A stretch of DNA of 64,000 nt from Ruminococcus sp. (GTDB lineage Bacteria > Bacillota > Clostridia > Oscillospirales > Ruminococcaceae). The translations under genes were made by a program, and so were the position numbers. The DNA lies in contig SVNM01000001.1 of the NCBI GenBank assembly GCA_015066875.1, positions 7,815 through 71,814 of the forward strand, read 5' to 3'. Positions 1 to 64,000 of this stretch are shown here, piece after piece. How positions within the stretch are numbered: position 1 is the stretch's first letter; each line of letters opens with the position of its first letter. The notes beneath the pieces are model-generated. The model was not told where the DNA came from. It saw only the letters and a program-made list of their open reading frames with translations, and ran no database searches.

Positions 1-21
1 CTGAACGGTGGTGACAGCTAT

Positions 22-1443
22 ATGAATATTTTATTTGCCGCAAGTGAAGCTGTTCCTTACGCAGCTTCAGGCGGACTTGCCGATGTTGTCGGCTCGCTTC
101 CGAAAGCAATAAAAGAAAAAAACTGCGATTGCCGTATCGTAATCCCGCTTTATAAGGCAATAGGTCCTGAATTAAGAGCGGAAATGACTTTCCTTACCAA
201 TATTACAGTCGACGTTTCATGGCGTAAGCAGTACTGCGGTATTTTTACTGCAGTGAAAAACGGCATTACATATTACTTCATCGATAATGAGTACTACTTC
301 AACCGTGACGGACTCTATGGCTTCTATGACGACTGTGAGAGATTTGTATTCTTCTCAAGAGCTGTTCTTGAAATGCTCAGATATATCGACTTCAAGCCGG
401 ATGTAATCAATGCAAATGACTGGCAGACAGCTCTTATCCCTGTGTATTATAACGTATATTACAAGTATCAGCAGGGCTATGACCAGATAAAGAACGTCTT
501 TACAATCCATAATATTGAGTATCAGGGACGTTACGGCAAGGAAGTTCTCAACGAGCTTATGGGAATTCCGCTGTATCATTCAAATCTGCTTGAGTACGAC
601 GGCTACATCAATATGATGAAGGGCGCATTGGAAACAGCAGATATGATTACTACAGTAAGTCCAAGCTATGCGTGGGAGATTCTTGACCCGTGGTATGCTC
701 ACGGACTTGACAGAATTCTCGTTACAAAGCAGTATAAGCTCAAGGGTATCCTCAACGGAATCGATACAGATGTTTTCAATCCCGAAACAGATAAGTCTGT
801 TGCAGGTAATTACTCCTCAAAGAAGCTTGCAGGGAAGGAAAAATGCCGTAAGGCTCTTGCTCAGGAGCTTGGACTTGACGACAGCGAGGGTCCTGTAATC
901 GGTATCGTTACACGTTTTGTGGGACACAAGGGTATCGACCTTATCCGCTGTGTGTTTGAGGAAATGGTTGCTATGGGCGTAAAATTTGCCGTTCTTGGAA
1001 GCGGAGAGCATATCTATGAGGAGTTCTTCCGTGAAATGGCATCACGCTATCCCGGCAAGGTTTCTGTAACACTTGGATTTGTTCCTGAGCTTTCACGTAA
1101 AATCTATGCTGGCGCAGATATGTTCCTTATGCCTTCACAGAGCGAGCCCTGCGGACTTGCACAGATGATCTCAATGAGATACGGCACAGCTCCTATAGTT
1201 CGTGAAACAGGCGGTTTAAGAGACACTGTACGCGATAACGGCGGAGAAAACGGCAACGGATATACCTTCAAGACATACAACGCAAACGATATGCTTGACG
1301 CTGTAAAGCGTGCAAAGCGTGACTTTGAGGATAAAACCGAGTGGAAGGCTCTTGTTAAGCGCGCTATGGAGTGCGATTACAGCTGGTCTGCTTCGGCTGA
1401 TATCTACATTGAAACATACAAGGAATTATTATTACAATCATAA
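22..1443 (+). CDS. glgA: Glycogen synthase (GT5)
   Basis: N-terminal ASEAVPYAASGGLADVVGSLP (KxGGL-like motif), NDWQTA, FTIHNIEYQG, EPCGL motifs. Confidence 0.96.
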   Translation: MNILFAASEAVPYAASGGLADVVGSLPKAIKEKNCDCRIVIPLYKAIGPELRAEMTFLTNITVDVSWRKQYCGIFTAVKNGITYYFIDNEYYFNRDGLYGFYDDCERFVFFSRAVLEMLRYIDFKPDVINANDWQTALIPVYYNVYYKYQQGYDQIKNVFTIHNIEYQGRYGKEVLNELMGIPLYHSNLLEYDGYINMMKGALETADMITTVSPSYAWEILDPWYAHGLDRILVTKQYKLKGILNGIDTDVFNPETDKSVAGNYSSKKLAGKEKCRKALAQELGLDDSEGPVIGIVTRFVGHKGIDLIRCVFEEMVAMGVKFAVLGSGEHIYEEFFREMASRYPGKVSVTLGFVPELSRKIYAGADMFLMPSQSEPCGLAQMISMRYGTAPIVRETGGLRDTVRDNGGENGNGYTFKTYNANDMLDAVKRAKRDFEDKTEWKALVKRAMECDYSWSASADIYIETYKELLLQS

Positions 1444-1475
1444 AAAAAGGGGACTGCACTTGCAGTCCCTTTTTA
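1443..1475. terminator. Bidirectional intrinsic terminator between convergent glgA and tyrS
   Basis: A-run, GGGACTGCA-CT-TGCAGTCCC hairpin, T-run. Confidence 0.85.
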
Positions 1476-1484
1476 TGTATAATC

Positions 1485-2702
1485 TTACTTGACAACTACC
1501 TTGTGGAAGATTTTTTTGCCCTTTTTGATGATAGTCTCATCGCCGAGAGCAATATTGCTCTTGGGATCGGTAACCTTTTCATCATTTACAGAGATACCGC
1601 CCTGCTGAACAAGACGACGTCCCTCAGAGATAGAAGGAGCAAGACCTGTCTTAACGAGAAGAGTGAGAAGTCCCATACCGCCGTCAGTAAGCTCTGAAGC
1701 GTCGATTTCAGTGGTAGGCATATTCTCGTTAGAGCCACTTCCGCCGAATACAGCCTTGGCAGTTTCTCTTGCCTTGTCAGCCTCTTCCTCGCCGTGAACA
1801 AGCTTTGTAAGCTCATAAGCGAGAAGCTCCTTAGCAACGTTGAACTGAGCGCCTTCCATAGTTTTCTCCATTTCCTCGATTTCCTCAATAGGAACAAAGG
1901 TGAGCATCTTCAGGCACTTGATAACGTCAGCGTCTGATACATTTCTCCAGTACTGGAAGAACTCATAGGGAGTAGTCTTTGAAGCGTCAAGCCATACAGC
2001 ACCCTTTTCTGTCTTACCCATTTTCTTACCCTCGCTGTTGAGGAGGAGAGTGATTGTCATAGCATAAGCGTCCTTGCCAAGCTTACGACGGATAAGCTCA
2101 GTACCGCCAAGCATATTAGCCCACTGGTCGTCTCCGCCGAACTGCATATTACAGCCGTATTTCTGGAAGAGCTCCATAAAGTCGTAGCTCTGCATAATCA
2201 TATAGTTGAATTCAAGGAAGGTAAGACCGCGCTCCATACGCTGTTTGTAGCACTCGTGAGAGAGCATACGGTTTACGCTGAAGCAGGCTCCAACATCACG
2301 GAGAAGCTCCACATAATTAAGGTTCATAAGCCAGTCTGCGTTGTTTACGATGATAGCCTTGTCCTCGGAAAAGTCGATAAAACGGCTCATCTGCTTCTTG
2401 AAGCAGTCAACATTATGCTGGATTGTTTCGGGAGTCATCATCTTTCTCATATCGGTCTTACCTGAGGGGTCGCCGATCATAGCAGTACCGCCACCGATAA
2501 GCACGATAGGCTTGTTGCCTGCCATCTGGAGTCTCTTCATAAGGCAGAGAGCCATAAAGTGACCAACGTGAAGGCTGTCTGCGGTAGGGTCAAAGCCGAT
2601 GTAGAATGTAGCCTTACCTGCGTTTACAAGCTCTTCAATTTCCTTTTCGTCGGTCAGCTGAGCAAGCAGACCTCTTCGTTTGAGTTCTTCAAAAGTTGTC
2701 AT
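1485..2702 (-). CDS. tyrS: Tyrosyl-tRNA synthetase
   Basis: [15 protein letters not shown] (HIGH), KMGKT (KMSKS), QFGGDDQW, C-terminal S4 domain. Confidence 0.97.
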
Positions 2703-2736
2703 AGTTTATTCTCCTTTATATGAAATGTTTTATAAA

Positions 2737-3144
2737 TCAGAGCGAGCTGTTATCATCACTCATAATATCAAAATGTCTGCGGTATCGCTTTGGAATATTT
2801 ATACCCACAAGATAGCCGACAGAGTACAGAAAGTCTGAAATAACGGCAAATCCGTCCTTATAGAAAGCTTCTATGCGCTTGTCCTTATAGGAAATATTCT
2901 TGTAATCAGGTGGGCAGACAAAGGTCCAGTCGGCACCGCTTTTATCGAGAACTATTCTGAAAAATTTATCAATATCGGTATCTTTAAATCCCGATTTCAT
3001 AAGCAGAATGTGGTACTCAACAGCCTCGTCAATCTGGCTTACAACAGCAGTTTTTCCGTCGAATGAAATAACGGCAAGCAATGGCTCGTCAGCTGACACA
3101 GCCTTATTCACGCTTTCGGCAGAGGGGAATTTTATAATATCCAT
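2737..3144 (-). CDS. Hypothetical protein between the T-box and tyrS
   Basis: ORF with GGAGG RBS at 3150-3154 before the ATG at 3144 (MDIIK...); no recognised domain. Confidence 0.75.
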   Translation of the reverse strand: MDIIKFPSAESVNKAVSADEPLLAVISFDGKTAVVSQIDEAVEYHILLMKSGFKDTDIDKFFRIVLDKSGADWTFVCPPDYKNISYKDKRIEAFYKDGFAVISDFLYSVGYLVGINIPKRYRRHFDIMSDDNSSL

Positions 3145-3159
3145 AAAAGCCTCCATTCA

Positions 3160-3412
3160 AACAAAAAATCCCCGTACAGCGAAAACTGTACGAGGACGAA
3201 ATTACTCGTGGTACCACCTCGGTTTATCGGAGATAAGAAAGCTCCGACCTCAAAAGCTATAACGGGCACACCCGTCTGAACCTACTGATACAAATATGCA
3301 CGTTGGGCACAGAAACTCCCGGAGGTAATTCACTGACTGCCTGTTTTTCCTCGCACCAACCGGAAAATCTCTGAAACCACAGCAAAACAGCTACTTAATC
3401 CGTTCACAGTTT
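3160..3412 (-). ncRNA. T-box riboswitch, Tyr (UAC) specifier
   Basis: Minus strand reads AGAGA box, GGTTGGTGCGA loop, GAATTAC specifier (UAC at 3325-3327), AAACCGAGGTGGTACCACG T-box and terminator CGTACAG/CTGTACG plus U-run. Confidence 0.93.
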
Positions 3413-3417
3413 TATTA

Positions 3418-3446
3418 ATGATATCACATCTTTGAAAAAAAGTCAA
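3418..3446 (-). promoter_or_regulatory. SigA promoter of the T-box/tyrS operon
   Basis: TTGACT, 17 bp, TG-A-TATCAT on the minus strand. Confidence 0.7.
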
Positions 3447-3481
3447 GTACTATTTGAATACAGAGCTGTTTCGGAAAGAAA

Positions 3482-3508
3482 GTGTGCTCTGCATTACACA
3501 GAGCACAG
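3482..3508 (-). terminator. Hairpin closing the feo operon
   Basis: TGTGCTCTG / CAGAGCACA inverted repeat just after the last feo ORF. Confidence 0.6.
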
Positions 3509-3513
3509 AGAAT

Positions 3514-3675
3514 TTATTGATTTTTGTTGTTTCCACAGTTGCATTTACCTGAGCTACAGCTTTTGCTGTAAGGACAGCCTATGCATTTCTGTCCGCTTTT
3601 TTTAGCCTTATAGATGTAAAGTGAAGCAAGACCTACGATAATTATTACAACAGCGATAATAATTACATTCTCCAT
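3514..3675 (-). CDS. FeoB-associated Cys-rich membrane protein (53 aa, not in ORF track)
   Basis: Manual translation MENVIIIAVVIIIVGLASLYIYKAKKSGQKCIGCPYSKSCSSGKCNCGNNKNQ; AAAGGAG RBS; directly after feoB. Confidence 0.9.
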   Translation of the reverse strand: MENVIIIAVVIIIVGLASLYIYKAKKSGQKCIGCPYSKSCSSGKCNCGNNKNQ

Positions 3676-3696
3676 AAAAACAACTCCTTTTAGTAA

Positions 3697-5712
3697 TTAT
3701 CTTACAGCAGTCTTTTCCTTTTTACCGCTGAGAGCATATTCTTCCTTGATTTTCTTGTCTGAATTAAGGCAGAGATATGTAAGTATGCCTGCAAATACGA
3801 CAACAGCAATGAGTCCTGGAATAAAGCCTTCGCCGAAGTGTCCCTCAGTGATGAGTGTACCGATCTGATATACGAGATAACCAACAGTAAAGCCTGTGCC
3901 GAGCTGAAGACCGATTCCGCCCCAGAGCCACTTAGCGCTCTTCATTTCAGCGTTCATAGCACCGATTGCAGCAAAACACGGGGGGGTAAAGAGGTTGAAC
4001 ATAAGGTATGCAAGAGCAGCAACCTTTGTGATGGCAAATACTGAAGCGACCTCAGCGCCTGCGCCTTCCATAAGAGCAAGTTCTTCTGTATCGATGAAAT
4101 TTTCAAGTCCCACAAAGCATACAGCAAGAGTTCCGACAACATTTTCCTTAGCGATAAAGCCTGTGATAGCTGCCGCAGCAAGCTGCCAGGAGAGAACACC
4201 CACAACAGGAACGAGGAGATAAGCAAACGGACCTGCAATAGAAGCGAGGATTGATGAATCAGCAGTTTCAGCTTCCTGGAAGCTCCAGTTGAAAGTCTGC
4301 ATAATCTGAACTACAGTGTTGCACACAAGAATAATTGTAGCAGCCTTTACTATGTATGACCAGCCACGGCTACACATTGTCTTGACAGCTCTTCCAAGGC
4401 TTGGAATCTTATATTCGGGAAGCTCAATAATGAAGAAGGATTTTCTTGATTTATAGCCTGTTATTTTATTTACCAGCAATGCGCCGAAGAAAATAAGAGC
4501 GATTCCTGAGAAGTACATAAGGGGACTTACCCACCAGTCATCAGCGAAGAAAGCACCTGCGAAGAGTGCAATTACGGGAAGCTTTGCTCCGCAGGGCATA
4601 AAGGGAGCAAGCATAGCAGTAGCACGGCGCTCACGCTCATTACGGATAGTACGTGAAGCCATAACACCCGGAATAGCACAGCCTGTTGTAATAACAAAGG
4701 GGATTACAGACTTACCTGAAAGACCAACCTTCTTGAAAATGGGGTCCAGCACAACTGAAGCACGAGCCATATAACCGCAGTCTTCAAGAAGAGCGATAAG
4801 GAAGTACATAACCATAACCAGCGGAAGAAATCCGATAACAGCAATTGCTCCGCCGATGATACCGTCAACGAGAAGCGCATAAAGCAGAGGGCTTGCACCT
4901 TCAAGGAGTCCACCTATCCAGCTCTGGAAGCTTTCCAGCCAGGCAACAAGTGTATCTGCAAGGAAAGGTCCCACCCAGTACTGTGAAATCATAAGAACGA
5001 GACACATTACAACGGCGAAAATGGGAATACCAAGCCACTTGTTAGTGATAACAGCGTCGATTTTATCTCCGATATTCTTATCCTTTGTGAGAACCTTACG
5101 CTTTTCAACATCAGCAACGATTTTATTAACGAAAGCAAAACGCTTTCTGTCAGCTTCCTCAACAGCTTTTTTATCTGTGAGGTCGATATTATCCTGAACA
5201 TAAGGAGCAGACTGATTTTTTCCTGCCTGAGCAATGGCAGTCTCAATAACCTTATCAAGTCCCTCAGCATTTGTAGAGCAGGTGTTCACAACAGGACAGC
5301 CCAGCTTTCTTGAAAGAGCCTCTGCGTCAATAACAGTCTTTTTCTTTTCGTTGACATCTGATTTGTTAAGAGCCACAACCACAGGGATACCAAGCTCAAG
5401 AATCTGAGTTGTGAAGAAAAGGCTTCTGCTGAGGTTTGTTGCGTCAACAATATTGATGATAACATCGGGGTTTTCGTTCTTCACATAAGAGCTTGTAATA
5501 CTTTCCTCAGATGTAAAGGGTGACATAGAGTAAGCACCGGGAAGGTCAACTGCAACCAGTTCTTCCGCTCCTGCATAAGCTCTTTTGATAGAGTGCTCTA
5601 TCTTTTCAACGGTAACACCTGCCCAGTTACCTACCTTTTCGTTACGTCCTGTAAGGGCGTTATACATAGTGGTTTTACCGCTGTTGGGATTGCCTGTCAA
5701 AGCAATTCTCAT
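3697..5712 (-). CDS. feoB: Ferrous iron transporter FeoB
   Basis: GNPNSGKT, GNWAGVT, DLPG, NKSD GTPase motifs plus membrane gate domains; AGGAGG RBS supports start MRIALTG at 5712. Confidence 0.96.
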   Translation of the reverse strand: MRIALTGNPNSGKTTMYNALTGRNEKVGNWAGVTVEKIEHSIKRAYAGAEELVAVDLPGAYSMSPFTSEESITSSYVKNENPDVIINIVDATNLSRSLFFTTQILELGIPVVVALNKSDVNEKKKTVIDAEALSRKLGCPVVNTCSTNAEGLDKVIETAIAQAGKNQSAPYVQDNIDLTDKKAVEEADRKRFAFVNKIVADVEKRKVLTKDKNIGDKIDAVITNKWLGIPIFAVVMCLVLMISQYWVGPFLADTLVAWLESFQSWIGGLLEGASPLLYALLVDGIIGGAIAVIGFLPLVMVMYFLIALLEDCGYMARASVVLDPIFKKVGLSGKSVIPFVITTGCAIPGVMASRTIRNERERRATAMLAPFMPCGAKLPVIALFAGAFFADDWWVSPLMYFSGIALIFFGALLVNKITGYKSRKSFFIIELPEYKIPSLGRAVKTMCSRGWSYIVKAATIILVCNTVVQIMQTFNWSFQEAETADSSILASIAGPFAYLLVPVVGVLSWQLAAAAITGFIAKENVVGTLAVCFVGLENFIDTEELALMEGAGAEVASVFAITKVAALAYLMFNLFTPPCFAAIGAMNAEMKSAKWLWGGIGLQLGTGFTVGYLVYQIGTLITEGHFGEGFIPGLIAVVVFAGILTYLCLNSDKKIKEEYALSGKKEKTAVR

Positions 5713-5757
5713 AAAAATTCCTCCTGATGATTTATTGCCGATACACAATCGGCGACA

Positions 5758-5792
5758 GTTAGAAACGACTAATGTAGTTAGAAGAGACTAAC
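5758..5792. promoter_or_regulatory. Two TTAG-N6-CTAA operator boxes between feoA and feoB
   Basis: GTTAGaaacgaCTAA (5758-5772) and GTTAGaagagaCTAAC (5777-5792). Confidence 0.6.
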
Positions 5793-5833
5793 AGAATGTT
5801 AAAAAGTAATCAGCAGATTACTTTTGAAAAAAA

Positions 5834-6046
5834 TCAGACGATAATAGCCTCAGCAAGTCCCTTGTCGATGTTATATCTGCCGTCCTTGATAGAAACGGTA
5901 CAGCTGTTCTTCATATGTGAAACAACAGTAATAGGTTCACCGCTGTAGCAACCGAGTGAGAACAGAAAAGCATCGAGCTCTTCGTCGTCAGTTTCAATCC
6001 GCTGAATAATATACTCTTTTCCTTCTTCTGCAGTACTTAAATTCAT
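5834..6046 (-). CDS. feoA: FeoA family protein
   Basis: SH3-like FeoA pattern (FLFSLGCYSGEPITVV...AEAIIV) upstream of feoB; AGGAG RBS. Confidence 0.9.
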   Translation of the reverse strand: MNLSTAEEGKEYIIQRIETDDEELDAFLFSLGCYSGEPITVVSHMKNSCTVSIKDGRYNIDKGLAEAIIV

Positions 6047-6074
6047 AACGCATCTCCTGAAATTCACAGAGTAA

Positions 6075-6158
6075 TTAGTATTTGCTAACGTGTGTGCTTA
6101 AAATAAATTAGCACTTGCTAACTGGAATTATTTTACCATATTTATGTAAGTTTGTCAA
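6075..6158 (-). promoter_or_regulatory. feo promoter with two downstream TTAG-N6-CTAA operators
   Basis: TTGACA (6153-6158), 17 bp, TG-G-TAAAAT (6130-6135); boxes at 6075-6088 and 6108-6121. Confidence 0.7.
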
Positions 6159-6363
6159 TACCGACGCATATTTTTTTGCAATTTATACGTTTATCACAAT
6201 TTGAGTGAACTATGAGTCTGAGAAACTGTTAAATTCTTAACAGACAAAGGTGAGAAAGAGGCGCCGAGAGCTTTGTTGTAATATTGTGCCAATGACTCTG
6301 GAATTTTAAGATTATTTTACATATAAAGAGGAAAAATATATACTGAATTCGGTTTATTATACA

Positions 6364-6439
6364 TTGACAACAGGGGTGGTAATGATATACAATAGTTTTA
6401 TACAATTTGTTATTTATTATGTGGAAATAACAAATTGTA
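6364..6439 (+). promoter_or_regulatory. Promoter and 15-bp perfect 5' UTR hairpin of the dockerin protein gene
   Basis: TTGACA 6364-6369, TACAAT 6388-6393; TACAATTTGTTATTT / AAATAACAAATTGTA at 6401-6439. Confidence 0.55.
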
Positions 6440-6480
6440 AGTACAGATGAATATATAAAAAAATCACAGGGGGAAATTCT

Positions 6481-9195
6481 ATGAAGACAAGGAAAACAGT
6501 GGCGTCACTGACAGCGGGTATGACGCTGGCAGTATCAATGCTTCAGGCAATGCCTATGCCGGCAGTCGCATCAGGAGAGTATCTTATCCGCGACAAGTGG
6601 GGATACTGCACTACGGCAAATTACGTGGAATCAGAGCATTTCGTTATTTTCTACGGAAACAACGACACAACAGGACAGGTCAACGATGCGTTTTTACAGC
6701 GTAATCTTCAGGATTACGAAAAGCTCTGGAAATGCTACGGCGAATATCTCGGTATGGAGAATATGAACGTTGATGTTAACGGCAGAAGCCAGCAGAAATA
6801 CAAGACAAACGTGTATCTTACATACACAGGACTTGACCAGTATCCTGACGGCTGGGCATTTATGAGTGCTGAGGACGGATACGGTATTGAAATTATCAGC
6901 CCTAACGCTATGCTTGACGATCTTACAACAGCACACGAGTTCGGACACGTTGTAACTATGCATCAGAAGGCTTGGGTTGATCAGGATATCACAGGTGCAT
7001 GGTGGGAGCCTCTTGCAAACTGGTTCCGTGAAATGTATCTGGGAAGCCCGTATTATACAGGAAACACAAAAACCTGCGGATTTGAGCCTTATCTCAGAAA
7101 TATGAGCCTTACACTTCCTCATGGAAGAAACTATTACGAGGTTTGGCCGTTCCTTGTATATCTTTCATACAATCCGGATAATCTTCCGGGTCTTGGAATG
7201 GACTGCGTAAAGCGTATCATCTCAGAAGCACAGCCTAACGAGTATCCTTTTGACACCATCGCAAGACTTTTCGGCACAGACGCTCAGACAGTATTCGGAC
7301 ACTATGCAAAGCGTATGGCAACCTTTGATTTCGGTGCGCAGGAAGCATATCAGTCTGAATTCAACAGAATAATGTCTCAGTCGCCTTTCTACTGGAATCT
7401 TTTCTATACAGTTCTTGAGGATAACGGAACAGGCTGGCTTCAGTCTCCGCCTGAGGATTCTCCTATGCAGTCGGGAATAAATATTGTTCCTCTTAAAATT
7501 ACAGGCGATACGATCAGTGTGGATTTAAAGGGACTTTCAGATGATACAAATGCAGGCTGGAAGGCTTGTATAGTTACAGTTGATTCAAACGGTGCGGAAA
7601 CATATTCCGATTTGTTCGGAAGCGGTGAGAGTATGAGCATTTCAGCAAACGGAGCTGTATCTGCTTATCTTACTGTTTCGGCTATGCCCGCAGATCCCTA
7701 TGCGGTAAATGCATTTCACAAGGATAACGTTTCCTCATATAAAAACGGTACAGAGCGCAGAAGATATCCCTATGAAATAAAGCTCAGCGGAGCAGAAATG
7801 ATTAAGTCGGGCGGTTATTCAAAGGGTAACGGACATACTCACCCCAACGGCGGTGGCTGGGTAGCAGACGGTGCTACAGTAGCTGATTCCGTATATGTAG
7901 GTCCCAATGCAATGGTTCTTGGCAGTGCTAATCTTTCGGGCAATGTACGTGTAGAGGACTATGCTGTAGTTGCAGACAGCGTAACAGCAACAGACAACGT
8001 AGTAATCAGCGGTCACGCAATCGTTGACGGCGGAGGTATGATTTACGATAACGGCTGGAAATTCGGAAGCGTGACACTCAGCGGAAACGTTGTTATAGGC
8101 GACAGCGCAGTTGTAACAAATTCCTGTACAGTATCGGGCAATGCTAAGATTCTTCAGAAGGCTTATCTTGCAGAGGCAGTTACAGTTTCGGATAATGCAG
8201 TTGTAAAGGGTATGTCATACGTTTACGGTAAGGGTAATTATTCGGGAAGTGCTATTCTCGACGGCGATTACAGCAACGAACAGACCAAAAACAGCGGAGT
8301 AGGCTTCGGCTGGCTTGACGATTACGGATGGTATTCTACTTCAGACGGATATGTGGCAAATTACGATTTTGCAGAGCAGTCATCTGTGTGGAGCAAGGAA
8401 ACCTATGCTACAACAGATATTCGTCAGATGGGAGCAGAGTGGTCTGCCGAGCGTACATCTGCAAACGGAGTTCTTAATTTTGACGGCAGTGATGACTATG
8501 CACTTGTTGATGACGCGCTTTTACGTTCAAAAGACCTTCAGCTCAGTATGGGAGTTCTCTGGAAGGGCGGTAGCTCAGGACAGGAGGTTTTCCGTTTCGG
8601 TGATGAAAAGGCTTATATGTCATTTACTCCTTCAAATTCTTCCGGAGTAGCTGAGCTTACAATAACAGACGGCAATACAGTGGAAACTCTTACAGCTTCA
8701 GCACCTCTTGCAAAGGGCGAGTGGAGCAAGGTTACAGTCCGCATTATAAACGGAAGGGGAACTCTGCTTATCAACGGAGCAGAGTCAGCTTCAGCAAATT
8801 TCACGCTTACTCCCATTGCTGTAATGAGTGCTTCCGAAACAGACAGAGCAGTGCTCGGCAAGGGCTTCAAGGGAGCTGTTGACTATCTCTATTTCAGCAA
8901 TAAGGAAACAGCAGAGCCCAACGTAACATATACAGGTAGCGAAGAGCCTGATGACAGCGAGACACAGGAAATAATGTGGGGCGATGCCAACTGCGACGGA
9001 CAGGTAAAAATGGACGATGTTATCAAGGTAATGGCATACGGTGCTAACTCAGAAAAGAATCCTCTCTCAGAACAGGGTAAGGTGAATGCTGACGTTTACC
9101 AGAATGGTGACGGTGTTGATACATCAGATGCACTTTCAATTCAGAAGAAGGTTGCTCAGTTAATTGAGGAACTTCCTGAGTCGTATCTTAATTAA
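6481..9195 (+). CDS. Secreted cellulosomal protein: HExxH (DUF6055/Svx-like) domain, left-handed beta-helix, LamG-like domain, dockerin
   Basis: Signal peptide; AHEFGH...WWE; HPNGGGWVA followed by hexapeptide repeats; LNFDGSDDY LamG-like segment; C-terminal WGDANCDG...DVYQNGDG dockerin. Confidence 0.8.
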   Translation: MKTRKTVASLTAGMTLAVSMLQAMPMPAVASGEYLIRDKWGYCTTANYVESEHFVIFYGNNDTTGQVNDAFLQRNLQDYEKLWKCYGEYLGMENMNVDVNGRSQQKYKTNVYLTYTGLDQYPDGWAFMSAEDGYGIEIISPNAMLDDLTTAHEFGHVVTMHQKAWVDQDITGAWWEPLANWFREMYLGSPYYTGNTKTCGFEPYLRNMSLTLPHGRNYYEVWPFLVYLSYNPDNLPGLGMDCVKRIISEAQPNEYPFDTIARLFGTDAQTVFGHYAKRMATFDFGAQEAYQSEFNRIMSQSPFYWNLFYTVLEDNGTGWLQSPPEDSPMQSGINIVPLKITGDTISVDLKGLSDDTNAGWKACIVTVDSNGAETYSDLFGSGESMSISANGAVSAYLTVSAMPADPYAVNAFHKDNVSSYKNGTERRRYPYEIKLSGAEMIKSGGYSKGNGHTHPNGGGWVADGATVADSVYVGPNAMVLGSANLSGNVRVEDYAVVADSVTATDNVVISGHAIVDGGGMIYDNGWKFGSVTLSGNVVIGDSAVVTNSCTVSGNAKILQKAYLAEAVTVSDNAVVKGMSYVYGKGNYSGSAILDGDYSNEQTKNSGVGFGWLDDYGWYSTSDGYVANYDFAEQSSVWSKETYATTDIRQMGAEWSAERTSANGVLNFDGSDDYALVDDALLRSKDLQLSMGVLWKGGSSGQEVFRFGDEKAYMSFTPSNSSGVAELTITDGNTVETLTASAPLAKGEWSKVTVRIINGRGTLLINGAESASANFTLTPIAVMSASETDRAVLGKGFKGAVDYLYFSNKETAEPNVTYTGSEEPDDSETQEIMWGDANCDGQVKMDDVIKVMAYGANSEKNPLSEQGKVNADVYQNGDGVDTSDALSIQKKVAQLIEELPESYLN

Positions 9196-9207
9196 ATAAT
9201 GGAAAGC

Positions 9208-9244
9208 AAAACCGCTGTATCAGAAAAAGATACAGCGGTTTTTT
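9208..9244 (+). terminator. Intrinsic terminator
   Basis: AAAACCGCTGTATC-loop-GATACAGCGGTTTTTT. Confidence 0.85.
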
Positions 9245-9294
9245 GTGAATATCCGTAAAAACAAAAAGAGCCTTGTTGCGTTAACAAGACTCTC

Positions 9295-9370
9295 TGGAGC
9301 TGATGATCGGACTTGAACCGACGACCTACGCCTTACCAAGGCGTTGCGCTACCGACTGTGCCACATCAGC
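9295..9370 (-). tRNA. tRNA-Thr(GGT)
   Basis: Reverse complement GCTGATGTGGCACAGTCGGTAGCGCAACGCCTTGGTAAGGCGTAGGTCGTCGGTTCAAGTCCGATCATCAGCTCCA; 76 nt with encoded CCA. Confidence 0.96.
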
Positions 9371-9566
9371 ACTCAGCAATAATAATTATACAACAACTGA
9401 AAAGAAATGTCAATAGCAGATGAGAAATTTTATTATATTAATAAAATAAATGTAAATGACTGTAAAAATAAATATCTGCTTGAAAGAGATAAAAAAATGT
9501 GTTATAATAAAATATTATGAGAGTTTTCGGGATAGCTTTTTCCGAAAAATGCGAAGGAGAATTGCT

Positions 9567-10940
9567 TTGGATTGTAATACAGGTATATTTGAAGAAATAA
9601 GATCGCTTATTCAGGCAAGAAACTCAAAAAAGGCATATGTAAGAAGCTTTGGCTGTCAGCTCAATGTTTCGGACGGAGAAAAAATCAAGGGACTTTTAAA
9701 ACAGTCGGGTTATGATTTTACCGAAGACGAGAATGACGCAGACCTTATAATTCTCAATACCTGTGCGGTAAGAGAAAATGCTGAGGACAGGGTTTTCGGC
9801 ATTGTGGGAAGTATGAAGAGTCTCAAAGAGCTCAGGCCTGAGCTTATAATAGGTATAAGCGGTTGTATGACGGCTCAGGAGCATATTGCAGAGAAAATCA
9901 AAAGCTCGTATCCCCAGGTAAGCTTTGTGCTGGGAACATCTGCGCTGAATGCTCTGCCGGCACTGCTTCTTGAAGCCCTTAAGGGAGCGAAATATTCCGA
10001 GGACAGAAGGGAATACGATGATTTTTCACAGGTCTGCGAGCAGATACGTGAAAGCACATTCAAAGCTTCTGTGCCCATAATGTACGGGTGCAACAATTTC
10101 TGCACCTACTGCATAGTGCCCTATGTAAGAGGCAGAGAGCGTTCACGAAAGGCAGAGGATATCATTGCTGAGGTTACTCAGCTTGCTTCAGATGGCTATA
10201 AGGAGATTATGCTTCTTGGACAGAATGTCAACTCTTACGGAAACGACCTTTCAGACGGACTTTCTTTCCCACAGCTTCTCAGAAGACTCAATGATATAGA
10301 GGGCGATTTTGTAATCCGTTTTATGTCATCTCACCCTAAGGACGCTTCAAGAGAGCTTCTTGACGCTATACTTGAGTGCGACAAGGTCGCAAAGCACCTT
10401 CACCTTCCTGTGCAGAGCGGAAGCAATGATGTTCTTGAAAGAATGAACAGACGCTATACCGTCGAAAAATATCTTGAAACAGTGGATTATCTCAGAGAAA
10501 GAGAGCCCTCGTTCTCGTTTACAACAGACCTAATTGTAGGATTTCCCAATGAGAGTGACGAGGACTTTGAGGCTACCTTAGAGCTTATAAAGCGTGTGAA
10601 GTATGATAACATCTACTCGTTCATATACTCAAAAAGAACAGGCACAAAGGCTTCGGTAATGGAGGATAAAATCTCTGACGATGTGAAGAGTCGGCGAATG
10701 AGAAGGCTTCTTGAGGTTCAGAGAGAAATTTCCACTGAGCATTATAAACGCTTTGTGGGGGAGAAAATGAGAGTTCTTGTTGACGGTGAGAGTAAGAAGC
10801 GTGAAGGCTATCTCACGGGCAAGAGCAATGAATTTATTATAGCTGAATTTGCAGGTGACAGCTCGCTTGTAGGAAGCTTCGTTGAAATAGAAGTAACCGA
10901 AGCTAAAAACTGGGCGGTCATCGGTAAAATCATAGATTAA
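9567..10940 (+). CDS. miaB: tRNA-2-methylthio-N6-dimethylallyladenosine synthase
   Basis: FGCQLN, NTCAVRENAE, radical-SAM CNNFCTYC, TRAM domain; TTG start after AAGGAG. Confidence 0.93.
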   Translation: MDCNTGIFEEIRSLIQARNSKKAYVRSFGCQLNVSDGEKIKGLLKQSGYDFTEDENDADLIILNTCAVRENAEDRVFGIVGSMKSLKELRPELIIGISGCMTAQEHIAEKIKSSYPQVSFVLGTSALNALPALLLEALKGAKYSEDRREYDDFSQVCEQIRESTFKASVPIMYGCNNFCTYCIVPYVRGRERSRKAEDIIAEVTQLASDGYKEIMLLGQNVNSYGNDLSDGLSFPQLLRRLNDIEGDFVIRFMSSHPKDASRELLDAILECDKVAKHLHLPVQSGSNDVLERMNRRYTVEKYLETVDYLREREPSFSFTTDLIVGFPNESDEDFEATLELIKRVKYDNIYSFIYSKRTGTKASVMEDKISDDVKSRRMRRLLEVQREISTEHYKRFVGEKMRVLVDGESKKREGYLTGKSNEFIIAEFAGDSSLVGSFVEIEVTEAKNWAVIGKIID

Positions 10941-10964
10941 TCAAAATTTAAAGGAGTAATTACA

Positions 10965-11369
10965 ATGGACGTTATTTCAATGGCAAGAGAGCTTGGAAAG
11001 GCTATTCAGCAGGACGACAGATATACAGCATATAATCTGGCAAAACAGGCAAATGACAACGATCAGGAGCTTCAGAAGCTTATCGGTGATTTCAACATCA
11101 CAAGAATGAACATCAACAAGGAAATGAGCAGTGAAAACCGTGACGATGAGCGTATCAAAGCTCTTGATGAAGAGCTCAAGTCAACATATGCAAAGATTAT
11201 GAGCAATAAGAATATGATAGTATTCAACTCGGCACAGAACGGCTATGAGCAGATGATGAACGATATCAACCAGATCATCACAATGTGCGCAAACGGCGAG
11301 GACCCTGACACTTGTGAGATTTCACACGGCTGTTCAGGAAGCTGTGCTACCTGCGGAGGCTGTCACTAA
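10965..11369 (+). CDS. YlbF/YmcA (RicAF) family regulator
   Basis: Helical protein (ARELGKAIQ...) with C-terminal CSGSCATCGGCH, in the usual position between miaB and mutS. Confidence 0.85.
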   Translation: MDVISMARELGKAIQQDDRYTAYNLAKQANDNDQELQKLIGDFNITRMNINKEMSSENRDDERIKALDEELKSTYAKIMSNKNMIVFNSAQNGYEQMMNDINQIITMCANGEDPDTCEISHGCSGSCATCGGCH

Positions 11370-11618
11370 GCGGGGTGCCCCGCCGGCGAATTTGTTGGAC
11401 GGTATAACGGTAGCGTAAAAATTTCGCACGGTAGCTGTATTGCAGTCAACGGGCGACCACAGGTCGCCACCTGCACCACACTTGTGGTTGGGAGGAGTGC
11501 CCGCAAACCTATTCGTACCGCAGTACAGACTGACTGTGCAAAAATAATGCTGTTTTGAATAAGGACTGCCTTAGGGCAGTCTGTTTACAGCATCTTATTA
11601 TGAAAGGAGACTCATAAA

Positions 11619-14237
11619 ATGAAAATCGACAGAAGTAAAATTTCACCGATGATGCGCCAGTATTTTGAGGTAAAGGATAAATACGAGGATTGCGTGCTCT
11701 TTTTCCGTCTCGGTGACTTTTATGAAATGTTCTTTGATGACGCAATAGCTGTGTCAAAGGCACTGGAGCTTACTCTTACAGGCAGAGACTGCGGTCTTGA
11801 AGAGCGTGCACCTATGTGCGGAGTTCCCTTTCACTCAGCTGATATCTACATAAAAAAGCTTATAGATATGGGCTTCAGAGTTGCTGTCTGCGAACAGCTG
11901 ACAGATCCTTCCGAGTCAAAGGGAATAGTAGTTCGTGACGTAATAAAGGTGGTAACACCCGGAACGCTCACCGACAGCAGTATGCTTGACGACGGAAAAA
12001 ACAACTATATATGCAGTATCTATTACGACGAAAAAGAAAAAGCCTGTGCAGTGGCATCAGCCGATATTTCCACAGGTGAAGCTTTTCTGTGCTTTTTTGA
12101 GGGAAAGGACGCTGAAACGGAAGTGATCAACGAGCTTTCAAGAACTCAGCCGGCAGAGATTATTTTCCCTGAAAGCTTTCTTTCATTGAAAAATGCATCA
12201 GAATTCATTAAACTAAGACTGGGCTGTGCTGTAACTTTAAGAGACAGCATCTGCTTCAGTCCTCAGCGTGTGCGTGATACAGTAGCACAGGTGTTCAGCG
12301 TTAAATCCGTTTCAGAGCTTGGAATAAGCGACGAGGGAGCAGACTGCTGTGCCGTATGCGGACTTTTCGATTACATAAACGATACACAGAAATCATCGGT
12401 ATCACGCTTTACATCAATTACTCTCCTCAGCGGAGACGCTTATATGGGACTTGACCTTAATGCAAGACGAAATCTTGAGCTTACCGAAACTCTCAGAAGC
12501 AAGGAGAAAAAAGGCTCGCTTTTATGGGTTCTTGACAGCACAAAGACCTCAATGGGAAGAAGAATGCTTAAGAACTGGATCGAACAGCCTCTGAAGAGTC
12601 CCGCAAGAATAATCGAGCGTCTTGAAGCGGTTGATGTGCTGTACAGGAAGAGCGTTGTGCTTTCAGATCTTACAGATTTGCTTGACAGGGTTTATGACCT
12701 TGAGCGCCTTATGACAAAGGTGATGTACAAGACGGCTAATCCCCGTGATTTAAAGGCTCTTTCCGCTACGGCAATGCAGATTCCTCTTATTAAGAAGGAG
12801 CTTGAAAAGCTCGGTGATTCAAAGCTTATTTCACAGCTTAACAGCAATATTTCACAGCTTGAGGATATTGTGGGACTCGTGGAAAATGCAATAATGGAGG
12901 AGCCTCCCGTATCCGTAAAGGACGGCGGAGTTATCCGTGACGGCTTCAATGAAGAGCTTGACAGCCTCAGACACGTTATGAATAACGGACAGGAGATAAT
13001 CGAGGAAATAGCTGTAAGAGAGCGTGAGTCTACAGGCATAAAGAACCTGAAAATAGGCTTTAACCGTGTTTTCGGATATTACATTGAGGTCACACGTTCA
13101 TACTACGACCTTATTCCTGAGGGCTATATAAGAAAGCAGACTCTGGCAAATGCCGAGAGATTTATTACGGAAGAGCTGAAAAATGCCGAGAATACCATTC
13201 TTGGAGCTAAAGACCGTGCCCTTGCTCTTGAAGCTGATATTTTTGCAGAGGTAAGAGACTTCCTTGCAACAAAGCTTGAAAGCGTACAGAAAACAGCTTC
13301 GGCAATAGCAACTGTTGACGTACTATGCTCCTTTGCTTCGGTAGCTCAGCGAAATCAGTACGTAAAGCCTTCACTTTCGCTTGACGGAGCTATTGATATC
13401 CGTGACGGACGTCACCCTGTTGTAGAGCTTATGCTGAGGGACGAAATGTTCGTTCCAAATGATGTTCATATGGATACAAAATCGGGCAGAATGTCCATTA
13501 TCACAGGACCGAATATGTCGGGTAAATCCACATATATGCGAATGACGGCGCTTATCGTGCTTATGACGCAGATAGGCTCGTTTGTGCCTGCAAATTCCGC
13601 AACGATTTCCGTTGTGGATAAGATTTTCACCCGTGTGGGAGCATCTGACGACCTTACAGCAGGACAGAGTACCTTTATGGTGGAAATGAGCGAGGTTTCG
13701 GATATTCTGAAAAATGCGACTCCCAACAGTCTTGTTATTCTTGACGAGGTTGGCAGAGGTACATCTACCTTTGACGGAGTAAGCATCGCAAGAGCCGTTG
13801 CAGAGCACATCTGCACCTCTAAAAAGCTTGGCTGTAAGACTCTTTTTGCGACTCATTACCACGAGCTCATTGGTCTTGAAGATGAGCTTGAAGGCGTCAA
13901 GAATTACAGTATAGCAGTAAACAAGCACGGAGGCTCCATACGCTTCCTGAGAAAGATAGTACGTGGCGGAGTTGACGAAAGCTATGGCGTTGATGTTGCA
14001 AAGCTTGCGGGACTTCCCACAAAGGTTATCAACCGTGCAAGAGAGCTTCTTGAGGAAATGGAGCGTAACAATAACACATTAAGCAGTTCATCAGTAGCAG
14101 ATGATATGGAACAGATGAGCTTTGGTGCAGTAAGCCGTCAGTCAGCACTTGATATGCTTGAAAAAACAAATATCGACGAGCTTTCAGACGCTGAGTGCCG
14201 TGAGCTTTTAAGAGATATGCTTGATATTATTAAATAA
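11619..14237 (+). CDS. mutS: DNA mismatch repair protein MutS
   Basis: SPMMRQY, FFRLGDFYEMF, GPNMSGKS, STFMVEM, DEVGRGT. Confidence 0.98.
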   Translation: MKIDRSKISPMMRQYFEVKDKYEDCVLFFRLGDFYEMFFDDAIAVSKALELTLTGRDCGLEERAPMCGVPFHSADIYIKKLIDMGFRVAVCEQLTDPSESKGIVVRDVIKVVTPGTLTDSSMLDDGKNNYICSIYYDEKEKACAVASADISTGEAFLCFFEGKDAETEVINELSRTQPAEIIFPESFLSLKNASEFIKLRLGCAVTLRDSICFSPQRVRDTVAQVFSVKSVSELGISDEGADCCAVCGLFDYINDTQKSSVSRFTSITLLSGDAYMGLDLNARRNLELTETLRSKEKKGSLLWVLDSTKTSMGRRMLKNWIEQPLKSPARIIERLEAVDVLYRKSVVLSDLTDLLDRVYDLERLMTKVMYKTANPRDLKALSATAMQIPLIKKELEKLGDSKLISQLNSNISQLEDIVGLVENAIMEEPPVSVKDGGVIRDGFNEELDSLRHVMNNGQEIIEEIAVRERESTGIKNLKIGFNRVFGYYIEVTRSYYDLIPEGYIRKQTLANAERFITEELKNAENTILGAKDRALALEADIFAEVRDFLATKLESVQKTASAIATVDVLCSFASVAQRNQYVKPSLSLDGAIDIRDGRHPVVELMLRDEMFVPNDVHMDTKSGRMSIITGPNMSGKSTYMRMTALIVLMTQIGSFVPANSATISVVDKIFTRVGASDDLTAGQSTFMVEMSEVSDILKNATPNSLVILDEVGRGTSTFDGVSIARAVAEHICTSKKLGCKTLFATHYHELIGLEDELEGVKNYSIAVNKHGGSIRFLRKIVRGGVDESYGVDVAKLAGLPTKVINRARELLEEMERNNNTLSSSSVADDMEQMSFGAVSRQSALDMLEKTNIDELSDAECRELLRDMLDIIK

Positions 14238-14267
14238 ATATAAAATATAAAACAAAGGGGAATTACT

Positions 14268-14696
14268 ATGAAAATTACAAACGAATCAATGTACAATGAG
14301 CTTTCGGTGTTCGGAACAGAGGTTGTAAATCCCGTGTACTGCTCAATCGCGGATTTCAGCGGATTTCTTTCGTCGGGCAGACCTACAAACTGGGGATTTC
14401 TCGCCACAGACAGCAGAGAGGACAGACTTTACCTTACGGTACATTCTCTTGTGGAAACTCTTGCAGGAACAGGCGGTTCGTACACCACAATCTATCAGAT
14501 GACTGTAGAGAAGCTGAAAGTCACAAAGGCACTTCTTCTTGGTTCATATACCATAGATATCAAGTACCGCAGTGACGGCAAGAAATACCGCCATAAATTT
14601 ACAATTGCCACAAAGTGCGGAACAGAGCTTACCGAACAGCAAAGCAATGCACATAATCTGGTGAATATGCTGAGAAGATGGGAGTCTTCTCTTTAA
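14268..14696 (+). CDS. Hypothetical protein
   Basis: 142-aa ORF with RBS and host-like codon usage. Confidence 0.7.
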   Translation: MKITNESMYNELSVFGTEVVNPVYCSIADFSGFLSSGRPTNWGFLATDSREDRLYLTVHSLVETLAGTGGSYTTIYQMTVEKLKVTKALLLGSYTIDIKYRSDGKKYRHKFTIATKCGTELTEQQSNAHNLVNMLRRWESSL

Positions 14697-14716
14697 TAAC
14701 GGAAAAGAGGCTTTTT

Positions 14717-15187
14717 ATGACAATCAGAAGGGCAGAAAACAGGGATATTCCAAGCATAGGCGAGCTTCTTGTGCAGGTCTGCGCAGTTCACGCACAGGGA
14801 AGAAGCGACCTTTTCAATATGGGTGCAAGAAAATATAATGATAAGGAGCTTGAAGAGCTTATCGCTGACGACGAAAGACCGATTTTTGTCGCCTGTGATG
14901 AACAGGACAGCGTACTGGGATATGCCTTCTGCGTTTTTCAGCAGTCAGACGGAAAGGGAGCTCTTACTGCCATTAAAACCCTGTATATCGACGATTTGTG
15001 CGTTTATGAAAGCTTAAGAGGACAGCATATCGGCTCTGCCCTTTATGAGTATGTAAAAAGCTTTGCGAAAGAGCAGGGCTGTTATAATGTAACGCTCAAT
15101 GTGTGGGCGTGCAATGAGTCTGCAATGAAATTCTACGAAAAATGCGGAATGAGTGTGCAGAAAATCGGAATGGAGACTGTGCTTTAG
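14717..15187 (+). CDS. GNAT N-acetyltransferase
   Basis: MTIRRAE start, LYIDDLCV...RGQHIGS acetyl-CoA motif, NESAMKFYEKCG. Confidence 0.9.
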   Translation: MTIRRAENRDIPSIGELLVQVCAVHAQGRSDLFNMGARKYNDKELEELIADDERPIFVACDEQDSVLGYAFCVFQQSDGKGALTAIKTLYIDDLCVYESLRGQHIGSALYEYVKSFAKEQGCYNVTLNVWACNESAMKFYEKCGMSVQKIGMETVL

Positions 15188-15214
15188 GATTTTTTTTGAT
15201 GAAAGGAGAACTCA

Positions 15215-17200
15215 ATGCCGTCAATTAACGTGCTTAGTAAGGAAATATCAGAGCTTATTGCTGCGGGCGAGGTTATAGAGCGTCCCTCGTCGGTTATCAA
15301 GGAGCTTGGGGAAAATTCAATAGATTCAGGAGCTACGCATATTACTGTCGAGATAAAAAACGGCGGAACAACCTATATGCGTGTTACCGACGATGGCTGT
15401 GGAATGGCTTTTGAGGACGTACCTACAGCCTTTCTTCGTCATGCCACAAGCAAGATTTCCGCAAAGGACGACCTTGACAATATCCTCACTCTCGGTTTCA
15501 GAGGCGAAGCTCTGGCTTCTGTATCGGCAGTGGCAAGGGTAGAGCTTATGACCAAACAGGAAGCTGAGCCCTTAGGAACAGCCTACAGAATTGAGGGAAG
15601 CGTTGAAGTTTCACACGAAAAAGCAGGCTGTCCTGACGGAACGACCATAATTATACGTGACCTTTTCTACAATGTTCCCGCAAGGCAGAAGTTTATGAAA
15701 AAGGACGTGACAGAGGCAAATGCAATCAGTCAGATTCTTCAGAAGATAACTCTTTCACACCCTGAGATTTCCTTCAAGCTTATACGTGATAATCGTATGG
15801 AGTTCAACTCCTGTGGTGACGGCGAGCTTTACTCGGCAATATATGCGGTGTACGGACGTGATTTCGCAAGAGACCTTATTCCTGTGGATTACACTCACAA
15901 CGGAATAAAGGTAACAGGCTACGTTATAAAGCCTCTGTACGCCAAGAATAACAGAAGCTTTCAGAACTTTTTTGTCAACGGACGCTATGTCAAATCAAGA
16001 ATATGCTCAACAGCACTTGAAAGTGCCTTTACAAATATGATTATGACGGGAAAATTCCCCGCCTGTGTGCTTATGATAGAGCTTCCGCCGTCGGCAATGG
16101 ACGTGAATATCCACCCTGCAAAGGCAGAGGTGCGTTTTACCGATGAGAGAGCTGTTTCCGACGCAGTTTTCTTTGCTGTAAAGAACTCTATGCTCAATGA
16201 CGGACTCATTTATGAATTCGAGCTCAAGCCCAAGGTCGACTGGACTGTGGAGGGTGCTAAAGAGCCTGAAACAGTGCTCAATCAGCAGGAGTTCATATTT
16301 ACTCCCATTGATAAGATAGAAGAAGCAGAAAAGGCGGTACAGAGCACTCAGAGCGTAAAGCCGGCAGAGCCTGTGGTAAAGTCTGCTGAGGAGCCTGTGG
16401 CAGAGCGTTCTGTGGCAGACTATGTTTCTTCGTTGGTGATTGCTCAGCCTGAGCCTGAAAAGGCTGTTTCCGAGCCTTGCGTTAATGAGACTCAGCGAAC
16501 AGAAAAGATTGCTGAGCCTGCAGAGGATAAGCCTGTAGATGGCTTCCGCTATATCAGCACACAGTCGCTTTCAAGACCGTGCGAAAAACAGGCTGAGACT
16601 CTTTCCGTATCAGAGCCTGTTGTAAAGGAAGAACCCAAAATACGTGTTATCGGCGAAGCATTCAAGAATTACATAATGGCTGAGGTTGATGATACCATAG
16701 TTATGATAGACAAGCACGCAGCTCACGAGAGGATTATTTTCGAGAGGCTCAAAAGCCGTAACTGCCGTCAGTACAGTCAGATGCTCATTACGGGAAGCCG
16801 TGTGCTTCTTTCGATGAATGAGTTTGACGCTATGCAGAATAATACTGAGCTTCTTGCGGATATGGGCTTTGAGTTCGATTTCTCACAGCCTCCGTATGTG
16901 GTGACAAAGGCTGTTCCTACGTTTATGATGGAGCTTGATTTTGACGAGCTTATACCTGAAATTGCGGAAAATCTCTATCTTGGCAAGCAGAATCCCCAGA
17001 CTCATATGCTTGACGATATTCTGCATACAATGGCCTGCAAATCTGCAATAAAGGCTAACGATAAGAACGATATACGCGAGCTTCAGGCTCTTGCACAGCA
17101 GGTTTACAATAATGAGCAGATACGTCATTGTCCACACGGCAGACCTGTGATGTTCACAATGACCAAAAGCAATATCGAGCATCAGTTCAAGAGAACATAA
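15215..17200 (+). CDS. mutL: DNA mismatch repair endonuclease MutL
   Basis: IAAGEVIERP, RHATSKI, GFRGEAL, DKHAAHER, CPHGRP. Confidence 0.97.
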   Translation: MPSINVLSKEISELIAAGEVIERPSSVIKELGENSIDSGATHITVEIKNGGTTYMRVTDDGCGMAFEDVPTAFLRHATSKISAKDDLDNILTLGFRGEALASVSAVARVELMTKQEAEPLGTAYRIEGSVEVSHEKAGCPDGTTIIIRDLFYNVPARQKFMKKDVTEANAISQILQKITLSHPEISFKLIRDNRMEFNSCGDGELYSAIYAVYGRDFARDLIPVDYTHNGIKVTGYVIKPLYAKNNRSFQNFFVNGRYVKSRICSTALESAFTNMIMTGKFPACVLMIELPPSAMDVNIHPAKAEVRFTDERAVSDAVFFAVKNSMLNDGLIYEFELKPKVDWTVEGAKEPETVLNQQEFIFTPIDKIEEAEKAVQSTQSVKPAEPVVKSAEEPVAERSVADYVSSLVIAQPEPEKAVSEPCVNETQRTEKIAEPAEDKPVDGFRYISTQSLSRPCEKQAETLSVSEPVVKEEPKIRVIGEAFKNYIMAEVDDTIVMIDKHAAHERIIFERLKSRNCRQYSQMLITGSRVLLSMNEFDAMQNNTELLADMGFEFDFSQPPYVVTKAVPTFMMELDFDELIPEIAENLYLGKQNPQTHMLDDILHTMACKSAIKANDKNDIRELQALAQQVYNNEQIRHCPHGRPVMFTMTKSNIEHQFKRT

Positions 17201-17215
17201 AAGCGGAGGTTTGCG

Positions 17216-17599
17216 ATGAAAATTGAACACACAGCACTGTATGTAAGCGACCTTGAGCGTGCAAGAAAATTTTTCGAAGGCTATTTCGGAGCCGTTTCAA
17301 ACGACATTTACATCAACAAAAGAACAGGCTTTAAATCGTATTTTCTTACCTTTGATGAAGGCGCTCGTCTTGAGATTATGCAAAGACCTGATGTGACTGC
17401 AAAGCGCAAGAAATCCACGCATACGGGATACTCTCACATAGCCTTCAGCGTGGGAAGCCGTGAAATGGTGGACGCTCTTACAGAACTGCTTTTAACTGAC
17501 GGCTATAGTGTAGTGAGCGGTCCGAGAACAACGGGCGACGGCTACTATGAAAGCTGTATAGTTGATTGTGAGGGTAATCTGATTGAAATAACAGAGTGA
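17216..17599 (+). CDS. VOC/glyoxalase family protein
   Basis: [37 protein letters not shown]. Confidence 0.9.
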
Positions 17600-17621
17600 T
17601 TTCTGCGGAAGGAGACTCATA

Positions 17622-18575
17622 ATGGAAATTAAAAAAGCAAAGCCCTTCGTTCTTGCGGTTGCGGGACCTACCGCATCGGGCAAGACAGGGCTTGGAATAG
17701 CTCTTGCAAAGGAGTACGGCGGAGAGGTTGTTTCAGCCGACTCTATGCAGATTTACAAGGGAATGGACATAGCCTCCGCAAAGCCCACAACTGAGGAAAT
17801 GGACGGGGTTCCTCACCACCTTATCGATTTTCTTGACAGAGATGTGACCTTCAGTGTTGCCGATTATGTAAAGCTTGCAAAAGAAAAGATAGATGAGGTT
17901 CTCAGCAGAGGAAAGCTTCCCATAATTGTGGGAGGTACGGGACTTTATATTGACTCGCTTCTCAATAATGTGTGTTTTTCCGAGGGCGGAAGCGATGAAG
18001 CGTACAGAGAAGAGCTCTATGCCTATGCACGTGAATACGGAAACGAGGCTCTGCACGAAAGACTTGCTATGGCAGACCCTGAGGCTTCTGAAAATATACA
18101 CCCTAATAATCTTGTGAGAGTTGTGCGTGCTCTTGAGGTGCTTCACGTTACGGGAAAAACCTTTACCAAGCTCAAGGCAGAAAGTCTGCTTGAGGAAAGT
18201 CCCTACGACAGCCTGATAATCGGTCTTGATTACGATGACAGGCAGACTCTTTATGAACGCATCAACCTGAGAGTTGACGAAATGGTGAAAAACGGTCTTG
18301 TGGAAGAGGCACGAAATCTCTGGCAGGAAAGCGGAATGAGGACCTCTGCAAACGCAATCGGCTTCAAAGAGCTTATACCGTATTTTGAGGGAGATATGAC
18401 TCTTGAAGAGTGTATCGACAAAATCAAACAGGAAACACGCCGTTATGCAAAGCGACAACTGACGTGGTTTAGGAAAAATAAACGTATAAAGTGGATAATT
18501 TTGGGCGAAATAGATAAAAAAACTGAAATTTTGGAAAAATCAAAAAAATGTATAGCAAATTACAGAAATATATGA
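17622..18575 (+). CDS. miaA: tRNA dimethylallyltransferase
   Basis: GPTASGKT, SADSMQIY, GGTGLY, YAKRQLTWF. Confidence 0.97.
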   Translation: MEIKKAKPFVLAVAGPTASGKTGLGIALAKEYGGEVVSADSMQIYKGMDIASAKPTTEEMDGVPHHLIDFLDRDVTFSVADYVKLAKEKIDEVLSRGKLPIIVGGTGLYIDSLLNNVCFSEGGSDEAYREELYAYAREYGNEALHERLAMADPEASENIHPNNLVRVVRALEVLHVTGKTFTKLKAESLLEESPYDSLIIGLDYDDRQTLYERINLRVDEMVKNGLVEEARNLWQESGMRTSANAIGFKELIPYFEGDMTLEECIDKIKQETRRYAKRQLTWFRKNKRIKWIILGEIDKKTEILEKSKKCIANYRNI

Positions 18576-18657
18576 TATAATGTATTGTGTGTATTTTTAA
18601 TTTATTGAAAATCACTTTTGCCTGAATCAGAAATAATAAAATGAATGGAGAATGTGT

Positions 18658-18897
18658 ATGAATAAAAGTATTAATCTGCAGGATGTGTTCATCAATCAGT
18701 GCAGAAAAGAAAAGATAACAGTTACCGTGTTCCTTACAAACGGATTTCAGTTCAAGGGTATGGTAAGAGGCTTTGACAGCTATGTGGTTATCCTCGACTG
18801 CGACGGAAAGCAACAGCTTGTTTATAAGCACGCAATTTCTACCATTGCTCCTTCAAGACCTGTTTCAATACTTGAGGCTTCTGAAAAGAACGACTGA
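18658..18897 (+). CDS. hfq: RNA chaperone Hfq
   Basis: NLQDVF...[10 protein letters not shown]...YKHAISTI. Confidence 0.97.
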
Positions 18898-18910
18898 GAC
18901 GGTGAGTTAA

Positions 18911-20179
18911 ATGCGTTCAGTTAATTCGGAAAACAATGTTGTTTCCAAAATACTGCGTAATGTGGTTCTGATACTGTTTCTTGTGATTTTTGTAAGCATT
19001 GTTTATAATTTCGGAAACAGAGAAAGTGCAACAGAAAGCGCATTAATGACAGATGCAACGGCTTCGGCAGAGTTCAGGGGAGTTTTTATCCGCGATGAGG
19101 AAGTTGTTACTTACAACGGAGGCGGAGTTTTAAGCTATGGCGTAACCGAAGGCGGAAGGCTTGGAAACGGCTCTGTGATAGCTCAGGTTTATCAGGACGA
19201 CAGACAGATAAAAACAAACAGGGAAATAGAAAAGCTCAGCCGTGAGCTTGATATTCTTAAAAAAATACAGAATCCCGGTACAATAGAATCGGCACAGCCC
19301 GCAAGTCTTTCAGAGGATATTGAGGAGACTTACCGAAATCTCATATACTGCCGTGATATGCACGATTATGAGACTATCGGTACTGATATGGACAACCTTC
19401 TTGTTATGCTCAGTACCTATCAGATCGTTACTGAGGAGGACGTTGATTTTTCACAGAGAATCGTTGATATCGGCTCAGAGCTCAATCAGCTCAAGCTCAG
19501 CACTATTTATCCTACAGAAATGATCACCTCAGACCGTTCGGCTTACTTTGTAAGCTACTGCGACGGATATGAGGATATTCTTACAAAGGAGAATATCAGC
19601 TCGCTTACCGTAAGTCAGCTTGACGGAATTACGGAAAAGGTCGATAATGACCCGAGAATTGTGGGAAAGCTTATCGACGGTTATGAGTGGTATCTTGCGG
19701 GTGTTATAAATAACTCGCGTAAGGAGTATGCTGTGGGTGATAAGGTTCAGCTCAGGTTTGAATCAGCTTCGGAAACCTTTACCGCAAAGGTAATCGATAT
19801 CCGTGATGAAGGCGATCCCGAAAAGAGCATTATTATCGTTTCCTGTAATCAGTTCAATTATGACCTGGTTCAGCACCGCTGTGAGAATGTAGAGCTCATA
19901 AAGGGCGAGTACAGCGGACTGAAGGTTCCCCGTGAGGCGATACGCTTCAAGGAAATTGAGGAAGTAATAAAGGATAAGGAAACAGGTATCGAAACTCAGA
20001 CTGTTACCAATTATAAGGGAGTTTATATTCTCGAAGGCGAACAGGTCGAGTTCAGAAAGCTTGATGTTATCTATGAGGGCAGTGATTACGTTCTTTCCGC
20101 TGTTCACGAAGAGGATAACAGCTATCTTGCTCTGTATGATGATATTATGATTGAAGGTGTTGATTCAAATGGGAAATGA
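18911..20179 (+). CDS. Membrane-anchored HlyD-like adaptor protein
   Basis: N-terminal TM helix, GVFIRDE, coiled coil, GLKVPREA; usual clostridial position before yggS. Confidence 0.7.
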   Translation: MRSVNSENNVVSKILRNVVLILFLVIFVSIVYNFGNRESATESALMTDATASAEFRGVFIRDEEVVTYNGGGVLSYGVTEGGRLGNGSVIAQVYQDDRQIKTNREIEKLSRELDILKKIQNPGTIESAQPASLSEDIEETYRNLIYCRDMHDYETIGTDMDNLLVMLSTYQIVTEEDVDFSQRIVDIGSELNQLKLSTIYPTEMITSDRSAYFVSYCDGYEDILTKENISSLTVSQLDGITEKVDNDPRIVGKLIDGYEWYLAGVINNSRKEYAVGDKVQLRFESASETFTAKVIDIRDEGDPEKSIIIVSCNQFNYDLVQHRCENVELIKGEYSGLKVPREAIRFKEIEEVIKDKETGIETQTVTNYKGVYILEGEQVEFRKLDVIYEGSDYVLSAVHEEDNSYLALYDDIMIEGVDSNGK

Positions 20180-20867
20180 TTTCCGCTATATTGATGAAAA
20201 CCTGGAAAGAATAAGGTATAATATTGCAGAGGCTTGTGCAAAATACAGAACTGCCGATGAAAAGGTCAGACTTATGGCTGTAACAAAGACTGTTTCTGTT
20301 GAAGCGATAAACCACGCTGTTTTTCAGGGAGTTGACCTTCTCGGTGAAAACAGGGTTCAGGAATATCAGTCAAAGTGCGCAGGCTACAATAAAAGCGCTG
20401 AGGTTCAGTTTATAGGAAGCCTTCAGACAAATAAAGTAAAGTATATTATCAATTCCGTGTCGATGATACAGTCGGTAGACAGTATCAGACTTGCAATGGA
20501 AATAAATCGCCTTGCCAAAGCCAATAATAAGGTTATGGATATCCTCTGCGAAGTCAATATCGGCGATGAGGATAGTAAGGGCGGAATTAAGGCAGGGGAT
20601 ACTTATGATTTCCTCAGCGAGATTGCCTGCCTTGAAAATATCAGGGTAAAGGGACTTATGACGATCCCTCCCCCCTGGGAAAGCGATGTTCATCTGGGAA
20701 ATATGCAGGAGCTTTTTGAAAATGTGAAAAGTAAGAGTATTCACGGTGTGGATATGGAGATACTTTCAATGGGTATGTCGGGCGACTACGCTCAGGCAAT
20801 CAGATATGGCTCTACGCTTGTGCGTATAGGCTCAGGCCTGTTCGGAGCAAGAAACTATAATAAATAA
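20169..20867 (+). CDS. yggS: PLP homeostasis protein
   Basis: MAVTKT, GENRVQE, FIGSLQTNKVK, LSMGMSGDY, VRIGS. Confidence 0.95.
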   Translation: MGNDFRYIDENLERIRYNIAEACAKYRTADEKVRLMAVTKTVSVEAINHAVFQGVDLLGENRVQEYQSKCAGYNKSAEVQFIGSLQTNKVKYIINSVSMIQSVDSIRLAMEINRLAKANNKVMDILCEVNIGDEDSKGGIKAGDTYDFLSEIACLENIRVKGLMTIPPPWESDVHLGNMQELFENVKSKSIHGVDMEILSMGMSGDYAQAIRYGSTLVRIGSGLFGARNYNK

Positions 20868-20953
20868 TGCAGAAAAACTGCTGAAAGAGTCCGGAGTATT
20901 CCGCATTTAAACTTCGGATTAATAAATAATAATGCGGAGAACGGAGAAATATT

Positions 20954-21400
20954 ATGAAACTTTTTGACAACATCAAGGAATTCTTCCTTTCAGACGAGGA
21001 CGACGACGATCAGGCTGATATCCCTACTCCCCGTCACGAGCGCAATTACGGAAATGACAACGACGAACCCGCTTCTTCAGGCGAGGGCAGAAGAAACAAG
21101 GTAGTGAACATTCAGACAACAGCTCAGCTTCAGGTCGTTCTTGTAAAGCCTTCAGCTTTCACAGACGCTAAGCAGATCGCTGATCACCTTATCGCTAAGA
21201 AAACTGTTGTTCTTAACCTTGAAACGGCTTCACCTGAGAATAAGAGAAGAATAATCGACTTCCTCGTGGGCGTTGCTTATGCAAACGGCGGAAGCCTTAA
21301 GCCTGTAGCTAACCTCACATACATCATCACTCCCTACAATGTAGGCTTTATCGGTGAGGACCTTGTGGGCGAGCTCGAAAATAACGGCGTATTCATCTGA
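20954..21400 (+). CDS. sepF: Cell division protein SepF
   Basis: IADHL...VVLNLE...RRIIDFLVG...YIITP. Confidence 0.93.
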   Translation: MKLFDNIKEFFLSDEDDDDQADIPTPRHERNYGNDNDEPASSGEGRRNKVVNIQTTAQLQVVLVKPSAFTDAKQIADHLIAKKTVVLNLETASPENKRRIIDFLVGVAYANGGSLKPVANLTYIITPYNVGFIGEDLVGELENNGVFI

Positions 21401-22173
21401 TGAGTTTTCAGTCAGGCGGAAATTCCGCCGACAAAATGCTTGAAGCACGTATAAACGATATGTTCAGCCGGTGCGACAGGAATTTCTGTCCTGTGTATTC
21501 GTCCTTTCTTGATGAAAGACAATGCGCAGAGGCTGAGCGTCTGTGTATGAGAAATTCAGGCGGACTTCGCTATGCACTGTGGGGCGGATATGAAAATGCT
21601 CAGCGGAAAATCCTTTGCGTATTCAACGAGTACAGCGAGGATACCGTTTTTGAGGAAAGTCCCGTAAAGTGCCTTACTTTCGAGTTCCGCAAGGAGTATA
21701 AGCTCAGCCACAGGGATTTTCTCGGCTCGTTTATGGCGCTTTGTTTAAAACGTGAGGTTATAGGCGATATTGTTATTGCCGAGGGTATAGCTCAGGCCTT
21801 TGTCACGGAAGTGGCTTCAAAGCTGATTATGAATTCAGTTTCAAAAATCGGCAGAGTCGGTGTGAGCGTTTACGATGACCGTCCGTTTATACTCAGCAAT
21901 GCTCAGGAGTTTGAGGAAATCAGCGGAACAGTCGCTTCTATGAGGCTTGACTGCATTGTGGGTATGGCTTCTAAAAACAGCCGTGAAAACAGCGCAAGGC
22001 TTATCCGCTCGGAACGTGTTTCGCTTAACCATATTCCCGTAACCTCTGTTTCCTCAGAGGTGTGTGAGGGCGATATTCTTACTGTCAGAGGCAGTGGAAA
22101 ATTTATAATAGATAAAATCAACGGCACAACCAAAAAAGGACGCATACATATAAATCTGCGTAAATATAAATAA
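21400..22173 (+). CDS. ylmH: YlmH family S4 RNA-binding protein
   Basis: SHRDFLGS, VASMRLD, TKKGR. Confidence 0.92.
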   Translation: MSFQSGGNSADKMLEARINDMFSRCDRNFCPVYSSFLDERQCAEAERLCMRNSGGLRYALWGGYENAQRKILCVFNEYSEDTVFEESPVKCLTFEFRKEYKLSHRDFLGSFMALCLKREVIGDIVIAEGIAQAFVTEVASKLIMNSVSKIGRVGVSVYDDRPFILSNAQEFEEISGTVASMRLDCIVGMASKNSRENSARLIRSERVSLNHIPVTSVSSEVCEGDILTVRGSGKFIIDKINGTTKKGRIHINLRKYK

Positions 22174-22185
22174 GAGGTGAAGGTA

Positions 22186-22794
22186 ATGATTACTTCAAAA
22201 GATGTCAGAAATAAAAGATTTGAAAAAGCTGCTTTCGGTTATAAGCAGGAGGAAATCGATGAGTTTTTCGCACAGCTTGAGGCAGAGCTCGATGAAATGG
22301 AGCGCGAGCGTGCAGAAAGCAATAACAAGATTCAGATACTCGCTGATAAGGTTCGTGAGTATATGAAGGACGAGGACGCTCTTAAGGACGCTCTCCTCGG
22401 CGCTCAGAAGCAGGGTCACCAGGTAATTGCTGAGGCTAATGAAAGAGCAGAGGCTATTATCGCTGAGGCTCAGGCTAAGGCTGACGCTATGGTTGATGAG
22501 GCTACTCGTCAGCACGAAGAGGCTATGGAGCGCAACAGAGCAGAAATTGCCAAGGAAAAGGAAGCTCTTATCGTAGCTCAGCAACAGGTTGCTGATTTCA
22601 AGAAGAGCCTCTTTGATATGTATAAGAGCCACCTTGAGCTCATTTCTTCAATGCCCGAAACATTCGATGATGAAGAAGTTTATGAAACTGAAACAGCAGA
22701 GGAAATCGCTGCATCAGTAGCTGCTGAGAGCGAAAATGCATCAGCAAGAGCAATCAAGGGCGCTTATGAATCACGCTTCGGTGAAGCAGAATAA
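22186..22794 (+). CDS. divIVA: DivIVA domain protein
   Basis: MITSKDVRNKRFEKAAFGYKQEEIDEFF plus long coiled coil. Confidence 0.9.
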   Translation: MITSKDVRNKRFEKAAFGYKQEEIDEFFAQLEAELDEMERERAESNNKIQILADKVREYMKDEDALKDALLGAQKQGHQVIAEANERAEAIIAEAQAKADAMVDEATRQHEEAMERNRAEIAKEKEALIVAQQQVADFKKSLFDMYKSHLELISSMPETFDDEEVYETETAEEIAASVAAESENASARAIKGAYESRFGEAE

Positions 22795-22859
22795 TTAATC
22801 AGGAAAAATACGGCGAAAGGAGGATTTTTTGCAGATAATCTGTAAAAAATCGCAGAAAA

Positions 22860-25628
22860 ATGGCACAGGATTATAATACAACTCTTAATTTACCTATGAC
22901 AGAATTCCCAATGCGAGGCAATCTCCCTAAAAGAGAGCCCGATATGCTTGAAAAATGGGAAAATGAAAGACTTTACTATAAGATGATTGAGAAGAATCAG
23001 GGAAAGCCCACTTATATTCTTCACGACGGACCTCCCTATGCCAACGGTGAAATTCACCTTGGTACTGCTCTTAATAAGATTCTCAAGGACTTTATAGTTA
23101 AGCATAAGAATATGAGCGGATTCTGTGCGCCGTATGTACCCGGCTGGGATACGCACGGACTTCCTATCGAGCTTAAGGCTATGAAGGAAATCGGTATTGA
23201 GAATGGTGCGATTTCTCCTGTAGAGCTCAGAAAGCACTGCCGTGATTATGCAATGACTCACGTTGATAATCAGATGAAGCAGTTCAAGAGACTGGGCTCA
23301 ATCGGTGATTACGATAATCCTTATCTTACTTTAAGACACGATTATGAGGCAAGACAGATCGAAGTGTTCGGCGAAATGGCTAAGAAGGACTTTATGTATA
23401 AGGGACTTAAGCCTGTTTACTGGTGCCCCGATTGTAATACTGCTCTTGCTGAGGCTGAAATCGAGTATTCAAATGATCCCTGCCACTCAATCTATGTAAA
23501 GTTCAATGTTACAGATGACAAGGGCATCTTTACAGGTATGGGACTTGACCTTTCCAAGATCTACTTTGTAATCTGGACAACTACTACCTGGACAATCCCC
23601 GGAAACCTGGCTATCTGTCTGGGACCTGAATATAACTATACTCTCGTTAAGAACGGCGATGAGTATTATGTAATGGCTGAAGAGCTCGTTAAGACAACTA
23701 TGGAAACTGCCGGTATTACAGATTATACTACCGACGGAATCTTTACAGGTGCTGAGCTTGAAGGTATGAAAACAAAGCATCCTCTCTATGACAGACCTTC
23801 ACCGATTATCGTGGGCGATCACGTTACTCTTGAAAGCGGTACAGGCTGTGTTCATACAGCTCCCGGCTACGGTGTAGAGGACTTTGAGGTTTGTAAGAAT
23901 TACGACGATATCGGTATCCTCGTATGCGTTGACGCCAAGGGCAGACAGACTGCTGAGGCAGGCGAGTTTGAGGGTATGGATACCGATACTGCAAATAAGG
24001 CTATTGCCAAGAAGCTTGAAGAGCTTGGTGCTCTCCTTGCAATTCAGAAAATCGTCCACCAGTATCCTCACTGCTGGAGATGCCACAGCCCCATCATCTA
24101 CCGCGCTACAGAGCAGTGGTTCTGCAGTGTCAACGGCTTTAAGGATGAGGCTATCAAGGCTATTGAGAGCGTTCAGTGGATTCCCGGCTGGGGCGAGGAC
24201 AGAATCAAGGGTATGGTTCGTGACAGAAGCGACTGGTGTATCTCCCGTCAGAGAACATGGGGCGTTCCTATCCCGATTATCTACTGTAAGGACTGCGGAA
24301 AGCCTATCGTAAATGACGATACAATCAAGGCTATTGCTGACCTTTTCCGTGCTGAAGGCGCTGACGCATGGTGGGTTAAGGAAGCAAATGAGTTTATTCC
24401 TTCAACTGTAAAGTGTGACTGCGGTTGCGGTGAATTCACCAAGGAATACGATATTATGGACGTTTGGTTCGACAGCGGTGTTTCTCACTCTGCTGTTATG
24501 GAACAGTACGATTGCCTTTCATGGCCTGCTGACCTCTATCTTGAGGGCGCTGACCAGTACAGAGGCTGGTTCCAGTCATCGCTTCTCACTTCCGTTGTAT
24601 ATAAGGGCTCAGCTCCCTATAAGGCTGTCTGCACACACGGCTGGGTAGTAGACGGCGAGGGTAAGACTATGCATAAGTCTCTCGGAAACGGAATTGCTCC
24701 CAACGAGATTACCGATGTTTACGGCGCAGATATTCTTCGTCTGTGGGTAGCTTCTTCTGACTATCATTCAGATATCAGAATTTCACAGGCTATTATCAAA
24801 CAGCTTTCTGACGCTTACAAGAAGATCAGAAATACAGCAAGATTTATTCTCGGCAACCTCGGCAACGGTGAGGGCTTTAACCCCGATACAGACTGCGTAT
24901 CAGATGACAAGCTTACAGAGCTCGATAAATGGGCACTTATGCGTCTTGACGCCCTTATCGACAAGGTTAACGAGGGCTATAATTCCTTCGATTTCCATAT
25001 TGCATTCCACGCAATCCATAACTTCTGCGTAATCGATATGTCAAACTTCTATCTTGACATCATCAAGGACAGACTTTACTGCGAAAAGGAGAATTCAGAG
25101 CTTCGTCGTGCAGCTCAGACAACAATGTACAGAATTCTCAGCGCAGTAGCAAGACTTGCTGCTCCTATCATTTCCTTTACAGCAGAAGAAATCTGGCAGT
25201 TTATGCCTCATTCTGCTGATGACGATAAGCAGAGCATTTTCCTCAATCAGATGCCTGAAAAGTCAGGCCTTGAGCTCAGCGACGCTTTCGTTGAGAAGTG
25301 GAGCTTTATCTACAGCACAAGAGAAGCTGTAAATAAGGTTCTTGAGGAAGCAAGAAATGCTAAGACTATCGGTAAGTCACTTGAGGCAAACATTATAATC
25401 AAGAGCTGTGAAGCAGACTATGACAAGTATGTACAGCTTTCGGAACAGCTTGCTGAAATCCTCATTGTATCAGGAGTTTCAGTAGAAAAGTCCGAGGGTG
25501 AGACTGCATATGAGGTAGTTAAGGCAGAAGGCGAAAAGTGTGAGCGTTGCTGGTGCTATTCAAAGAGCGTCGGAAACGACAGCGAGCATCCTACACTTTG
25601 CGCAAGATGTGCAGCAGCAGTTAAGTAA
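22860..25628 (+). CDS. ileS: Isoleucyl-tRNA synthetase
   Basis: LHDGPPYANGEIHLG, WCISRQRTWG, TMHKS (KMSKS-like), C-terminal CERCW...CARC zinc finger. Confidence 0.97.
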   Translation: MAQDYNTTLNLPMTEFPMRGNLPKREPDMLEKWENERLYYKMIEKNQGKPTYILHDGPPYANGEIHLGTALNKILKDFIVKHKNMSGFCAPYVPGWDTHGLPIELKAMKEIGIENGAISPVELRKHCRDYAMTHVDNQMKQFKRLGSIGDYDNPYLTLRHDYEARQIEVFGEMAKKDFMYKGLKPVYWCPDCNTALAEAEIEYSNDPCHSIYVKFNVTDDKGIFTGMGLDLSKIYFVIWTTTTWTIPGNLAICLGPEYNYTLVKNGDEYYVMAEELVKTTMETAGITDYTTDGIFTGAELEGMKTKHPLYDRPSPIIVGDHVTLESGTGCVHTAPGYGVEDFEVCKNYDDIGILVCVDAKGRQTAEAGEFEGMDTDTANKAIAKKLEELGALLAIQKIVHQYPHCWRCHSPIIYRATEQWFCSVNGFKDEAIKAIESVQWIPGWGEDRIKGMVRDRSDWCISRQRTWGVPIPIIYCKDCGKPIVNDDTIKAIADLFRAEGADAWWVKEANEFIPSTVKCDCGCGEFTKEYDIMDVWFDSGVSHSAVMEQYDCLSWPADLYLEGADQYRGWFQSSLLTSVVYKGSAPYKAVCTHGWVVDGEGKTMHKSLGNGIAPNEITDVYGADILRLWVASSDYHSDIRISQAIIKQLSDAYKKIRNTARFILGNLGNGEGFNPDTDCVSDDKLTELDKWALMRLDALIDKVNEGYNSFDFHIAFHAIHNFCVIDMSNFYLDIIKDRLYCEKENSELRRAAQTTMYRILSAVARLAAPIISFTAEEIWQFMPHSADDDKQSIFLNQMPEKSGLELSDAFVEKWSFIYSTREAVNKVLEEARNAKTIGKSLEANIIIKSCEADYDKYVQLSEQLAEILIVSGVSVEKSEGETAYEVVKAEGEKCERCWCYSKSVGNDSEHPTLCARCAAAVK

Positions 25629-25693
25629 TCAGAAAATATTGCCTGCTGTTTTCCCAGCAGGCTGTATTTATAAATCGGAAAGGATTATCATCA

Positions 25694-26203
25694 GTGATTA
25701 TTATTCTTGTCATATCCATACTTGCTCTTATCGGAGCAGACCAGCTTGTGAAGTACTGGGCTTCAACAAGCCTTCAGCCAAAGGGAAGTATCGATTTCAT
25801 TCACTTCGGCGATTTCGAGATCATCGACCTTACCTACCTTGAAAATGACGGTGCCATTTTCGGCAGTATGTCGGGACAGCGCTGGTTTCTTATAGGCTTT
25901 ACCTCAATAGTGATAGTAGTGGGAATAGTAATGCTGTGTATGCTTTATAAACGCTCAAAGATGCTTACATCAGCTCTTGTGCTGTTTATTGCAGGCGGTA
26001 TAGGCAATCTCATTGACAGAATAAGACTCGGCTACGTTATAGATATGTTTGAGATAAAGCTCTTTGACTTCGCAATCTTCAACGTTGCGGATATCTGCGT
26101 AGTGTTTGCTGTGATATTCCTTTTTATCTACGTAATTTTTATTGATCCTAAAATAGAAAAAAGCAAGAATGCTCTTGCTGAAAAGGCGAAAGAAAATGAG
26201 TGA
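25694..26203 (+). CDS. lspA: Lipoprotein signal peptidase II
   Basis: ENDGAIF, GGIGNLIDR, VIDM, FNVAD. Confidence 0.94.
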   Translation: MIIILVISILALIGADQLVKYWASTSLQPKGSIDFIHFGDFEIIDLTYLENDGAIFGSMSGQRWFLIGFTSIVIVVGIVMLCMLYKRSKMLTSALVLFIAGGIGNLIDRIRLGYVIDMFEIKLFDFAIFNVADICVVFAVIFLFIYVIFIDPKIEKSKNALAEKAKENE

Positions 26204-27110
26204 AAAGCTTGAATTTGTTGTAACGCAGGAATGGAACGGTACTCGTATCGATAAGTATGTTTCCGAAAATGTTTCCGAGCTTACACGCTCTGCTGTTCAG
26301 GGATTGATACAGTCGGGAAGCGTTCTTGTGGGGGGAAGCACTGTTGCCAAAAGCTTCAAGGTTGAAGCGGGACAGACTGTCGAGATCTCATTTGCTCCGC
26401 CAAAGCCATTGGACGCTTTGCCTGAGGATATTCCCCTTGACATTGTCTATGAGGACGACGATCTGCTTGTGGTCAATAAGCCTCAGGGAATGGTTGTACA
26501 CCCTGCCCACGGAAATTACAGCGGTACTCTTGTAAATGCACTGCTTTTTCACTGCGGAGAGAGCCTTTCAGGTATCAATGGAGTAATCAGGCCGGGAATT
26601 GTCCACAGAATTGATAAGAATACAAGCGGACTTCTCATTGTGGCAAAGAACGATAACGCTCACCTGAAGCTTTCCGAGCAGATAAAGGCTCATAGCTTTA
26701 CCCGTGAATACGAAACAATCGCTGTGGGAGCCTTCAAAGAGCCGTCGGGAACTATAGACGCTCCTATCGGCAGACATCATATCGACCGCAAGAAAATGTG
26801 TGTTACTCAGCAGAATTCCAAAAATGCCGTTACCCATTACACTGTGCTGAAGCAGTACGGAGGTTATACTCACGTCCGCCTCAGGCTTGAAACAGGAAGA
26901 ACTCATCAGATACGCGTTCATCTTTCCTATATAGGACACCCTGTTCTTGGCGATGACGTTTACGGTAAGGCTTATAAGGGACTTGTGGGACAGTGCCTTC
27001 ACGCACGTAAAATCGGATTTATTCACCCTTCAACAGGCGAGTATCTGGAGTTTACAAGCGAGCTTCCGCAGTATTTTCAGGCGGTTCTTCGCAGACTTGA
27101 GAAAATGTAG
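26196..27110 (+). CDS. rluD: RluA-family 23S rRNA pseudouridine synthase
   Basis: S4 domain, VNKPQGMVVHP, HRIDKNTSG, GRTHQIRVH. Confidence 0.9.
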   Translation: MSEKLEFVVTQEWNGTRIDKYVSENVSELTRSAVQGLIQSGSVLVGGSTVAKSFKVEAGQTVEISFAPPKPLDALPEDIPLDIVYEDDDLLVVNKPQGMVVHPAHGNYSGTLVNALLFHCGESLSGINGVIRPGIVHRIDKNTSGLLIVAKNDNAHLKLSEQIKAHSFTREYETIAVGAFKEPSGTIDAPIGRHHIDRKKMCVTQQNSKNAVTHYTVLKQYGGYTHVRLRLETGRTHQIRVHLSYIGHPVLGDDVYGKAYKGLVGQCLHARKIGFIHPSTGEYLEFTSELPQYFQAVLRRLEKM

Positions 27111-27121
27111 GAGGAGTTTTT

Positions 27122-27949
27122 ATGTTTGAGGATATTTCAAAGGTAGTGCTTCTCAGCGATATGGACGGAACTCTGCTTAATTCAAAAAAAGAGATTTCCG
27201 ATACCGATAAAAAGGCGATAGAACGCTTTATGAGTCTGGGAGGCAAATTCACAATCGCAACAGGCAGAACAATTCACTCGTTTCACCATTATTATGATAT
27301 GCTTGAGCTGAAAATGCCTCTTATAATGTATAACGGTGCAGCGATTTACGATAAGGTAAACGATAAGGTATTGTTTGAACAGCCTCTGCCTTCTGAAGCA
27401 AAGAGGATAACTGAGGAAATTCTCGGTGTTATGCCTCATATCGGCGGAGAGGTACTCAAAACCGATGGCATTTATGTTTTCAGAAACAGCGAGTATGAGG
27501 AGCTTCATACAAAGCTTTGTATGGTTACTCCGTACTATAAAGAGCTTGATGAGATTTCAGAAGGCGATTGGCTTAAGGTGCTTTTTGCTATGGCGCCTGA
27601 GGATATTCCGTTTATCGAGCTTTTCGCAAAGCGTATGGGATACGATACAGTAAGCTTTGTAAAGTCATCGGATATTTTCTATGAGATGCTTCCTTTGGGA
27701 ACTACAAAGGGCTCTGCTCTTGCGCAATACAGAAAGCTTGAGGGTATGGAGGGTTATACCTTTGTTGCGACAGGCGATTTTGATAACGATATCGAAATGC
27801 TTGTTGAAGCTGATCTGGGAGTCGCTCCTGCAAATGCTGAGGAGACTGTAAAGAAGGTAGCAGACCTTGTGCTTGAAAACACAAATGAAACAGGCGCAAT
27901 CGCTGAGCTTATAGATATAATTATTGAAAAGTGCAGTAAGAATAACTGA
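27122..27949 (+). CDS. Cof-type HAD-IIB hydrolase
   Basis: SDMDGTLL, ATGR, KG, GDFDND motifs. Confidence 0.92.
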   Translation: MFEDISKVVLLSDMDGTLLNSKKEISDTDKKAIERFMSLGGKFTIATGRTIHSFHHYYDMLELKMPLIMYNGAAIYDKVNDKVLFEQPLPSEAKRITEEILGVMPHIGGEVLKTDGIYVFRNSEYEELHTKLCMVTPYYKELDEISEGDWLKVLFAMAPEDIPFIELFAKRMGYDTVSFVKSSDIFYEMLPLGTTKGSALAQYRKLEGMEGYTFVATGDFDNDIEMLVEADLGVAPANAEETVKKVADLVLENTNETGAIAELIDIIIEKCSKNN

Positions 27950-28017
27950 TGCACAGAATGTAAAAAAAGTATATTGCGGATATAATCCGTGAAATAAAAT
28001 AACTGATGGAGGTTATT

Positions 28018-28857
28018 ATGGACGCAACAATTAAAAACAGCCTGCAGAAAACTGCTTGCGAAGTAAGAAAAGGCGTTATCGAGGGAACTTTTAACGCTAA
28101 ATCGGGACATCCCGGCGGTTCGCTTTCAATCAGCGATACCCTGACCTATCTCTACTTTTCAAAGATGAATGTGGATCCTAAAAATCCCGATATGGACGAC
28201 AGAGACCGTCTTGTTCTTTCAAAGGGACATACTGCTCCCGCACTTTATTCAGTACTTGCTGAGAGAGGCTTTTTCTCAAAGGAAGAGCTTAAATCTCTCC
28301 GTCATATAGGTGCTCTTTTACAGGGACACCCTTGTATTCATATTCCCGGCGTTGATATGTCAAGCGGTTCACTTGGCCAGGGTATTTCAGCAGCCTGTGG
28401 AATGGCTCTTGCAGGAAAGCTTGACAGCAAGCCATATAAGGTATATGCTATCCTCGGCGACGGCGAAATCGAAGAGGGACAGGTATGGGAGGCTGCTATG
28501 TTTGCAGCTCATTACGGTCTTGATAATCTCGTTGCTATCGTTGATAATAATGGGCTTCAGATTGACGGACCTATCACAGAGGTCTGCTCACCTGAGCCTA
28601 TTACTGATAAATTCGCAGCATTCGGCTGGCACGTAATTACTATGGACGCTCACGATTTTGATGATATTGAAAGAGCTTTCAACGAAGCTGAGACAATCAG
28701 CGGAAAGCCTGTAGCTATCATTCAGAAGTCTGTAAAGGGCAAGGGCGTATCATTTATGGAAAATCAGGTTTCATGGCACGGCACAGCTCCAAATAAGGAG
28801 CAGTATGACGCTGCAATGGCAGAGCTTGACGCACAGTTAAAGGAATTGGAGGGCTAA
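28018..28857 (+). CDS. Transketolase N-terminal subunit
   Basis: SGHPGGSLS, SKGH, GSLGQG, GDGEIEEG. Confidence 0.93.
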   Translation: MDATIKNSLQKTACEVRKGVIEGTFNAKSGHPGGSLSISDTLTYLYFSKMNVDPKNPDMDDRDRLVLSKGHTAPALYSVLAERGFFSKEELKSLRHIGALLQGHPCIHIPGVDMSSGSLGQGISAACGMALAGKLDSKPYKVYAILGDGEIEEGQVWEAAMFAAHYGLDNLVAIVDNNGLQIDGPITEVCSPEPITDKFAAFGWHVITMDAHDFDDIERAFNEAETISGKPVAIIQKSVKGKGVSFMENQVSWHGTAPNKEQYDAAMAELDAQLKELEG

Positions 28858-28860
28858 GAT

Positions 28861-29808
28861 ATGGCAGATGTAATTAAAAAGGCTACAAGAGAGAGCTATG
28901 GTGAAGCTCTTAAAGAATATGCCGAGCAGTATGAAAATCTCGTAGTACTTGACGCAGACCTTGCTGCTGCTACAAAGACAGGCATCTTCAAGAAGGCTTA
29001 TCCCGATCGTTTCTTCGACTGCGGTATTGCAGAAGCTAATATGATGGGCGTTGCTGCAGGTCTTGCAGCTTGCGGAAAAATCCCCTTTGCTTCAACATTT
29101 GCAATGTTTGCAGCCGGCAGAGCTTATGAAATCGTAAGAAACTCTATCGGGTATCCCCACCTTAACGTTAAAATCGGAGCTACTCATGCCGGAATTTCTG
29201 TAGGTGAGGACGGAGCTACTCATCAGTGCAATGAGGATATCGCTCTTATGAGAACAATTCCCGGAATGACAATCATCAATCCCTGTGACGATGTAGAGGC
29301 TAAGGCTGCAGTAAAGGCTGCAATAGATTTCAATGGTCCCGTTTATATGCGTTTCGGACGTCTTGCAGTGCCTGTTATAAATGACGCCGAGACATACAAG
29401 TTTGAGCTTGGCAAGGGCGTTGTTATGAAGGAGGGCTCTGATGTAACAATTGTTGCAACAGGACTTCTCGTTAACGAAGCTTTAGAGGCTTCCAAGATTC
29501 TTGAGGCTGAGGGAATTTCAGCAAGAGTTGTAAATATCCACACAATCAAGCCTCTTGATAAGGAGCTTATCTGCAAGTGCGCTAAGGAGACAGGCGTAAT
29601 CGTTACAGCTGAGGAGCACAGCATTATCGGCGGACTTGGCTCAGCAGTTGCCGACGCAGTTACAGAGTGCTGTCCTGTACCTGTTGTAAAGATCGGTGTG
29701 AACGATGAATACGGCTATTCAGGTCCCGCTACAGAGCTTCTCAAGAAGTTCGGCCTCTGCAGTGAAAACATTGCAGTAAAGGTAAAAGAAGCTGTAAAGC
29801 TCAAGTAA
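28861..29808 (+). CDS. Transketolase C-terminal subunit
   Basis: GIAEANM, EDGATHQ, TIKPLD, EEHSIIGGLGS. Confidence 0.93.
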   Translation: MADVIKKATRESYGEALKEYAEQYENLVVLDADLAAATKTGIFKKAYPDRFFDCGIAEANMMGVAAGLAACGKIPFASTFAMFAAGRAYEIVRNSIGYPHLNVKIGATHAGISVGEDGATHQCNEDIALMRTIPGMTIINPCDDVEAKAAVKAAIDFNGPVYMRFGRLAVPVINDAETYKFELGKGVVMKEGSDVTIVATGLLVNEALEASKILEAEGISARVVNIHTIKPLDKELICKCAKETGVIVTAEEHSIIGGLGSAVADAVTECCPVPVVKIGVNDEYGYSGPATELLKKFGLCSENIAVKVKEAVKLK

Positions 29809-29819
29809 TAAAAAAGCAT

Positions 29820-29846
29820 AAGGTGGACTTTTTGTCCACCTTTTTT
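29820..29846 (+). terminator. Intrinsic terminator after transketolase
   Basis: AAGGTGGAC-TTTTT-GTCCACCTTTTTT. Confidence 0.75.
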
Positions 29847-29866
29847 GCAAAGATACAGGAGGATTT

Positions 29867-31150
29867 ATGAAACCAAAGGAGTTTATAGAGAAAATTCAGG
29901 CAGGCGAGCTTGATGAACAGCTGAAAAAGCTTTACGGAAACAGCAAAGAGGCTCTTGATAGGCAGAGAGCACGCTATATTGAAGCGACAGAGGAATTTGC
30001 AAAGCTTTTTCCGCAACACGAAGAGATACATATATATTCTGCTCCTGGAAGAACAGAGGTAGGAGGAAATCACACTGACCACCAGCACGGCTGTGTTTTT
30101 GCGGGAGCAGTAAATCTTGATGTGATAGCCGTTGTTGCATTTCATAACGAGGGTATCATAAGACTTAAATCATCGGGCTATCCTCAGGATAACGTAGAGC
30201 TTTCAGACCTTTCAGTTCACAGCGATGAGACAGGTAAATCCGCTTCAATAATAAGAGGCATAGCTTCAAAATTCACTGAAATGGGAGCAGAAATCGGCGG
30301 ATTTGACGCCTATACCACATCAGATGTGCTCAGCGGAAGCGGACTTTCCTCATCTGCGTCATTTGAGGTTCTTGTGGGAACTATCATTGATAAGCACTAC
30401 AACGCTGGAAAAGCGGGAGCTGTTGAGATCGCAAAAATTGGACAGTATGCCGAGAATGTCTACTTTGGCAAGGGAAGCGGTCTTATGGACCAGATGGTAA
30501 GCTCGGTGGGAGGCTTTGTGTTCATCGACTTTGAGGATACCGCTGATCCTGTTATCAAGGCTCACAGTTTTGACTTCGAAAAGGCTGGCTACAAGCTTTG
30601 CATAACCGACACAAAGGGAAGTCACTCTGACCTGACAGATGACTACGTTTCTGTTCCTACAGAGATGAAAAGTGTGGCAAAGCAGTTTGGCAAGGAGTAT
30701 CTGCGAGCTGTTGATGAGAATGAGTTTTATGAAAAGCTCCCACAGCTGAGAGAAAACTGTACTGACCGCGCTCTTATGAGAGCTTCTCATTTCTTCAGTG
30801 AAAACAAAAGAGCCATGTATGAAGCACAGGCTCTTGAAAAGGGCGATATAAACGAATTTTTAGCTCTTGTTAACCGGTCGGGAGATTCTTCAGCAAATCT
30901 TCTTCAGAATTTATATTCCTGTAAAAATCCACAGCAACAGGCAATTCCTCTTGCAATAATGCTCAGCAAGAGAGTACTTGCCGAAAGCGGAGCAGTTCGT
31001 GTTCACGGCGGTGGCTTTGCGGGCACAATACAGGCGTTTGTTCCCGTCGAAAAGGCAGAAGAGTACTCAACTGCAATGAATTCATTGTTTGGCGAGGGTA
31101 GCTGTCACATTCTCAGAATAAGACCAGTAGGCGGAATTGAAATAGCTTAA
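29867..31150 (+). CDS. galK: Galactokinase
   Basis: APGRTEVGGNHTDHQHG, GSGLSSSA, GLMDQ, GGGFAG (GHMP kinase). Confidence 0.88.
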   Translation: MKPKEFIEKIQAGELDEQLKKLYGNSKEALDRQRARYIEATEEFAKLFPQHEEIHIYSAPGRTEVGGNHTDHQHGCVFAGAVNLDVIAVVAFHNEGIIRLKSSGYPQDNVELSDLSVHSDETGKSASIIRGIASKFTEMGAEIGGFDAYTTSDVLSGSGLSSSASFEVLVGTIIDKHYNAGKAGAVEIAKIGQYAENVYFGKGSGLMDQMVSSVGGFVFIDFEDTADPVIKAHSFDFEKAGYKLCITDTKGSHSDLTDDYVSVPTEMKSVAKQFGKEYLRAVDENEFYEKLPQLRENCTDRALMRASHFFSENKRAMYEAQALEKGDINEFLALVNRSGDSSANLLQNLYSCKNPQQQAIPLAIMLSKRVLAESGAVRVHGGGFAGTIQAFVPVEKAEEYSTAMNSLFGEGSCHILRIRPVGGIEIA

Positions 31151-31162
31151 CTGATAAAAAAT

Positions 31163-31198
31163 AAAGGGTATCGTACAACTCATACGATACCCTTTTTA
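31163..31198. terminator. Bidirectional terminator
   Basis: AAAGGGTATCGTA / TACGATACCCTTT between convergent genes. Confidence 0.8.
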
Positions 31199-31206
31199 AT
31201 ATTCTG

Positions 31207-31797
31207 TTATTTCAACCTTCTGAACATATCATCGTCCTTGACAGAGTAGTCAACATCAACCACATCAGAAGCTCTGCCTGAGCTTTTGTGACTGCCGTTA
31301 TTGCTGTCAGCATTATTTGCCAGGGAGACAATTCCCGCAACAATGAGGATTATACCCACAATCTTAAGGAAAATTCCTGTGCTTGAGAAGGGGTTAAGGA
31401 ACAGGAGAAGTCCCGATACGGCAACAACAGCTCCCACAATGATATTGAAGGTTTTTTTGCTTCCCGAAACGTTACTTCTGAGAGCTCTTACAATCCTTGA
31501 AATACCCGAGATGCAGAGCAGAATTCCCACAACAACAGGCAGTGAAAAGGAAACGAGATTAGGTATAGCGGTAATCAACAGACCGATTATAATACCTATA
31601 GCTGATTTAGGTACAGCTACAGGAGCACCTACTGCGGAAAGAACTCCCGATAAAAGAGTAATAATGTTAAGAAGAATAATAACTCCGCCGATGATATAGA
31701 AAATTCCTGAGATAAATCCGGGAATAAAAGCAAGAATAATACCGGCAATAATCATAAGAACGGGCTTTACATAGCCTGTAACATTAAAAATTTTCAA
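31207..31797 (-). CDS. DUF308/HdeD-like membrane protein
   Basis: Six hydrophobic segments, repeated GLLLFLNP-type motif. Confidence 0.7.
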   Translation of the reverse strand: MKIFNVTGYVKPVLMIIAGIILAFIPGFISGIFYIIGGVIILLNIITLLSGVLSAVGAPVAVPKSAIGIIIGLLITAIPNLVSFSLPVVVGILLCISGISRIVRALRSNVSGSKKTFNIIVGAVVAVSGLLLFLNPFSSTGIFLKIVGIILIVAGIVSLANNADSNNGSHKSSGRASDVVDVDYSVKDDDMFRRLK

Positions 31798-31813
31798 GAT
31801 AAACCTCCTTAAA

Positions 31814-34504
31814 TCAGATGTAGACGAGAATGAATTTCAGCCAGAGCTTTTTAAGAGTTCCTGACTTTTCATAGATATTACGGCTCAGCATTTCTGTGAA
31901 TTTCAGTCCTTCGCTAAGGGTTTCGCTGTCAGGAGACGTTTTGCTGAATGAGCACTCAAGAGCCGAATACATAAATTTTCTGAATCTGCCCTTTTCAAAA
32001 TACTGCTGACCGAGAGAATTCTCGATAAAGTCAGCAAAAGCGGTATAGTGCATATCCTGTCGGTAAAGCTTAAGAGTACCAAGGAGCTTTTCAGCGTAAT
32101 TATACATATGAACAATTCTTGTTGACGGAGCACCCTGAGTAAACCGTTTTTTTCTGATACTAAGAATAAGCTTTCTTCGGATAATCACAACAGCAATAAT
32201 CAGCATCACAGCAACGATAGCTTCAATTATCTTTACGACAACCTTATTGAAGCCTGTACCTGAGCCGTTTCCTACATATCCGGGAAGAAGAGCAGTTGCT
32301 GAAGTGACATTAGTCTGTACAGAAGAAGCTGTTGTTATTGCTGTTGTTTTTGAAGAGGAAGCTCTTGTGCTTGTGGCAGATGTGCTGTCGGTAGAAACAG
32401 TTGTTGTGGTAGTCTGAGTAAGCTGTGAGTTTTCTGTTGTGGTAGTTTCTGTATTGATTGACATCTCAGAATATCCCGCAGTAAACTCATAAGGCACCCA
32501 GCCGAAGCCGTCAAGGTAAACTTCTGCCCAGGCGTGACTTCTGTTATCCTGGATATTCAAAGTATATGAGCCGTCAGAGTTTTTATTGCTGTCGCTGAAA
32601 TCCTCGCCCACAACTACGTAGCCTGTAGCGTATCGTGCGGGGATTCCTGCCATTCTTGCAAGGAGTACACCTGACGTAGCGTAATGAGCGCAGTAGCCCT
32701 TGTGATTTTCAAGAAGGAAATAATTGACGAAATCACGGTTAGAGGGAGTTTTTCCCGGAGCAAGCGAGTACTCTGTCATAGAGTGAATTCTCTCTCTGAC
32801 AGCATTAAGAAGTGAAATACGGCTTTCAGCGGTGTCAATGCTTCCGTCCTCGATAATATCTGCAAAGGCTTCGTAAACCTCTGTGATGTTTTCGTCATCG
32901 GGAACCTGCAGATAATACTCGTAAACGAAATCACGGTATTCACTTTCAAGCAGAGCTGACATAACAACCTGACCGTTTTCGTCCATACGACTGCTGAGTA
33001 CGGCGTCGTGACTTATATCCGTATCGATGTAGAAGTAATCCTGACGTTCAAAAAGCTGATTATCGTTGCAGTATTCTTCAATCAGACTTTGCCACTGAGC
33101 ATCGCTTATATCGGAAGCAGAGACAAGGATACGGTTTTTTTCTCCGAGAAAATCATTTCTGATGAGGTAATCAGGACCGATAAACTTATAGGAATAATCG
33201 TTTTCTCCCTTTTTCCTTGAGCTTACAGTGCAATCAAGGTCGTACTCCATATTGCTGTAATTTTTAGTGCCATAGGGAGCATAGCTTTTGTTTTTCTTGC
33301 GTTTTGCTTCTATCCAGACCGTTGTATCACTTTGCTCGGTAAGAGCCTCGCTGAAGATATAAGCAAAGTCCTGCGGGTAGATATTATACTCTTTAAAGCG
33401 TTTGAACAGACCATTGTAATCGAGGTAAGCGTCCTTGCTGAGCTCGGTCCATTCGTTGTTATCGTAGACAGCTCCCGCATAGCCTTTGAAGTAAACGGCA
33501 CCTTCCTGTTTTTTATCTAAAATAGCAACAATGTCGGTGGTATTCTTATACTTGATTTTAGAAGCTGTACCAAGCTTGTGGTTTTCGTATTCAAAGGTAA
33601 AGCCGAAGGACTCAGTTACAGCCGATATACTTGAAGCGAGGTCGTCGAATGAAAAAGTAGTAACAGCGTACTTGATATCGGCTCTTTTCTGATTGAGCTC
33701 ATCGCTTCTTTCGTATCTTGTAATTTTCATAACAGCAATAGCCGTTGCCGAAACAAGGCAGACAGCTACCATAAGCATTACAGCGCATTTTTCGGTAACC
33801 TTAAGACGCATCTGTCTTTTAGGGAAGAAAAGGTTATCCTTTCGCACAAAACCGCCTTTACCGCCTGAGTACTCGCCAAGGTCGATGTTGCACACAGCCA
33901 CAACGGCAATCCAGTAAGCGACAGTGAGAATTCCCCAGAAAACAGGGATATTAATTCCGTTATAAAGACCGATTTCGATAATGGGGAAGGTAAAGGCGAT
34001 AACAATCAGGGGATTAGGCTTGTGTATGGTAAAGGTATAGATCACAAGCGCAAGAAGCCATATGCAGAAGACGAAGAATATTGTAACCGCATATTTTTCA
34101 GCGTCGTCATCAAGACCTTTATAGTAATCAATGCTTGTAATCATAGAAAGCCTGTAGATCACATTATAAGTAAACTTAAAGCCGATAGTAATAGTATCCC
34201 TGAATTTATAAACAGCGCCTGCAAGCAAGAGAAATGAACCGCCTGCAAGCCACAGAGCTTTTCTTCCTGCCAGAGTAAAAAGAATATGAATTACCGAAAA
34301 AATAACACAGGCTTTGATAACCGAAGAACTGCTGTAGGTAAAGTCGAACATTCTGAGAAAGGACATAATAACAGCTGTAAAGCCTGTTATGGCGATAAAA
34401 ACCGCTTCAAACCATCTCAGGTCTGCTCTTTTCTTTTTAACTGACATAGTGATACTGTCGCAAATGACAATACCGCTGTAGTTAGAGCTTTCTTTATGTT
34501 TCAT
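31814..34504 (-). CDS. Membrane transglutaminase-like protein (TgpA-like)
   Basis: N-terminal TMs, KGYCAHYAT...GIPARYATGY...HAWAEVYLDGFGWVPYE catalytic motifs, Thr/Ser linker, C-terminal TM. Confidence 0.9.
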   Translation of the reverse strand: MKHKESSNYSGIVICDSITMSVKKKRADLRWFEAVFIAITGFTAVIMSFLRMFDFTYSSSSVIKACVIFSVIHILFTLAGRKALWLAGGSFLLLAGAVYKFRDTITIGFKFTYNVIYRLSMITSIDYYKGLDDDAEKYAVTIFFVFCIWLLALVIYTFTIHKPNPLIVIAFTFPIIEIGLYNGINIPVFWGILTVAYWIAVVAVCNIDLGEYSGGKGGFVRKDNLFFPKRQMRLKVTEKCAVMLMVAVCLVSATAIAVMKITRYERSDELNQKRADIKYAVTTFSFDDLASSISAVTESFGFTFEYENHKLGTASKIKYKNTTDIVAILDKKQEGAVYFKGYAGAVYDNNEWTELSKDAYLDYNGLFKRFKEYNIYPQDFAYIFSEALTEQSDTTVWIEAKRKKNKSYAPYGTKNYSNMEYDLDCTVSSRKKGENDYSYKFIGPDYLIRNDFLGEKNRILVSASDISDAQWQSLIEEYCNDNQLFERQDYFYIDTDISHDAVLSSRMDENGQVVMSALLESEYRDFVYEYYLQVPDDENITEVYEAFADIIEDGSIDTAESRISLLNAVRERIHSMTEYSLAPGKTPSNRDFVNYFLLENHKGYCAHYATSGVLLARMAGIPARYATGYVVVGEDFSDSNKNSDGSYTLNIQDNRSHAWAEVYLDGFGWVPYEFTAGYSEMSINTETTTTENSQLTQTTTTTVSTDSTSATSTRASSSKTTAITTASSVQTNVTSATALLPGYVGNGSGTGFNKVVVKIIEAIVAVMLIIAVVIIRRKLILSIRKKRFTQGAPSTRIVHMYNYAEKLLGTLKLYRQDMHYTAFADFIENSLGQQYFEKGRFRKFMYSALECSFSKTSPDSETLSEGLKFTEMLSRNIYEKSGTLKKLWLKFILVYI

Positions 34505-34518
34505 AGTCTTTCCTTTTG

Positions 34519-35709
34519 TTAAAGTTCTGTATCTTTTATTGAAGAGGAGATTTTACCGATTATAACAGGAGTGATATTAAAAGCCTGATGCTCTGAGAGC
34601 ATATCACTGACAGACTTATCCCTGACAACGGTAAAGAAATTTTTTATATCAGCGTCGATGTAATCGTTGAACAGCGACAGCATTTCAAGGTCGTCTGCTG
34701 TAGTAATAAACGAGAACGAGCTCCAGCCGTCGAAACCGAAATCTGAAAGGAACTCTTCAGGAGAATTGAAGGCGAGATTGTCGTCAACCGACTCAAGAAG
34801 CTCCTTAACAGCCGAGCTGAGAGCATTTATGTCATTGATTTCACGCTGAACAAAGCATTTTTCTCTGCAGTTATAGTAAATAATTGTGTGTACACGCTCA
34901 TTTTCAAGAAGGAGCTGACAAAGAGAAACCATAGTTTCGATAAGAGTGTCATACACAGGCAGAGTAAACTCTGAGAAATCCTTGCACCGCAGGTCGAGAA
35001 AAACAGCGGTAGGCGAGTCAATGGGACAGCTGTACTCCTTAACAATAAAATCGTCCTTTTTACTGCTGAGCTTCCAGTGGATACGGTTTGGCTTATCTCC
35101 CGGAGTGTACTCACGCAGGTCGAAAACCTCAGAAGGATCATCGCCGGGTTTTGTTTCCGAGAAGTTAAGGCTTTCGTCGTTGACTCTGTCGGTATAGGAA
35201 ACAGTGCCGTTTATATCGTACCCTTGTGGAAGAACGGTAATAGTTTCCGAGATGTTCTTTCCGATTTTAAACCTGAAAATGCGAAGGGGATCGAAAATAT
35301 TGATATAAGCTGAGCGGATAATCAGAGTTCCGCAGAACTTTGAGTTTAACTGAAATGTTACACGCTGGCTGTTTCTTGACTGAATGGGGAAGTGAAGCTC
35401 GATAGAATTTATCTGATTATTGAAGATATTGTAGTATTCGATAAAAGCCTCAGCCTTGCCTATAGGGAAAATCGACTTGTTTGTAACGCAGAGCTGAATA
35501 TCAAAAACCTCGTTTTTGGCAACGGCAGAGCTTTTCACGGCAAATTCCACAGAAATGCTTTTTCTTGCAATCAGCATAGAGATAAGCATAAGAACGGGAA
35601 GCGCAGTCACAACAACGAGAAGAACGAGCGAAAAGTCCCATATATATAATATGTAGAAAACAGCACAGACAATAATCAGAACAGCAAATAAAAGCTTGAT
35701 TAAAAACAT
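34519..35709 (-). CDS. DUF58 domain protein
   Basis: LREYTPGD...IHWKLS...VKEY motif; between MoxR and transglutaminase genes. Confidence 0.9.
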   Translation of the reverse strand: MFLIKLLFAVLIIVCAVFYILYIWDFSLVLLVVVTALPVLMLISMLIARKSISVEFAVKSSAVAKNEVFDIQLCVTNKSIFPIGKAEAFIEYYNIFNNQINSIELHFPIQSRNSQRVTFQLNSKFCGTLIIRSAYINIFDPLRIFRFKIGKNISETITVLPQGYDINGTVSYTDRVNDESLNFSETKPGDDPSEVFDLREYTPGDKPNRIHWKLSSKKDDFIVKEYSCPIDSPTAVFLDLRCKDFSEFTLPVYDTLIETMVSLCQLLLENERVHTIIYYNCREKCFVQREINDINALSSAVKELLESVDDNLAFNSPEEFLSDFGFDGWSSFSFITTADDLEMLSLFNDYIDADIKNFFTVVRDKSVSDMLSEHQAFNITPVIIGKISSSIKDTEL

Positions 35710-35712
35710 AGC

Positions 35713-36672
35713 TTACCCTCTGTCAGCAGAAATTTTCGGCGACGGAGTCTTTTTGATAATCTCCGAAATAACATCGCTTGCTGTAACCTCGGAAAGTCTT
35801 GCCTTAGAGCTGAGTATGATTCTGTGCTCAAAAACATCGTGACAGATGAAAATAATATCATCTGGAATAACGTAATCTCTGCCCATAGCAAGAGCTATAC
35901 CCTTTGATATCTGCATAAGTGCAAGAGTTCCTCTTGGACTTACGCCGAGCTTGAGCATAGGGTGATTTCTTGTAGCATTTGAAAGAGCAACAATATACTC
36001 ATAGATTTTATCATCAACATAAACCTCTGAAATAGCCTTCTGCATTTCAATAATTGCGGAAGCATTTGTGACAGGTCTTACGCTGTCAAGGGGATTGGAG
36101 CTGTGCTTTGATTTAAGGATAGAGATTTCTCCCGAAGTGTCGGGATAACCCATACTTAGCTTGAGCATAAAGCGGTCAAGCTGAGAATCGGGAAGATTAT
36201 GAGTACCTGCTGAACCGATAGGGTTCTGAGTAGCAATAACGGTATAGGGTTCGGGGAGCTTATATGTAACGCCGTCAACGGTAATACTTTTTTCCTCCAT
36301 AAGCTCAAGAAGAGCCGACTGGGTTTTGCTTGAAGTACGGTTAATTTCGTCAGCGAGGAAGAGGTTGCAGAAGGCAACGCCGGGACGGAATTCAAAATCA
36401 TTTTTCTGCTTATTGTAAATAGAAAAGCCTGTTACATCGGTAGGAAGAACATCGGGGGTGAACTGCATACGGTTATGCTCAAGGGAAAGAGCCTTTGAAA
36501 AGGCAAGAGCAAGAGTAGTTTTTCCCACACCGGGGATATCCTCGATGAGAATATGTCCCTTGCAGAGCATAGCAAGCAGTACCTTTATAATGATAGCGTC
36601 TTTTCCTACGACGGCTTTTTTGACTTCTGAAACAATGTTATTTATCTGTTTTGTATAAATTGATGTATTCAT
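35713..36672 (-). CDS. MoxR-family AAA+ ATPase
   Basis: EDIPGVGKT, QFTPDVLPTD, ADEINR, ATQNP, QLDRF, SPRG. Confidence 0.95.
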   Translation of the reverse strand: MNTSIYTKQINNIVSEVKKAVVGKDAIIIKVLLAMLCKGHILIEDIPGVGKTTLALAFSKALSLEHNRMQFTPDVLPTDVTGFSIYNKQKNDFEFRPGVAFCNLFLADEINRTSSKTQSALLELMEEKSITVDGVTYKLPEPYTVIATQNPIGSAGTHNLPDSQLDRFMLKLSMGYPDTSGEISILKSKHSSNPLDSVRPVTNASAIIEMQKAISEVYVDDKIYEYIVALSNATRNHPMLKLGVSPRGTLALMQISKGIALAMGRDYVIPDDIIFICHDVFEHRIILSSKARLSEVTASDVISEIIKKTPSPKISADRG

Positions 36673-36759
36673 TTTGCACTCCTAAAATAATCTATATAAA
36701 TCCATTATAACACTTTATCCCGGTGAATGCAATAGCACAGTGAGAAAAACTGCGTTCAT

Positions 36760-38088
36760 TCACAGGGCAGAGTGCGTTTTTCCGAGATATCCCGAACGTC
36801 TGAGGTTTATAAACGTAGCAACAAGAGCAATAAACTCTGTTACGGCAAAGGAGAGCCATGTGCCGTTTATGCCAAAAGCAAGGCTGAGAGCGATAACAAT
36901 GGGAACAAGAAGTGCAGAGCTTCTCAGAAAAGATGAAACGAAGGCTTTTCCGGGCATATCAACTGAGCTGAAGAATGAGGAAATAACAATGTTAAGTCCG
37001 GCAAAGGCAAAGCCTGTGAAGTACATGCGAAGTCCGTTCACAGCAAGAGCTTCAAGATTTTTGTCTCCGTCGCCGTTAAAGAAAGATGCGATACCCTCCG
37101 CAAAGAAGAAAACGGAAAGGATAACAACAGCTGAAATACAGAAAGTGGTTATGACAGAGTACTTTGCAATCTTTGAAAGAGCAGGCTTGTTGTCGTTTCC
37201 GTATTCAGAGCTCGCAATAGGCTGAACTCCCTGAGAGACTCCCGTGAAAATTGCAGAGGCAACAAGAGCAGTATTAGCGACAATTCCGTAAGAAGCAACA
37301 GCGATGTTACCGCCGATTTCCAGCATAATGAAATTGAAAGCGATAACTGAAACAGCTGAGGAAAGCTCGCTGATAAAGGCAGAAAGTCCCAGCTTCATAA
37401 GAGAGAGCATTTTATGCATTGATGGAATGAAACGGGAGAGCCTCAGGCTTTCTGGATTTTTTCTCAGATGAACCGCAAGAATACTCATACTTACAATAGG
37501 AGAGAAGCCTGTAGCAAGCACAGCTCCGTACATTCCCATATTCATCGGGAAAATAAAAATATAGTCGAGGATTATGTTGGTTATATTTCCCGCAATCATA
37601 GCGATTGTGCATATTCCGGGAGCTCCGTCGTTGCGCACGAATGCTGAGATGATATTGTTGAGGATAAAACAGGGCGAAAAGCAGAGGATAGTGCACATAT
37701 AAACCTCAGAATAAGCAAGAGTTTCATCGTCGGCTCCAAGAAGCAGGGAGATATCCGTGCTGAAAAGAATACCGGTGATAAGGAATATCAAAGAAGCGAC
37801 AGCTCCCAGAAAAAGCGAATTCATCAGTGTAGAGTCAGCGTCGCTATATTTTTTCAGTCCCTTGAATATTGAATATCTTGAAGCTCCGCCGATGCCTATC
37901 ATCAGACCTGTTCCGTGGAGAATACTGTAAACGGCGATATTGAAATTAAGTGCGGTGATACCAAGTGCTCCCAGAGCCTTGGATATAAAGAAGGTATCAG
38001 CGAGAATGTACAGAGAAATTCCCACCATACCGATTACATTCAGGGATACATATTTTGCAAATCTTGATTTTATACTTTGTGCTTTCAT
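36760..38088 (-). CDS. MATE efflux transporter (MepA-like)
   Basis: About 12 TMs, DTFFIS, VRNDGAP, NIILDYIFIF; GAGG RBS before ATG 38088. Confidence 0.9.
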   Translation of the reverse strand: MKAQSIKSRFAKYVSLNVIGMVGISLYILADTFFISKALGALGITALNFNIAVYSILHGTGLMIGIGGASRYSIFKGLKKYSDADSTLMNSLFLGAVASLIFLITGILFSTDISLLLGADDETLAYSEVYMCTILCFSPCFILNNIISAFVRNDGAPGICTIAMIAGNITNIILDYIFIFPMNMGMYGAVLATGFSPIVSMSILAVHLRKNPESLRLSRFIPSMHKMLSLMKLGLSAFISELSSAVSVIAFNFIMLEIGGNIAVASYGIVANTALVASAIFTGVSQGVQPIASSEYGNDNKPALSKIAKYSVITTFCISAVVILSVFFFAEGIASFFNGDGDKNLEALAVNGLRMYFTGFAFAGLNIVISSFFSSVDMPGKAFVSSFLRSSALLVPIVIALSLAFGINGTWLSFAVTEFIALVATFINLRRSGYLGKTHSAL

Positions 38089-38098
38089 AATTAACCTC

Positions 38099-38195
38099 AA
38101 AAAAATAGCCAGAAGCACCCCTATAAAGCCTGAAGGAGTGAGTCTGACTTATTACGGCCGTCAATATCCGGCGACACTGACGGTTGACTATTTAA
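38099..38195 (-). ncRNA. Probable guanidine-IV (mepA/GGAM-1) riboswitch
   Basis: Minus strand: P1 CCGUCAGUGUC-GCCG-GAUAUUGACGG; long terminator AGUCAGA.CACUCCU-UCAGGCUUUAU-AGGGGUG.UCUGGCU plus U-run; loop GCC complementary to loop GGC; directly upstream of MATE. Confidence 0.72.
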
Positions 38196-38280
38196 TTGTA
38201 TTGTGCGCATATTTTCTGAAAATATACACTGGTTAAAGAGCAATCGGGCCTGCAAAAGCAAACCCGAAGCTGTTATACAC

Positions 38281-38367
38281 TGGTGCCGGTGACCGGGGTC
38301 GAACCGGTACGGTATCGCTACCACCGGATTTTGAGTCCGGCACGTCTGCCAATTCCATCACACCGGC
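38281..38367 (-). tRNA. tRNA-Leu(CAA)
   Basis: Reverse complement GCCGGTGTGATGGAATTGGCAGACGTGCCGGACTCAAAATCCGGTGGTAGCGATACCGTACCGGTTCGACCCCGGTCACCGGCACCA; long variable arm. Confidence 0.96.
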
Positions 38368-38380
38368 ACATAACATTAAA

Positions 38381-38409
38381 ATTATATCATATCAGGCTCA
38401 AATAGTCAA
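38381..38409 (-). promoter_or_regulatory. SigA promoter of tRNA-Leu
   Basis: TTGACT, 17 bp, TG-A-TATAAT. Confidence 0.75.
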
Positions 38410-38425
38410 GACCAATTTGAAAATA

Positions 38426-38734
38426 AAAGCGTACGGCAATAACGGTGGTATTCTTATAGGAGAATATATGAGTAAATTGAGGGAAACCCTTTTGAAAAAG
38501 GGTTATCCCTCAAACTCCTTTCCTAAAACTTTCAAGTTTTAATTTAAGCCCCATAGGGTACACACAGATAACGAGAAATTGAACTCTTATAAAAATTGTG
38601 TGTGTACCCTATGGGGCTTAAATTAGACTCAAAAGTCTTTGTAGGGGGTGTGGGGGGAAACTTTCTTCAGAAAGGTTCCCCCACTAAATACACATAAATT
38701 TCTATTAGGACATCACCGTTATACCATACGCTTT
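38426..38734. repeat. About 310-bp nested palindromic intergenic element
   Basis: Imperfect terminal IR (AAAGCGTACGGCAATAACGGTG / CACCGTTATACCATACGCTTT), perfect 27-bp inner IR 38540-38566 / 38599-38625, and two symmetric GC-rich side hairpins. Confidence 0.8.
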
Positions 38735-38739
38735 GAAAA

Positions 38740-40962
38740 TTAACGCTTGTAGAGCTCGCGGAATTCTGAAGGAGACATATTTTCAGCCGTTTTGAACTGT
38801 CTTACAAAGTAGTTATATGTAGAATAACCGCACTCCTTGGAGATTTCGCTTACAGTAGCGTCGGAATTAAGGAGAAGCTCTTTAGCTTTATCAAGGCGGA
38901 AAATAATAAGCTCCTCAATAATACTTTTATTGAAGGTAGTTTTATAAATTTTCTGCAGATAGCTTTTGCTGATGAACATTTTATCTGCGATTTCGCTGAT
39001 ATTCCAGGAATATTCGGGATTTTTAATCAGACTGTTTCTCAGCTGGCAAAGCTTTTCAAAATGCTGATTGATCTGCTGGTCTGATCTTGAATAGGAATAA
39101 ATACGGTTTACCGAAGCCTTATGAATGAGCTTTTCGGGATCGTCAGAGGCTTTTTCAAGACTGCAGATATATGTTCCTATTGAAAAAGGGATACCGATTG
39201 ATTCGGATATATTATTTTCAGATAGATTAACCTCTGTTCTAAGCTTATTGAAGAATTCTTCTGTCTGAAGATTATTGAAGGCAATAACTCCGAAGCAGTC
39301 TCTTGAAAGAGCGATACAAAGCTGATCGTCGGTAAGAATACTTTTCAGGCAAGAAGAAAAACGTAGTACTGAGTCTTTAGAGGCATCGGGACCGTGCTGG
39401 AAATAGAGCTTTTTATGATCAGTAAGCTCGATGAAAATAAAAGTAACGGCAGAGGCACTCTTATTAAGGCTATCAAGCTTTTTCTGGTATGCGTCCTTCA
39501 TAGAGTTAAGGTTTAAAAATCCGGTAATGTGGTCATATTCGGCAAGCACATCAAGCTTTTTCATAGTGATATTCATAGCCGAGTTGATACGCACTTTTTC
39601 CAGAGCAATATTAAGGTAAGAGATCCACTGAAGGAAAAGGTGAGTATATGTAACGGGATTTTTTCCGAAAGATATAGCAGTAAATCCGAAGAAGCTATTG
39701 TTGTAGTTGAGGGGAGTAAGGAAGAAAGCAGAAGGCTGTTTTCTTTCTGATCTGATAGAGTCGATAAGCTCATCAGAGGTACGAAGCGTATAATCGGAAT
39801 AATTCCTTTTTATAGCCGATTTATCGTAAACGGTAATCAGATAATCGTCTGCATTGAAGGAAAGCTGTTGATTTGGATTATCCGTAACCGAACGCTTGAA
39901 TTTATCTGTAAGGCAGATATAGAAACGGCTCATTTTATAAAGAAGATAGGTAAAGTGGTCGATACGATTGCAGACTCCGGCAATGCTGTCGGTATTGGTA
40001 ATATCAACCAGCATATCGCTGAATCCCATTTTTCTGTGGAACTCTGCCTCTGTTTCCGCACGTCTTGTGATGTCACGTTTCAATGTAGGATTTTCAGAAC
40101 AGCCACAGCTTTTACCTATTCTGAGATGTCCCGGTTCATTAGGAACCTTATTGCAGATTTTTCCTGTAATAATACGGTACAGGCGTCTGAAGGCTTCGGC
40201 GCCGAGCTGGAAATTAGGTCTTATATAGCTTGTTATTGAGGGAGTAGCCCTGTAGCCTTCGGTAGATGCGTCATAACCTGCAATAGCGATATCCTCAGGA
40301 ATACGGAAGCCTGAGTTGGTAAGACGCTCAGTAAGAGCAATAGCAGAGATATCGTTACCGCAGACAACAGCATCAGGCTTTTCAAGAGTTCCGTTAGAGA
40401 TTTTTTTAGCAAGCTCAGCAGAGGCACCTGTCCAGAAATCGCCGTAGTAATAGTAAGACTTATCTATATTAATGTGGTGATTTTTCATTGAACGCAGATA
40501 GCCCTTGAGACGTTCATCAGAACAGGGAATATCCTTAGGACCTGTAAGACAGTAGATTTTTTTATATCCGTGAACTTCAATAAGGTGGTCGGTAACAGCT
40601 TCAAAAGCATCAATATCGTCAACCATAGTAGTTTCGAACTTATTATGGTCAGCGTGGTCAAGAAGCATAACAGGTTTTCCTGACTGAGTGCAGAGGGTGT
40701 CTATATACTTTTGTATTTCCTCATCTTTAAAAACGTTTCTGTCATAAATAAAACCGTCGAAGTTTCCTGAAATGATAAGCTGAAAAATATTTTTCTCAGT
40801 ATTTTTGTGAGCACTTTTCATATAAAAGTTCTGCATAGAGGAAATAACTGCAATATCGCAGTTGCTTTTGAAAGCCTGTGAGATGATACCGCGCATAATT
40901 TCACTCTGAAATTCTGTGAAACATTCAGTTGTGATAACACCGATAAGCATTTTTGTGTACAA
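38740..40962 (-). CDS. Transcription regulator: LacI-type sugar-binding domain, degenerate GGDEF-like domain, AraC HTH
   Basis: DAVVCGND...IPEDIAIAGYD; YDHITGFLN...SRDCF...FSIG; C-terminal RLDKAKELL...CGYSTYNYFVRQFK. Confidence 0.85.
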   Translation of the reverse strand: MYTKMLIGVITTECFTEFQSEIMRGIISQAFKSNCDIAVISSMQNFYMKSAHKNTEKNIFQLIISGNFDGFIYDRNVFKDEEIQKYIDTLCTQSGKPVMLLDHADHNKFETTMVDDIDAFEAVTDHLIEVHGYKKIYCLTGPKDIPCSDERLKGYLRSMKNHHINIDKSYYYYGDFWTGASAELAKKISNGTLEKPDAVVCGNDISAIALTERLTNSGFRIPEDIAIAGYDASTEGYRATPSITSYIRPNFQLGAEAFRRLYRIITGKICNKVPNEPGHLRIGKSCGCSENPTLKRDITRRAETEAEFHRKMGFSDMLVDITNTDSIAGVCNRIDHFTYLLYKMSRFYICLTDKFKRSVTDNPNQQLSFNADDYLITVYDKSAIKRNYSDYTLRTSDELIDSIRSERKQPSAFFLTPLNYNNSFFGFTAISFGKNPVTYTHLFLQWISYLNIALEKVRINSAMNITMKKLDVLAEYDHITGFLNLNSMKDAYQKKLDSLNKSASAVTFIFIELTDHKKLYFQHGPDASKDSVLRFSSCLKSILTDDQLCIALSRDCFGVIAFNNLQTEEFFNKLRTEVNLSENNISESIGIPFSIGTYICSLEKASDDPEKLIHKASVNRIYSYSRSDQQINQHFEKLCQLRNSLIKNPEYSWNISEIADKMFISKSYLQKIYKTTFNKSIIEELIIFRLDKAKELLLNSDATVSEISKECGYSTYNYFVRQFKTAENMSPSEFRELYKR

Positions 40963-41197
40963 AAAAGAGCCCTCCTTTCGCTTATTTTCTATATAATATT
41001 ATATCATATATTGATTGGAATTGCAAGACTATTTTGCACGTTACGTAGGAAATAGCAGAAAAAATCATAAATAAAGTATTTTTATTCATTGTGAAATTAT
41101 GAATTTGTATGTATAATATAATTAAGCAAATACGGAACTGTTATAAAATCAAACTTTATAACAGAGGGAATTATAAGAAAGTGAAAGGTGATTACTT

Positions 41198-44100
41198 ATG
41201 AAGCAAATTCATAAACGTGTAGTCTCAGCTGTTTCAGCTTTGATTGTCGGCACAAATTTATTCACAATGCCTGTTTCTGAACCTGTTACTGTCGCTGAGG
41301 CGGTAACAAGCGGTAATGTGGTTGAGTACCTTGACAGAGGTATTTCAGCTGTAAACACAGGTTCGGGAATGCTTGTATCCTGGAGATATCTTGCAAGCGA
41401 CAGTGATAATGCCGTTTTTAACCTCTACCGCAATGATACTCTTATTTATACAAGTAATGCAGGCGATTCAACTTGTTTTCTTGATGCAGGCGGTTCAGCT
41501 TCCTCAAGCTACCGTGTTGACCATCTTGAAAACGGTACAGTAAAATCCTCAAGCAAGTGTAATCTTACAACATCAAACAACTATTTCAACGTTCCTCTCA
41601 GCAAGCCGGGCAGTGTTTATACCCCAAATGACTGCTCTGTGGGCGACGTTGACGGCGACGGCCAGTATGAGCTTTTTGTAAAGTGGGATCCTTCAACTTC
41701 AAAGGATAACTCACAGAAGGGTGTTACTGACCCTTGTATCATCGACTGCTACAGACTTGACGGAACAAGACTCTGGAGAATCAATATCGGACAGAATATC
41801 CGTTCAGGCGCTCACTATACTCAGTTCTTTGTAGCAGACTTTGACCTTGACGGCAAGGCTGAAATGACTTGTAAGACCGCTGACGGTACTGTTGACGGAC
41901 AGGGCAATGTAATCGGTGATGCTTCTGCTGATTACTGCGACAGCAGTGGACTTATCTATTCGGGTCCTGAGTATTATACTCTCTTTGACGGCGAAACAGG
42001 TAAGGCTCTTCATACAATTGATTACGAGCCGGGCAGAGGCGATCCTACAAAATGGGGTAAGTCAAGCGATAAGTATAACCGTGTTGAGCGTTACTGGGGC
42101 GTTGTTGCTTATCTTGATGGCGTAACTCCCAGCGTTGTAACAGGACGTGGCTACTACGGACGTATGACTGCTACTGCATATAAGGTAGAAGATAACAAGC
42201 TCGTTAAATTATGGGCATTTGATACAGGAACAAGCTCAAGCGCACTCGGCTACGGCGACGGCAACCATAACAGTATGCCCGCTGACGTTGACGGCGACGG
42301 CAAGCAGGAAATTATCACAGGTTCAACCTGTATTGATGATAACGGAACACTCAAGTGGTGTACAAATCAGGGACACGGCGACGCTATGCACGTAGGCGAT
42401 CTTCTTCCCGATAACCCCGGTATTGAGATTTTCACCTGTCACGAGGATTCACCTTACGGTGTAACTCTTATTGACGGCGATAACGGTTCTAAGATTTTCC
42501 ACCTTGATGCTGACGGCGATACAGGACGTTGCTGTGCCGGCAATATCTGGACAGGAAATCCCGGTGCAGAGTTCTGGTTCAATACAACAACTGTTAACGG
42601 AAGCGGTTCAACTCTTTCATGCAGACGTCCTTCAATCAACTTTATGAGCTACTGGGACGGCGACCTTGAGCGTGAGGCACTTGACGGATATACAGATTCT
42701 CCCGCAACTATCGCAGATATGAATGATAACGGTATCCTCAGCACTATCCTTACAACAACAGGCTTCTACACCTGTAATACAACAAAGGGTACACCTTGTC
42801 TTTCAGCAGATATCTTCGGTGACTGGCGTGAAGAACTTATCGTAAGAGCTTCTGACGGCAATTCAGTAGGTATTTTTGCTACACCCTATGATACAGATTA
42901 CCGTATCACAACTCTCATGCACGATCCTCATTACAGAAATCAGGTAGCTTGCCAGCAGGTTGCATATAACCAGCCTCCCCACACAAGCTTCTATCTTGGC
43001 TCTGAAAAGCCTCTTCCCAGCAGACCTAATGTAACAATCTGCACAGGTCAGGGAACAAGCAAATCAGGTGCTGTTATGGATACAACAGCAACTTATGTTT
43101 TCGAAAACGCAAACAGCGGTCTTTATCTTGAGGTTAAGGACAGCGAGGCTTCTTCAGGCGCCTTAGTTGTTCAGAGTACTTCAGGCGCTGAAGGCTGGAA
43201 GCTTAAGGACGCAGGCGAGGGATATTATTACCTTTACTCTGAGGTAGGCGACGGCGTGACATATTGTCTTGACCTTCCCTACGGAAGCACAGACAACGGT
43301 ACAGCAATGGGTATCTGGACCAACGATGAGTCAGATGCTCGAAAGTTCAAGTTTGTAAAGAATGATGACGGCTCATACACAATCTGCACAAAGGCAACAG
43401 GTGATGAAAGCTGTCTCGGAATTGCATCAGCGTCTAAGGAAGACGGCGAAGGTGTAATCCAGTGGACATGTGACGGCACTGCTAATCAGAAGTGGTATGC
43501 TAAAATCAGAATTCAGGGTGCTCTCATTGATGAGCTTTTAGTCAGTGACCAGGCATATAATCAGAGCTGGGCAATCGACAGCAGTCTTGAAGTGGGCGAC
43601 CAGATATTCGGCGACAGAACAGGGGATAAGCTTGTAACATACGCAACAATTCCTTCAGAGCTTGAGGGCGCAGAGCTTGTACTTACTTCCTGTGACGCAA
43701 AGGGACTTACAGGCGATATTGCAGAAATCACAGCCGGAGAGAATATTACCCTTTACGTTGGTTTTGACACAAGAGTAGATCCCGTTCCTTCATGGCTTTC
43801 AAACTGGAAAGCAACAGGTCTTACAGCCGTAAACAGCAAGGACGTTACATTCAACCTTTATTCTATGGAGCTTTCTGCAGGTGAGTCAACAGTACTCGGC
43901 GGAAACGGACAGTCATCAGGCTGTGTAAACTACGTGGCAATGGCTGTAAAGAAGAGTGAAGTTACTACAACTACAACAACAACAACCACAACAACGACTA
44001 CAACTACCACAACTACAACAACTACAACTACTACAACAAGCACTACAACTACCACAACTACTACATCTACTTCCGAAGCTCCCACATCTACAACAACTAC

Positions 44101-44401
44101 TACAACTACTACAACTACTACAACTACTACAACAAGATCAACAAGCACCACAACTACTACAACTACTACAACTACAGATACAGATGTGCTTTATGGTGAC
44201 GCAGATCTTGACAACGATGTAAAAATGGCTGACGTTATCAAGGTAATGTGCTATGCAAACAATAAGGAGAAATATCCCCTTGAACAGCAGGCTCTTAACA
44301 ACTGTGACGTTTATCAGCGTGGAGATGGTGTAAATCTTTCAGATGCACTTTCAATTCAGAAGAAGGTTGCTCAGACAATCCAGACTTTACCTGAGTCGTA
44401 A
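41198..44401 (+). CDS. Cellulosomal rhamnogalacturonan lyase (PL11) with ricin/CBM13 module, Thr linker and dockerin
   Basis: VEYLDRG, LVSWR, GDVDGDGQYE, NIRSGAHYT, GHGDAMH, GDWREE, YNQPPH; QW...NQKW ricin repeat; YGDADLD dockerin. Confidence 0.92.
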   Translation: MKQIHKRVVSAVSALIVGTNLFTMPVSEPVTVAEAVTSGNVVEYLDRGISAVNTGSGMLVSWRYLASDSDNAVFNLYRNDTLIYTSNAGDSTCFLDAGGSASSSYRVDHLENGTVKSSSKCNLTTSNNYFNVPLSKPGSVYTPNDCSVGDVDGDGQYELFVKWDPSTSKDNSQKGVTDPCIIDCYRLDGTRLWRINIGQNIRSGAHYTQFFVADFDLDGKAEMTCKTADGTVDGQGNVIGDASADYCDSSGLIYSGPEYYTLFDGETGKALHTIDYEPGRGDPTKWGKSSDKYNRVERYWGVVAYLDGVTPSVVTGRGYYGRMTATAYKVEDNKLVKLWAFDTGTSSSALGYGDGNHNSMPADVDGDGKQEIITGSTCIDDNGTLKWCTNQGHGDAMHVGDLLPDNPGIEIFTCHEDSPYGVTLIDGDNGSKIFHLDADGDTGRCCAGNIWTGNPGAEFWFNTTTVNGSGSTLSCRRPSINFMSYWDGDLEREALDGYTDSPATIADMNDNGILSTILTTTGFYTCNTTKGTPCLSADIFGDWREELIVRASDGNSVGIFATPYDTDYRITTLMHDPHYRNQVACQQVAYNQPPHTSFYLGSEKPLPSRPNVTICTGQGTSKSGAVMDTTATYVFENANSGLYLEVKDSEASSGALVVQSTSGAEGWKLKDAGEGYYYLYSEVGDGVTYCLDLPYGSTDNGTAMGIWTNDESDARKFKFVKNDDGSYTICTKATGDESCLGIASASKEDGEGVIQWTCDGTANQKWYAKIRIQGALIDELLVSDQAYNQSWAIDSSLEVGDQIFGDRTGDKLVTYATIPSELEGAELVLTSCDAKGLTGDIAEITAGENITLYVGFDTRVDPVPSWLSNWKATGLTAVNSKDVTFNLYSMELSAGESTVLGGNGQSSGCVNYVAMAVKKSEVTTTTTTTTTTTTTTTTTTTTTTTTTSTTTTTTTTSTSEAPTSTTTTTTTTTTTTTTTRSTSTTTTTTTTTTDTDVLYGDADLDNDVKMADVIKVMCYANNKEKYPLEQQALNNCDVYQRGDGVNLSDALSIQKKVAQTIQTLPES
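43964..44176 (+). repeat. ACN low-complexity tract encoding a poly-Thr linker
   Basis: Long ACA/ACT/ACC runs in frame within the PL11 gene. Confidence 0.9.
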
Positions 44402-44409
44402 AAAATTAA

Positions 44410-44436
44410 TTGCCGTCAGAGTTGATCTGACGGCAA
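44410..44436 (+). terminator. Intergenic stem-loop (terminator or mRNA stabiliser)
   Basis: TTGCCGTCAGA-GTTGA-TCTGACGGCAA, no U-tract. Confidence 0.55.
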
Positions 44437-44465
44437 AACATTATAAATGAGAGAGGTTTTACTTA

Positions 44466-45080
44466 ATGAAGAACAAAATCAAAGCTTTTCTGACAGCTAC
44501 AGTTATGGGCGTGTCAGCTCTTACAGGTGTTATGGGCACGGATACACCTGTTAAGGAAATGAAAGCATCAGCGGTTGCAACAGCGGATTCCTTTTCATAT
44601 CCCGTTCAGCAGTTCAGAATGGGAATTGGCGATACAAACAGAAATGTAAACACAAGTGCTACAGAGGTAAACAGTCCCGTAACCTCTGAAAAACTCAACG
44701 GAACAGGCAGTGAAAAGTGGTATCTTAACTACATAAGCTCTGGAGTTTATGAAATTGTAAACTCTGAAACAGGATATCTGCTTACAAATGAAGGAAGCTA
44801 CTGCACGATAGATACCGATACAGATGCATCAAATCAGCGTTGGAATATCACAGCTGTTCAGCAGGATTTTGAAGGCTATGACCTTTACTATAAGATAACC
44901 AGCAATGCAAATTCAAATCTTGCGCTTACATTTACTCCTGAAACAAACTCTTTCTCGGCAGAGACATACAGCGGTAATATCTATCAGAAGTATAAGCTTA
45001 ATCTTGACGGACTTGAGGGCTTTGCGTCAAATGCAAAGGTTTCAGGCGGAGAAAAGGCAGGTACTATCGGTGTTAGTTGA
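44466..45080 (+). pseudogene. 5' fragment of a secreted ricin-domain enzyme (probably pectate lyase) interrupted by the prophage
   Basis: Signal peptide and ricin-like domain (EKW, NQRW); ends abruptly at GFAS...AGTIG, which resembles the start of PL1 catalytic domains, exactly where AT-rich phage-end DNA begins. Confidence 0.72.
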
Positions 45081-45427
45081 CAAGCATAATACAAAAAAAG
45101 GTTGAAAAGGCTGGAAAAGGCTTGAATTGTCTGAAAAGTGCCAAAAAACGGCTATAATTCGTTGATTTTTAAATAGAATCCAATTGAAATTTTGAATTCA
45201 CTGAATTTTAAGGTGTCAAAAAATATCGCACCGATTTGCGGAGTTTTCCACAATTTCGGTGCGATTGCTTTTTTATTGGATTTTTGTTTAAAATGCGTTT
45301 AAACGGCATTTATAAAAAATCGGGCGATTCGTTTAAATGCCTATATTTCGTTGTTACAGTGTGTTTAAGGATTTAAAAACGGATTTAAACACCCCAGGAA
45401 TATTTGCAGAAAAATAGCGTATAAATA

Positions 45428-45474
45428 GGGTGGCAACCTGGCAACTAAAATCATCTGGGGTGGCAACTGGTTGC
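45428..45474. repeat. TGGCAAC repeats near the prophage left end
   Basis: GGGTGGCAAC at 45428 and 45458, TGGCAAC at 45439, inverted GTTGC at about 45470. Confidence 0.6.
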
Positions 45475-45507
45475 TTACCTTTACTTTATACAAACTGTAT
45501 ATAAAAA

Positions 45508-46248
45508 TCAGACAAAATCCTCTTTTTCAAGGGTTGCAATTACCAATCCTTTGCATCTTATGTCCTGTCCTTCCTCGAAGTAAACATCATCGTACTCAGG
45601 ATTTAGAGAAATAAGCCGTTTTTTGCCGAGTTCCTTGATAAAACCTTCTCCATTAATGGTAAAAATACCGATATTACCCTCTTCAATTTCGTCCTGAGCC
45701 TTTACAAGAACAATGTCATTGTCTTTAAAACGGGGCAGCATACTGTCTCCGTTGATTCTTACTGCATAATCAGCCTCTTCGGCAACATCACTGTGCTTTA
45801 TTTTTAAGTATGTAGAACGGCTGTCTTCCGGCAAAGGTTCTCCTGTTCCGGCAGAAACGCTGAGTGGCACAAAGCGGATCATGATCACCTTTGGCTCTTC
45901 CTGATCCGGCTCATCAGCGGCAGGAGCTTCAAGCTCTGCAAGGACCTCAGCTCTTTCACGCAATCTTCCTTGGCTCTTGGGAGATAAATTATTATAAATA
46001 TCAAGCAACTCACGCTCATCGGCGGTCAGTTCGACCGTTGGTGAGCTTTTTTCTTTACCTGTAAGAAGATAATCTATAGTAGTATTTAGATAATCGGCTA
46101 CTAATTTTAATTTATCACATGATGGACTTTGTTTTTTCCACTTACCAATAATACCGTTACTTAATCCTACAGCCTTTTCTAAAGCCGATATGCTGAGTCC
46201 TATATTCCGTGCTAATTCACTTATTCTATCTACCATAGACAAAATCAC
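45508..46248 (-). CDS. Prophage repressor, XRE HTH plus S24 (LexA/CI) autopeptidase
   Basis: SISALEKAVGLSNGIIGKW HTH; VSAGTG cleavage site; GDSM Ser and FIK Lys dyad; LISLNPEY. Confidence 0.93.
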   Translation of the reverse strand: MILSMVDRISELARNIGLSISALEKAVGLSNGIIGKWKKQSPSCDKLKLVADYLNTTIDYLLTGKEKSSPTVELTADERELLDIYNNLSPKSQGRLRERAEVLAELEAPAADEPDQEEPKVIMIRFVPLSVSAGTGEPLPEDSRSTYLKIKHSDVAEEADYAVRINGDSMLPRFKDNDIVLVKAQDEIEEGNIGIFTINGEGFIKELGKKRLISLNPEYDDVYFEEGQDIRCKGLVIATLEKEDFV

Positions 46249-46277
46249 TCAACTCCTTTTGTGCACAATTACATAAA

Positions 46278-46398
46278 TAGATTATTTTCTAATTTGCTCT
46301 TGACATTTAGATAATTATCTATTATAATATAAGTGGGTTATTTTTGAGGGCGTAAAAACCCCTATGATAATTGTATCATAAAGAACATCATTTGTAAA
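46278..46398. promoter_or_regulatory. Immunity switch: face-to-face promoters with two TAGA-N6-TCTA operators
   Basis: Rightward TTGACA (46300) 17 bp TATAAT (46323); leftward TTTACA (46393-46398) 17 bp TG-A-TACAAT (46370-46375); operators at 46278-46291 and 46308-46321. Confidence 0.75.
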
Positions 46399-46483
46399 GC
46401 GTTGATTTTTCGAGAGAAGTCGAGTTAACCCTTAAGGGGACGCTGAAAAATGCTCATATTTTTCCGAAAGGGGGTAAGATGAA

Positions 46484-46651
46484 ATGAAAGTTAAGGTAAG
46501 AAAGCACAAAAAAATACCTGCTCCGCTTATGATGGAACAGGTAAAAGAAAAATGGAGTTGCTTATCAGATAAATACTGCTCCAAGTCTGGAATAGGAGTC
46601 AAACCACAAAGTTTATCGGACCTTTATGGTTGTAGGCTCTCCAGAAATTAA
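46484..46651 (+). CDS. Possible small early protein (55 aa)
   Basis: AAAGGGGG RBS, MKVKVRKHKK...; overlaps the 3' end of the opposite-strand gene. Confidence 0.35.
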   Translation: MKVKVRKHKKIPAPLMMEQVKEKWSCLSDKYCSKSGIGVKPQSLSDLYGCRLSRN

Positions 46652-47027
46652 TCAGGCATTCTATTACAAGCTGATTATTTGTGTCACCGAACATAAAATA
46701 TTCTTTGTTTGGATTTTCTTGGCAATATTCATCAAAAGTAATAAGTCGGACTATTAATGTAGCCAGTATTTCTTCTGAAGCTTCGTTAATCAGTTTAATA
46801 CTTTTTCTTCGATCGCCATCAACGTGTCGAGCAATCTTATGCACAAACTCATCTGTTTCTTCTTCGTATTTCTGTGCATATTTGTCAGCGTTCAAAGTTT
46901 CAATTTTTTCTATAATTTTTAGCATTTTGTTTTGGAAGTTTTCATCGAAAAAATAATAACTACAGATTTTTTTAAACTGGTCTAACATATCAGAATATGT
47001 AATTCTTAATGCTCCCATTATTCTCAC
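46599..47027 (-). CDS. Antisense-oriented phage moron, unknown function
   Basis: AT-rich ORF with GGAGGAGG RBS and its own promoter TTGTGC, 17 bp, TG-TATAAT (47042-47070). Confidence 0.75.
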   Translation of the reverse strand: MRIMGALRITYSDMLDQFKKICSYYFFDENFQNKMLKIIEKIETLNADKYAQKYEEETDEFVHKIARHVDGDRRKSIKLINEASEEILATLIVRLITFDEYCQENPNKEYFMFGDTNNQLVIECLINFWRAYNHKGPINFVV

Positions 47028-47087
47028 CTCCTCCCGACTTCATTATACACCAAACAACACTTTTGCACAATAGAAAGGATGATAAAT

Positions 47088-47297
47088 ATGACCTTAGGTT
47101 ACAAAATAAAGAGCCGCCGTGAGGAGCTTGGCATGAGCCAGGGTGAGCTTGCGGAAAAGGCTTACGTCACACAGGCAAGTATATCTCAGATTGAGAGCGG
47201 TAAATATACACCGACATCACCCAGGCTTGTCACTATAGCACACGCTCTTAAGCTTCCCCCTGCGGAGCTTCTCGAAATGGGAAGGAGGGCAGGATGA
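47088..47297 (+). CDS. Cro/Ner-like XRE HTH regulator
   Basis: IKSRREELGMSQGELAEKAYVTQASISQIESG. Confidence 0.9.
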   Translation: MTLGYKIKSRREELGMSQGELAEKAYVTQASISQIESGKYTPTSPRLVTIAHALKLPPAELLEMGRRAG

Positions 47298-47533
47298 TGC
47301 ACAAATTCAAAATTGAAGTGGTTTTCAGGAAACCGTCGAACTTCATTTTACATAATACCGATAAAAAATCGGACATTACAGGAATTATCGACATCGTTAC
47401 AGATCGCTGTGACATTGAAGGCTGTCTGGCAGAATACAACGTCAGAGAATACAAAATCGTTGACTGTGACTGCAAATTGCAGATTATGAAGAATTTCAAA
47501 CCTATTCCGCTGTTTTACTACGAGGAGGAATAA
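47294..47533 (+). CDS. Phage hypothetical protein
   Basis: Translationally coupled ORF with RBS. Confidence 0.6.
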   Translation: MMHKFKIEVVFRKPSNFILHNTDKKSDITGIIDIVTDRCDIEGCLAEYNVREYKIVDCDCKLQIMKNFKPIPLFYYEEE

Positions 47534-47534
47534 G

Positions 47535-47732
47535 ATGATGTCAATGCGAGAAAAGATTGTCGAAGCCTTTAACGAAACCTATGGAAACAGATTCAAGAGC
47601 TTCGAGGAGATCAGAAACGAGTACGATGTTACCGAAATACTTGACACATGGCTGAGGTATGAAGGTATTGTCGGATACACAAGTGATATTATAGACCTAC
47701 TCGGTGAGTGCGAGGTCTATATTGAGGAATAG
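47535..47732 (+). CDS. Phage hypothetical protein
   Basis: GAGGAGG RBS; WLRYEGIVGYT segment. Confidence 0.7.
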   Translation: MMSMREKIVEAFNETYGNRFKSFEEIRNEYDVTEILDTWLRYEGIVGYTSDIIDLLGECEVYIEE

Positions 47733-47742
47733 GAGGGATTTT

Positions 47743-47886
47743 ATGAAAGCATACATAGTAAGCATTGCTGATGGGTATGGTGCTGTCAGACAGGTTATCA
47801 TAAGGGCAAGGTCAAGAGCCGATGCGGCAGAGAAAGCCCCTGTCGGACACAATGAGCATATTGAGTGCTGCGTTGAACTGGATTAG
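47743..47886 (+). CDS. Phage hypothetical protein (47 aa)
   Basis: AGGAGG RBS before ATG 47743. Confidence 0.6.
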   Translation: MKAYIVSIADGYGAVRQVIIRARSRADAAEKAPVGHNEHIECCVELD

Positions 47887-47896
47887 GAGGTGCTTT

Positions 47897-48082
47897 ATGG
47901 ATAAAAAAAGATATAGACTGTATGATTACGCTGAAGATTACGGTGTTGTCGGTTATTATGACACTATCGAAGAAGCACGGAAAGCGAAAACCGAGTGGGA
48001 ACATGATACCGATGGGGATTGTGATCTTGATATCCAGAAATGGGACGAAGAAAAGGGCAAATACCTTGACTGTTATGAATAG
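47897..48082 (+). CDS. Phage hypothetical protein (61 aa)
   Basis: AGGAGG RBS before ATG 47897. Confidence 0.65.
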   Translation: MDKKRYRLYDYAEDYGVVGYYDTIEEARKAKTEWEHDTDGDCDLDIQKWDEEKGKYLDCYE

Positions 48083-48168
48083 CCGAAACAGCGGAATGGA
48101 ATCCAGCGGAGGCTCTCCGCCCGCTGTCTGCCGGGGACGGTCTCCCGGTACTGACGATGGCAGACCAC
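48081..48168 (+). ncRNA. Type II hammerhead ribozyme, copy 1
   Basis: GCC-GAAA-CAGCGG...CCGCTG-TC^-TGCCGGG...CCCGGTA-CTGACGA-TGGC-AGACC; full core, three stems, loop-I GGTCT pairs with 3' AGACC; predicted cleavage after 48128. Confidence 0.9.
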
Positions 48169-48206
48169 AAAGCCATAGTAACTTGAAAATGAAAGAGGTG
48201 AAATGC

Positions 48207-48425
48207 ATGACTATTATGCAGTACAGGGCGAAAATGCTGTTGTTATCGACACAGCAAGCAGAGCTGCTTTGCGAGCTTATGGACGTTGAGGGCATAAAAA
48301 AAGAGCCTGAACAGGTCAGAAAGAATGTCACTACCATTCTTTCACTTCTGACCGAAACGGAGGCTTTCTTAGAAAGCATCATCGACAGCGTTTGTCCAAG
48401 CTCAAATGAAAGTATAGCAGATTAA
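48207..48425 (+). CDS. Phage hypothetical protein
   Basis: GAGGTG RBS before MTIMQYR. Confidence 0.6.
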   Translation: MTIMQYRAKMLLLSTQQAELLCELMDVEGIKKEPEQVRKNVTTILSLLTETEAFLESIIDSVCPSSNESIAD

Positions 48426-48439
48426 GGAAAATTTGTCAA
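48411..48439 (-). promoter_or_regulatory. Leftward (antisense) SigA promoter just upstream of the transposase
   Basis: TTGACA, 17 bp, TG-C-TATACT on the minus strand. Confidence 0.65.
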
Positions 48440-48454
48440 GTTTTTTCAAAGGAG

Positions 48455-50470
48455 GTGCTGAATTTGGACTACTTGACCGTAAAGGAAGCGGCTGAGCTTA
48501 AGGGCTGCTCCGTACAGTATATAAAAAAACTATGCAAAGATGGTGCTATCCAAGCAGAAGTTAAGCAACATCCGCAGAATAAACAACCATGCTACATGAT
48601 ACCTGTTTCGGCACTTCCTGAGGAGCTTAAGGGGAAGTATTATAAACGTCTAAAAGCAGAAGCCGGGACAGCTCCTGAGCTGAAGGAGACGGAAGAATTA
48701 AAACCCCGTAAAAAGGTTATTAAAAAAGCATTTGAAGAGTATACCGCAGAGGAACGAGCTGAGATTGCATTGTGGTGCAAAATACTCAGGGAGTGGCAGG
48801 AGCTGCGTATCAAATACAAGAATAAAGCTACTGTTGATGCTGATTATGTAGGAAAATGCCGTATTGAATACGGTGAGAGCATCGAAATCAGCGTTGATAT
48901 TCTTTACAGAAAGTATGCAGCGTTCCGGGAGAACAATTATGACGGTCTTATTGATAAGCGTGGAGGTTGGAATAAAGGTCTTACTTCCATGAACGATGAC
49001 GTCTGGAAAATGTTTACACGAATCTATCTTGTTTCAAGCAGACCAACATTGAGCAGATGTTATACCGATATAAAGGCATGGACTAAAACATATTACCCGG
49101 AGCTGTATTGCTCACTTCCGTCTGAAAGAACATTCAGACGGAGAGTTGATACGATACCAAAGTGTGTTGTTGAGTTTACCCGATACGGAAAGAAGGCTTG
49201 CTTTGACAAGTATCTTGAATACATAGAGCGAGATTACACCGACCTTAATGCAAATGACATCTGGATTGCGGACAATCATACACTTGACGTTATATCAATG
49301 TCGCCTGAAGGCAAGCCGCACAGGCTGTCTCTTACAGCATATATGGATGCCAAAAGCGGTGTTATTGTAGGTTGGAACTTATGTGACAATCCCTGCTCCC
49401 AGTCAACACTACTCGCATTCAGAGCGGCGGTGATGAACGGCTTCGGTGTTCCGCTGGGTGTGTATTTCGATAACGGTTCTGAGTTCCTTACTCATGATAT
49501 TGCCGGCAGAGGTCACCGTAAAAAGGCAAACTGGAATAAAGGCGATGACCCTCCGACAATTCTTTCCCTGCTCGGCGTCACAATGACAAATGCACTTGTA
49601 AAGAATGCTAAGGCAAAAAACATTGAGCGTTATTTCTACACGTTCAAAGAATTTATTTCAAAAGCTTTCAGTGGATATTCAGGCGGTACAATAATGGAAC
49701 GTCCCGAAGACCATGCACAAAGGGTTAAAAATGGAGATATTCCTACCGATGAAGAGATTGCTGAACTGCTTGGAGTACTGATTAACGGTGGATATAACTG
49801 CAAGGCTTATGGAGGCAAGGAAAAACGCTACAGCGGAATGAGTCGTATTGACGTCTGGAATGAAAGTATCAATTCTGAGGAAGTTGTCTTCCGTGACGCT
49901 GACGATGAAGATCTTACTCTTCTCATGGCAAGAACATCACGCTATCAGAAGGTACACCGCAACGGCGTATATATTGAGCAGTACGGAAAGAAAATCTGGT
50001 TCAAGGATGACAGCACTGTATTCAATGTCGGAAAAGAAGTGTATGTCCGCTTCGATCCGGCTGAGCTTGACGAAGTTAGAGTATATGACCGTGAAACAGA
50101 CAAGTATCTGTGGACATATAAGAGAGCCGATTATCTCAATATTCCTTACGCAGTCAAAGGTGAGGAAGGCAGAAATAAAATTGCAACTGCAATGGCTAAT
50201 ATTGCACGCAACAGAAAGGCTATCAAGCAAGCAGCTGCAGCGTATACGGATTCTGACGCTATAGATGTATTGGCGGCAAGAATCAATGAGGCTGCAAGCA
50301 ATCTTGATAAAATGCAGATACATAGACCAAAGAGAATACAGCCAATTACTGCGGATGAGCTTAACAAGGATTATCCCGGACGTGAAAATATTATTTCCGT
50401 TGAAATTCTGGATGAGCTTGCAGCTCTTAAGGCTGTAAATGATAAGCTTGAAAAAGCGAAAGGAGCGTAA
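48455..50470 (+). CDS. MuA-like DDE transposase
   Basis: N-terminal HTH (LTVKEAAELKG), WIADNHTLD, YFDNGSEF, AKNIERYF, Mu-transposase C-terminal VRFDP. Confidence 0.93.
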   Translation: MLNLDYLTVKEAAELKGCSVQYIKKLCKDGAIQAEVKQHPQNKQPCYMIPVSALPEELKGKYYKRLKAEAGTAPELKETEELKPRKKVIKKAFEEYTAEERAEIALWCKILREWQELRIKYKNKATVDADYVGKCRIEYGESIEISVDILYRKYAAFRENNYDGLIDKRGGWNKGLTSMNDDVWKMFTRIYLVSSRPTLSRCYTDIKAWTKTYYPELYCSLPSERTFRRRVDTIPKCVVEFTRYGKKACFDKYLEYIERDYTDLNANDIWIADNHTLDVISMSPEGKPHRLSLTAYMDAKSGVIVGWNLCDNPCSQSTLLAFRAAVMNGFGVPLGVYFDNGSEFLTHDIAGRGHRKKANWNKGDDPPTILSLLGVTMTNALVKNAKAKNIERYFYTFKEFISKAFSGYSGGTIMERPEDHAQRVKNGDIPTDEEIAELLGVLINGGYNCKAYGGKEKRYSGMSRIDVWNESINSEEVVFRDADDEDLTLLMARTSRYQKVHRNGVYIEQYGKKIWFKDDSTVFNVGKEVYVRFDPAELDEVRVYDRETDKYLWTYKRADYLNIPYAVKGEEGRNKIATAMANIARNRKAIKQAAAAYTDSDAIDVLAARINEAASNLDKMQIHRPKRIQPITADELNKDYPGRENIISVEILDELAALKAVNDKLEKAKGA

Positions 50471-50473
50471 ATT

Positions 50474-51622
50474 ATGGATTTAAGAGAAAAAGCAACAGCT
50501 CTGGCAGAGGAGCTTGGCATAGATTTCAGTAAGGTGCATCGCGTTATAGGCGTTACCGCAGAAACCCTTGAAGGAGCTTTTAACGGGCATAAAAAATCCG
50601 TTGAAAGTGTTACAAAGTTCTTCACAGACCGTGAAGCTGCATTTGAAAAATACACGCCTGAACAGGTAGAGATTATCAGGACATTTGAGAGATCTATTCC
50701 AGAAAATGGCAGTGCAAGTAAAGCTGCTGAGAAAATAGGCATCGGACCTGCAGTAATTTCCGGATTGAGGAAAGGTACGTATAAAGGAGTTACTGAAAAA
50801 TATTTTGCAGAACTCTCAGCTTATTTCAAAATCAAACAGGAGAAGAATGAGCTCCCTGATGTATTTACTCCTGTTGATTATGCACCTACAACCATTTCTC
50901 AGATGATATATCAGAGGCTCAGAAACGTTCACGTTCTCGGTGGATGTGCCGTTATAACCGGTGATGCAGGCATAGGCAAGACAAAGACGATTCAGAAATA
51001 TGCAAGAGACAACCGTACCAAGACCATAGTAATAACTGCCAGTGTTCTGAATCACACAGTAACCGATGTGCTGTACCTTCTCGCAGAAGAGCTTGGTATC
51101 AGTGATACCAACAAGAGACGTATCAAAGCGGCTCTCTTCTCAAAGATACGTGACGGAATGATTATTATCATTGATGAAGCTCAGGAGCTTACGTATCAGG
51201 CGGCAAATGCTCTGAGAGCTATCCCGGATTACTTTGAGGCAAAAGGTGAAACGGTTGGACTTGCCTTTGTCGGTAACCCCTGCTTCTACAATAAATTCAA
51301 CGGCAAATACACAAGCGACCGTGTACAGGTTAGCAGCCGATTTGTTACGGAGTCTACTTACTCTGCAGAACAGATCCAGTTTGAAGATACAAAAATGTTG
51401 TATCCTCAACTTGCACAGCAGAATATGCAGCGTGAGCTTATGTTCCTGCACAGCATAGCTACTACCCCGAATCTCGGACAGCGTAAGGCATTATTTATTT
51501 TCAAGGAAGCTTACAACTACGGAAAATATGACCTTGATGCACTTGTTAAACGTGCTAAGAGTGCGAAAATGCGCTTCAATAACCTGAATGAAATCCTTAA
51601 CAAAATCAAGGAGGTCGCATGA
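50474..51622 (+). CDS. MuB-like transposition AAA+ ATPase
   Basis: HTH segments, GDAGIGKT Walker A, IIIDEAQ Walker B, FVGN; directly after MuA. Confidence 0.9.
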   Translation: MDLREKATALAEELGIDFSKVHRVIGVTAETLEGAFNGHKKSVESVTKFFTDREAAFEKYTPEQVEIIRTFERSIPENGSASKAAEKIGIGPAVISGLRKGTYKGVTEKYFAELSAYFKIKQEKNELPDVFTPVDYAPTTISQMIYQRLRNVHVLGGCAVITGDAGIGKTKTIQKYARDNRTKTIVITASVLNHTVTDVLYLLAEELGISDTNKRRIKAALFSKIRDGMIIIIDEAQELTYQAANALRAIPDYFEAKGETVGLAFVGNPCFYNKFNGKYTSDRVQVSSRFVTESTYSAEQIQFEDTKMLYPQLAQQNMQRELMFLHSIATTPNLGQRKALFIFKEAYNYGKYDLDALVKRAKSAKMRFNNLNEILNKIKEVA

Positions 51623-51783
51623 AACACGGAAAAGCACCTACAAGAGCACAGAAAATATTGCTCAGAGGATATAGATTAGATCCTGCAAACTGGCTCGTAG
51701 TAAAAGACACAAGTACAGAAACAGTTATTCAGCACCGTCACACAGGAACAACAAGAACAATACCAAAACGGAGGAACACATGA
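51619..51783 (+). CDS. Small phage protein (DUF6906-like, 54 aa)
   Basis: MKHGKAPTRAQKILLRGYRLDPANWLVVKDT...; AGGAGG RBS. Confidence 0.7.
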   Translation: MKHGKAPTRAQKILLRGYRLDPANWLVVKDTSTETVIQHRHTGTTRTIPKRRNT

Positions 51784-52094
51784 AAACGTATGTAAAAACA
51801 ATTATTGTCGGCATAATGGTAGGAGCATTAGTTGCTCAGCTTATAAACGCAGCTGTTATTGAATGGTTTGATCGACCTTTTCAGATGGGAGGAGAAATTC
51901 TTATTCCGGCTGTTCTCATTATGGTCGGATATTTAGGCTGGCTACTTGCTGATACTTATTTCACAGAAGTTAAGTATAAAGATATATACAGCAAAGGTTT
52001 TACTGAAGGAGTGAAAATTAACAGATATAAAATTATTATTACGATCCCGGAGGAAAAGTCTAATGAAAAGCATAACGGCAGCAGAATTGCTTGA
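51780..52094 (+). CDS. Phage membrane protein
   Basis: Two hydrophobic helices around GGE. Confidence 0.65.
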   Translation: MKTYVKTIIVGIMVGALVAQLINAAVIEWFDRPFQMGGEILIPAVLIMVGYLGWLLADTYFTEVKYKDIYSKGFTEGVKINRYKIIITIPEEKSNEKHNGSRIA

Positions 52095-52401
52095 AACGCT
52101 GAAAAGCAGCAAGGAGGAGCTCGTCGAATTGATAATGAGTGCTTTCGAACTTAGTTTCACAACGTTTCCTTGGCTTGAACTGGCAAAGAAGGCTAAGCTT
52201 ACAGTAATAGATCACAAAATGGAAAATACTCTTGCGAAGGGCAAAGTTCTCAGAGCACAGTTGCTTGAGATTCCTGAAGCGGAACGGTTTTCATCAAATC
52301 AGGACGTTTTAAAGCTTATGTGCGATATTAATCGTAATAATGATGAATATATGAGACTTTTAAAGAAATCAATTACACTGAACAAAGAAATATACGGCTG
52401 A
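52063..52401 (+). CDS. Phage hypothetical protein
   Basis: GGAGG RBS, 112 aa. Confidence 0.6.
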   Translation: MKSITAAELLETLKSSKEELVELIMSAFELSFTTFPWLELAKKAKLTVIDHKMENTLAKGKVLRAQLLEIPEAERFSSNQDVLKLMCDINRNNDEYMRLLKKSITLNKEIYG

Positions 52402-52469
52402 GGGGCTTCTGCTCCTCTCCTTAATGCGACCTCTTCGGAGGAAAAACAAAAAAATCAGGAGGAAAATAT

Positions 52470-52742
52470 ATGAATCACAACAAAAGAATTGAAAAGTGTA
52501 AGGCTATCCTTGTACATTATGGCTTTGCTGCTCAGCAAGAGAAGCTTGTTGAGGAGTGCGAAGAACTGATTGAAGCTGCTCAGAACGAAGATTACGACAA
52601 CTTTATTGAGGAGCTTGCAGATGTAACGATAATGATATCACAAATGGTTATGTCTCTTAATCAGGAACAGCAGGAGCAGTACAACGAAATGATTGATTTC
52701 AAGCTTGATAGAACGCTGCGGCGTATAGAATCAGATATATAA
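52470..52742 (+). CDS. MazG-like nucleotide pyrophosphohydrolase
   Basis: KLVEECEELI...EELADV ExxE/ExxD pattern. Confidence 0.75.
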   Translation: MNHNKRIEKCKAILVHYGFAAQQEKLVEECEELIEAAQNEDYDNFIEELADVTIMISQMVMSLNQEQQEQYNEMIDFKLDRTLRRIESDI

Positions 52743-52743
52743 T

Positions 52744-52829
52744 AGCCGAAACAGCGGATGGAAGCCCTCGAAGCTCTCCGCCCGCTGTCTGCCGGAAATG
52801 GTCTACCGGCACTGACGATGGCAGACCAC
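52744..52829 (+). ncRNA. Type II hammerhead ribozyme, copy 2
   Basis: GCC-GAAA-CAGCGG...CCGCTG-TC^-TGCCGG...CCGGCA-CTGACGA-TGGC-AGACCA; loop TGGTCT pairs with AGACCA; predicted cleavage after 52789. Confidence 0.9.
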
Positions 52830-52861
52830 AGTATTTTGAAAATCGAATAGGAGGAATTTTT

Positions 52862-53098
52862 ATGACATCAAAAAGACTCACAAGCAAATCGGGCATTACT
52901 ATCCCGAAAGACCTGCGTTTACAGCTCGGATGGCAGCCCGGAATGTCGGTTGACCTTGTGCCCGACGGCAACGGTGCCCTGCTCATCAGACCGCACATCA
53001 ATCACTGCCGTTTCTGCGACAGCGTAGAAAATGTACATAAGTACAAGGATGTCTGCGTATGTCCCGACTGCGCCGCTAAGATGAAGGAGGCTGTATGA
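52862..53098 (+). CDS. AbrB/SpoVT-family DNA-binding protein with Cys-rich tail
   Basis: GITIPKDLR...CRFC...VCPDC. Confidence 0.85.
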   Translation: MTSKRLTSKSGITIPKDLRLQLGWQPGMSVDLVPDGNGALLIRPHINHCRFCDSVENVHKYKDVCVCPDCAAKMKEAV

Positions 53099-53763
53099 TG
53101 AATACTATCAACGTAATTGACCGTATGGCTGAAATCAAACAGGAAATTAAGAGCCTGAACGCTGAGTATGACAAGCTTCAGGCTCAGATCCAGCTCAAAG
53201 CGGAGGCAGCTCTGACCGACACCAAGAACAAGTCGGTACAGTATTCAGGTTCTGACGGTAATATAGCCTCAGTAGTAATTGCTGACAGTATTTCCGTTAT
53301 TGCAGGTGAGCTGCTCCCTGCAATCTTTGGCAGCGTTTATCCGTCAATGGTATCTCAGGAAGTCAAGTACACACTCAAAGCTCCTGCAAAGCGTATACTC
53401 TCTGCCATCTGGCATAAAGAGTACTGCGAGGGTACTGTAGCTGAAATCATCGAAGGTCTGAACTGCGATGACAAAGCTAAGAAGCTGCTTGCAAAAAAGG
53501 TCAAGGGTATCAACTTTGACAAGGATAAAAAGCACCTCATTGACATTGCACAGCTCTCCGATGAAGAGGCATCAGACACTGCGTATCTCATCAGCGAGGT
53601 TGCAGCGTGGGTAAATATCTGTGCTTTTGTGAAAGTAAACAATGACGGTGAAATCAGCGATGAAATCCTTGCTGATATCATCACAAAGGTCAATGCCGCA
53701 GTCAACGTCTCCAGAAGTATGAAAACTGAGATTTCTTTCGGCGGAGGTGAGGCGGATGAGTAA
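53095..53763 (+). CDS. Phage hypothetical protein with N-terminal coiled coil
   Basis: 222-aa ORF, AAGGAGG RBS. Confidence 0.7.
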   Translation: MMNTINVIDRMAEIKQEIKSLNAEYDKLQAQIQLKAEAALTDTKNKSVQYSGSDGNIASVVIADSISVIAGELLPAIFGSVYPSMVSQEVKYTLKAPAKRILSAIWHKEYCEGTVAEIIEGLNCDDKAKKLLAKKVKGINFDKDKKHLIDIAQLSDEEASDTAYLISEVAAWVNICAFVKVNNDGEISDEILADIITKVNAAVNVSRSMKTEISFGGGEADE

Positions 53764-54118
53764 AGAATGGAATGAAGATGACGAACTCAGATACGAACGT
53801 GAGCGTAAATCATCTAAGGAAAAGGAAATACTCAAAATGCGTGATGATGCTCAGAAAAAGTTTAATGAGCATGAGTACAACTATCAATACACAGGCTCTG
53901 GCAGTACATACCGTACAATGAGAAAATATGAAAATATAATTGAGGTGTGTAACCTTGCTCTGGAGGCACTGAATAATGAGTGCAGACATTGCGAAAGCCA
54001 CAGACGTACCGTCGATAGCCGAATCAAAAAGTATGAGGAAGCAAAGAAGGCAGGTCTGAACGAGGTGCTTGATTTTGACGAAATCATCAAAGACCTCTAT
54101 AGCTGTAAGTACTGTTAG
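53756..54118 (+). CDS. Phage hypothetical protein
   Basis: GGAGGTG RBS; CRHC motif. Confidence 0.6.
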   Translation: MSKEWNEDDELRYERERKSSKEKEILKMRDDAQKKFNEHEYNYQYTGSGSTYRTMRKYENIIEVCNLALEALNNECRHCESHRRTVDSRIKKYEEAKKAGLNEVLDFDEIIKDLYSCKYC

Positions 54119-54128
54119 GAGGGACGTT

Positions 54129-54284
54129 ATGGAAAATAATAATATTCCCTGCTGCGGAACGTGCCGGAACTCATGCGGTTCCGGCGAGAACCTTTACTGC
54201 TGTAAGGTGTCCGGAAATGTTACACCGTATGAAGGATGCATGATGTATGAAGCTAAGAAAGACGAAAAGGAGCAGAAAGCATGA
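54129..54284 (+). CDS. Small Cys-rich phage protein
   Basis: AGGAGG RBS; CCGTCRNSC...CC...C. Confidence 0.6.
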   Translation: MENNNIPCCGTCRNSCGSGENLYCCKVSGNVTPYEGCMMYEAKKDEKEQKA

Positions 54285-54445
54285 ATGATATGAGCAATGA
54301 AGAAATCATAAGAACATTTATCAATACGGCAAGGGCGATAGTGATTGAAAGTGGTTGTGAGCATTTTGAAGTGGATTTTATCACCAGAAATGATGAAAAA
54401 TATGTCCTTAAAGTTGATTTAGTTCGAGTTGAAAGTGAGGCTTAA
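54281..54445 (+). CDS. Small phage protein (54 aa)
   Basis: AAGGAG RBS, ATGA overlap with the previous stop. Confidence 0.5.
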   Translation: MNDMSNEEIIRTFINTARAIVIESGCEHFEVDFITRNDEKYVLKVDLVRVESEA

Positions 54446-54446
54446 C

Positions 54447-54563
54447 ATGAAAATTGATGTAAAAACAAGAGATACCGAACGTGAGAACACCAAATACGTT
54501 GAGCTTGGTGAAATCAGACTTATTATTACCGACGGTGAGCTGATCGGCTGGTATAGACCGTAA
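54447..54563 (+). CDS. Small phage protein (38 aa)
   Basis: MKIDVKTRDTERENTKYVELGEIRLIITDGELIGWYRP, GAGG RBS. Confidence 0.5.
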   Translation: MKIDVKTRDTERENTKYVELGEIRLIITDGELIGWYRP

Positions 54564-54581
54564 GACTTGAGGTGCCACACA

Positions 54582-54710
54582 ATGCTTGAAAATATTCTTA
54601 CCTTTATTATTGGCATCGGCTTAGGTGCAACAGTAACACTATTTGCAATGTGTATGTGCATTATTTCAAAGGAGGCAGATAAGGATGAGAACTCCGACAA
54701 AGACAAATAA
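54582..54710 (+). CDS. Small single-TM phage protein (42 aa)
   Basis: MLENILTFIIGIGLGATVTLFAMCMCIISK..., GAGGTG RBS. Confidence 0.55.
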   Translation: MLENILTFIIGIGLGATVTLFAMCMCIISKEADKDENSDKDK

Positions 54711-54981
54711 TGAGCTTTTTGACCGATTTTGGAAGGCTTATCCCCGAAAAGAAGGAAAGCCTAAGGCGATGAGTACATTTGAAAAGCTCAAAATAACACC
54801 TGAAATACTTGAGAAGGTCCTTGCTGAATTGAAACGCCAGTCAAAACTTAAGGACTGGCGGCATATCAATACCAAGTATATACCTTTAGCTCAGACTTGG
54901 CTAAATCGTCGTGACTGGGAGGAAGCTCATGGAACAGATACAGACAATGATGCCCCAAATCAATACGGAACGTTCATATGA
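54685..54981 (+). CDS. Stand-alone C-terminal domain of a phage replication initiator
   Basis: FDRFWKAYPRKEGK...YIPLAQTWLNRRDWEE, typical of replisome-organizer C-termini; no N-terminal HTH. Confidence 0.7.
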   Translation: MRTPTKTNNELFDRFWKAYPRKEGKPKAMSTFEKLKITPEILEKVLAELKRQSKLKDWRHINTKYIPLAQTWLNRRDWEEAHGTDTDNDAPNQYGTFI

Positions 54982-55711
54982 AGAACTTCTGCAGATGAAA
55001 GTCAACGCATATAACAGTCGCCCCGGTAATCTTACCGGGTATGACTGTAGCGTTTGCAAGAACAAAGGATATATAGCCAAAATCAAGGACGGAGCTGAGG
55101 TGCTTGCTGAATGCAAGTGCTATAAGATACGTGACACCCTTTATCATATCCACAAGAGTGGACTGGAAGAACCACTGCGCAGGTGTACGTTCCGCAGCTT
55201 TGAGTGTTCAGAACAGTGGCAGGAAAAGCTTAAGGAGAAAGCGTTACAATTCCTTGAAAAAGGAAAAGGCAGTATGTTTGTTGGTGGTCAGTGCGGAAGC
55301 GGGAAAACACATATTTGTACTGCTGTTGTTGGCGGTTTCATAAAAAAAGGAATGTCTGCAAGATATTTCGTGTGGCGTGAAGATTCAACGGCTTTGAAAG
55401 CTATTGTAAACGACAAGGAATACTCTGCAGTACTTGATTCGTATAAAAAAACAGATGTCCTGTATATTGATGATTTGTTTAAGCAAACTGACATAAAGGA
55501 TGCTGATATCAGGCTTGCTTTCGAGCTCATTGATTACAGAGCACGTAACAGTCTTATAACAATAATATCCAGCGAGCGCACATTGAGTGAGCTTGTTGCT
55601 ATAGATGAAGGTCTCGGAAGTCGTATCGTTGATATCACTTCAGATGCACAAATAAATATATCGAGGGATAAAGCAAGGAATTACCGTTTAAAGGAAAGGA
55701 GTAGATTATAA
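54929..55711 (+). CDS. DnaC/IstB-like helicase loader ATPase
   Basis: CSVCKNKG...ECKC zinc motif, GQCGSGKTH, VLYIDDLFK, IISSE, GSRI. Confidence 0.88.
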   Translation: MEQIQTMMPQINTERSYEELLQMKVNAYNSRPGNLTGYDCSVCKNKGYIAKIKDGAEVLAECKCYKIRDTLYHIHKSGLEEPLRRCTFRSFECSEQWQEKLKEKALQFLEKGKGSMFVGGQCGSGKTHICTAVVGGFIKKGMSARYFVWREDSTALKAIVNDKEYSAVLDSYKKTDVLYIDDLFKQTDIKDADIRLAFELIDYRARNSLITIISSERTLSELVAIDEGLGSRIVDITSDAQINISRDKARNYRLKERSRL

Positions 55712-55857
55712 TGAAATCCCCGTGTATGAACTGTAAATGTCGTACAGTTGGATGTCACGCACAGTGCCCTGGTTACGCAGATTATAAGAAGCAGCTTGAA
55801 GAACGCAAGCGCCTTAACAAGGAATATGAGGCAACGCATTATATAAGATGGAGGTAA
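55711..55857 (+). CDS. Small Cys-rich phage protein (48 aa)
   Basis: MKSPCMNCKCRTVGCHAQCPGYADYK...; AAAGGAG RBS. Confidence 0.65.
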   Translation: MKSPCMNCKCRTVGCHAQCPGYADYKKQLEERKRLNKEYEATHYIRWR

Positions 55858-55859
55858 TT

Positions 55860-56351
55860 ATGGCAGCAGGAATGACTAAACGGTTGTATGCACTCGCTGC
55901 AAGTCTGGGATTGGTCGAACGCAACAATAAAGACGATCCTTTCCATCAGCTTGTGTATGGTGTTACCGAAAAAACATCTGTAAGTGATCTTACAGCGGCA
56001 GAGGCAAAGATTGTTGAACGTGAGCTTATACAGCGTATGAAACTCAGCAATCAGAGCAAGCCGTTAAAACATAAATCATCAAAAATCAACACGGTTCCGG
56101 GAATGATGACCGTACAGCAGCAGAATCTTGCCTGGAGGCTTGTATATCGTCTTGATGAACTTCAACCCACACATACAACAGTCGGAGATCGACTTGTTGG
56201 TGCAATTCAAAAGGAGCTCGGTATTACTGCTTCGGTTAAACAGCCATTCCGTTGGATAAACTTTGAAGACGGAACAAAACTTATAGAGCAGCTGAAGCGA
56301 TATGTCCGTAGTGCAGAACGCCGTGCGGCAAAAAAGGCAGGTGCCGGGTAA
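55860..56351 (+). CDS. GemA-like (DUF1018) protein
   Basis: LYALAASLGL...TSVSDLTAAEA...LIEQLKR; directly upstream of Mor as in transposable phages. Confidence 0.75.
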   Translation: MAAGMTKRLYALAASLGLVERNNKDDPFHQLVYGVTEKTSVSDLTAAEAKIVERELIQRMKLSNQSKPLKHKSSKINTVPGMMTVQQQNLAWRLVYRLDELQPTHTTVGDRLVGAIQKELGITASVKQPFRWINFEDGTKLIEQLKRYVRSAERRAAKKAGAG

Positions 56352-56665
56352 TGGATATTGACAAGCTTGTCAGTCTCGACCAGCTCCGTGATGATCAGAG
56401 GGAGCTCGCTGAGATTATCGGACTTGAGGCATACAAGCAATTAATCAAATATTACGGTGGAACTCCCTTGTATATTCAGAAAGCAGAATCTGTTTTAAAA
56501 GACTCAAGAGATAAGGAGCTTAACGAAAAATTTGACGGAAGTAATTATAAGGAGCTTGCTCGTGAATATGGAATATCTGAAATGACAATTCGGGATATTG
56601 TCGCACCTAAACGCAGAGAGTTGAGAGTAGCTCCTTTGGAAGGTCAGTTAAGTTTTGAAGAGTGA
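56351..56665 (+). CDS. Mor/C family transcription activator
   Basis: LAEIIGLE...YYGGTPLYI...RD...FDGSNYKELAREYGISEMTIRDI. Confidence 0.9.
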   Translation: MDIDKLVSLDQLRDDQRELAEIIGLEAYKQLIKYYGGTPLYIQKAESVLKDSRDKELNEKFDGSNYKELAREYGISEMTIRDIVAPKRRELRVAPLEGQLSFEE

Positions 56666-56715
56666 GTATAAAGTAAAATTCTGCAAAATGTTTCTATATA
56701 CAGGATATAATTTAT

Positions 56716-56760
56716 AATGGTATAATCAGTTCGAAAGATTGATTATACCATTTTTTTATT
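56716..56760 (+). terminator. Hairpin plus U-tract between Mor and the late genes
   Basis: AATGGTATAATCAGT-TCGAAAG-ATTGATTATACCATT-TTTTT. Confidence 0.7.
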
Positions 56761-56775
56761 TGTGGAGGTGGAGAT

Positions 56776-57087
56776 ATGTCACAGGAATTAATCTATTATG
56801 CTATCACAACAGTCATCGGAATTGCTATCGGTATTATCAGCTATTTCCTGAAGCGTACCATTGATCGCAATGACAAAAATGAAGCTATGATACAGGAACT
56901 AAGAGAAGATCACTTTATGTTGTCGGAAAAATATGCTACGAAAGCCGAGGTTAACGAAATTAAGGCAAATATGCAGAAGCTTAACGACAGCATTGACTAT
57001 ATAAAAGAACACACGACTAAAAATGAGGACTTTATCCGTGTTATGACGCGGCTTGAGAGTAAAATAGACAACTATTACAACAGATAG
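56776..57087 (+). CDS. TM/coiled-coil phage protein (Mu gp25-like position)
   Basis: N-terminal TM followed by a coiled coil. Confidence 0.7.
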   Translation: MSQELIYYAITTVIGIAIGIISYFLKRTIDRNDKNEAMIQELREDHFMLSEKYATKAEVNEIKANMQKLNDSIDYIKEHTTKNEDFIRVMTRLESKIDNYYNR

Positions 57088-57098
57088 GAGGTACTACC

Positions 57099-57428
57099 AT
57101 GGAAGAAAGAGAAATGACGGAGCGTATCCGTCAGAAGAAGTTCTTTAAGAATAACGGCATTGTTCTTAAAGGCATCAACCTGCTCAGAACAAAATATGTG
57201 CAGCTCTCTGAACTGAGATATGCGCTGGAGCCCACCATCACCGAGTCGGAGCTGAGGGATAGTATTAATTATCTTTCTGAAAGTGGATATATTAAGCTGA
57301 GAACAATCAATTCGAAGCAGGAAACCACTCTCGCAGATTCGGATTTTGAAAACGTCGAGGCGAAAGTCTCTGCCGATGGTATCAAAATTATTGCTTGTGT
57401 TAAAACAGACGAGTGCATAGATGTGTAG
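57099..57428 (+). CDS. Winged-helix-like phage protein (Mu gp26-like position)
   Basis: SINYLSESGYI...SADGI pattern. Confidence 0.65.
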   Translation: MEEREMTERIRQKKFFKNNGIVLKGINLLRTKYVQLSELRYALEPTITESELRDSINYLSESGYIKLRTINSKQETTLADSDFENVEAKVSADGIKIIACVKTDECIDV

Positions 57429-57439
57429 GCGGTGAGCTT

Positions 57440-57979
57440 ATGGGACATAGAAAACATTCAAAAATTGATAAACTCGAACCTGCGGTAAAAGAGACTGTTG
57501 ACGAGATGATAAAGACAGGAGCTTATTACCGTGAAATTGTTGATTATATAAAGTCGCACGGCGTAAGCATTTCCCTCGCTGCAGTCGGTAATTACGCTAA
57601 GAACCTTATGAGCACATTGGATGCATTGCGTATGAGTCAGGAAAACTTCCGGGCAATTATGGAAGAGACTGACAAATATCCGAATCTTGACATTACTGAC
57701 GGAATTTTAAGGTTACTTAGTAATCAGATACTCGAGGCAATCAACAAGATGCCTGAAGAACAGCTTCAGGAACTTGATTTTGAAACGCTTTCCAAAAATG
57801 CGATTGCTCTTACCAGAGCTGCAGCATATAAGAAGCAGATTGACATTAAAAACAAGGATATTCTTGAAAATGGTGCAGATCAGTTCAAGAACCTTATTTT
57901 CGAGGCAATGGCTGCAGAACGTCCGGAGCTGTATAAAGAGGTTAAAAAGTTCCTCAAGTCCAAGCAGGAAGCCGGGTGA
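57440..57979 (+). CDS. Mu gp27-like (DUF3486) putative small terminase
   Basis: RKHSKIDKL...YREIVDYI...GVSISLAAVGNY...PELY. Confidence 0.8.
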   Translation: MGHRKHSKIDKLEPAVKETVDEMIKTGAYYREIVDYIKSHGVSISLAAVGNYAKNLMSTLDALRMSQENFRAIMEETDKYPNLDITDGILRLLSNQILEAINKMPEEQLQELDFETLSKNAIALTRAAAYKKQIDIKNKDILENGADQFKNLIFEAMAAERPELYKEVKKFLKSKQEAG

Positions 57980-57984
57980 TAAAT

Positions 57985-58470
57985 ATGGAAGTATATGTAT
58001 TACAAATCCAGCCCGGGTATGAAAAATATGCGGCAAGAGCGCTGAGACAAAGAGGTTTTAATTCGATGTGCCCAATCACGGAAGCAATAATCCGAAAAGG
58101 CGGACAGTGGCACAGGCGAGAAAAACTTGTATTTACACAGTACATTTTTGTCGAGTGTGATCTTACTGATGAAGCGTACTATCGTATCAAATCTGTGTGC
58201 GGTGTAGTGCGTTTTCTGGGGCACGGTAAACCTGAACCACTACCAACTGATGAATCGTTATACATCAAGTTCTTACACAACGGTGATAAGATTATTGAAG
58301 CTTCTAAGGTTTATGTAACAGGTACTGGCGAGAAGATGATACTCTCAGGCTTGCTCAGAGAATATACAAATAATATTATAGGTCTTGATCTCAGGCAGCG
58401 AAGAGCCGATGTAGCGATAACGCTGCACGGCAAGCGCCATGTGATTACACTGCCTGTAATAAGTATTTAA
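57985..58470 (+). CDS. NusG paralog antiterminator (LoaP-like)
   Basis: NGN domain (YVLQIQPGYE...IRKGGQW...LVFTQYIFV...GVVRFLG...PEPL) plus KOW-like C-terminus (ILSGLL...LDLRQRRA). Confidence 0.85.
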   Translation: MEVYVLQIQPGYEKYAARALRQRGFNSMCPITEAIIRKGGQWHRREKLVFTQYIFVECDLTDEAYYRIKSVCGVVRFLGHGKPEPLPTDESLYIKFLHNGDKIIEASKVYVTGTGEKMILSGLLREYTNNIIGLDLRQRRADVAITLHGKRHVITLPVISI

Positions 58471-58495
58471 AGACCATTTAAAAACAGCACGATTA

Positions 58496-58590
58496 CATCA
58501 GTACGGTTGATTCGTCCCGTGCTGATGAGCGTGTGTGTATATAACCGGAACGGATTTTGAAATGAGAAAATCCGAATGGCGAAGCACGCC
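58496..58590 (+). ncRNA. Candidate antitermination cis-RNA (bulged UUCG hairpin plus second domain)
   Basis: CAUCAGUACGG-UU-GA-UUCG-UC-CCGUGCUGAUG; GCGUG/CACGC enclosing CGGAUUUU/AAAAUCCG and UGGCGAAG. Confidence 0.6.
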
Positions 58591-58736
58591 CGCAAAAATA
58601 TGCGTTTAAAATGTGTTTAACACCGCTTGTATGTGTTTAAAAGAATTCGGCGGTCAAATTACCCTAATAAAATTCAAAGGGCAAAAAAAGGGCAAAATAA
58701 GCCCTTATTTTTTATTCATTGAAAGGAGACGTTAAT

Positions 58737-59090
58737 GTGAGCAGTATAAAAAAGAAAAGTATCAAGTCTCTGGCTGATGGACTCTTTAAGTTTGAAGATA
58801 GTAAAAACGCTGTCAAAAACTCTGATTATACAGATTTAAACAGCTTTATAAAGGATTTTCTTAATACGCCTGAACCGAAGCAGCGTAAAAAACTGGCTGA
58901 AGAATTCAAAAAGCGTCACCTCGAGCTGTATGAATTTATAAAAACAAACGCTTCACTTATTGCTGCTGAAACGGAAATTGCAAAAACAGTAAACGCAGCA
59001 CTTGCCGGTGAGGAACAGGCAGCTGAAAACAAGCAGCTCACCAATCTCCTTGAAATGATAGCTCAGAGCATGGAGAGTGACGGCAAATGA
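58737..59090 (+). CDS. Hypothetical protein preceding the terminase (possible TerS or chimeric remnant)
   Basis: AAAGGAG RBS, GTG start, overlaps the TerL start. Confidence 0.65.
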   Translation: MSSIKKKSIKSLADGLFKFEDSKNAVKNSDYTDLNSFIKDFLNTPEPKQRKKLAEEFKKRHLELYEFIKTNASLIAAETEIAKTVNAALAGEEQAAENKQLTNLLEMIAQSMESDGK

Positions 59091-60370
59091 TGTATGAGGA
59101 ATTTTCTCCTAAGCAGCTTAAGTCAATGTTTTGGTGGCAGATGCCTGAAACAAAAGACTGCGACGCTATTGTTTGTGACGGCTCAGTTCGTTCAGGAAAA
59201 ACAATGTCAATGACCATAGGCTTTGTGTTCTGGAGCGGCACTTGCTTTAACGGTGAGAGCTTTGCATTCTGCGGCAAAACAATAGACTCTCTTAAGCGTA
59301 ATGTTATAACTCCGATGCAAAAATGGCTTGAGGGTGTTGCAACTCCTAAAATTAATCTGAGCAGGAACTGCTGTGAAATTACTATTGGAAAAAACACCAA
59401 TCGTTTTTACTTTTTCGGTGGCAAGGACGAAAGCTCGTATCAGTTGATTCAGGGTTTGACTCTTGCCGGAGTTCTTTTTGATGAAGCAGCTCTGATGCCT
59501 CGTTCTTTCATTGAGCAGGCTATTGCACGATGTTCCGTCAGCGGTTCCAAATTCTGGTTTAACTGTAACCCTGATAATCCGCATCACTGGTTTAATGTTG
59601 AGTGGATTGACGAACAAGGCGAAAAAGCAGAAGCGGTAAAAGCAAAAAACCGTCTGCACTTGCATTTTACAATGAAAGACAACTATGCACTGTCGGAAAC
59701 AGTAAGAGAACGTTATGAGCGAATGTATTCAGGTGTGTTCTACGATCGATACGTATTAGGGCGCTGGACATCGGCTGATGGCATCATATATCAGCAGTTC
59801 GCCGAGAATCCGCAGGCGTTTGTTATTGATACTCCCCCCGATGATATTGTTTTCTGTAATATCGGCTGGGACTTCGGCGGCAACGGATCCGCTCATGCAG
59901 GTATCTGTACAGGTTTCAGCAGGGCTTACCGTAAGGTGGTCATCCTCGAGGAGTATTACAGAAAGGAAATAATCTCTCCTGAAGAATTGGAACGTGATTT
60001 TGTAAACTTTGTGAAGAAATGTCAGGGCAAATACAAAGTATTTGATTCTTATCCTGATTCTGCAGAACAGGTGCTTATCAAAGGTTTTCGAAAAGCCTGC
60101 TCCAAAGCTCACGTGCCAATTGAAATACATAACGCACGTAAATCTGAAATATTAGGTCGTATACGCTTTACAGATATGATAATGTCTCAGGGCAGGTTTG
60201 CTGTAATGAGACATTGCAAACATGTGATTGAAGCTCTTAAGACTGCTGTTTGGGACAGTGACAGCAGTGAAGATGTACGTCTTGATGATGGTAATTATAA
60301 CATTGACAGCCTTGACGCATTTGAATATAGCTTCGAGGCGAAAATGAATGAAATTATAGAAATGGGGTGA
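59087..60370 (+). CDS. terL: Terminase large subunit, PBSX family
   Basis: DGSVRSGKT, GGKDESS, LFDEAAL, NCNPDNPHHWF, GWDFG, DSLDAFEY. Confidence 0.92.
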   Translation: MMYEEFSPKQLKSMFWWQMPETKDCDAIVCDGSVRSGKTMSMTIGFVFWSGTCFNGESFAFCGKTIDSLKRNVITPMQKWLEGVATPKINLSRNCCEITIGKNTNRFYFFGGKDESSYQLIQGLTLAGVLFDEAALMPRSFIEQAIARCSVSGSKFWFNCNPDNPHHWFNVEWIDEQGEKAEAVKAKNRLHLHFTMKDNYALSETVRERYERMYSGVFYDRYVLGRWTSADGIIYQQFAENPQAFVIDTPPDDIVFCNIGWDFGGNGSAHAGICTGFSRAYRKVVILEEYYRKEIISPEELERDFVNFVKKCQGKYKVFDSYPDSAEQVLIKGFRKACSKAHVPIEIHNARKSEILGRIRFTDMIMSQGRFAVMRHCKHVIEALKTAVWDSDSSEDVRLDDGNYNIDSLDAFEYSFEAKMNEIIEMG

Positions 60371-60376
60371 TATAGT

Positions 60377-61801
60377 ATGGATATACAGGCGATAAAACAG
60401 GCTTTCCCACAGAGAAATATCCCATTGGTGGGATCGTATTACAGCGAATATATCGAAAAATGGAAAAAAATCTTTGAAAATAATCCCCCTTGGAAAAAAG
60501 TGAAAAAGGGCGGATTATATAAAAAAGGTACCCGTGATATGAATACATTAAACGCTGCTAAAGTTTTGTGTGACTGCTTTTCCGAGCTCACGTTTTCAGA
60601 ACAGTGTGAGATAACGATTGACGATGATGAGTATCAGAAGTATATCAATGAAGAGCTGGAACGAAACGGTTTCTGGGATAATATGCCTGAACTGATAAGC
60701 AATGCCTATGCTCTGGGCGGCTGTGCTATTAAAGTTTATGAAAAAATCGCAAAACCCCGAATCAACTATGTTCATGCAGATAAGTTTCTTCCCGTTAGCT
60801 GGACAGGAAAAACAGTTACCGACGGTTCTTTCGTCACTGTATCTCAGAAAAACGGAAGATATTACACTCTTATTGAAATGGAAAGCAGCGGCAAGGTTGA
60901 ATATAAACTTTTCAAGTCAGAAACACGGAGCACGCTGGGTGTGCCGTGCAAATTAAGCGAATTATACAATTGTGATGATGTAACAAATTATGGTACAGAT
61001 GTACCGATGTTTGCATATTTCAAGCCCTGTGTAAGTAATAACGCTGAATATGACACTCCCCTCGGTATGAGCATCTACGCCAATGCGATCGACACTTTAA
61101 AGGCTCTTGACGTTGCTTTCGACAGTTTCTCAAGGGAGTTTGAACTTGGCAAGAAAAGAATTATCGTTCCTTCTTCCGCAATACAAACTGTAGTTGATAC
61201 TAATACTGGTAACCTTGTAAAATACTTTGATTCTGATGATGAAGCCTTTGTTGCGCTTAAGTCTGATGATAAGGACAACCTTAAAATTACTGATAACACA
61301 GTCGAACTTCGTGTTCAGGAACACGTTTCTGCTATTAATGCTCTGCTTAACGTTCTTTGTTTTCAGGTCGGACTATCTCCGGGTACACTATCTTTTGACG
61401 CTGTTCAGGGCATGAAAACCGCAACTGAAGTTATTTCGCAGGATAGCAAAACTGCACGAACCATAAAGTCCAATAAGAATTTGCTGACAGAAGCTATAGA
61501 AACTGTTATTCACGCTCTTATCGCCGTAGGTGTACATACCGGAGCAATAAGCCGAAAGAACTACGAAGTTACAATAGGCTGGAAGGACAACATTGTAATT
61601 GATGATAATACACTTATTGACAATAATATCAAGCTTGTACAGGCAGGACTTAAATCCAAAGTCAAAGCAATTATGGAGGTGCAGAAATGTGATGAAGAAA
61701 CCGCCCTGAAGGAGCTTGAACGAATTACCAAAGAGGCTCAGATAACAGGTCTATCCGTTGATGATTTTATGAACGGTGGCGAAAATTATGACGAAGCTTG
61801 A
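60377..61801 (+). CDS. Portal protein (A118/SPP1 Gp6-like)
   Basis: PLGMSIYANAIDTLKALD...EFELGKKRIIVP...KTATEV. Confidence 0.88.
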   Translation: MDIQAIKQAFPQRNIPLVGSYYSEYIEKWKKIFENNPPWKKVKKGGLYKKGTRDMNTLNAAKVLCDCFSELTFSEQCEITIDDDEYQKYINEELERNGFWDNMPELISNAYALGGCAIKVYEKIAKPRINYVHADKFLPVSWTGKTVTDGSFVTVSQKNGRYYTLIEMESSGKVEYKLFKSETRSTLGVPCKLSELYNCDDVTNYGTDVPMFAYFKPCVSNNAEYDTPLGMSIYANAIDTLKALDVAFDSFSREFELGKKRIIVPSSAIQTVVDTNTGNLVKYFDSDDEAFVALKSDDKDNLKITDNTVELRVQEHVSAINALLNVLCFQVGLSPGTLSFDAVQGMKTATEVISQDSKTARTIKSNKNLLTEAIETVIHALIAVGVHTGAISRKNYEVTIGWKDNIVIDDNTLIDNNIKLVQAGLKSKVKAIMEVQKCDEETALKELERITKEAQITGLSVDDFMNGGENYDEA

Positions 61802-63629
61802 AATGATGCAGCACAGTCAAGGACTGAGCAATCTTTATACAGGGCTTGAAACTGACCTTATTGCTAATATCGCTGAATACCTGAAGCGTGGAGATATAGC
61901 CAGCACTACAGCACAGTGGAAGATGCAGATGCTTGCTCAGCTCGGTGCTCTGGATAAGGCAAATCTTAAGACGATTGCTGAATATGCAGAATTAACACCG
62001 GAAATGTTGACTGAAACACTTGAGGCTGCAGCTCTTACAGCAATTGGAGAGCTTGAACCGGGATTTCAAGAGCTCGCTCGTGACGGAATAATTAATGGTA
62101 CTGAAGTTCCAATTGAGAGCACAATGGAAAGAGCTCTGGAAGCCTACTACAAACAGGCAAAAGACGATATGAATATGGTAAATACAACTATGCTCTATAA
62201 GTCAAAATCCGCAGCTCAGAGGCTTATCAATGATACAGCAGAGCTTGCCAATAAACAATCCTTTCTGAATATGCTCAGCAAAGCTGCAGGTAAAACTGTT
62301 ACAGGAGCTGAAAGCCGACAGGCGGCAATGCGGCAGTGTATTAAGGAAATGTCCGACAAGGGCATTCCTGCTTTTGTGGATAAGCTTGGGCGTGAATGGT
62401 CGCCTGAAGCTTACATAAATATGAATATACGCACTACTGTTGCCAATACGGCTCATCAGGCACAGTTTGACCGTATGGATGATTATGACCTTAATCTTGT
62501 CGAAGTCTCCAGTCATTCGGGTGCACGTCCGAAATGTGCCAAAGACCAGGGTAAAATCTTCAATCGCAGTGGCAAAGGTGGAGTTACTGAAGATCTCAAC
62601 GGAAAGAAGATCCGTTACTATGCGTGGAGCGAATCTTCTTATGGAGAGCCTGACGGTCTGCTTGGTATCAACTGCGGTCATCAGATCTATCCATTTGTTC
62701 CCGGTATATCCCGTCAGACATATTTCCCCTATGATGAAGAGGAGAATAATGAGCTGTATCAGAAGATGCAAAGGCAACGTGAGCTTGAACGGCGTGTGCG
62801 AAAGTCAAAGCGTGAGTGCTTGACGCTTGAGAAGCTTGGCGATGCCAAAGGTCTTGAAAAGGCTTCTGTTACTCTGAAACAGCGTCAGGATGCATTGAAG
62901 CAATACTGCTCTGACAACGGTTTAAGTTACAAGCCCGACAGAACCGCTGTTGTGGGATATAACAGGGCTGTGGCAGGAAATGTGAGAAAATCGTTGACTT
63001 CGGTTAAAACCAGTCAGTATTTTAGAGCTATCAAATACGGCGAAAGCACTACTGTTAAGCGTGGAAGCGTGGAACTCACAATGCGTCGTGTAACCACCAC
63101 AAATAATAATATAAGCGTTTCTACAGGTTGCAAGCTTAGCCGAAAACAGCTACATAAGATTGATACTCAAACAACTAAAGCAATAAAAAAACTCCACGCT
63201 GTGGGTGCGGAGAATCTACCGTCAATATATGTTGTAAATCACAATGAAATGCAAACAAATGCTATTGCTTCATATAATGCTGTGAAAAATATCCTCATGA
63301 TTGATGAGAAATTCGGTGGGAATTTTAAACAGATAGCAGATTTACAGCGTGACGGAGCTTGTCCCGACAATCCAATCAGTACTGCTGTGCATGAATTACT
63401 GCACTGGAGCGATGCACAGGAATATCGGAAATATCACGGTGAAATTACTGAGGATAACTATTGGGAGTATATCGAACATCTCAATAAGAACCGAAAAATA
63501 TCACTTGACAAACTTGAAAAAAGCGGTTATAATGTGCATAATATAAGTACTTATGCTGAAGTTTCCTATAAAAATGGAGATTACGATGAAGTGTTTACAG
63601 AATACCGAGTAAAAAAACTGTTGAGGTGA
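61788..63629 (+). CDS. Minor capsid protein 2 (MuF-type) with C-terminal HExxH extension
   Basis: GREWS, VSSHSGARPKC...QG, GINCGH, QRELERRVRKSKR; extension VHELLH...ISTYA...EVFTE. Confidence 0.85.
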   Translation: MTKLEMMQHSQGLSNLYTGLETDLIANIAEYLKRGDIASTTAQWKMQMLAQLGALDKANLKTIAEYAELTPEMLTETLEAAALTAIGELEPGFQELARDGIINGTEVPIESTMERALEAYYKQAKDDMNMVNTTMLYKSKSAAQRLINDTAELANKQSFLNMLSKAAGKTVTGAESRQAAMRQCIKEMSDKGIPAFVDKLGREWSPEAYINMNIRTTVANTAHQAQFDRMDDYDLNLVEVSSHSGARPKCAKDQGKIFNRSGKGGVTEDLNGKKIRYYAWSESSYGEPDGLLGINCGHQIYPFVPGISRQTYFPYDEEENNELYQKMQRQRELERRVRKSKRECLTLEKLGDAKGLEKASVTLKQRQDALKQYCSDNGLSYKPDRTAVVGYNRAVAGNVRKSLTSVKTSQYFRAIKYGESTTVKRGSVELTMRRVTTTNNNISVSTGCKLSRKQLHKIDTQTTKAIKKLHAVGAENLPSIYVVNHNEMQTNAIASYNAVKNILMIDEKFGGNFKQIADLQRDGACPDNPISTAVHELLHWSDAQEYRKYHGEITEDNYWEYIEHLNKNRKISLDKLEKSGYNVHNISTYAEVSYKNGDYDEVFTEYRVKKLLR

Positions 63630-63633
63630 TATT

Positions 63634-63807
63634 ATGAGAATATACTTTACTGATGAAATGCGAAAATTAAGGACTATATATGAGCCTTATTTAGTGAATG
63701 GTATATTAAGAAAAGACGCTCCGCAAGAAGCTGTTGATGCTGAAAAGAAATTTATGGAATTATTTGATAAGGAAAAACAAAGAACTGTGGATTTAATTCT
63801 GCATTAA
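63634..63807 (+). CDS. Small protein (57 aa), candidate immunity protein
   Basis: GAGGTG RBS; MRIYFTDEMRKLRTIYEPYLVNGILRKDAPQEAVDAEKKFMELFDKEKQRTVDLILH. Confidence 0.65.
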   Translation: MRIYFTDEMRKLRTIYEPYLVNGILRKDAPQEAVDAEKKFMELFDKEKQRTVDLILH

Positions 63808-63880
63808 AACCGCTCCTGAGTGAGCGGTTTTCTCATACCCTAAAACACGAATTTAAACGCTCTTTTAAGAGCGTTTTTAT
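63806..63880 (+). terminator. Two tandem intrinsic terminators inside the late operon
   Basis: AAAACCGCTC/GAGCGGTTTT (63806-63831) and AAACGCTCTT/AAGAGCGTTTTT (63855-63878). Confidence 0.7.
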
Positions 63881-63912
63881 TATGCTTAAATTTATGAAAT
63901 GAGGTTGTTATT

Positions 63913-64000
63913 ATGTATGGATTTTCTTACAGCGGAGCTTTGGATTGCTTAATTGTGCGTCCCCCTCGCCTTGTATCGGATTACAGTATGTATGTTGCCG
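63913..64000 (+). CDS. Start of the next phage gene (truncated by the window end)
   Basis: GAGG RBS, MYGFSYSGALDCLIVRPP..., open to the window end. Confidence 0.4.
   Translation, partial: MYGFSYSGALDCLIVRPPRLVSDYSMYVA

What the first reader, a model, noticed from the sequence alone, without database searches (positions are those of the whole stretch)
57985..58716. Phage-encoded LoaP-like NusG paralog with a candidate cognate RNA: possible processive antitermination system in a Mu-like phage
Seen: a NusG-family gene (NGN plus KOW-like domain with basic LDLRQRRA) sits in the late operon. It is followed by about 265 bp of non-coding DNA. This folds into an 11-bp stem with a UU bulge capped by GA-UUCG-UC (58496-58527) and a second domain ending UGGCGAAGCACGC. 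A weak terminator-like hairpin follows (58688-58716), and two more terminators lie inside the head operon (63806-63880). Known: Bacillus LoaP binds a bulged UNCG-tetraloop hairpin and antiterminates long biosynthetic operons. Phage Mu turns on late genes with Mor/C activators, not a NusG paralog. Inference: this phage adds a LoaP/RNA readthrough switch on top of Mor activation to express virion genes.
Basis: partly seen in the sequence, partly recalled or inferred. Interest (0 to 1): 0.85.

Follow-up and report, generated by a model that had tools for sequence, protein, structure and literature searches.

The report
Phage LoaP antiterminator with hybrid site
A family of Mu-like gut phages carries its own LoaP-type transcription factor gene directly followed by the orphan RNA motif RAGATH-28, whose two halves match the RNA hairpin used by LoaP and the DNA pause box used by RfaH and UpxY, so the pair likely forms an untested switch that lets RNA polymerase read through terminators into the virion genes.

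Summary
Confirmed. Gene 57985-58470 encodes a LoaP-like NusG paralog. Its predicted fold overlays the LoaP-RNA crystal structure over both domains (TM 0.85), but it scores below the LoaP cut-off (94.6 against 125 bits). The RNA behind it is Rfam RAGATH-28, a motif of unknown function. The two are tightly coupled: 74 of 75 viral loci found by RNA pattern alone and 7 of 7 genome hits carry the gene upstream. Gp27 lies upstream in 38 of 38 distinct elements with enough flank.

New reading: the 5' half is a bulged UNCG hairpin like LoaP's. The 3' half is a hairpin ending at -13/-14 plus GGCG-N-AGC-N-Y-R, the layout of Bacteroides opsX and RfaH ops pause sites. The same box follows the hairpin at 7 of 12 chromosomal LoaP-like loci.

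Best explanation (0.72): LoaP-type processive antitermination of a roughly 20-kb late operon, layered on Mor/C activation. Binding, pausing and readthrough are untested. The scan noted the gene-RNA pair before on another genome (e1-10223410). My searches did not find it in print.

The parts
56351..56665 (+). Mor/C-family late activator (context); C-terminal QLSF resembles a sliding-clamp-binding motif
   Evidence: Pfam Mor E 2.5e-16; PHROG late activator; loose clamp-like pattern near the C-terminus in 29 of 35 homologs
56697..56759 (+). Candidate late promoter (TG + TATAAT, 56721-56726) inside the 5' arm of a 16-bp terminator-like hairpin (56716-56752) that closes the mor transcript
   Evidence: hairpin and -10 kept with compensatory changes in the 6 relatives whose stretch covers it, of 7 aligned; promoter function inferred
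57440..57979 (+). Mu gp27-like / terminase small subunit gene, fixed upstream neighbour
   Evidence: Pfam PF11985; phrog_426; upstream in 38 of 38 distinct elements with >=1.9 kb flank
57985..58470 (+). LoaP-like NusG paralog, 161 aa (NGN with R-x-x-G-x-W beta-hairpin, KOW-like domain with basic D-x-R-x-R-R-A)
58487..58534 (+). 5' RNA hairpin: outer helix, 11-bp inner stem 58496-58527, UU bulge 58507-58508, two pairs closing the UUCG loop 58511-58514 (predicted LoaP-type binding site)
   Evidence: loop seen as UUCG 50, UACG 2, UCCG 1, UGCG 1
58501..58585 (+). Rfam RF03052 RAGATH-28 match (covers the inner hairpin, second hairpin and box)
   Evidence: 64.2 bits, E 4.8e-9
58538..58541 (+). Conserved YATA spacer motif about 29 nt after the loop, role unexplained
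   Evidence: YATA in 36 of 46 distinct elements; a YATA-like anchor at 27-31 nt in 41 of 44 anchored
58551..58574 (+). Second hairpin, predicted pause hairpin, ending at -14 relative to the predicted pause
   Evidence: ends at -13/-14 in 37 of 46 as run (one row mis-anchored)
58577..58588 (+). ops/opsX-like box T-GGCG-A-AGC-A-C-G; GCGAAGC mini-hairpin 58579-58585; predicted pause at C58587 (-1) with G58588 (+1)
   Evidence: compared with opsE and ops sequences printed in PMC11685472 and PMC5995543
58600..58670 (+). Phased GTTTAA-type repeats and a -10-like hexamer; possible second Mor/C-dependent promoter, separable from the RNA element
   Evidence: >=2 repeats in 14 of 46 elements against 0 in a control window; retained in L429, which lacks the element
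58688..58716 (+). Terminator-like hairpin plus U-tract gating the head genes
   Evidence: terminator-like site within 260 nt after the box in 30 of 46 elements against 21% of shuffles, many at +105 to +150 with unrelated sequences
58737..63629 (+). First predicted target genes: 117-aa ORF, terminase large subunit, portal, minor capsid
63806..63884 (+). Two further terminator-like hairpins (63806-63831, 63855-63876) ahead of the scaffold, capsid and tail genes that continue beyond the window
   Evidence: downstream genes

Best explanation
This is a phage-borne LoaP-like NusG paralog paired with the RAGATH-28 element, and the pair likely works as a processive antitermination switch for the late operon of Mu-like phages of Clostridia. 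Shown: the gene and the element co-occur in a fixed order; the 5' half is a covarying bulged UNCG hairpin; the 3' half is a covarying hairpin followed at a fixed distance by GGCG-N-AGC-N-Y-R; terminator-like hairpins lie downstream. Inferred steps: (1) The Mor/C activator fires the promoter near 56726, and the first 1.9 kb, including the paralog, is made. (2) Without the protein, most polymerases would stop at 58688-58716. (3) Once the protein has accumulated, polymerase would pause at 58587, held by the second hairpin and a G-10...Y-1/R+1 pause signal, with the GCGNAGC mini-hairpin exposed in the non-template DNA. (4) The protein would load there, binding the UNCG hairpin in the nascent RNA with its beta-hairpin and basic KOW face as LoaP does, and probably reading the DNA mini-hairpin as RfaH and UpxY do. 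(5) The modified polymerase would read through 58700, 63806-63884 and three more hairpins in the head-tail region. This would give a built-in delay before virion genes are expressed.
For: Coupling from RNA to protein: 74 of 75 pattern-found viral loci with >=600 nt upstream (many near-duplicates) and 7 of 7 RF03052 hits among 150 family genomes. From protein to RNA: 21 of 23 phage-type loci have the full element, 1 has the box with a changed loop, 1 has none. The one without (L419/L429) keeps GemA-Mor-gp25-gp26-gp27 but its protein has lost the beta-hairpin tip. Own arms pair better than chimeric arms for the inner, outer and second helix (0 of 2000 permutations each; control 1325 of 2000). 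The AF2 model (pLDDT 93.5) matches 8F5G over both domains at TM 0.85, rmsd 2.3 A, while NusG and RfaH entries reach TM <=0.57. Beta-hairpin Arg in 37/38 phage and 31/32 chromosomal LoaP-like rows against 3/11 NusG; KOW Arg in 35/38 and 32/32 against 0/11. 5 of 11 syntenic phage members tested exceed the LoaP cut-off. Four phage loci carry the same loop core as the validated dfn hairpin. Box: Y-R at positions 10/11 in 40 of 46 (background 22%) and 8 of 8 further loci; loop base A, G, C and T all seen; same register as opsE and the consensus YGCGNAGCR in PMC11685472. GCGNAGC is a very stable DNA mini-hairpin, and the one RNA analogue quoted is much weaker (PMC13037366). Terminator-like sites in 30 of 46 against 21%.
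Against: No binding, pausing, readthrough or expression data. The window's protein is below the LoaP cut-off (94.6 against 125), and the Glu that I map to LoaP E40 (needed for binding in PMC12691694) is Ile here and in 27 of 38 phage rows. The UUCG loop is closed by A-U, and the energy model leaves it open. 16 of 46 elements show no terminator within 260 nt. Phased repeats before the terminator may be a second promoter. L429 lacks the element. The B. velezensis dfn leader template has no exact box, its mapped pause lies in a different sequence, and LoaP there showed no specific DNA binding to the segments tested upstream of the hairpin. 21 of 33 chromosomal LoaP-like loci show no such hairpin nearby. 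Most box and loop letters were part of my search patterns, so their invariance is partly circular. RNAalifold on the MAFFT alignment recovered only 3 pairs.
Confidence: 0.72

Rival explanations
1. The protein binds the element, but the outcome is not terminator readthrough: it strengthens pausing or termination (negative autoregulation), stabilises the RNA, or helps load ribosomes on the next gene as RfaH does.
For: Pro-pausing UpxY classes with a basic KOW exist (PMC11685472 section 9). 16 of 46 elements lack a nearby terminator, and in L343, L349 and L372 a ribosome-binding site and ORF follow about 30 nt after the box. The element is in the 3' UTR of the protein's own gene.
Against: The nearest characterised relative is an antiterminator (PMC12691694). 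Terminator-like hairpins recur at a fixed distance with unrelated sequences, and about 18 kb of virion genes with internal hairpins lie downstream.
Confidence: 0.12
2. RAGATH-28 is an RNA-only recruitment or antitermination structure (conAn2- or put-like); the 3' box is an RNA motif and the protein is only a processivity factor.
For: conAn has the same layout, a protein gene followed by an RNA at the head of a long operon (PMC8191782 abstract and section 18). YATA and RRU near the box are conserved and unexplained. Weak pairing signal between YATA and the box start (39 of 2000).
Against: The box varies mainly at the mini-hairpin loop base, in all four letters, and keeps the Y-R pause register. 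No covariation between the YATA region and the post-box bases (1137 of 2000).
Confidence: 0.08
3. Head and tail genes are driven by their own Mor/C-dependent promoters, as in Mu, and the paralog-RNA module is accessory or acts on a minor share of transcripts.
For: Mu has four C-dependent late promoters (PMC12867686). Phased repeats and a -10-like hexamer lie at 58600-58670. L429 keeps these repeats but lacks the element.
Against: A promoter there would fire about 10-25 nt upstream of the terminator-like hairpin. The module is kept in 22 of 23 phage-type loci across proteins averaging about 37% identity.
Confidence: 0.06
4. RAGATH-28 is an independent ribozyme or trans-acting small RNA that only shares the neighbourhood.
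For: The motif's name refers to genes found near ribozymes (recalled), and this prophage has two hammerheads.
Against: It was found only directly behind the NusG paralog, and its conserved letters are largely accounted for by a UNCG cap and an ops-like box.
Confidence: 0.02

Closest known systems
LoaP with the dfn/mln leader hairpin (Bacillus velezensis; NCBIfam NF033641; PDB 8F5G)
   Same: Closest profile, tree neighbour and fold. Conserved beta-hairpin and KOW arginines. Bulged UNCG hairpin, with the dfn-type loop core in four phage loci. Intrinsic terminator downstream.
   Different: Phage late operon instead of polyketide or polysaccharide clusters. Element lies 3' of the protein's own gene. 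Cap is mostly UU-GA-UNCG-UC. Below the cut-off here. Adds a pause hairpin and a GCGNAGC box for which I found no description in LoaP work.
UpxY with opsX (Bacteroides fragilis CPS operons)
   Same: Pause hairpin followed by a GCGNAGC non-template hairpin and a Y/R pause, in the same register as opsE; hairpin end at -13/-14, within the -9 to -16 range given for opsX.
   Different: Protein scores only 36.6 bits against UpxY (cut-off 100). opsX lies upstream of the upxY gene, and Class-1 UpxY reads upstream DNA, not RNA. No UpxZ-like partner was looked for.
RfaH with ops (E. coli)
   Same: GCG..AGC stem and G-10...Y-1/R+1 pause layout.
   Different: ops has a 2-nt loop with the flipped T and no pause hairpin. 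The C-terminal domain here is predicted all-beta, not an autoinhibitory helical hairpin. RfaH acts mainly against Rho.
Rfam RF03052 RAGATH-28
   Same: The element is a member (64.2 bits).
   Different: Listed only as 'Gene; sRNA'. The model omits the outer helix and the Y-R positions, and did not hit the related chromosomal LoaP elements.
conAn (pLS20 conjugation antitermination)
   Same: Protein gene followed by a cis RNA element near the start of a long operon of a mobile element.
   Different: In conAn the RNA itself antiterminates and the protein is a processivity factor; here the protein is a NusG paralog.
Phage Mu late control (Mor/C)
   Same: GemA, Mor/C-family activator and gp25-26-27-like genes; clamp-motif-like tail on the activator.
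   Different: Mu uses four C-dependent promoters; a NusG paralog in Mu is not known to me (recalled). Head genes here are SPP1/A118-like.

Membership tests
LoaP | Score above the NF033641 cut-off (125 bits) | tested here: not met
   94.6 bits; 5 of 11 syntenic phage homologs tested do pass, at 136-165 bits
LoaP | Groups with LoaP, apart from housekeeping NusG and RfaH | tested here: met
   Quick ML tree, 95 rows: 83 LoaP-like and phage rows against 12 NusG/RfaH rows, SH-aLRT 94, midpoint root; 33 of 38 phage rows form one clade (96); no UpxY row included
LoaP | NGN plus beta KOW arranged as in the LoaP-RNA complex | tested here: met
   TM 0.85, rmsd 2.3 A over 163 columns to 8F5G; a predicted model
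LoaP | RNA-binding residues (E40, R41, basic KOW) | tested here: inconclusive
   Arg and KOW basic patch kept; Glu replaced by Ile. Mapping of the B. velezensis numbering is inferred; I143 was not mapped
LoaP | Bulged UNCG hairpin in cis, upstream of a terminator | tested here: met
LoaP | Specific RNA binding and NusA-antagonising readthrough | not testable with these tools
   needs binding assays and in vitro transcription
UpxY/opsX | Score above the NF033644 cut-off (100 bits) | tested here: not met
   36.6 bits
UpxY/opsX | Pause hairpin + GCGNAGC + Y-1/R+1 layout | tested here: met
   against PMC11685472; sequence layout only, and the opsE register is inferred from the paper's text
UpxY/opsX | Polymerase pauses there and the protein reads non-template DNA | not testable with these tools
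   needs NET-seq or scaffold assays
RfaH | TIGR01955 cut-off and helical autoinhibitory C-terminal domain | tested here: not met
   39.8 against 144.5 bits; C-terminal domain predicted as strands
Housekeeping NusG | TIGR00922 cut-off; the host's own single nusG | tested here: not met
   50.3 against 135.7 bits; the host has a separate NusG on contig C30 that groups with NusGs
RAGATH-28 (RF03052) | Above the gathering score 45.3 | tested here: met
   64.2 bits

The most novel reading that the evidence does not exclude
RAGATH-28 is a hybrid loading site in which one NusG paralog reads a nascent-RNA UNCG hairpin and an ops-like non-template DNA mini-hairpin at a hairpin-stabilised pause. It would be the late-gene switch of a large group of Mu-like phages, and the same two-part site at chromosomal loaP loci of Clostridia would mean that LoaP, UpxY and RfaH share one ancestral GCG..AGC pause signal, with RNA recognition added on top in LoaP.
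Probability: 0.45. Interest if true: 0.87.

Novelty: new variant of a known kind. Interest (0 to 1): 0.72.

Why it matters
It would give a function to an orphan Rfam RNA and show a phage using its own NusG paralog for late-gene control, the job lambda gives to Q. It also makes an open question directly testable: how LoaP is loaded on polymerase. PMC12691694 looked for a DNA recruitment sequence only upstream of the hairpin and did not rule one out; these loci point to an exact 12-base candidate and a predicted pause position downstream. A 161-aa protein plus a 100-nt cis element would also be a compact readthrough tool for long operons in Clostridia.

Tried and rejected
A single-protein scan of viral contigs found nothing; the 26-row alignment was too diverse for locus scans. 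No RNA holder was listed for this stretch, which says nothing about expression. Pairing of the YATA region with the bases after the box was tested and not supported. RNAalifold on the MAFFT alignment gave only 3 pairs, probably because helix lengths vary. Looser 16-17-base patterns were mostly chance: 7 of 78 and 3 of 80 loci with >=500 nt upstream had the gene; for the first pattern that was 0 of 57 without a stem and 7 of 21 with one, and the 14 with a stem but no gene were not examined further. L083 and L110 were dropped from the RNA set as likely chance matches. L024 was mis-anchored and corrected from then on. No clean covariation between the E/I position and the loop-closing pair. A resemblance of GGGCAUA in the dfn pause region to the YATA motif was dropped, because it reads as a degenerate second dfn hairpin. 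The GenBank phage collection gave only four unannotated human-gut phage contigs plus host nusG hits. The careful tree did not finish; the quick tree is reported. One search used wrong coordinates and was ignored. No complex prediction was run, since the partner in question is RNA or DNA.

Full report
Setting. The window is G000:C105:7815-71814 of a 2.25-Mb assembly. The closest named homologs come from Ruminococcus-type genomes. From about 45500 onwards it holds a transposable prophage: repressor, Cro, Mu-type transposase, AAA protein, GemA, Mor, gp25/26/27-like genes, the NusG paralog, then terminase, portal and minor capsid. Beyond the window come scaffold, major capsid, tail, tape measure, endolysin and a methylase. 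The late region spans about 20 kb on one strand.

Observation. The RNA is Rfam RAGATH-28, single-copy in the genome. The energy model does not close the two pairs under UUCG; those rest on comparison.

Protein. The best family is LoaP at 94.6 bits, under its cut-off of 125; NusG scores 50, RfaH 40, UpxY 37. PHROG 6386 already labels such phage proteins 'transcription antiterminator'. The best solved relative by sequence is 8F5G (E 7.5e-22, against 1e-13 for NusG). The AF2 model (pLDDT 93.5) overlays 8F5G across both domains (TM 0.85, rmsd 2.3 A), while other NusG and RfaH entries reach at most 0.57. In a quick tree of 95 rows the phage proteins sit with chromosomal LoaP-like proteins, apart from NusG and RfaH (SH-aLRT 94); 33 of 38 phage rows form one clade (96), and 5 lie outside it. 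Five of 11 phage members tested pass the LoaP cut-off. The beta-hairpin Arg and KOW Arg are shared with LoaP and mostly absent from NusG, but the Glu before the Arg is Ile in 27 of 38. A profile of the family finds 214 50%-identity clusters at E <= 1e-30, a figure that may include chromosomal LoaPs. Verdict: it works like LoaP by all structural signs; this copy is not a formal member.

Coupling. An RNA-only pattern scan gave 101 viral loci. Of the 75 with at least 600 nt upstream, 72 have the gene ending within the set distance, 2 more have it overlapping the RNA, and 1 has none; many loci are near-duplicates. The Rfam model over 150 family genomes hit 7, all with the paralog and gp27 upstream. 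Among 23 phage-type loci found through the protein, 21 have the full element, L418 has the box with a changed loop, and L419 has nothing. L419/L429 keeps the gene order, but its protein lacks the beta-hairpin tip: one natural case of joint loss. Among 46 distinct elements, all 38 with enough flank have gp27 upstream and 35 have Mor, two of the three misses being near a locus end.

RNA anatomy. Own arms pair better than arms swapped between loci for the inner stem, an outer helix missing from the Rfam model, and the second hairpin (0 of 2000 permutations each; unrelated control 1325 of 2000). On the alignment, 8 of 10 named pairs show changes on both sides, and the covariation score exceeds all 500 shuffles and all slid controls; these controls do not correct for relatedness. 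The loop occurs as UUCG, UACG, UCCG and UGCG; the high UUCG count reflects my patterns. The dfn hairpin printed in the supplement of PMC12691694 has the core CUGUUUCGGC, and four phage loci with the paralog upstream carry a hairpin of this type plus the box.

The 3' half. After the second hairpin comes RR-T-GGCG-N-AGC-N-Y-R-CC. Positions outside the first pattern are conserved too: C8 in 37 of 37, Y10 and R11 in 35 of 37 each; Y-R together in 40 of 46, against 22% background, and in 8 of 8 loci found by model or protein. N takes all four bases. PMC11685472 gives opsE as CTGCGAAGCATA, the hairpin region as -11 to +1, and the consensus YGCGNAGCR, preceded by a pause hairpin ending between -9 and -16. 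PMC5995543 gives ops as GGCGGTAGCGTG with the pause at T11. Placed in the opsE register (my inference), the phage box has G at -10, Y at -1 and R at +1, and the second hairpin ends at -13 or -14 in 37 of 46. GCGNAGC is a very stable DNA mini-hairpin, and the RNA analogue quoted is far weaker (PMC13037366). No RNA partner for the post-box bases was found. I therefore read the 3' half as a hairpin-stabilised pause with a non-template DNA hairpin.

Chromosomal LoaP loci. Of 33 LoaP-like loci from two genome samples (the 26 best non-phage hits and the 7), 12 have a GUUUCGGC hairpin within 170 nt after the gene. Of these, 7 have exact GGCGRAGC 74-146 nt later (0.03 expected from shuffles), 2 have one mismatch, and 3 have none. 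The loci checked are over the LoaP cut-off. The B. velezensis dfn template has no exact box, and its mapped pause lies elsewhere, so the two-part site is not universal.

Targets. A terminator-like hairpin lies within 260 nt after the box in 30 of 46 elements (21% in mononucleotide shuffles), often 105-150 nt away and with unrelated sequences; 16 have none by my scan. In this prophage further plus-strand intergenic hairpins lie at 63806-63884, before the scaffold gene, after the major tail gene and before the tape measure gene. The candidate late promoter sits in the 5' arm of the hairpin that closes mor and is conserved with compensatory changes. Phased repeats at 58600-58670 may be a second promoter; this is the main structural caveat.

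Mechanism and odds. LoaP-type readthrough 0.72; another outcome of the same binding 0.12; RNA-only antiterminator 0.08; accessory module 0.06; independent RNA 0.02. Nothing functional was measured.

Literature. 'RAGATH-28' occurs in 0 papers. Searches for LoaP with phage, LoaP with RNA hairpin, RAGATH (30 of 48 listed), transposable or Mu-like phage with NusG, NusG paralog with late genes (20 of 43 listed) and LoaP with ops-like showed no description of this system in the listings. What I saw: PMC12691694 passages, sections 3 (part 1) and 11, and the supplement; PMC11685472 passages and sections 9 and 10; PMC8191782 abstract and section 18; passages only of PMC5995543, PMC7819879, PMC12867686, PMC7593976, PMC5883640, PMC11061315, PMC13085918 and PMC13037366. 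That RAGATH-28 comes from PMC5737381 is recalled: its main text has no 'RAGATH' and its supplement could not be read, and it may already note nusG next to the motif. The 2017, 2021 and 2024 LoaP papers were not seen and may mention such loci.

Earlier notes of this scan. e1-10223410 reports the same gene-RNA pair on another genome, and related NusG-plus-leader cases were noted in phages of soil bacteria. I had the reading before looking, and they are not independent support. The few lines shown of e1-10223410 do not mention the opsX-like box; a words look-up for it returned two other findings.

Verdict. Real, strongly conserved and mechanistically interpretable: a new variant of LoaP-type antitermination in phages, with a composite RNA/DNA loading site as the novel, testable part. 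Interest 0.72.

Noticed in passing
window 48081-48169 and 52744-52830 (+): Two near-identical type II hammerhead ribozymes in the early region (53.2 and 46.5 bits); related prophages also carry one.
   Followed up: partly
window 56351-56665: The Mor/C protein ends in QLSF; a loose clamp-binding-like pattern is near the C-terminus in 29 of 35 homologs, in line with clamp-dependent Mor/C activation in PMC12867686.
   Followed up: partly
window 62910-63807: The minor capsid protein has a 240-aa tail with HELLH and a weak Tox-MPTase3 hit (E 0.007, under cut-off), followed by a 57-aa ORF with a 12/12 sigma-70 promoter inside the upstream gene (63505-63533) and two terminators: looks like a MuF-type toxin/immunity pair (family name recalled).
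   Followed up: partly
window 56716-56759: 16-bp hairpin plus U-tract after mor, with an extended -10 in its 5' arm, conserved with compensatory changes; a transcript starting there would lack the 5' arm and escape termination.
   Followed up: partly
window 58659 and 63835: A similar TACCCT-AAA stretch lies 20-30 nt upstream of both terminator-like hairpins; role unknown.
   Followed up: no
L019, L022, L024, L038, L086, L090, L091, L102, 25-45 nt after the box: By eye, a segment ending in a U-run can pair with the 5' side of the second hairpin, an alternative long-range helix that may act as a switch or escape duplex (sequences).
   Followed up: no
L429 (G072:C7:36500-42500): Mu-like prophage whose NusG paralog lost the beta-hairpin tip and which lacks the RNA element and a clear terminator.
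   Followed up: yes
L121, L123, L125 upstream of loaP; L412, L413 just upstream of a LoaP-like gene: Further box-like sequences upstream of chromosomal LoaP-like genes, without an obvious UNCG hairpin.
   Followed up: no
window 54643-55711: Replication-initiator-like ORF plus IstB/DnaC-like ATPase inside a transposable prophage.
   Followed up: no
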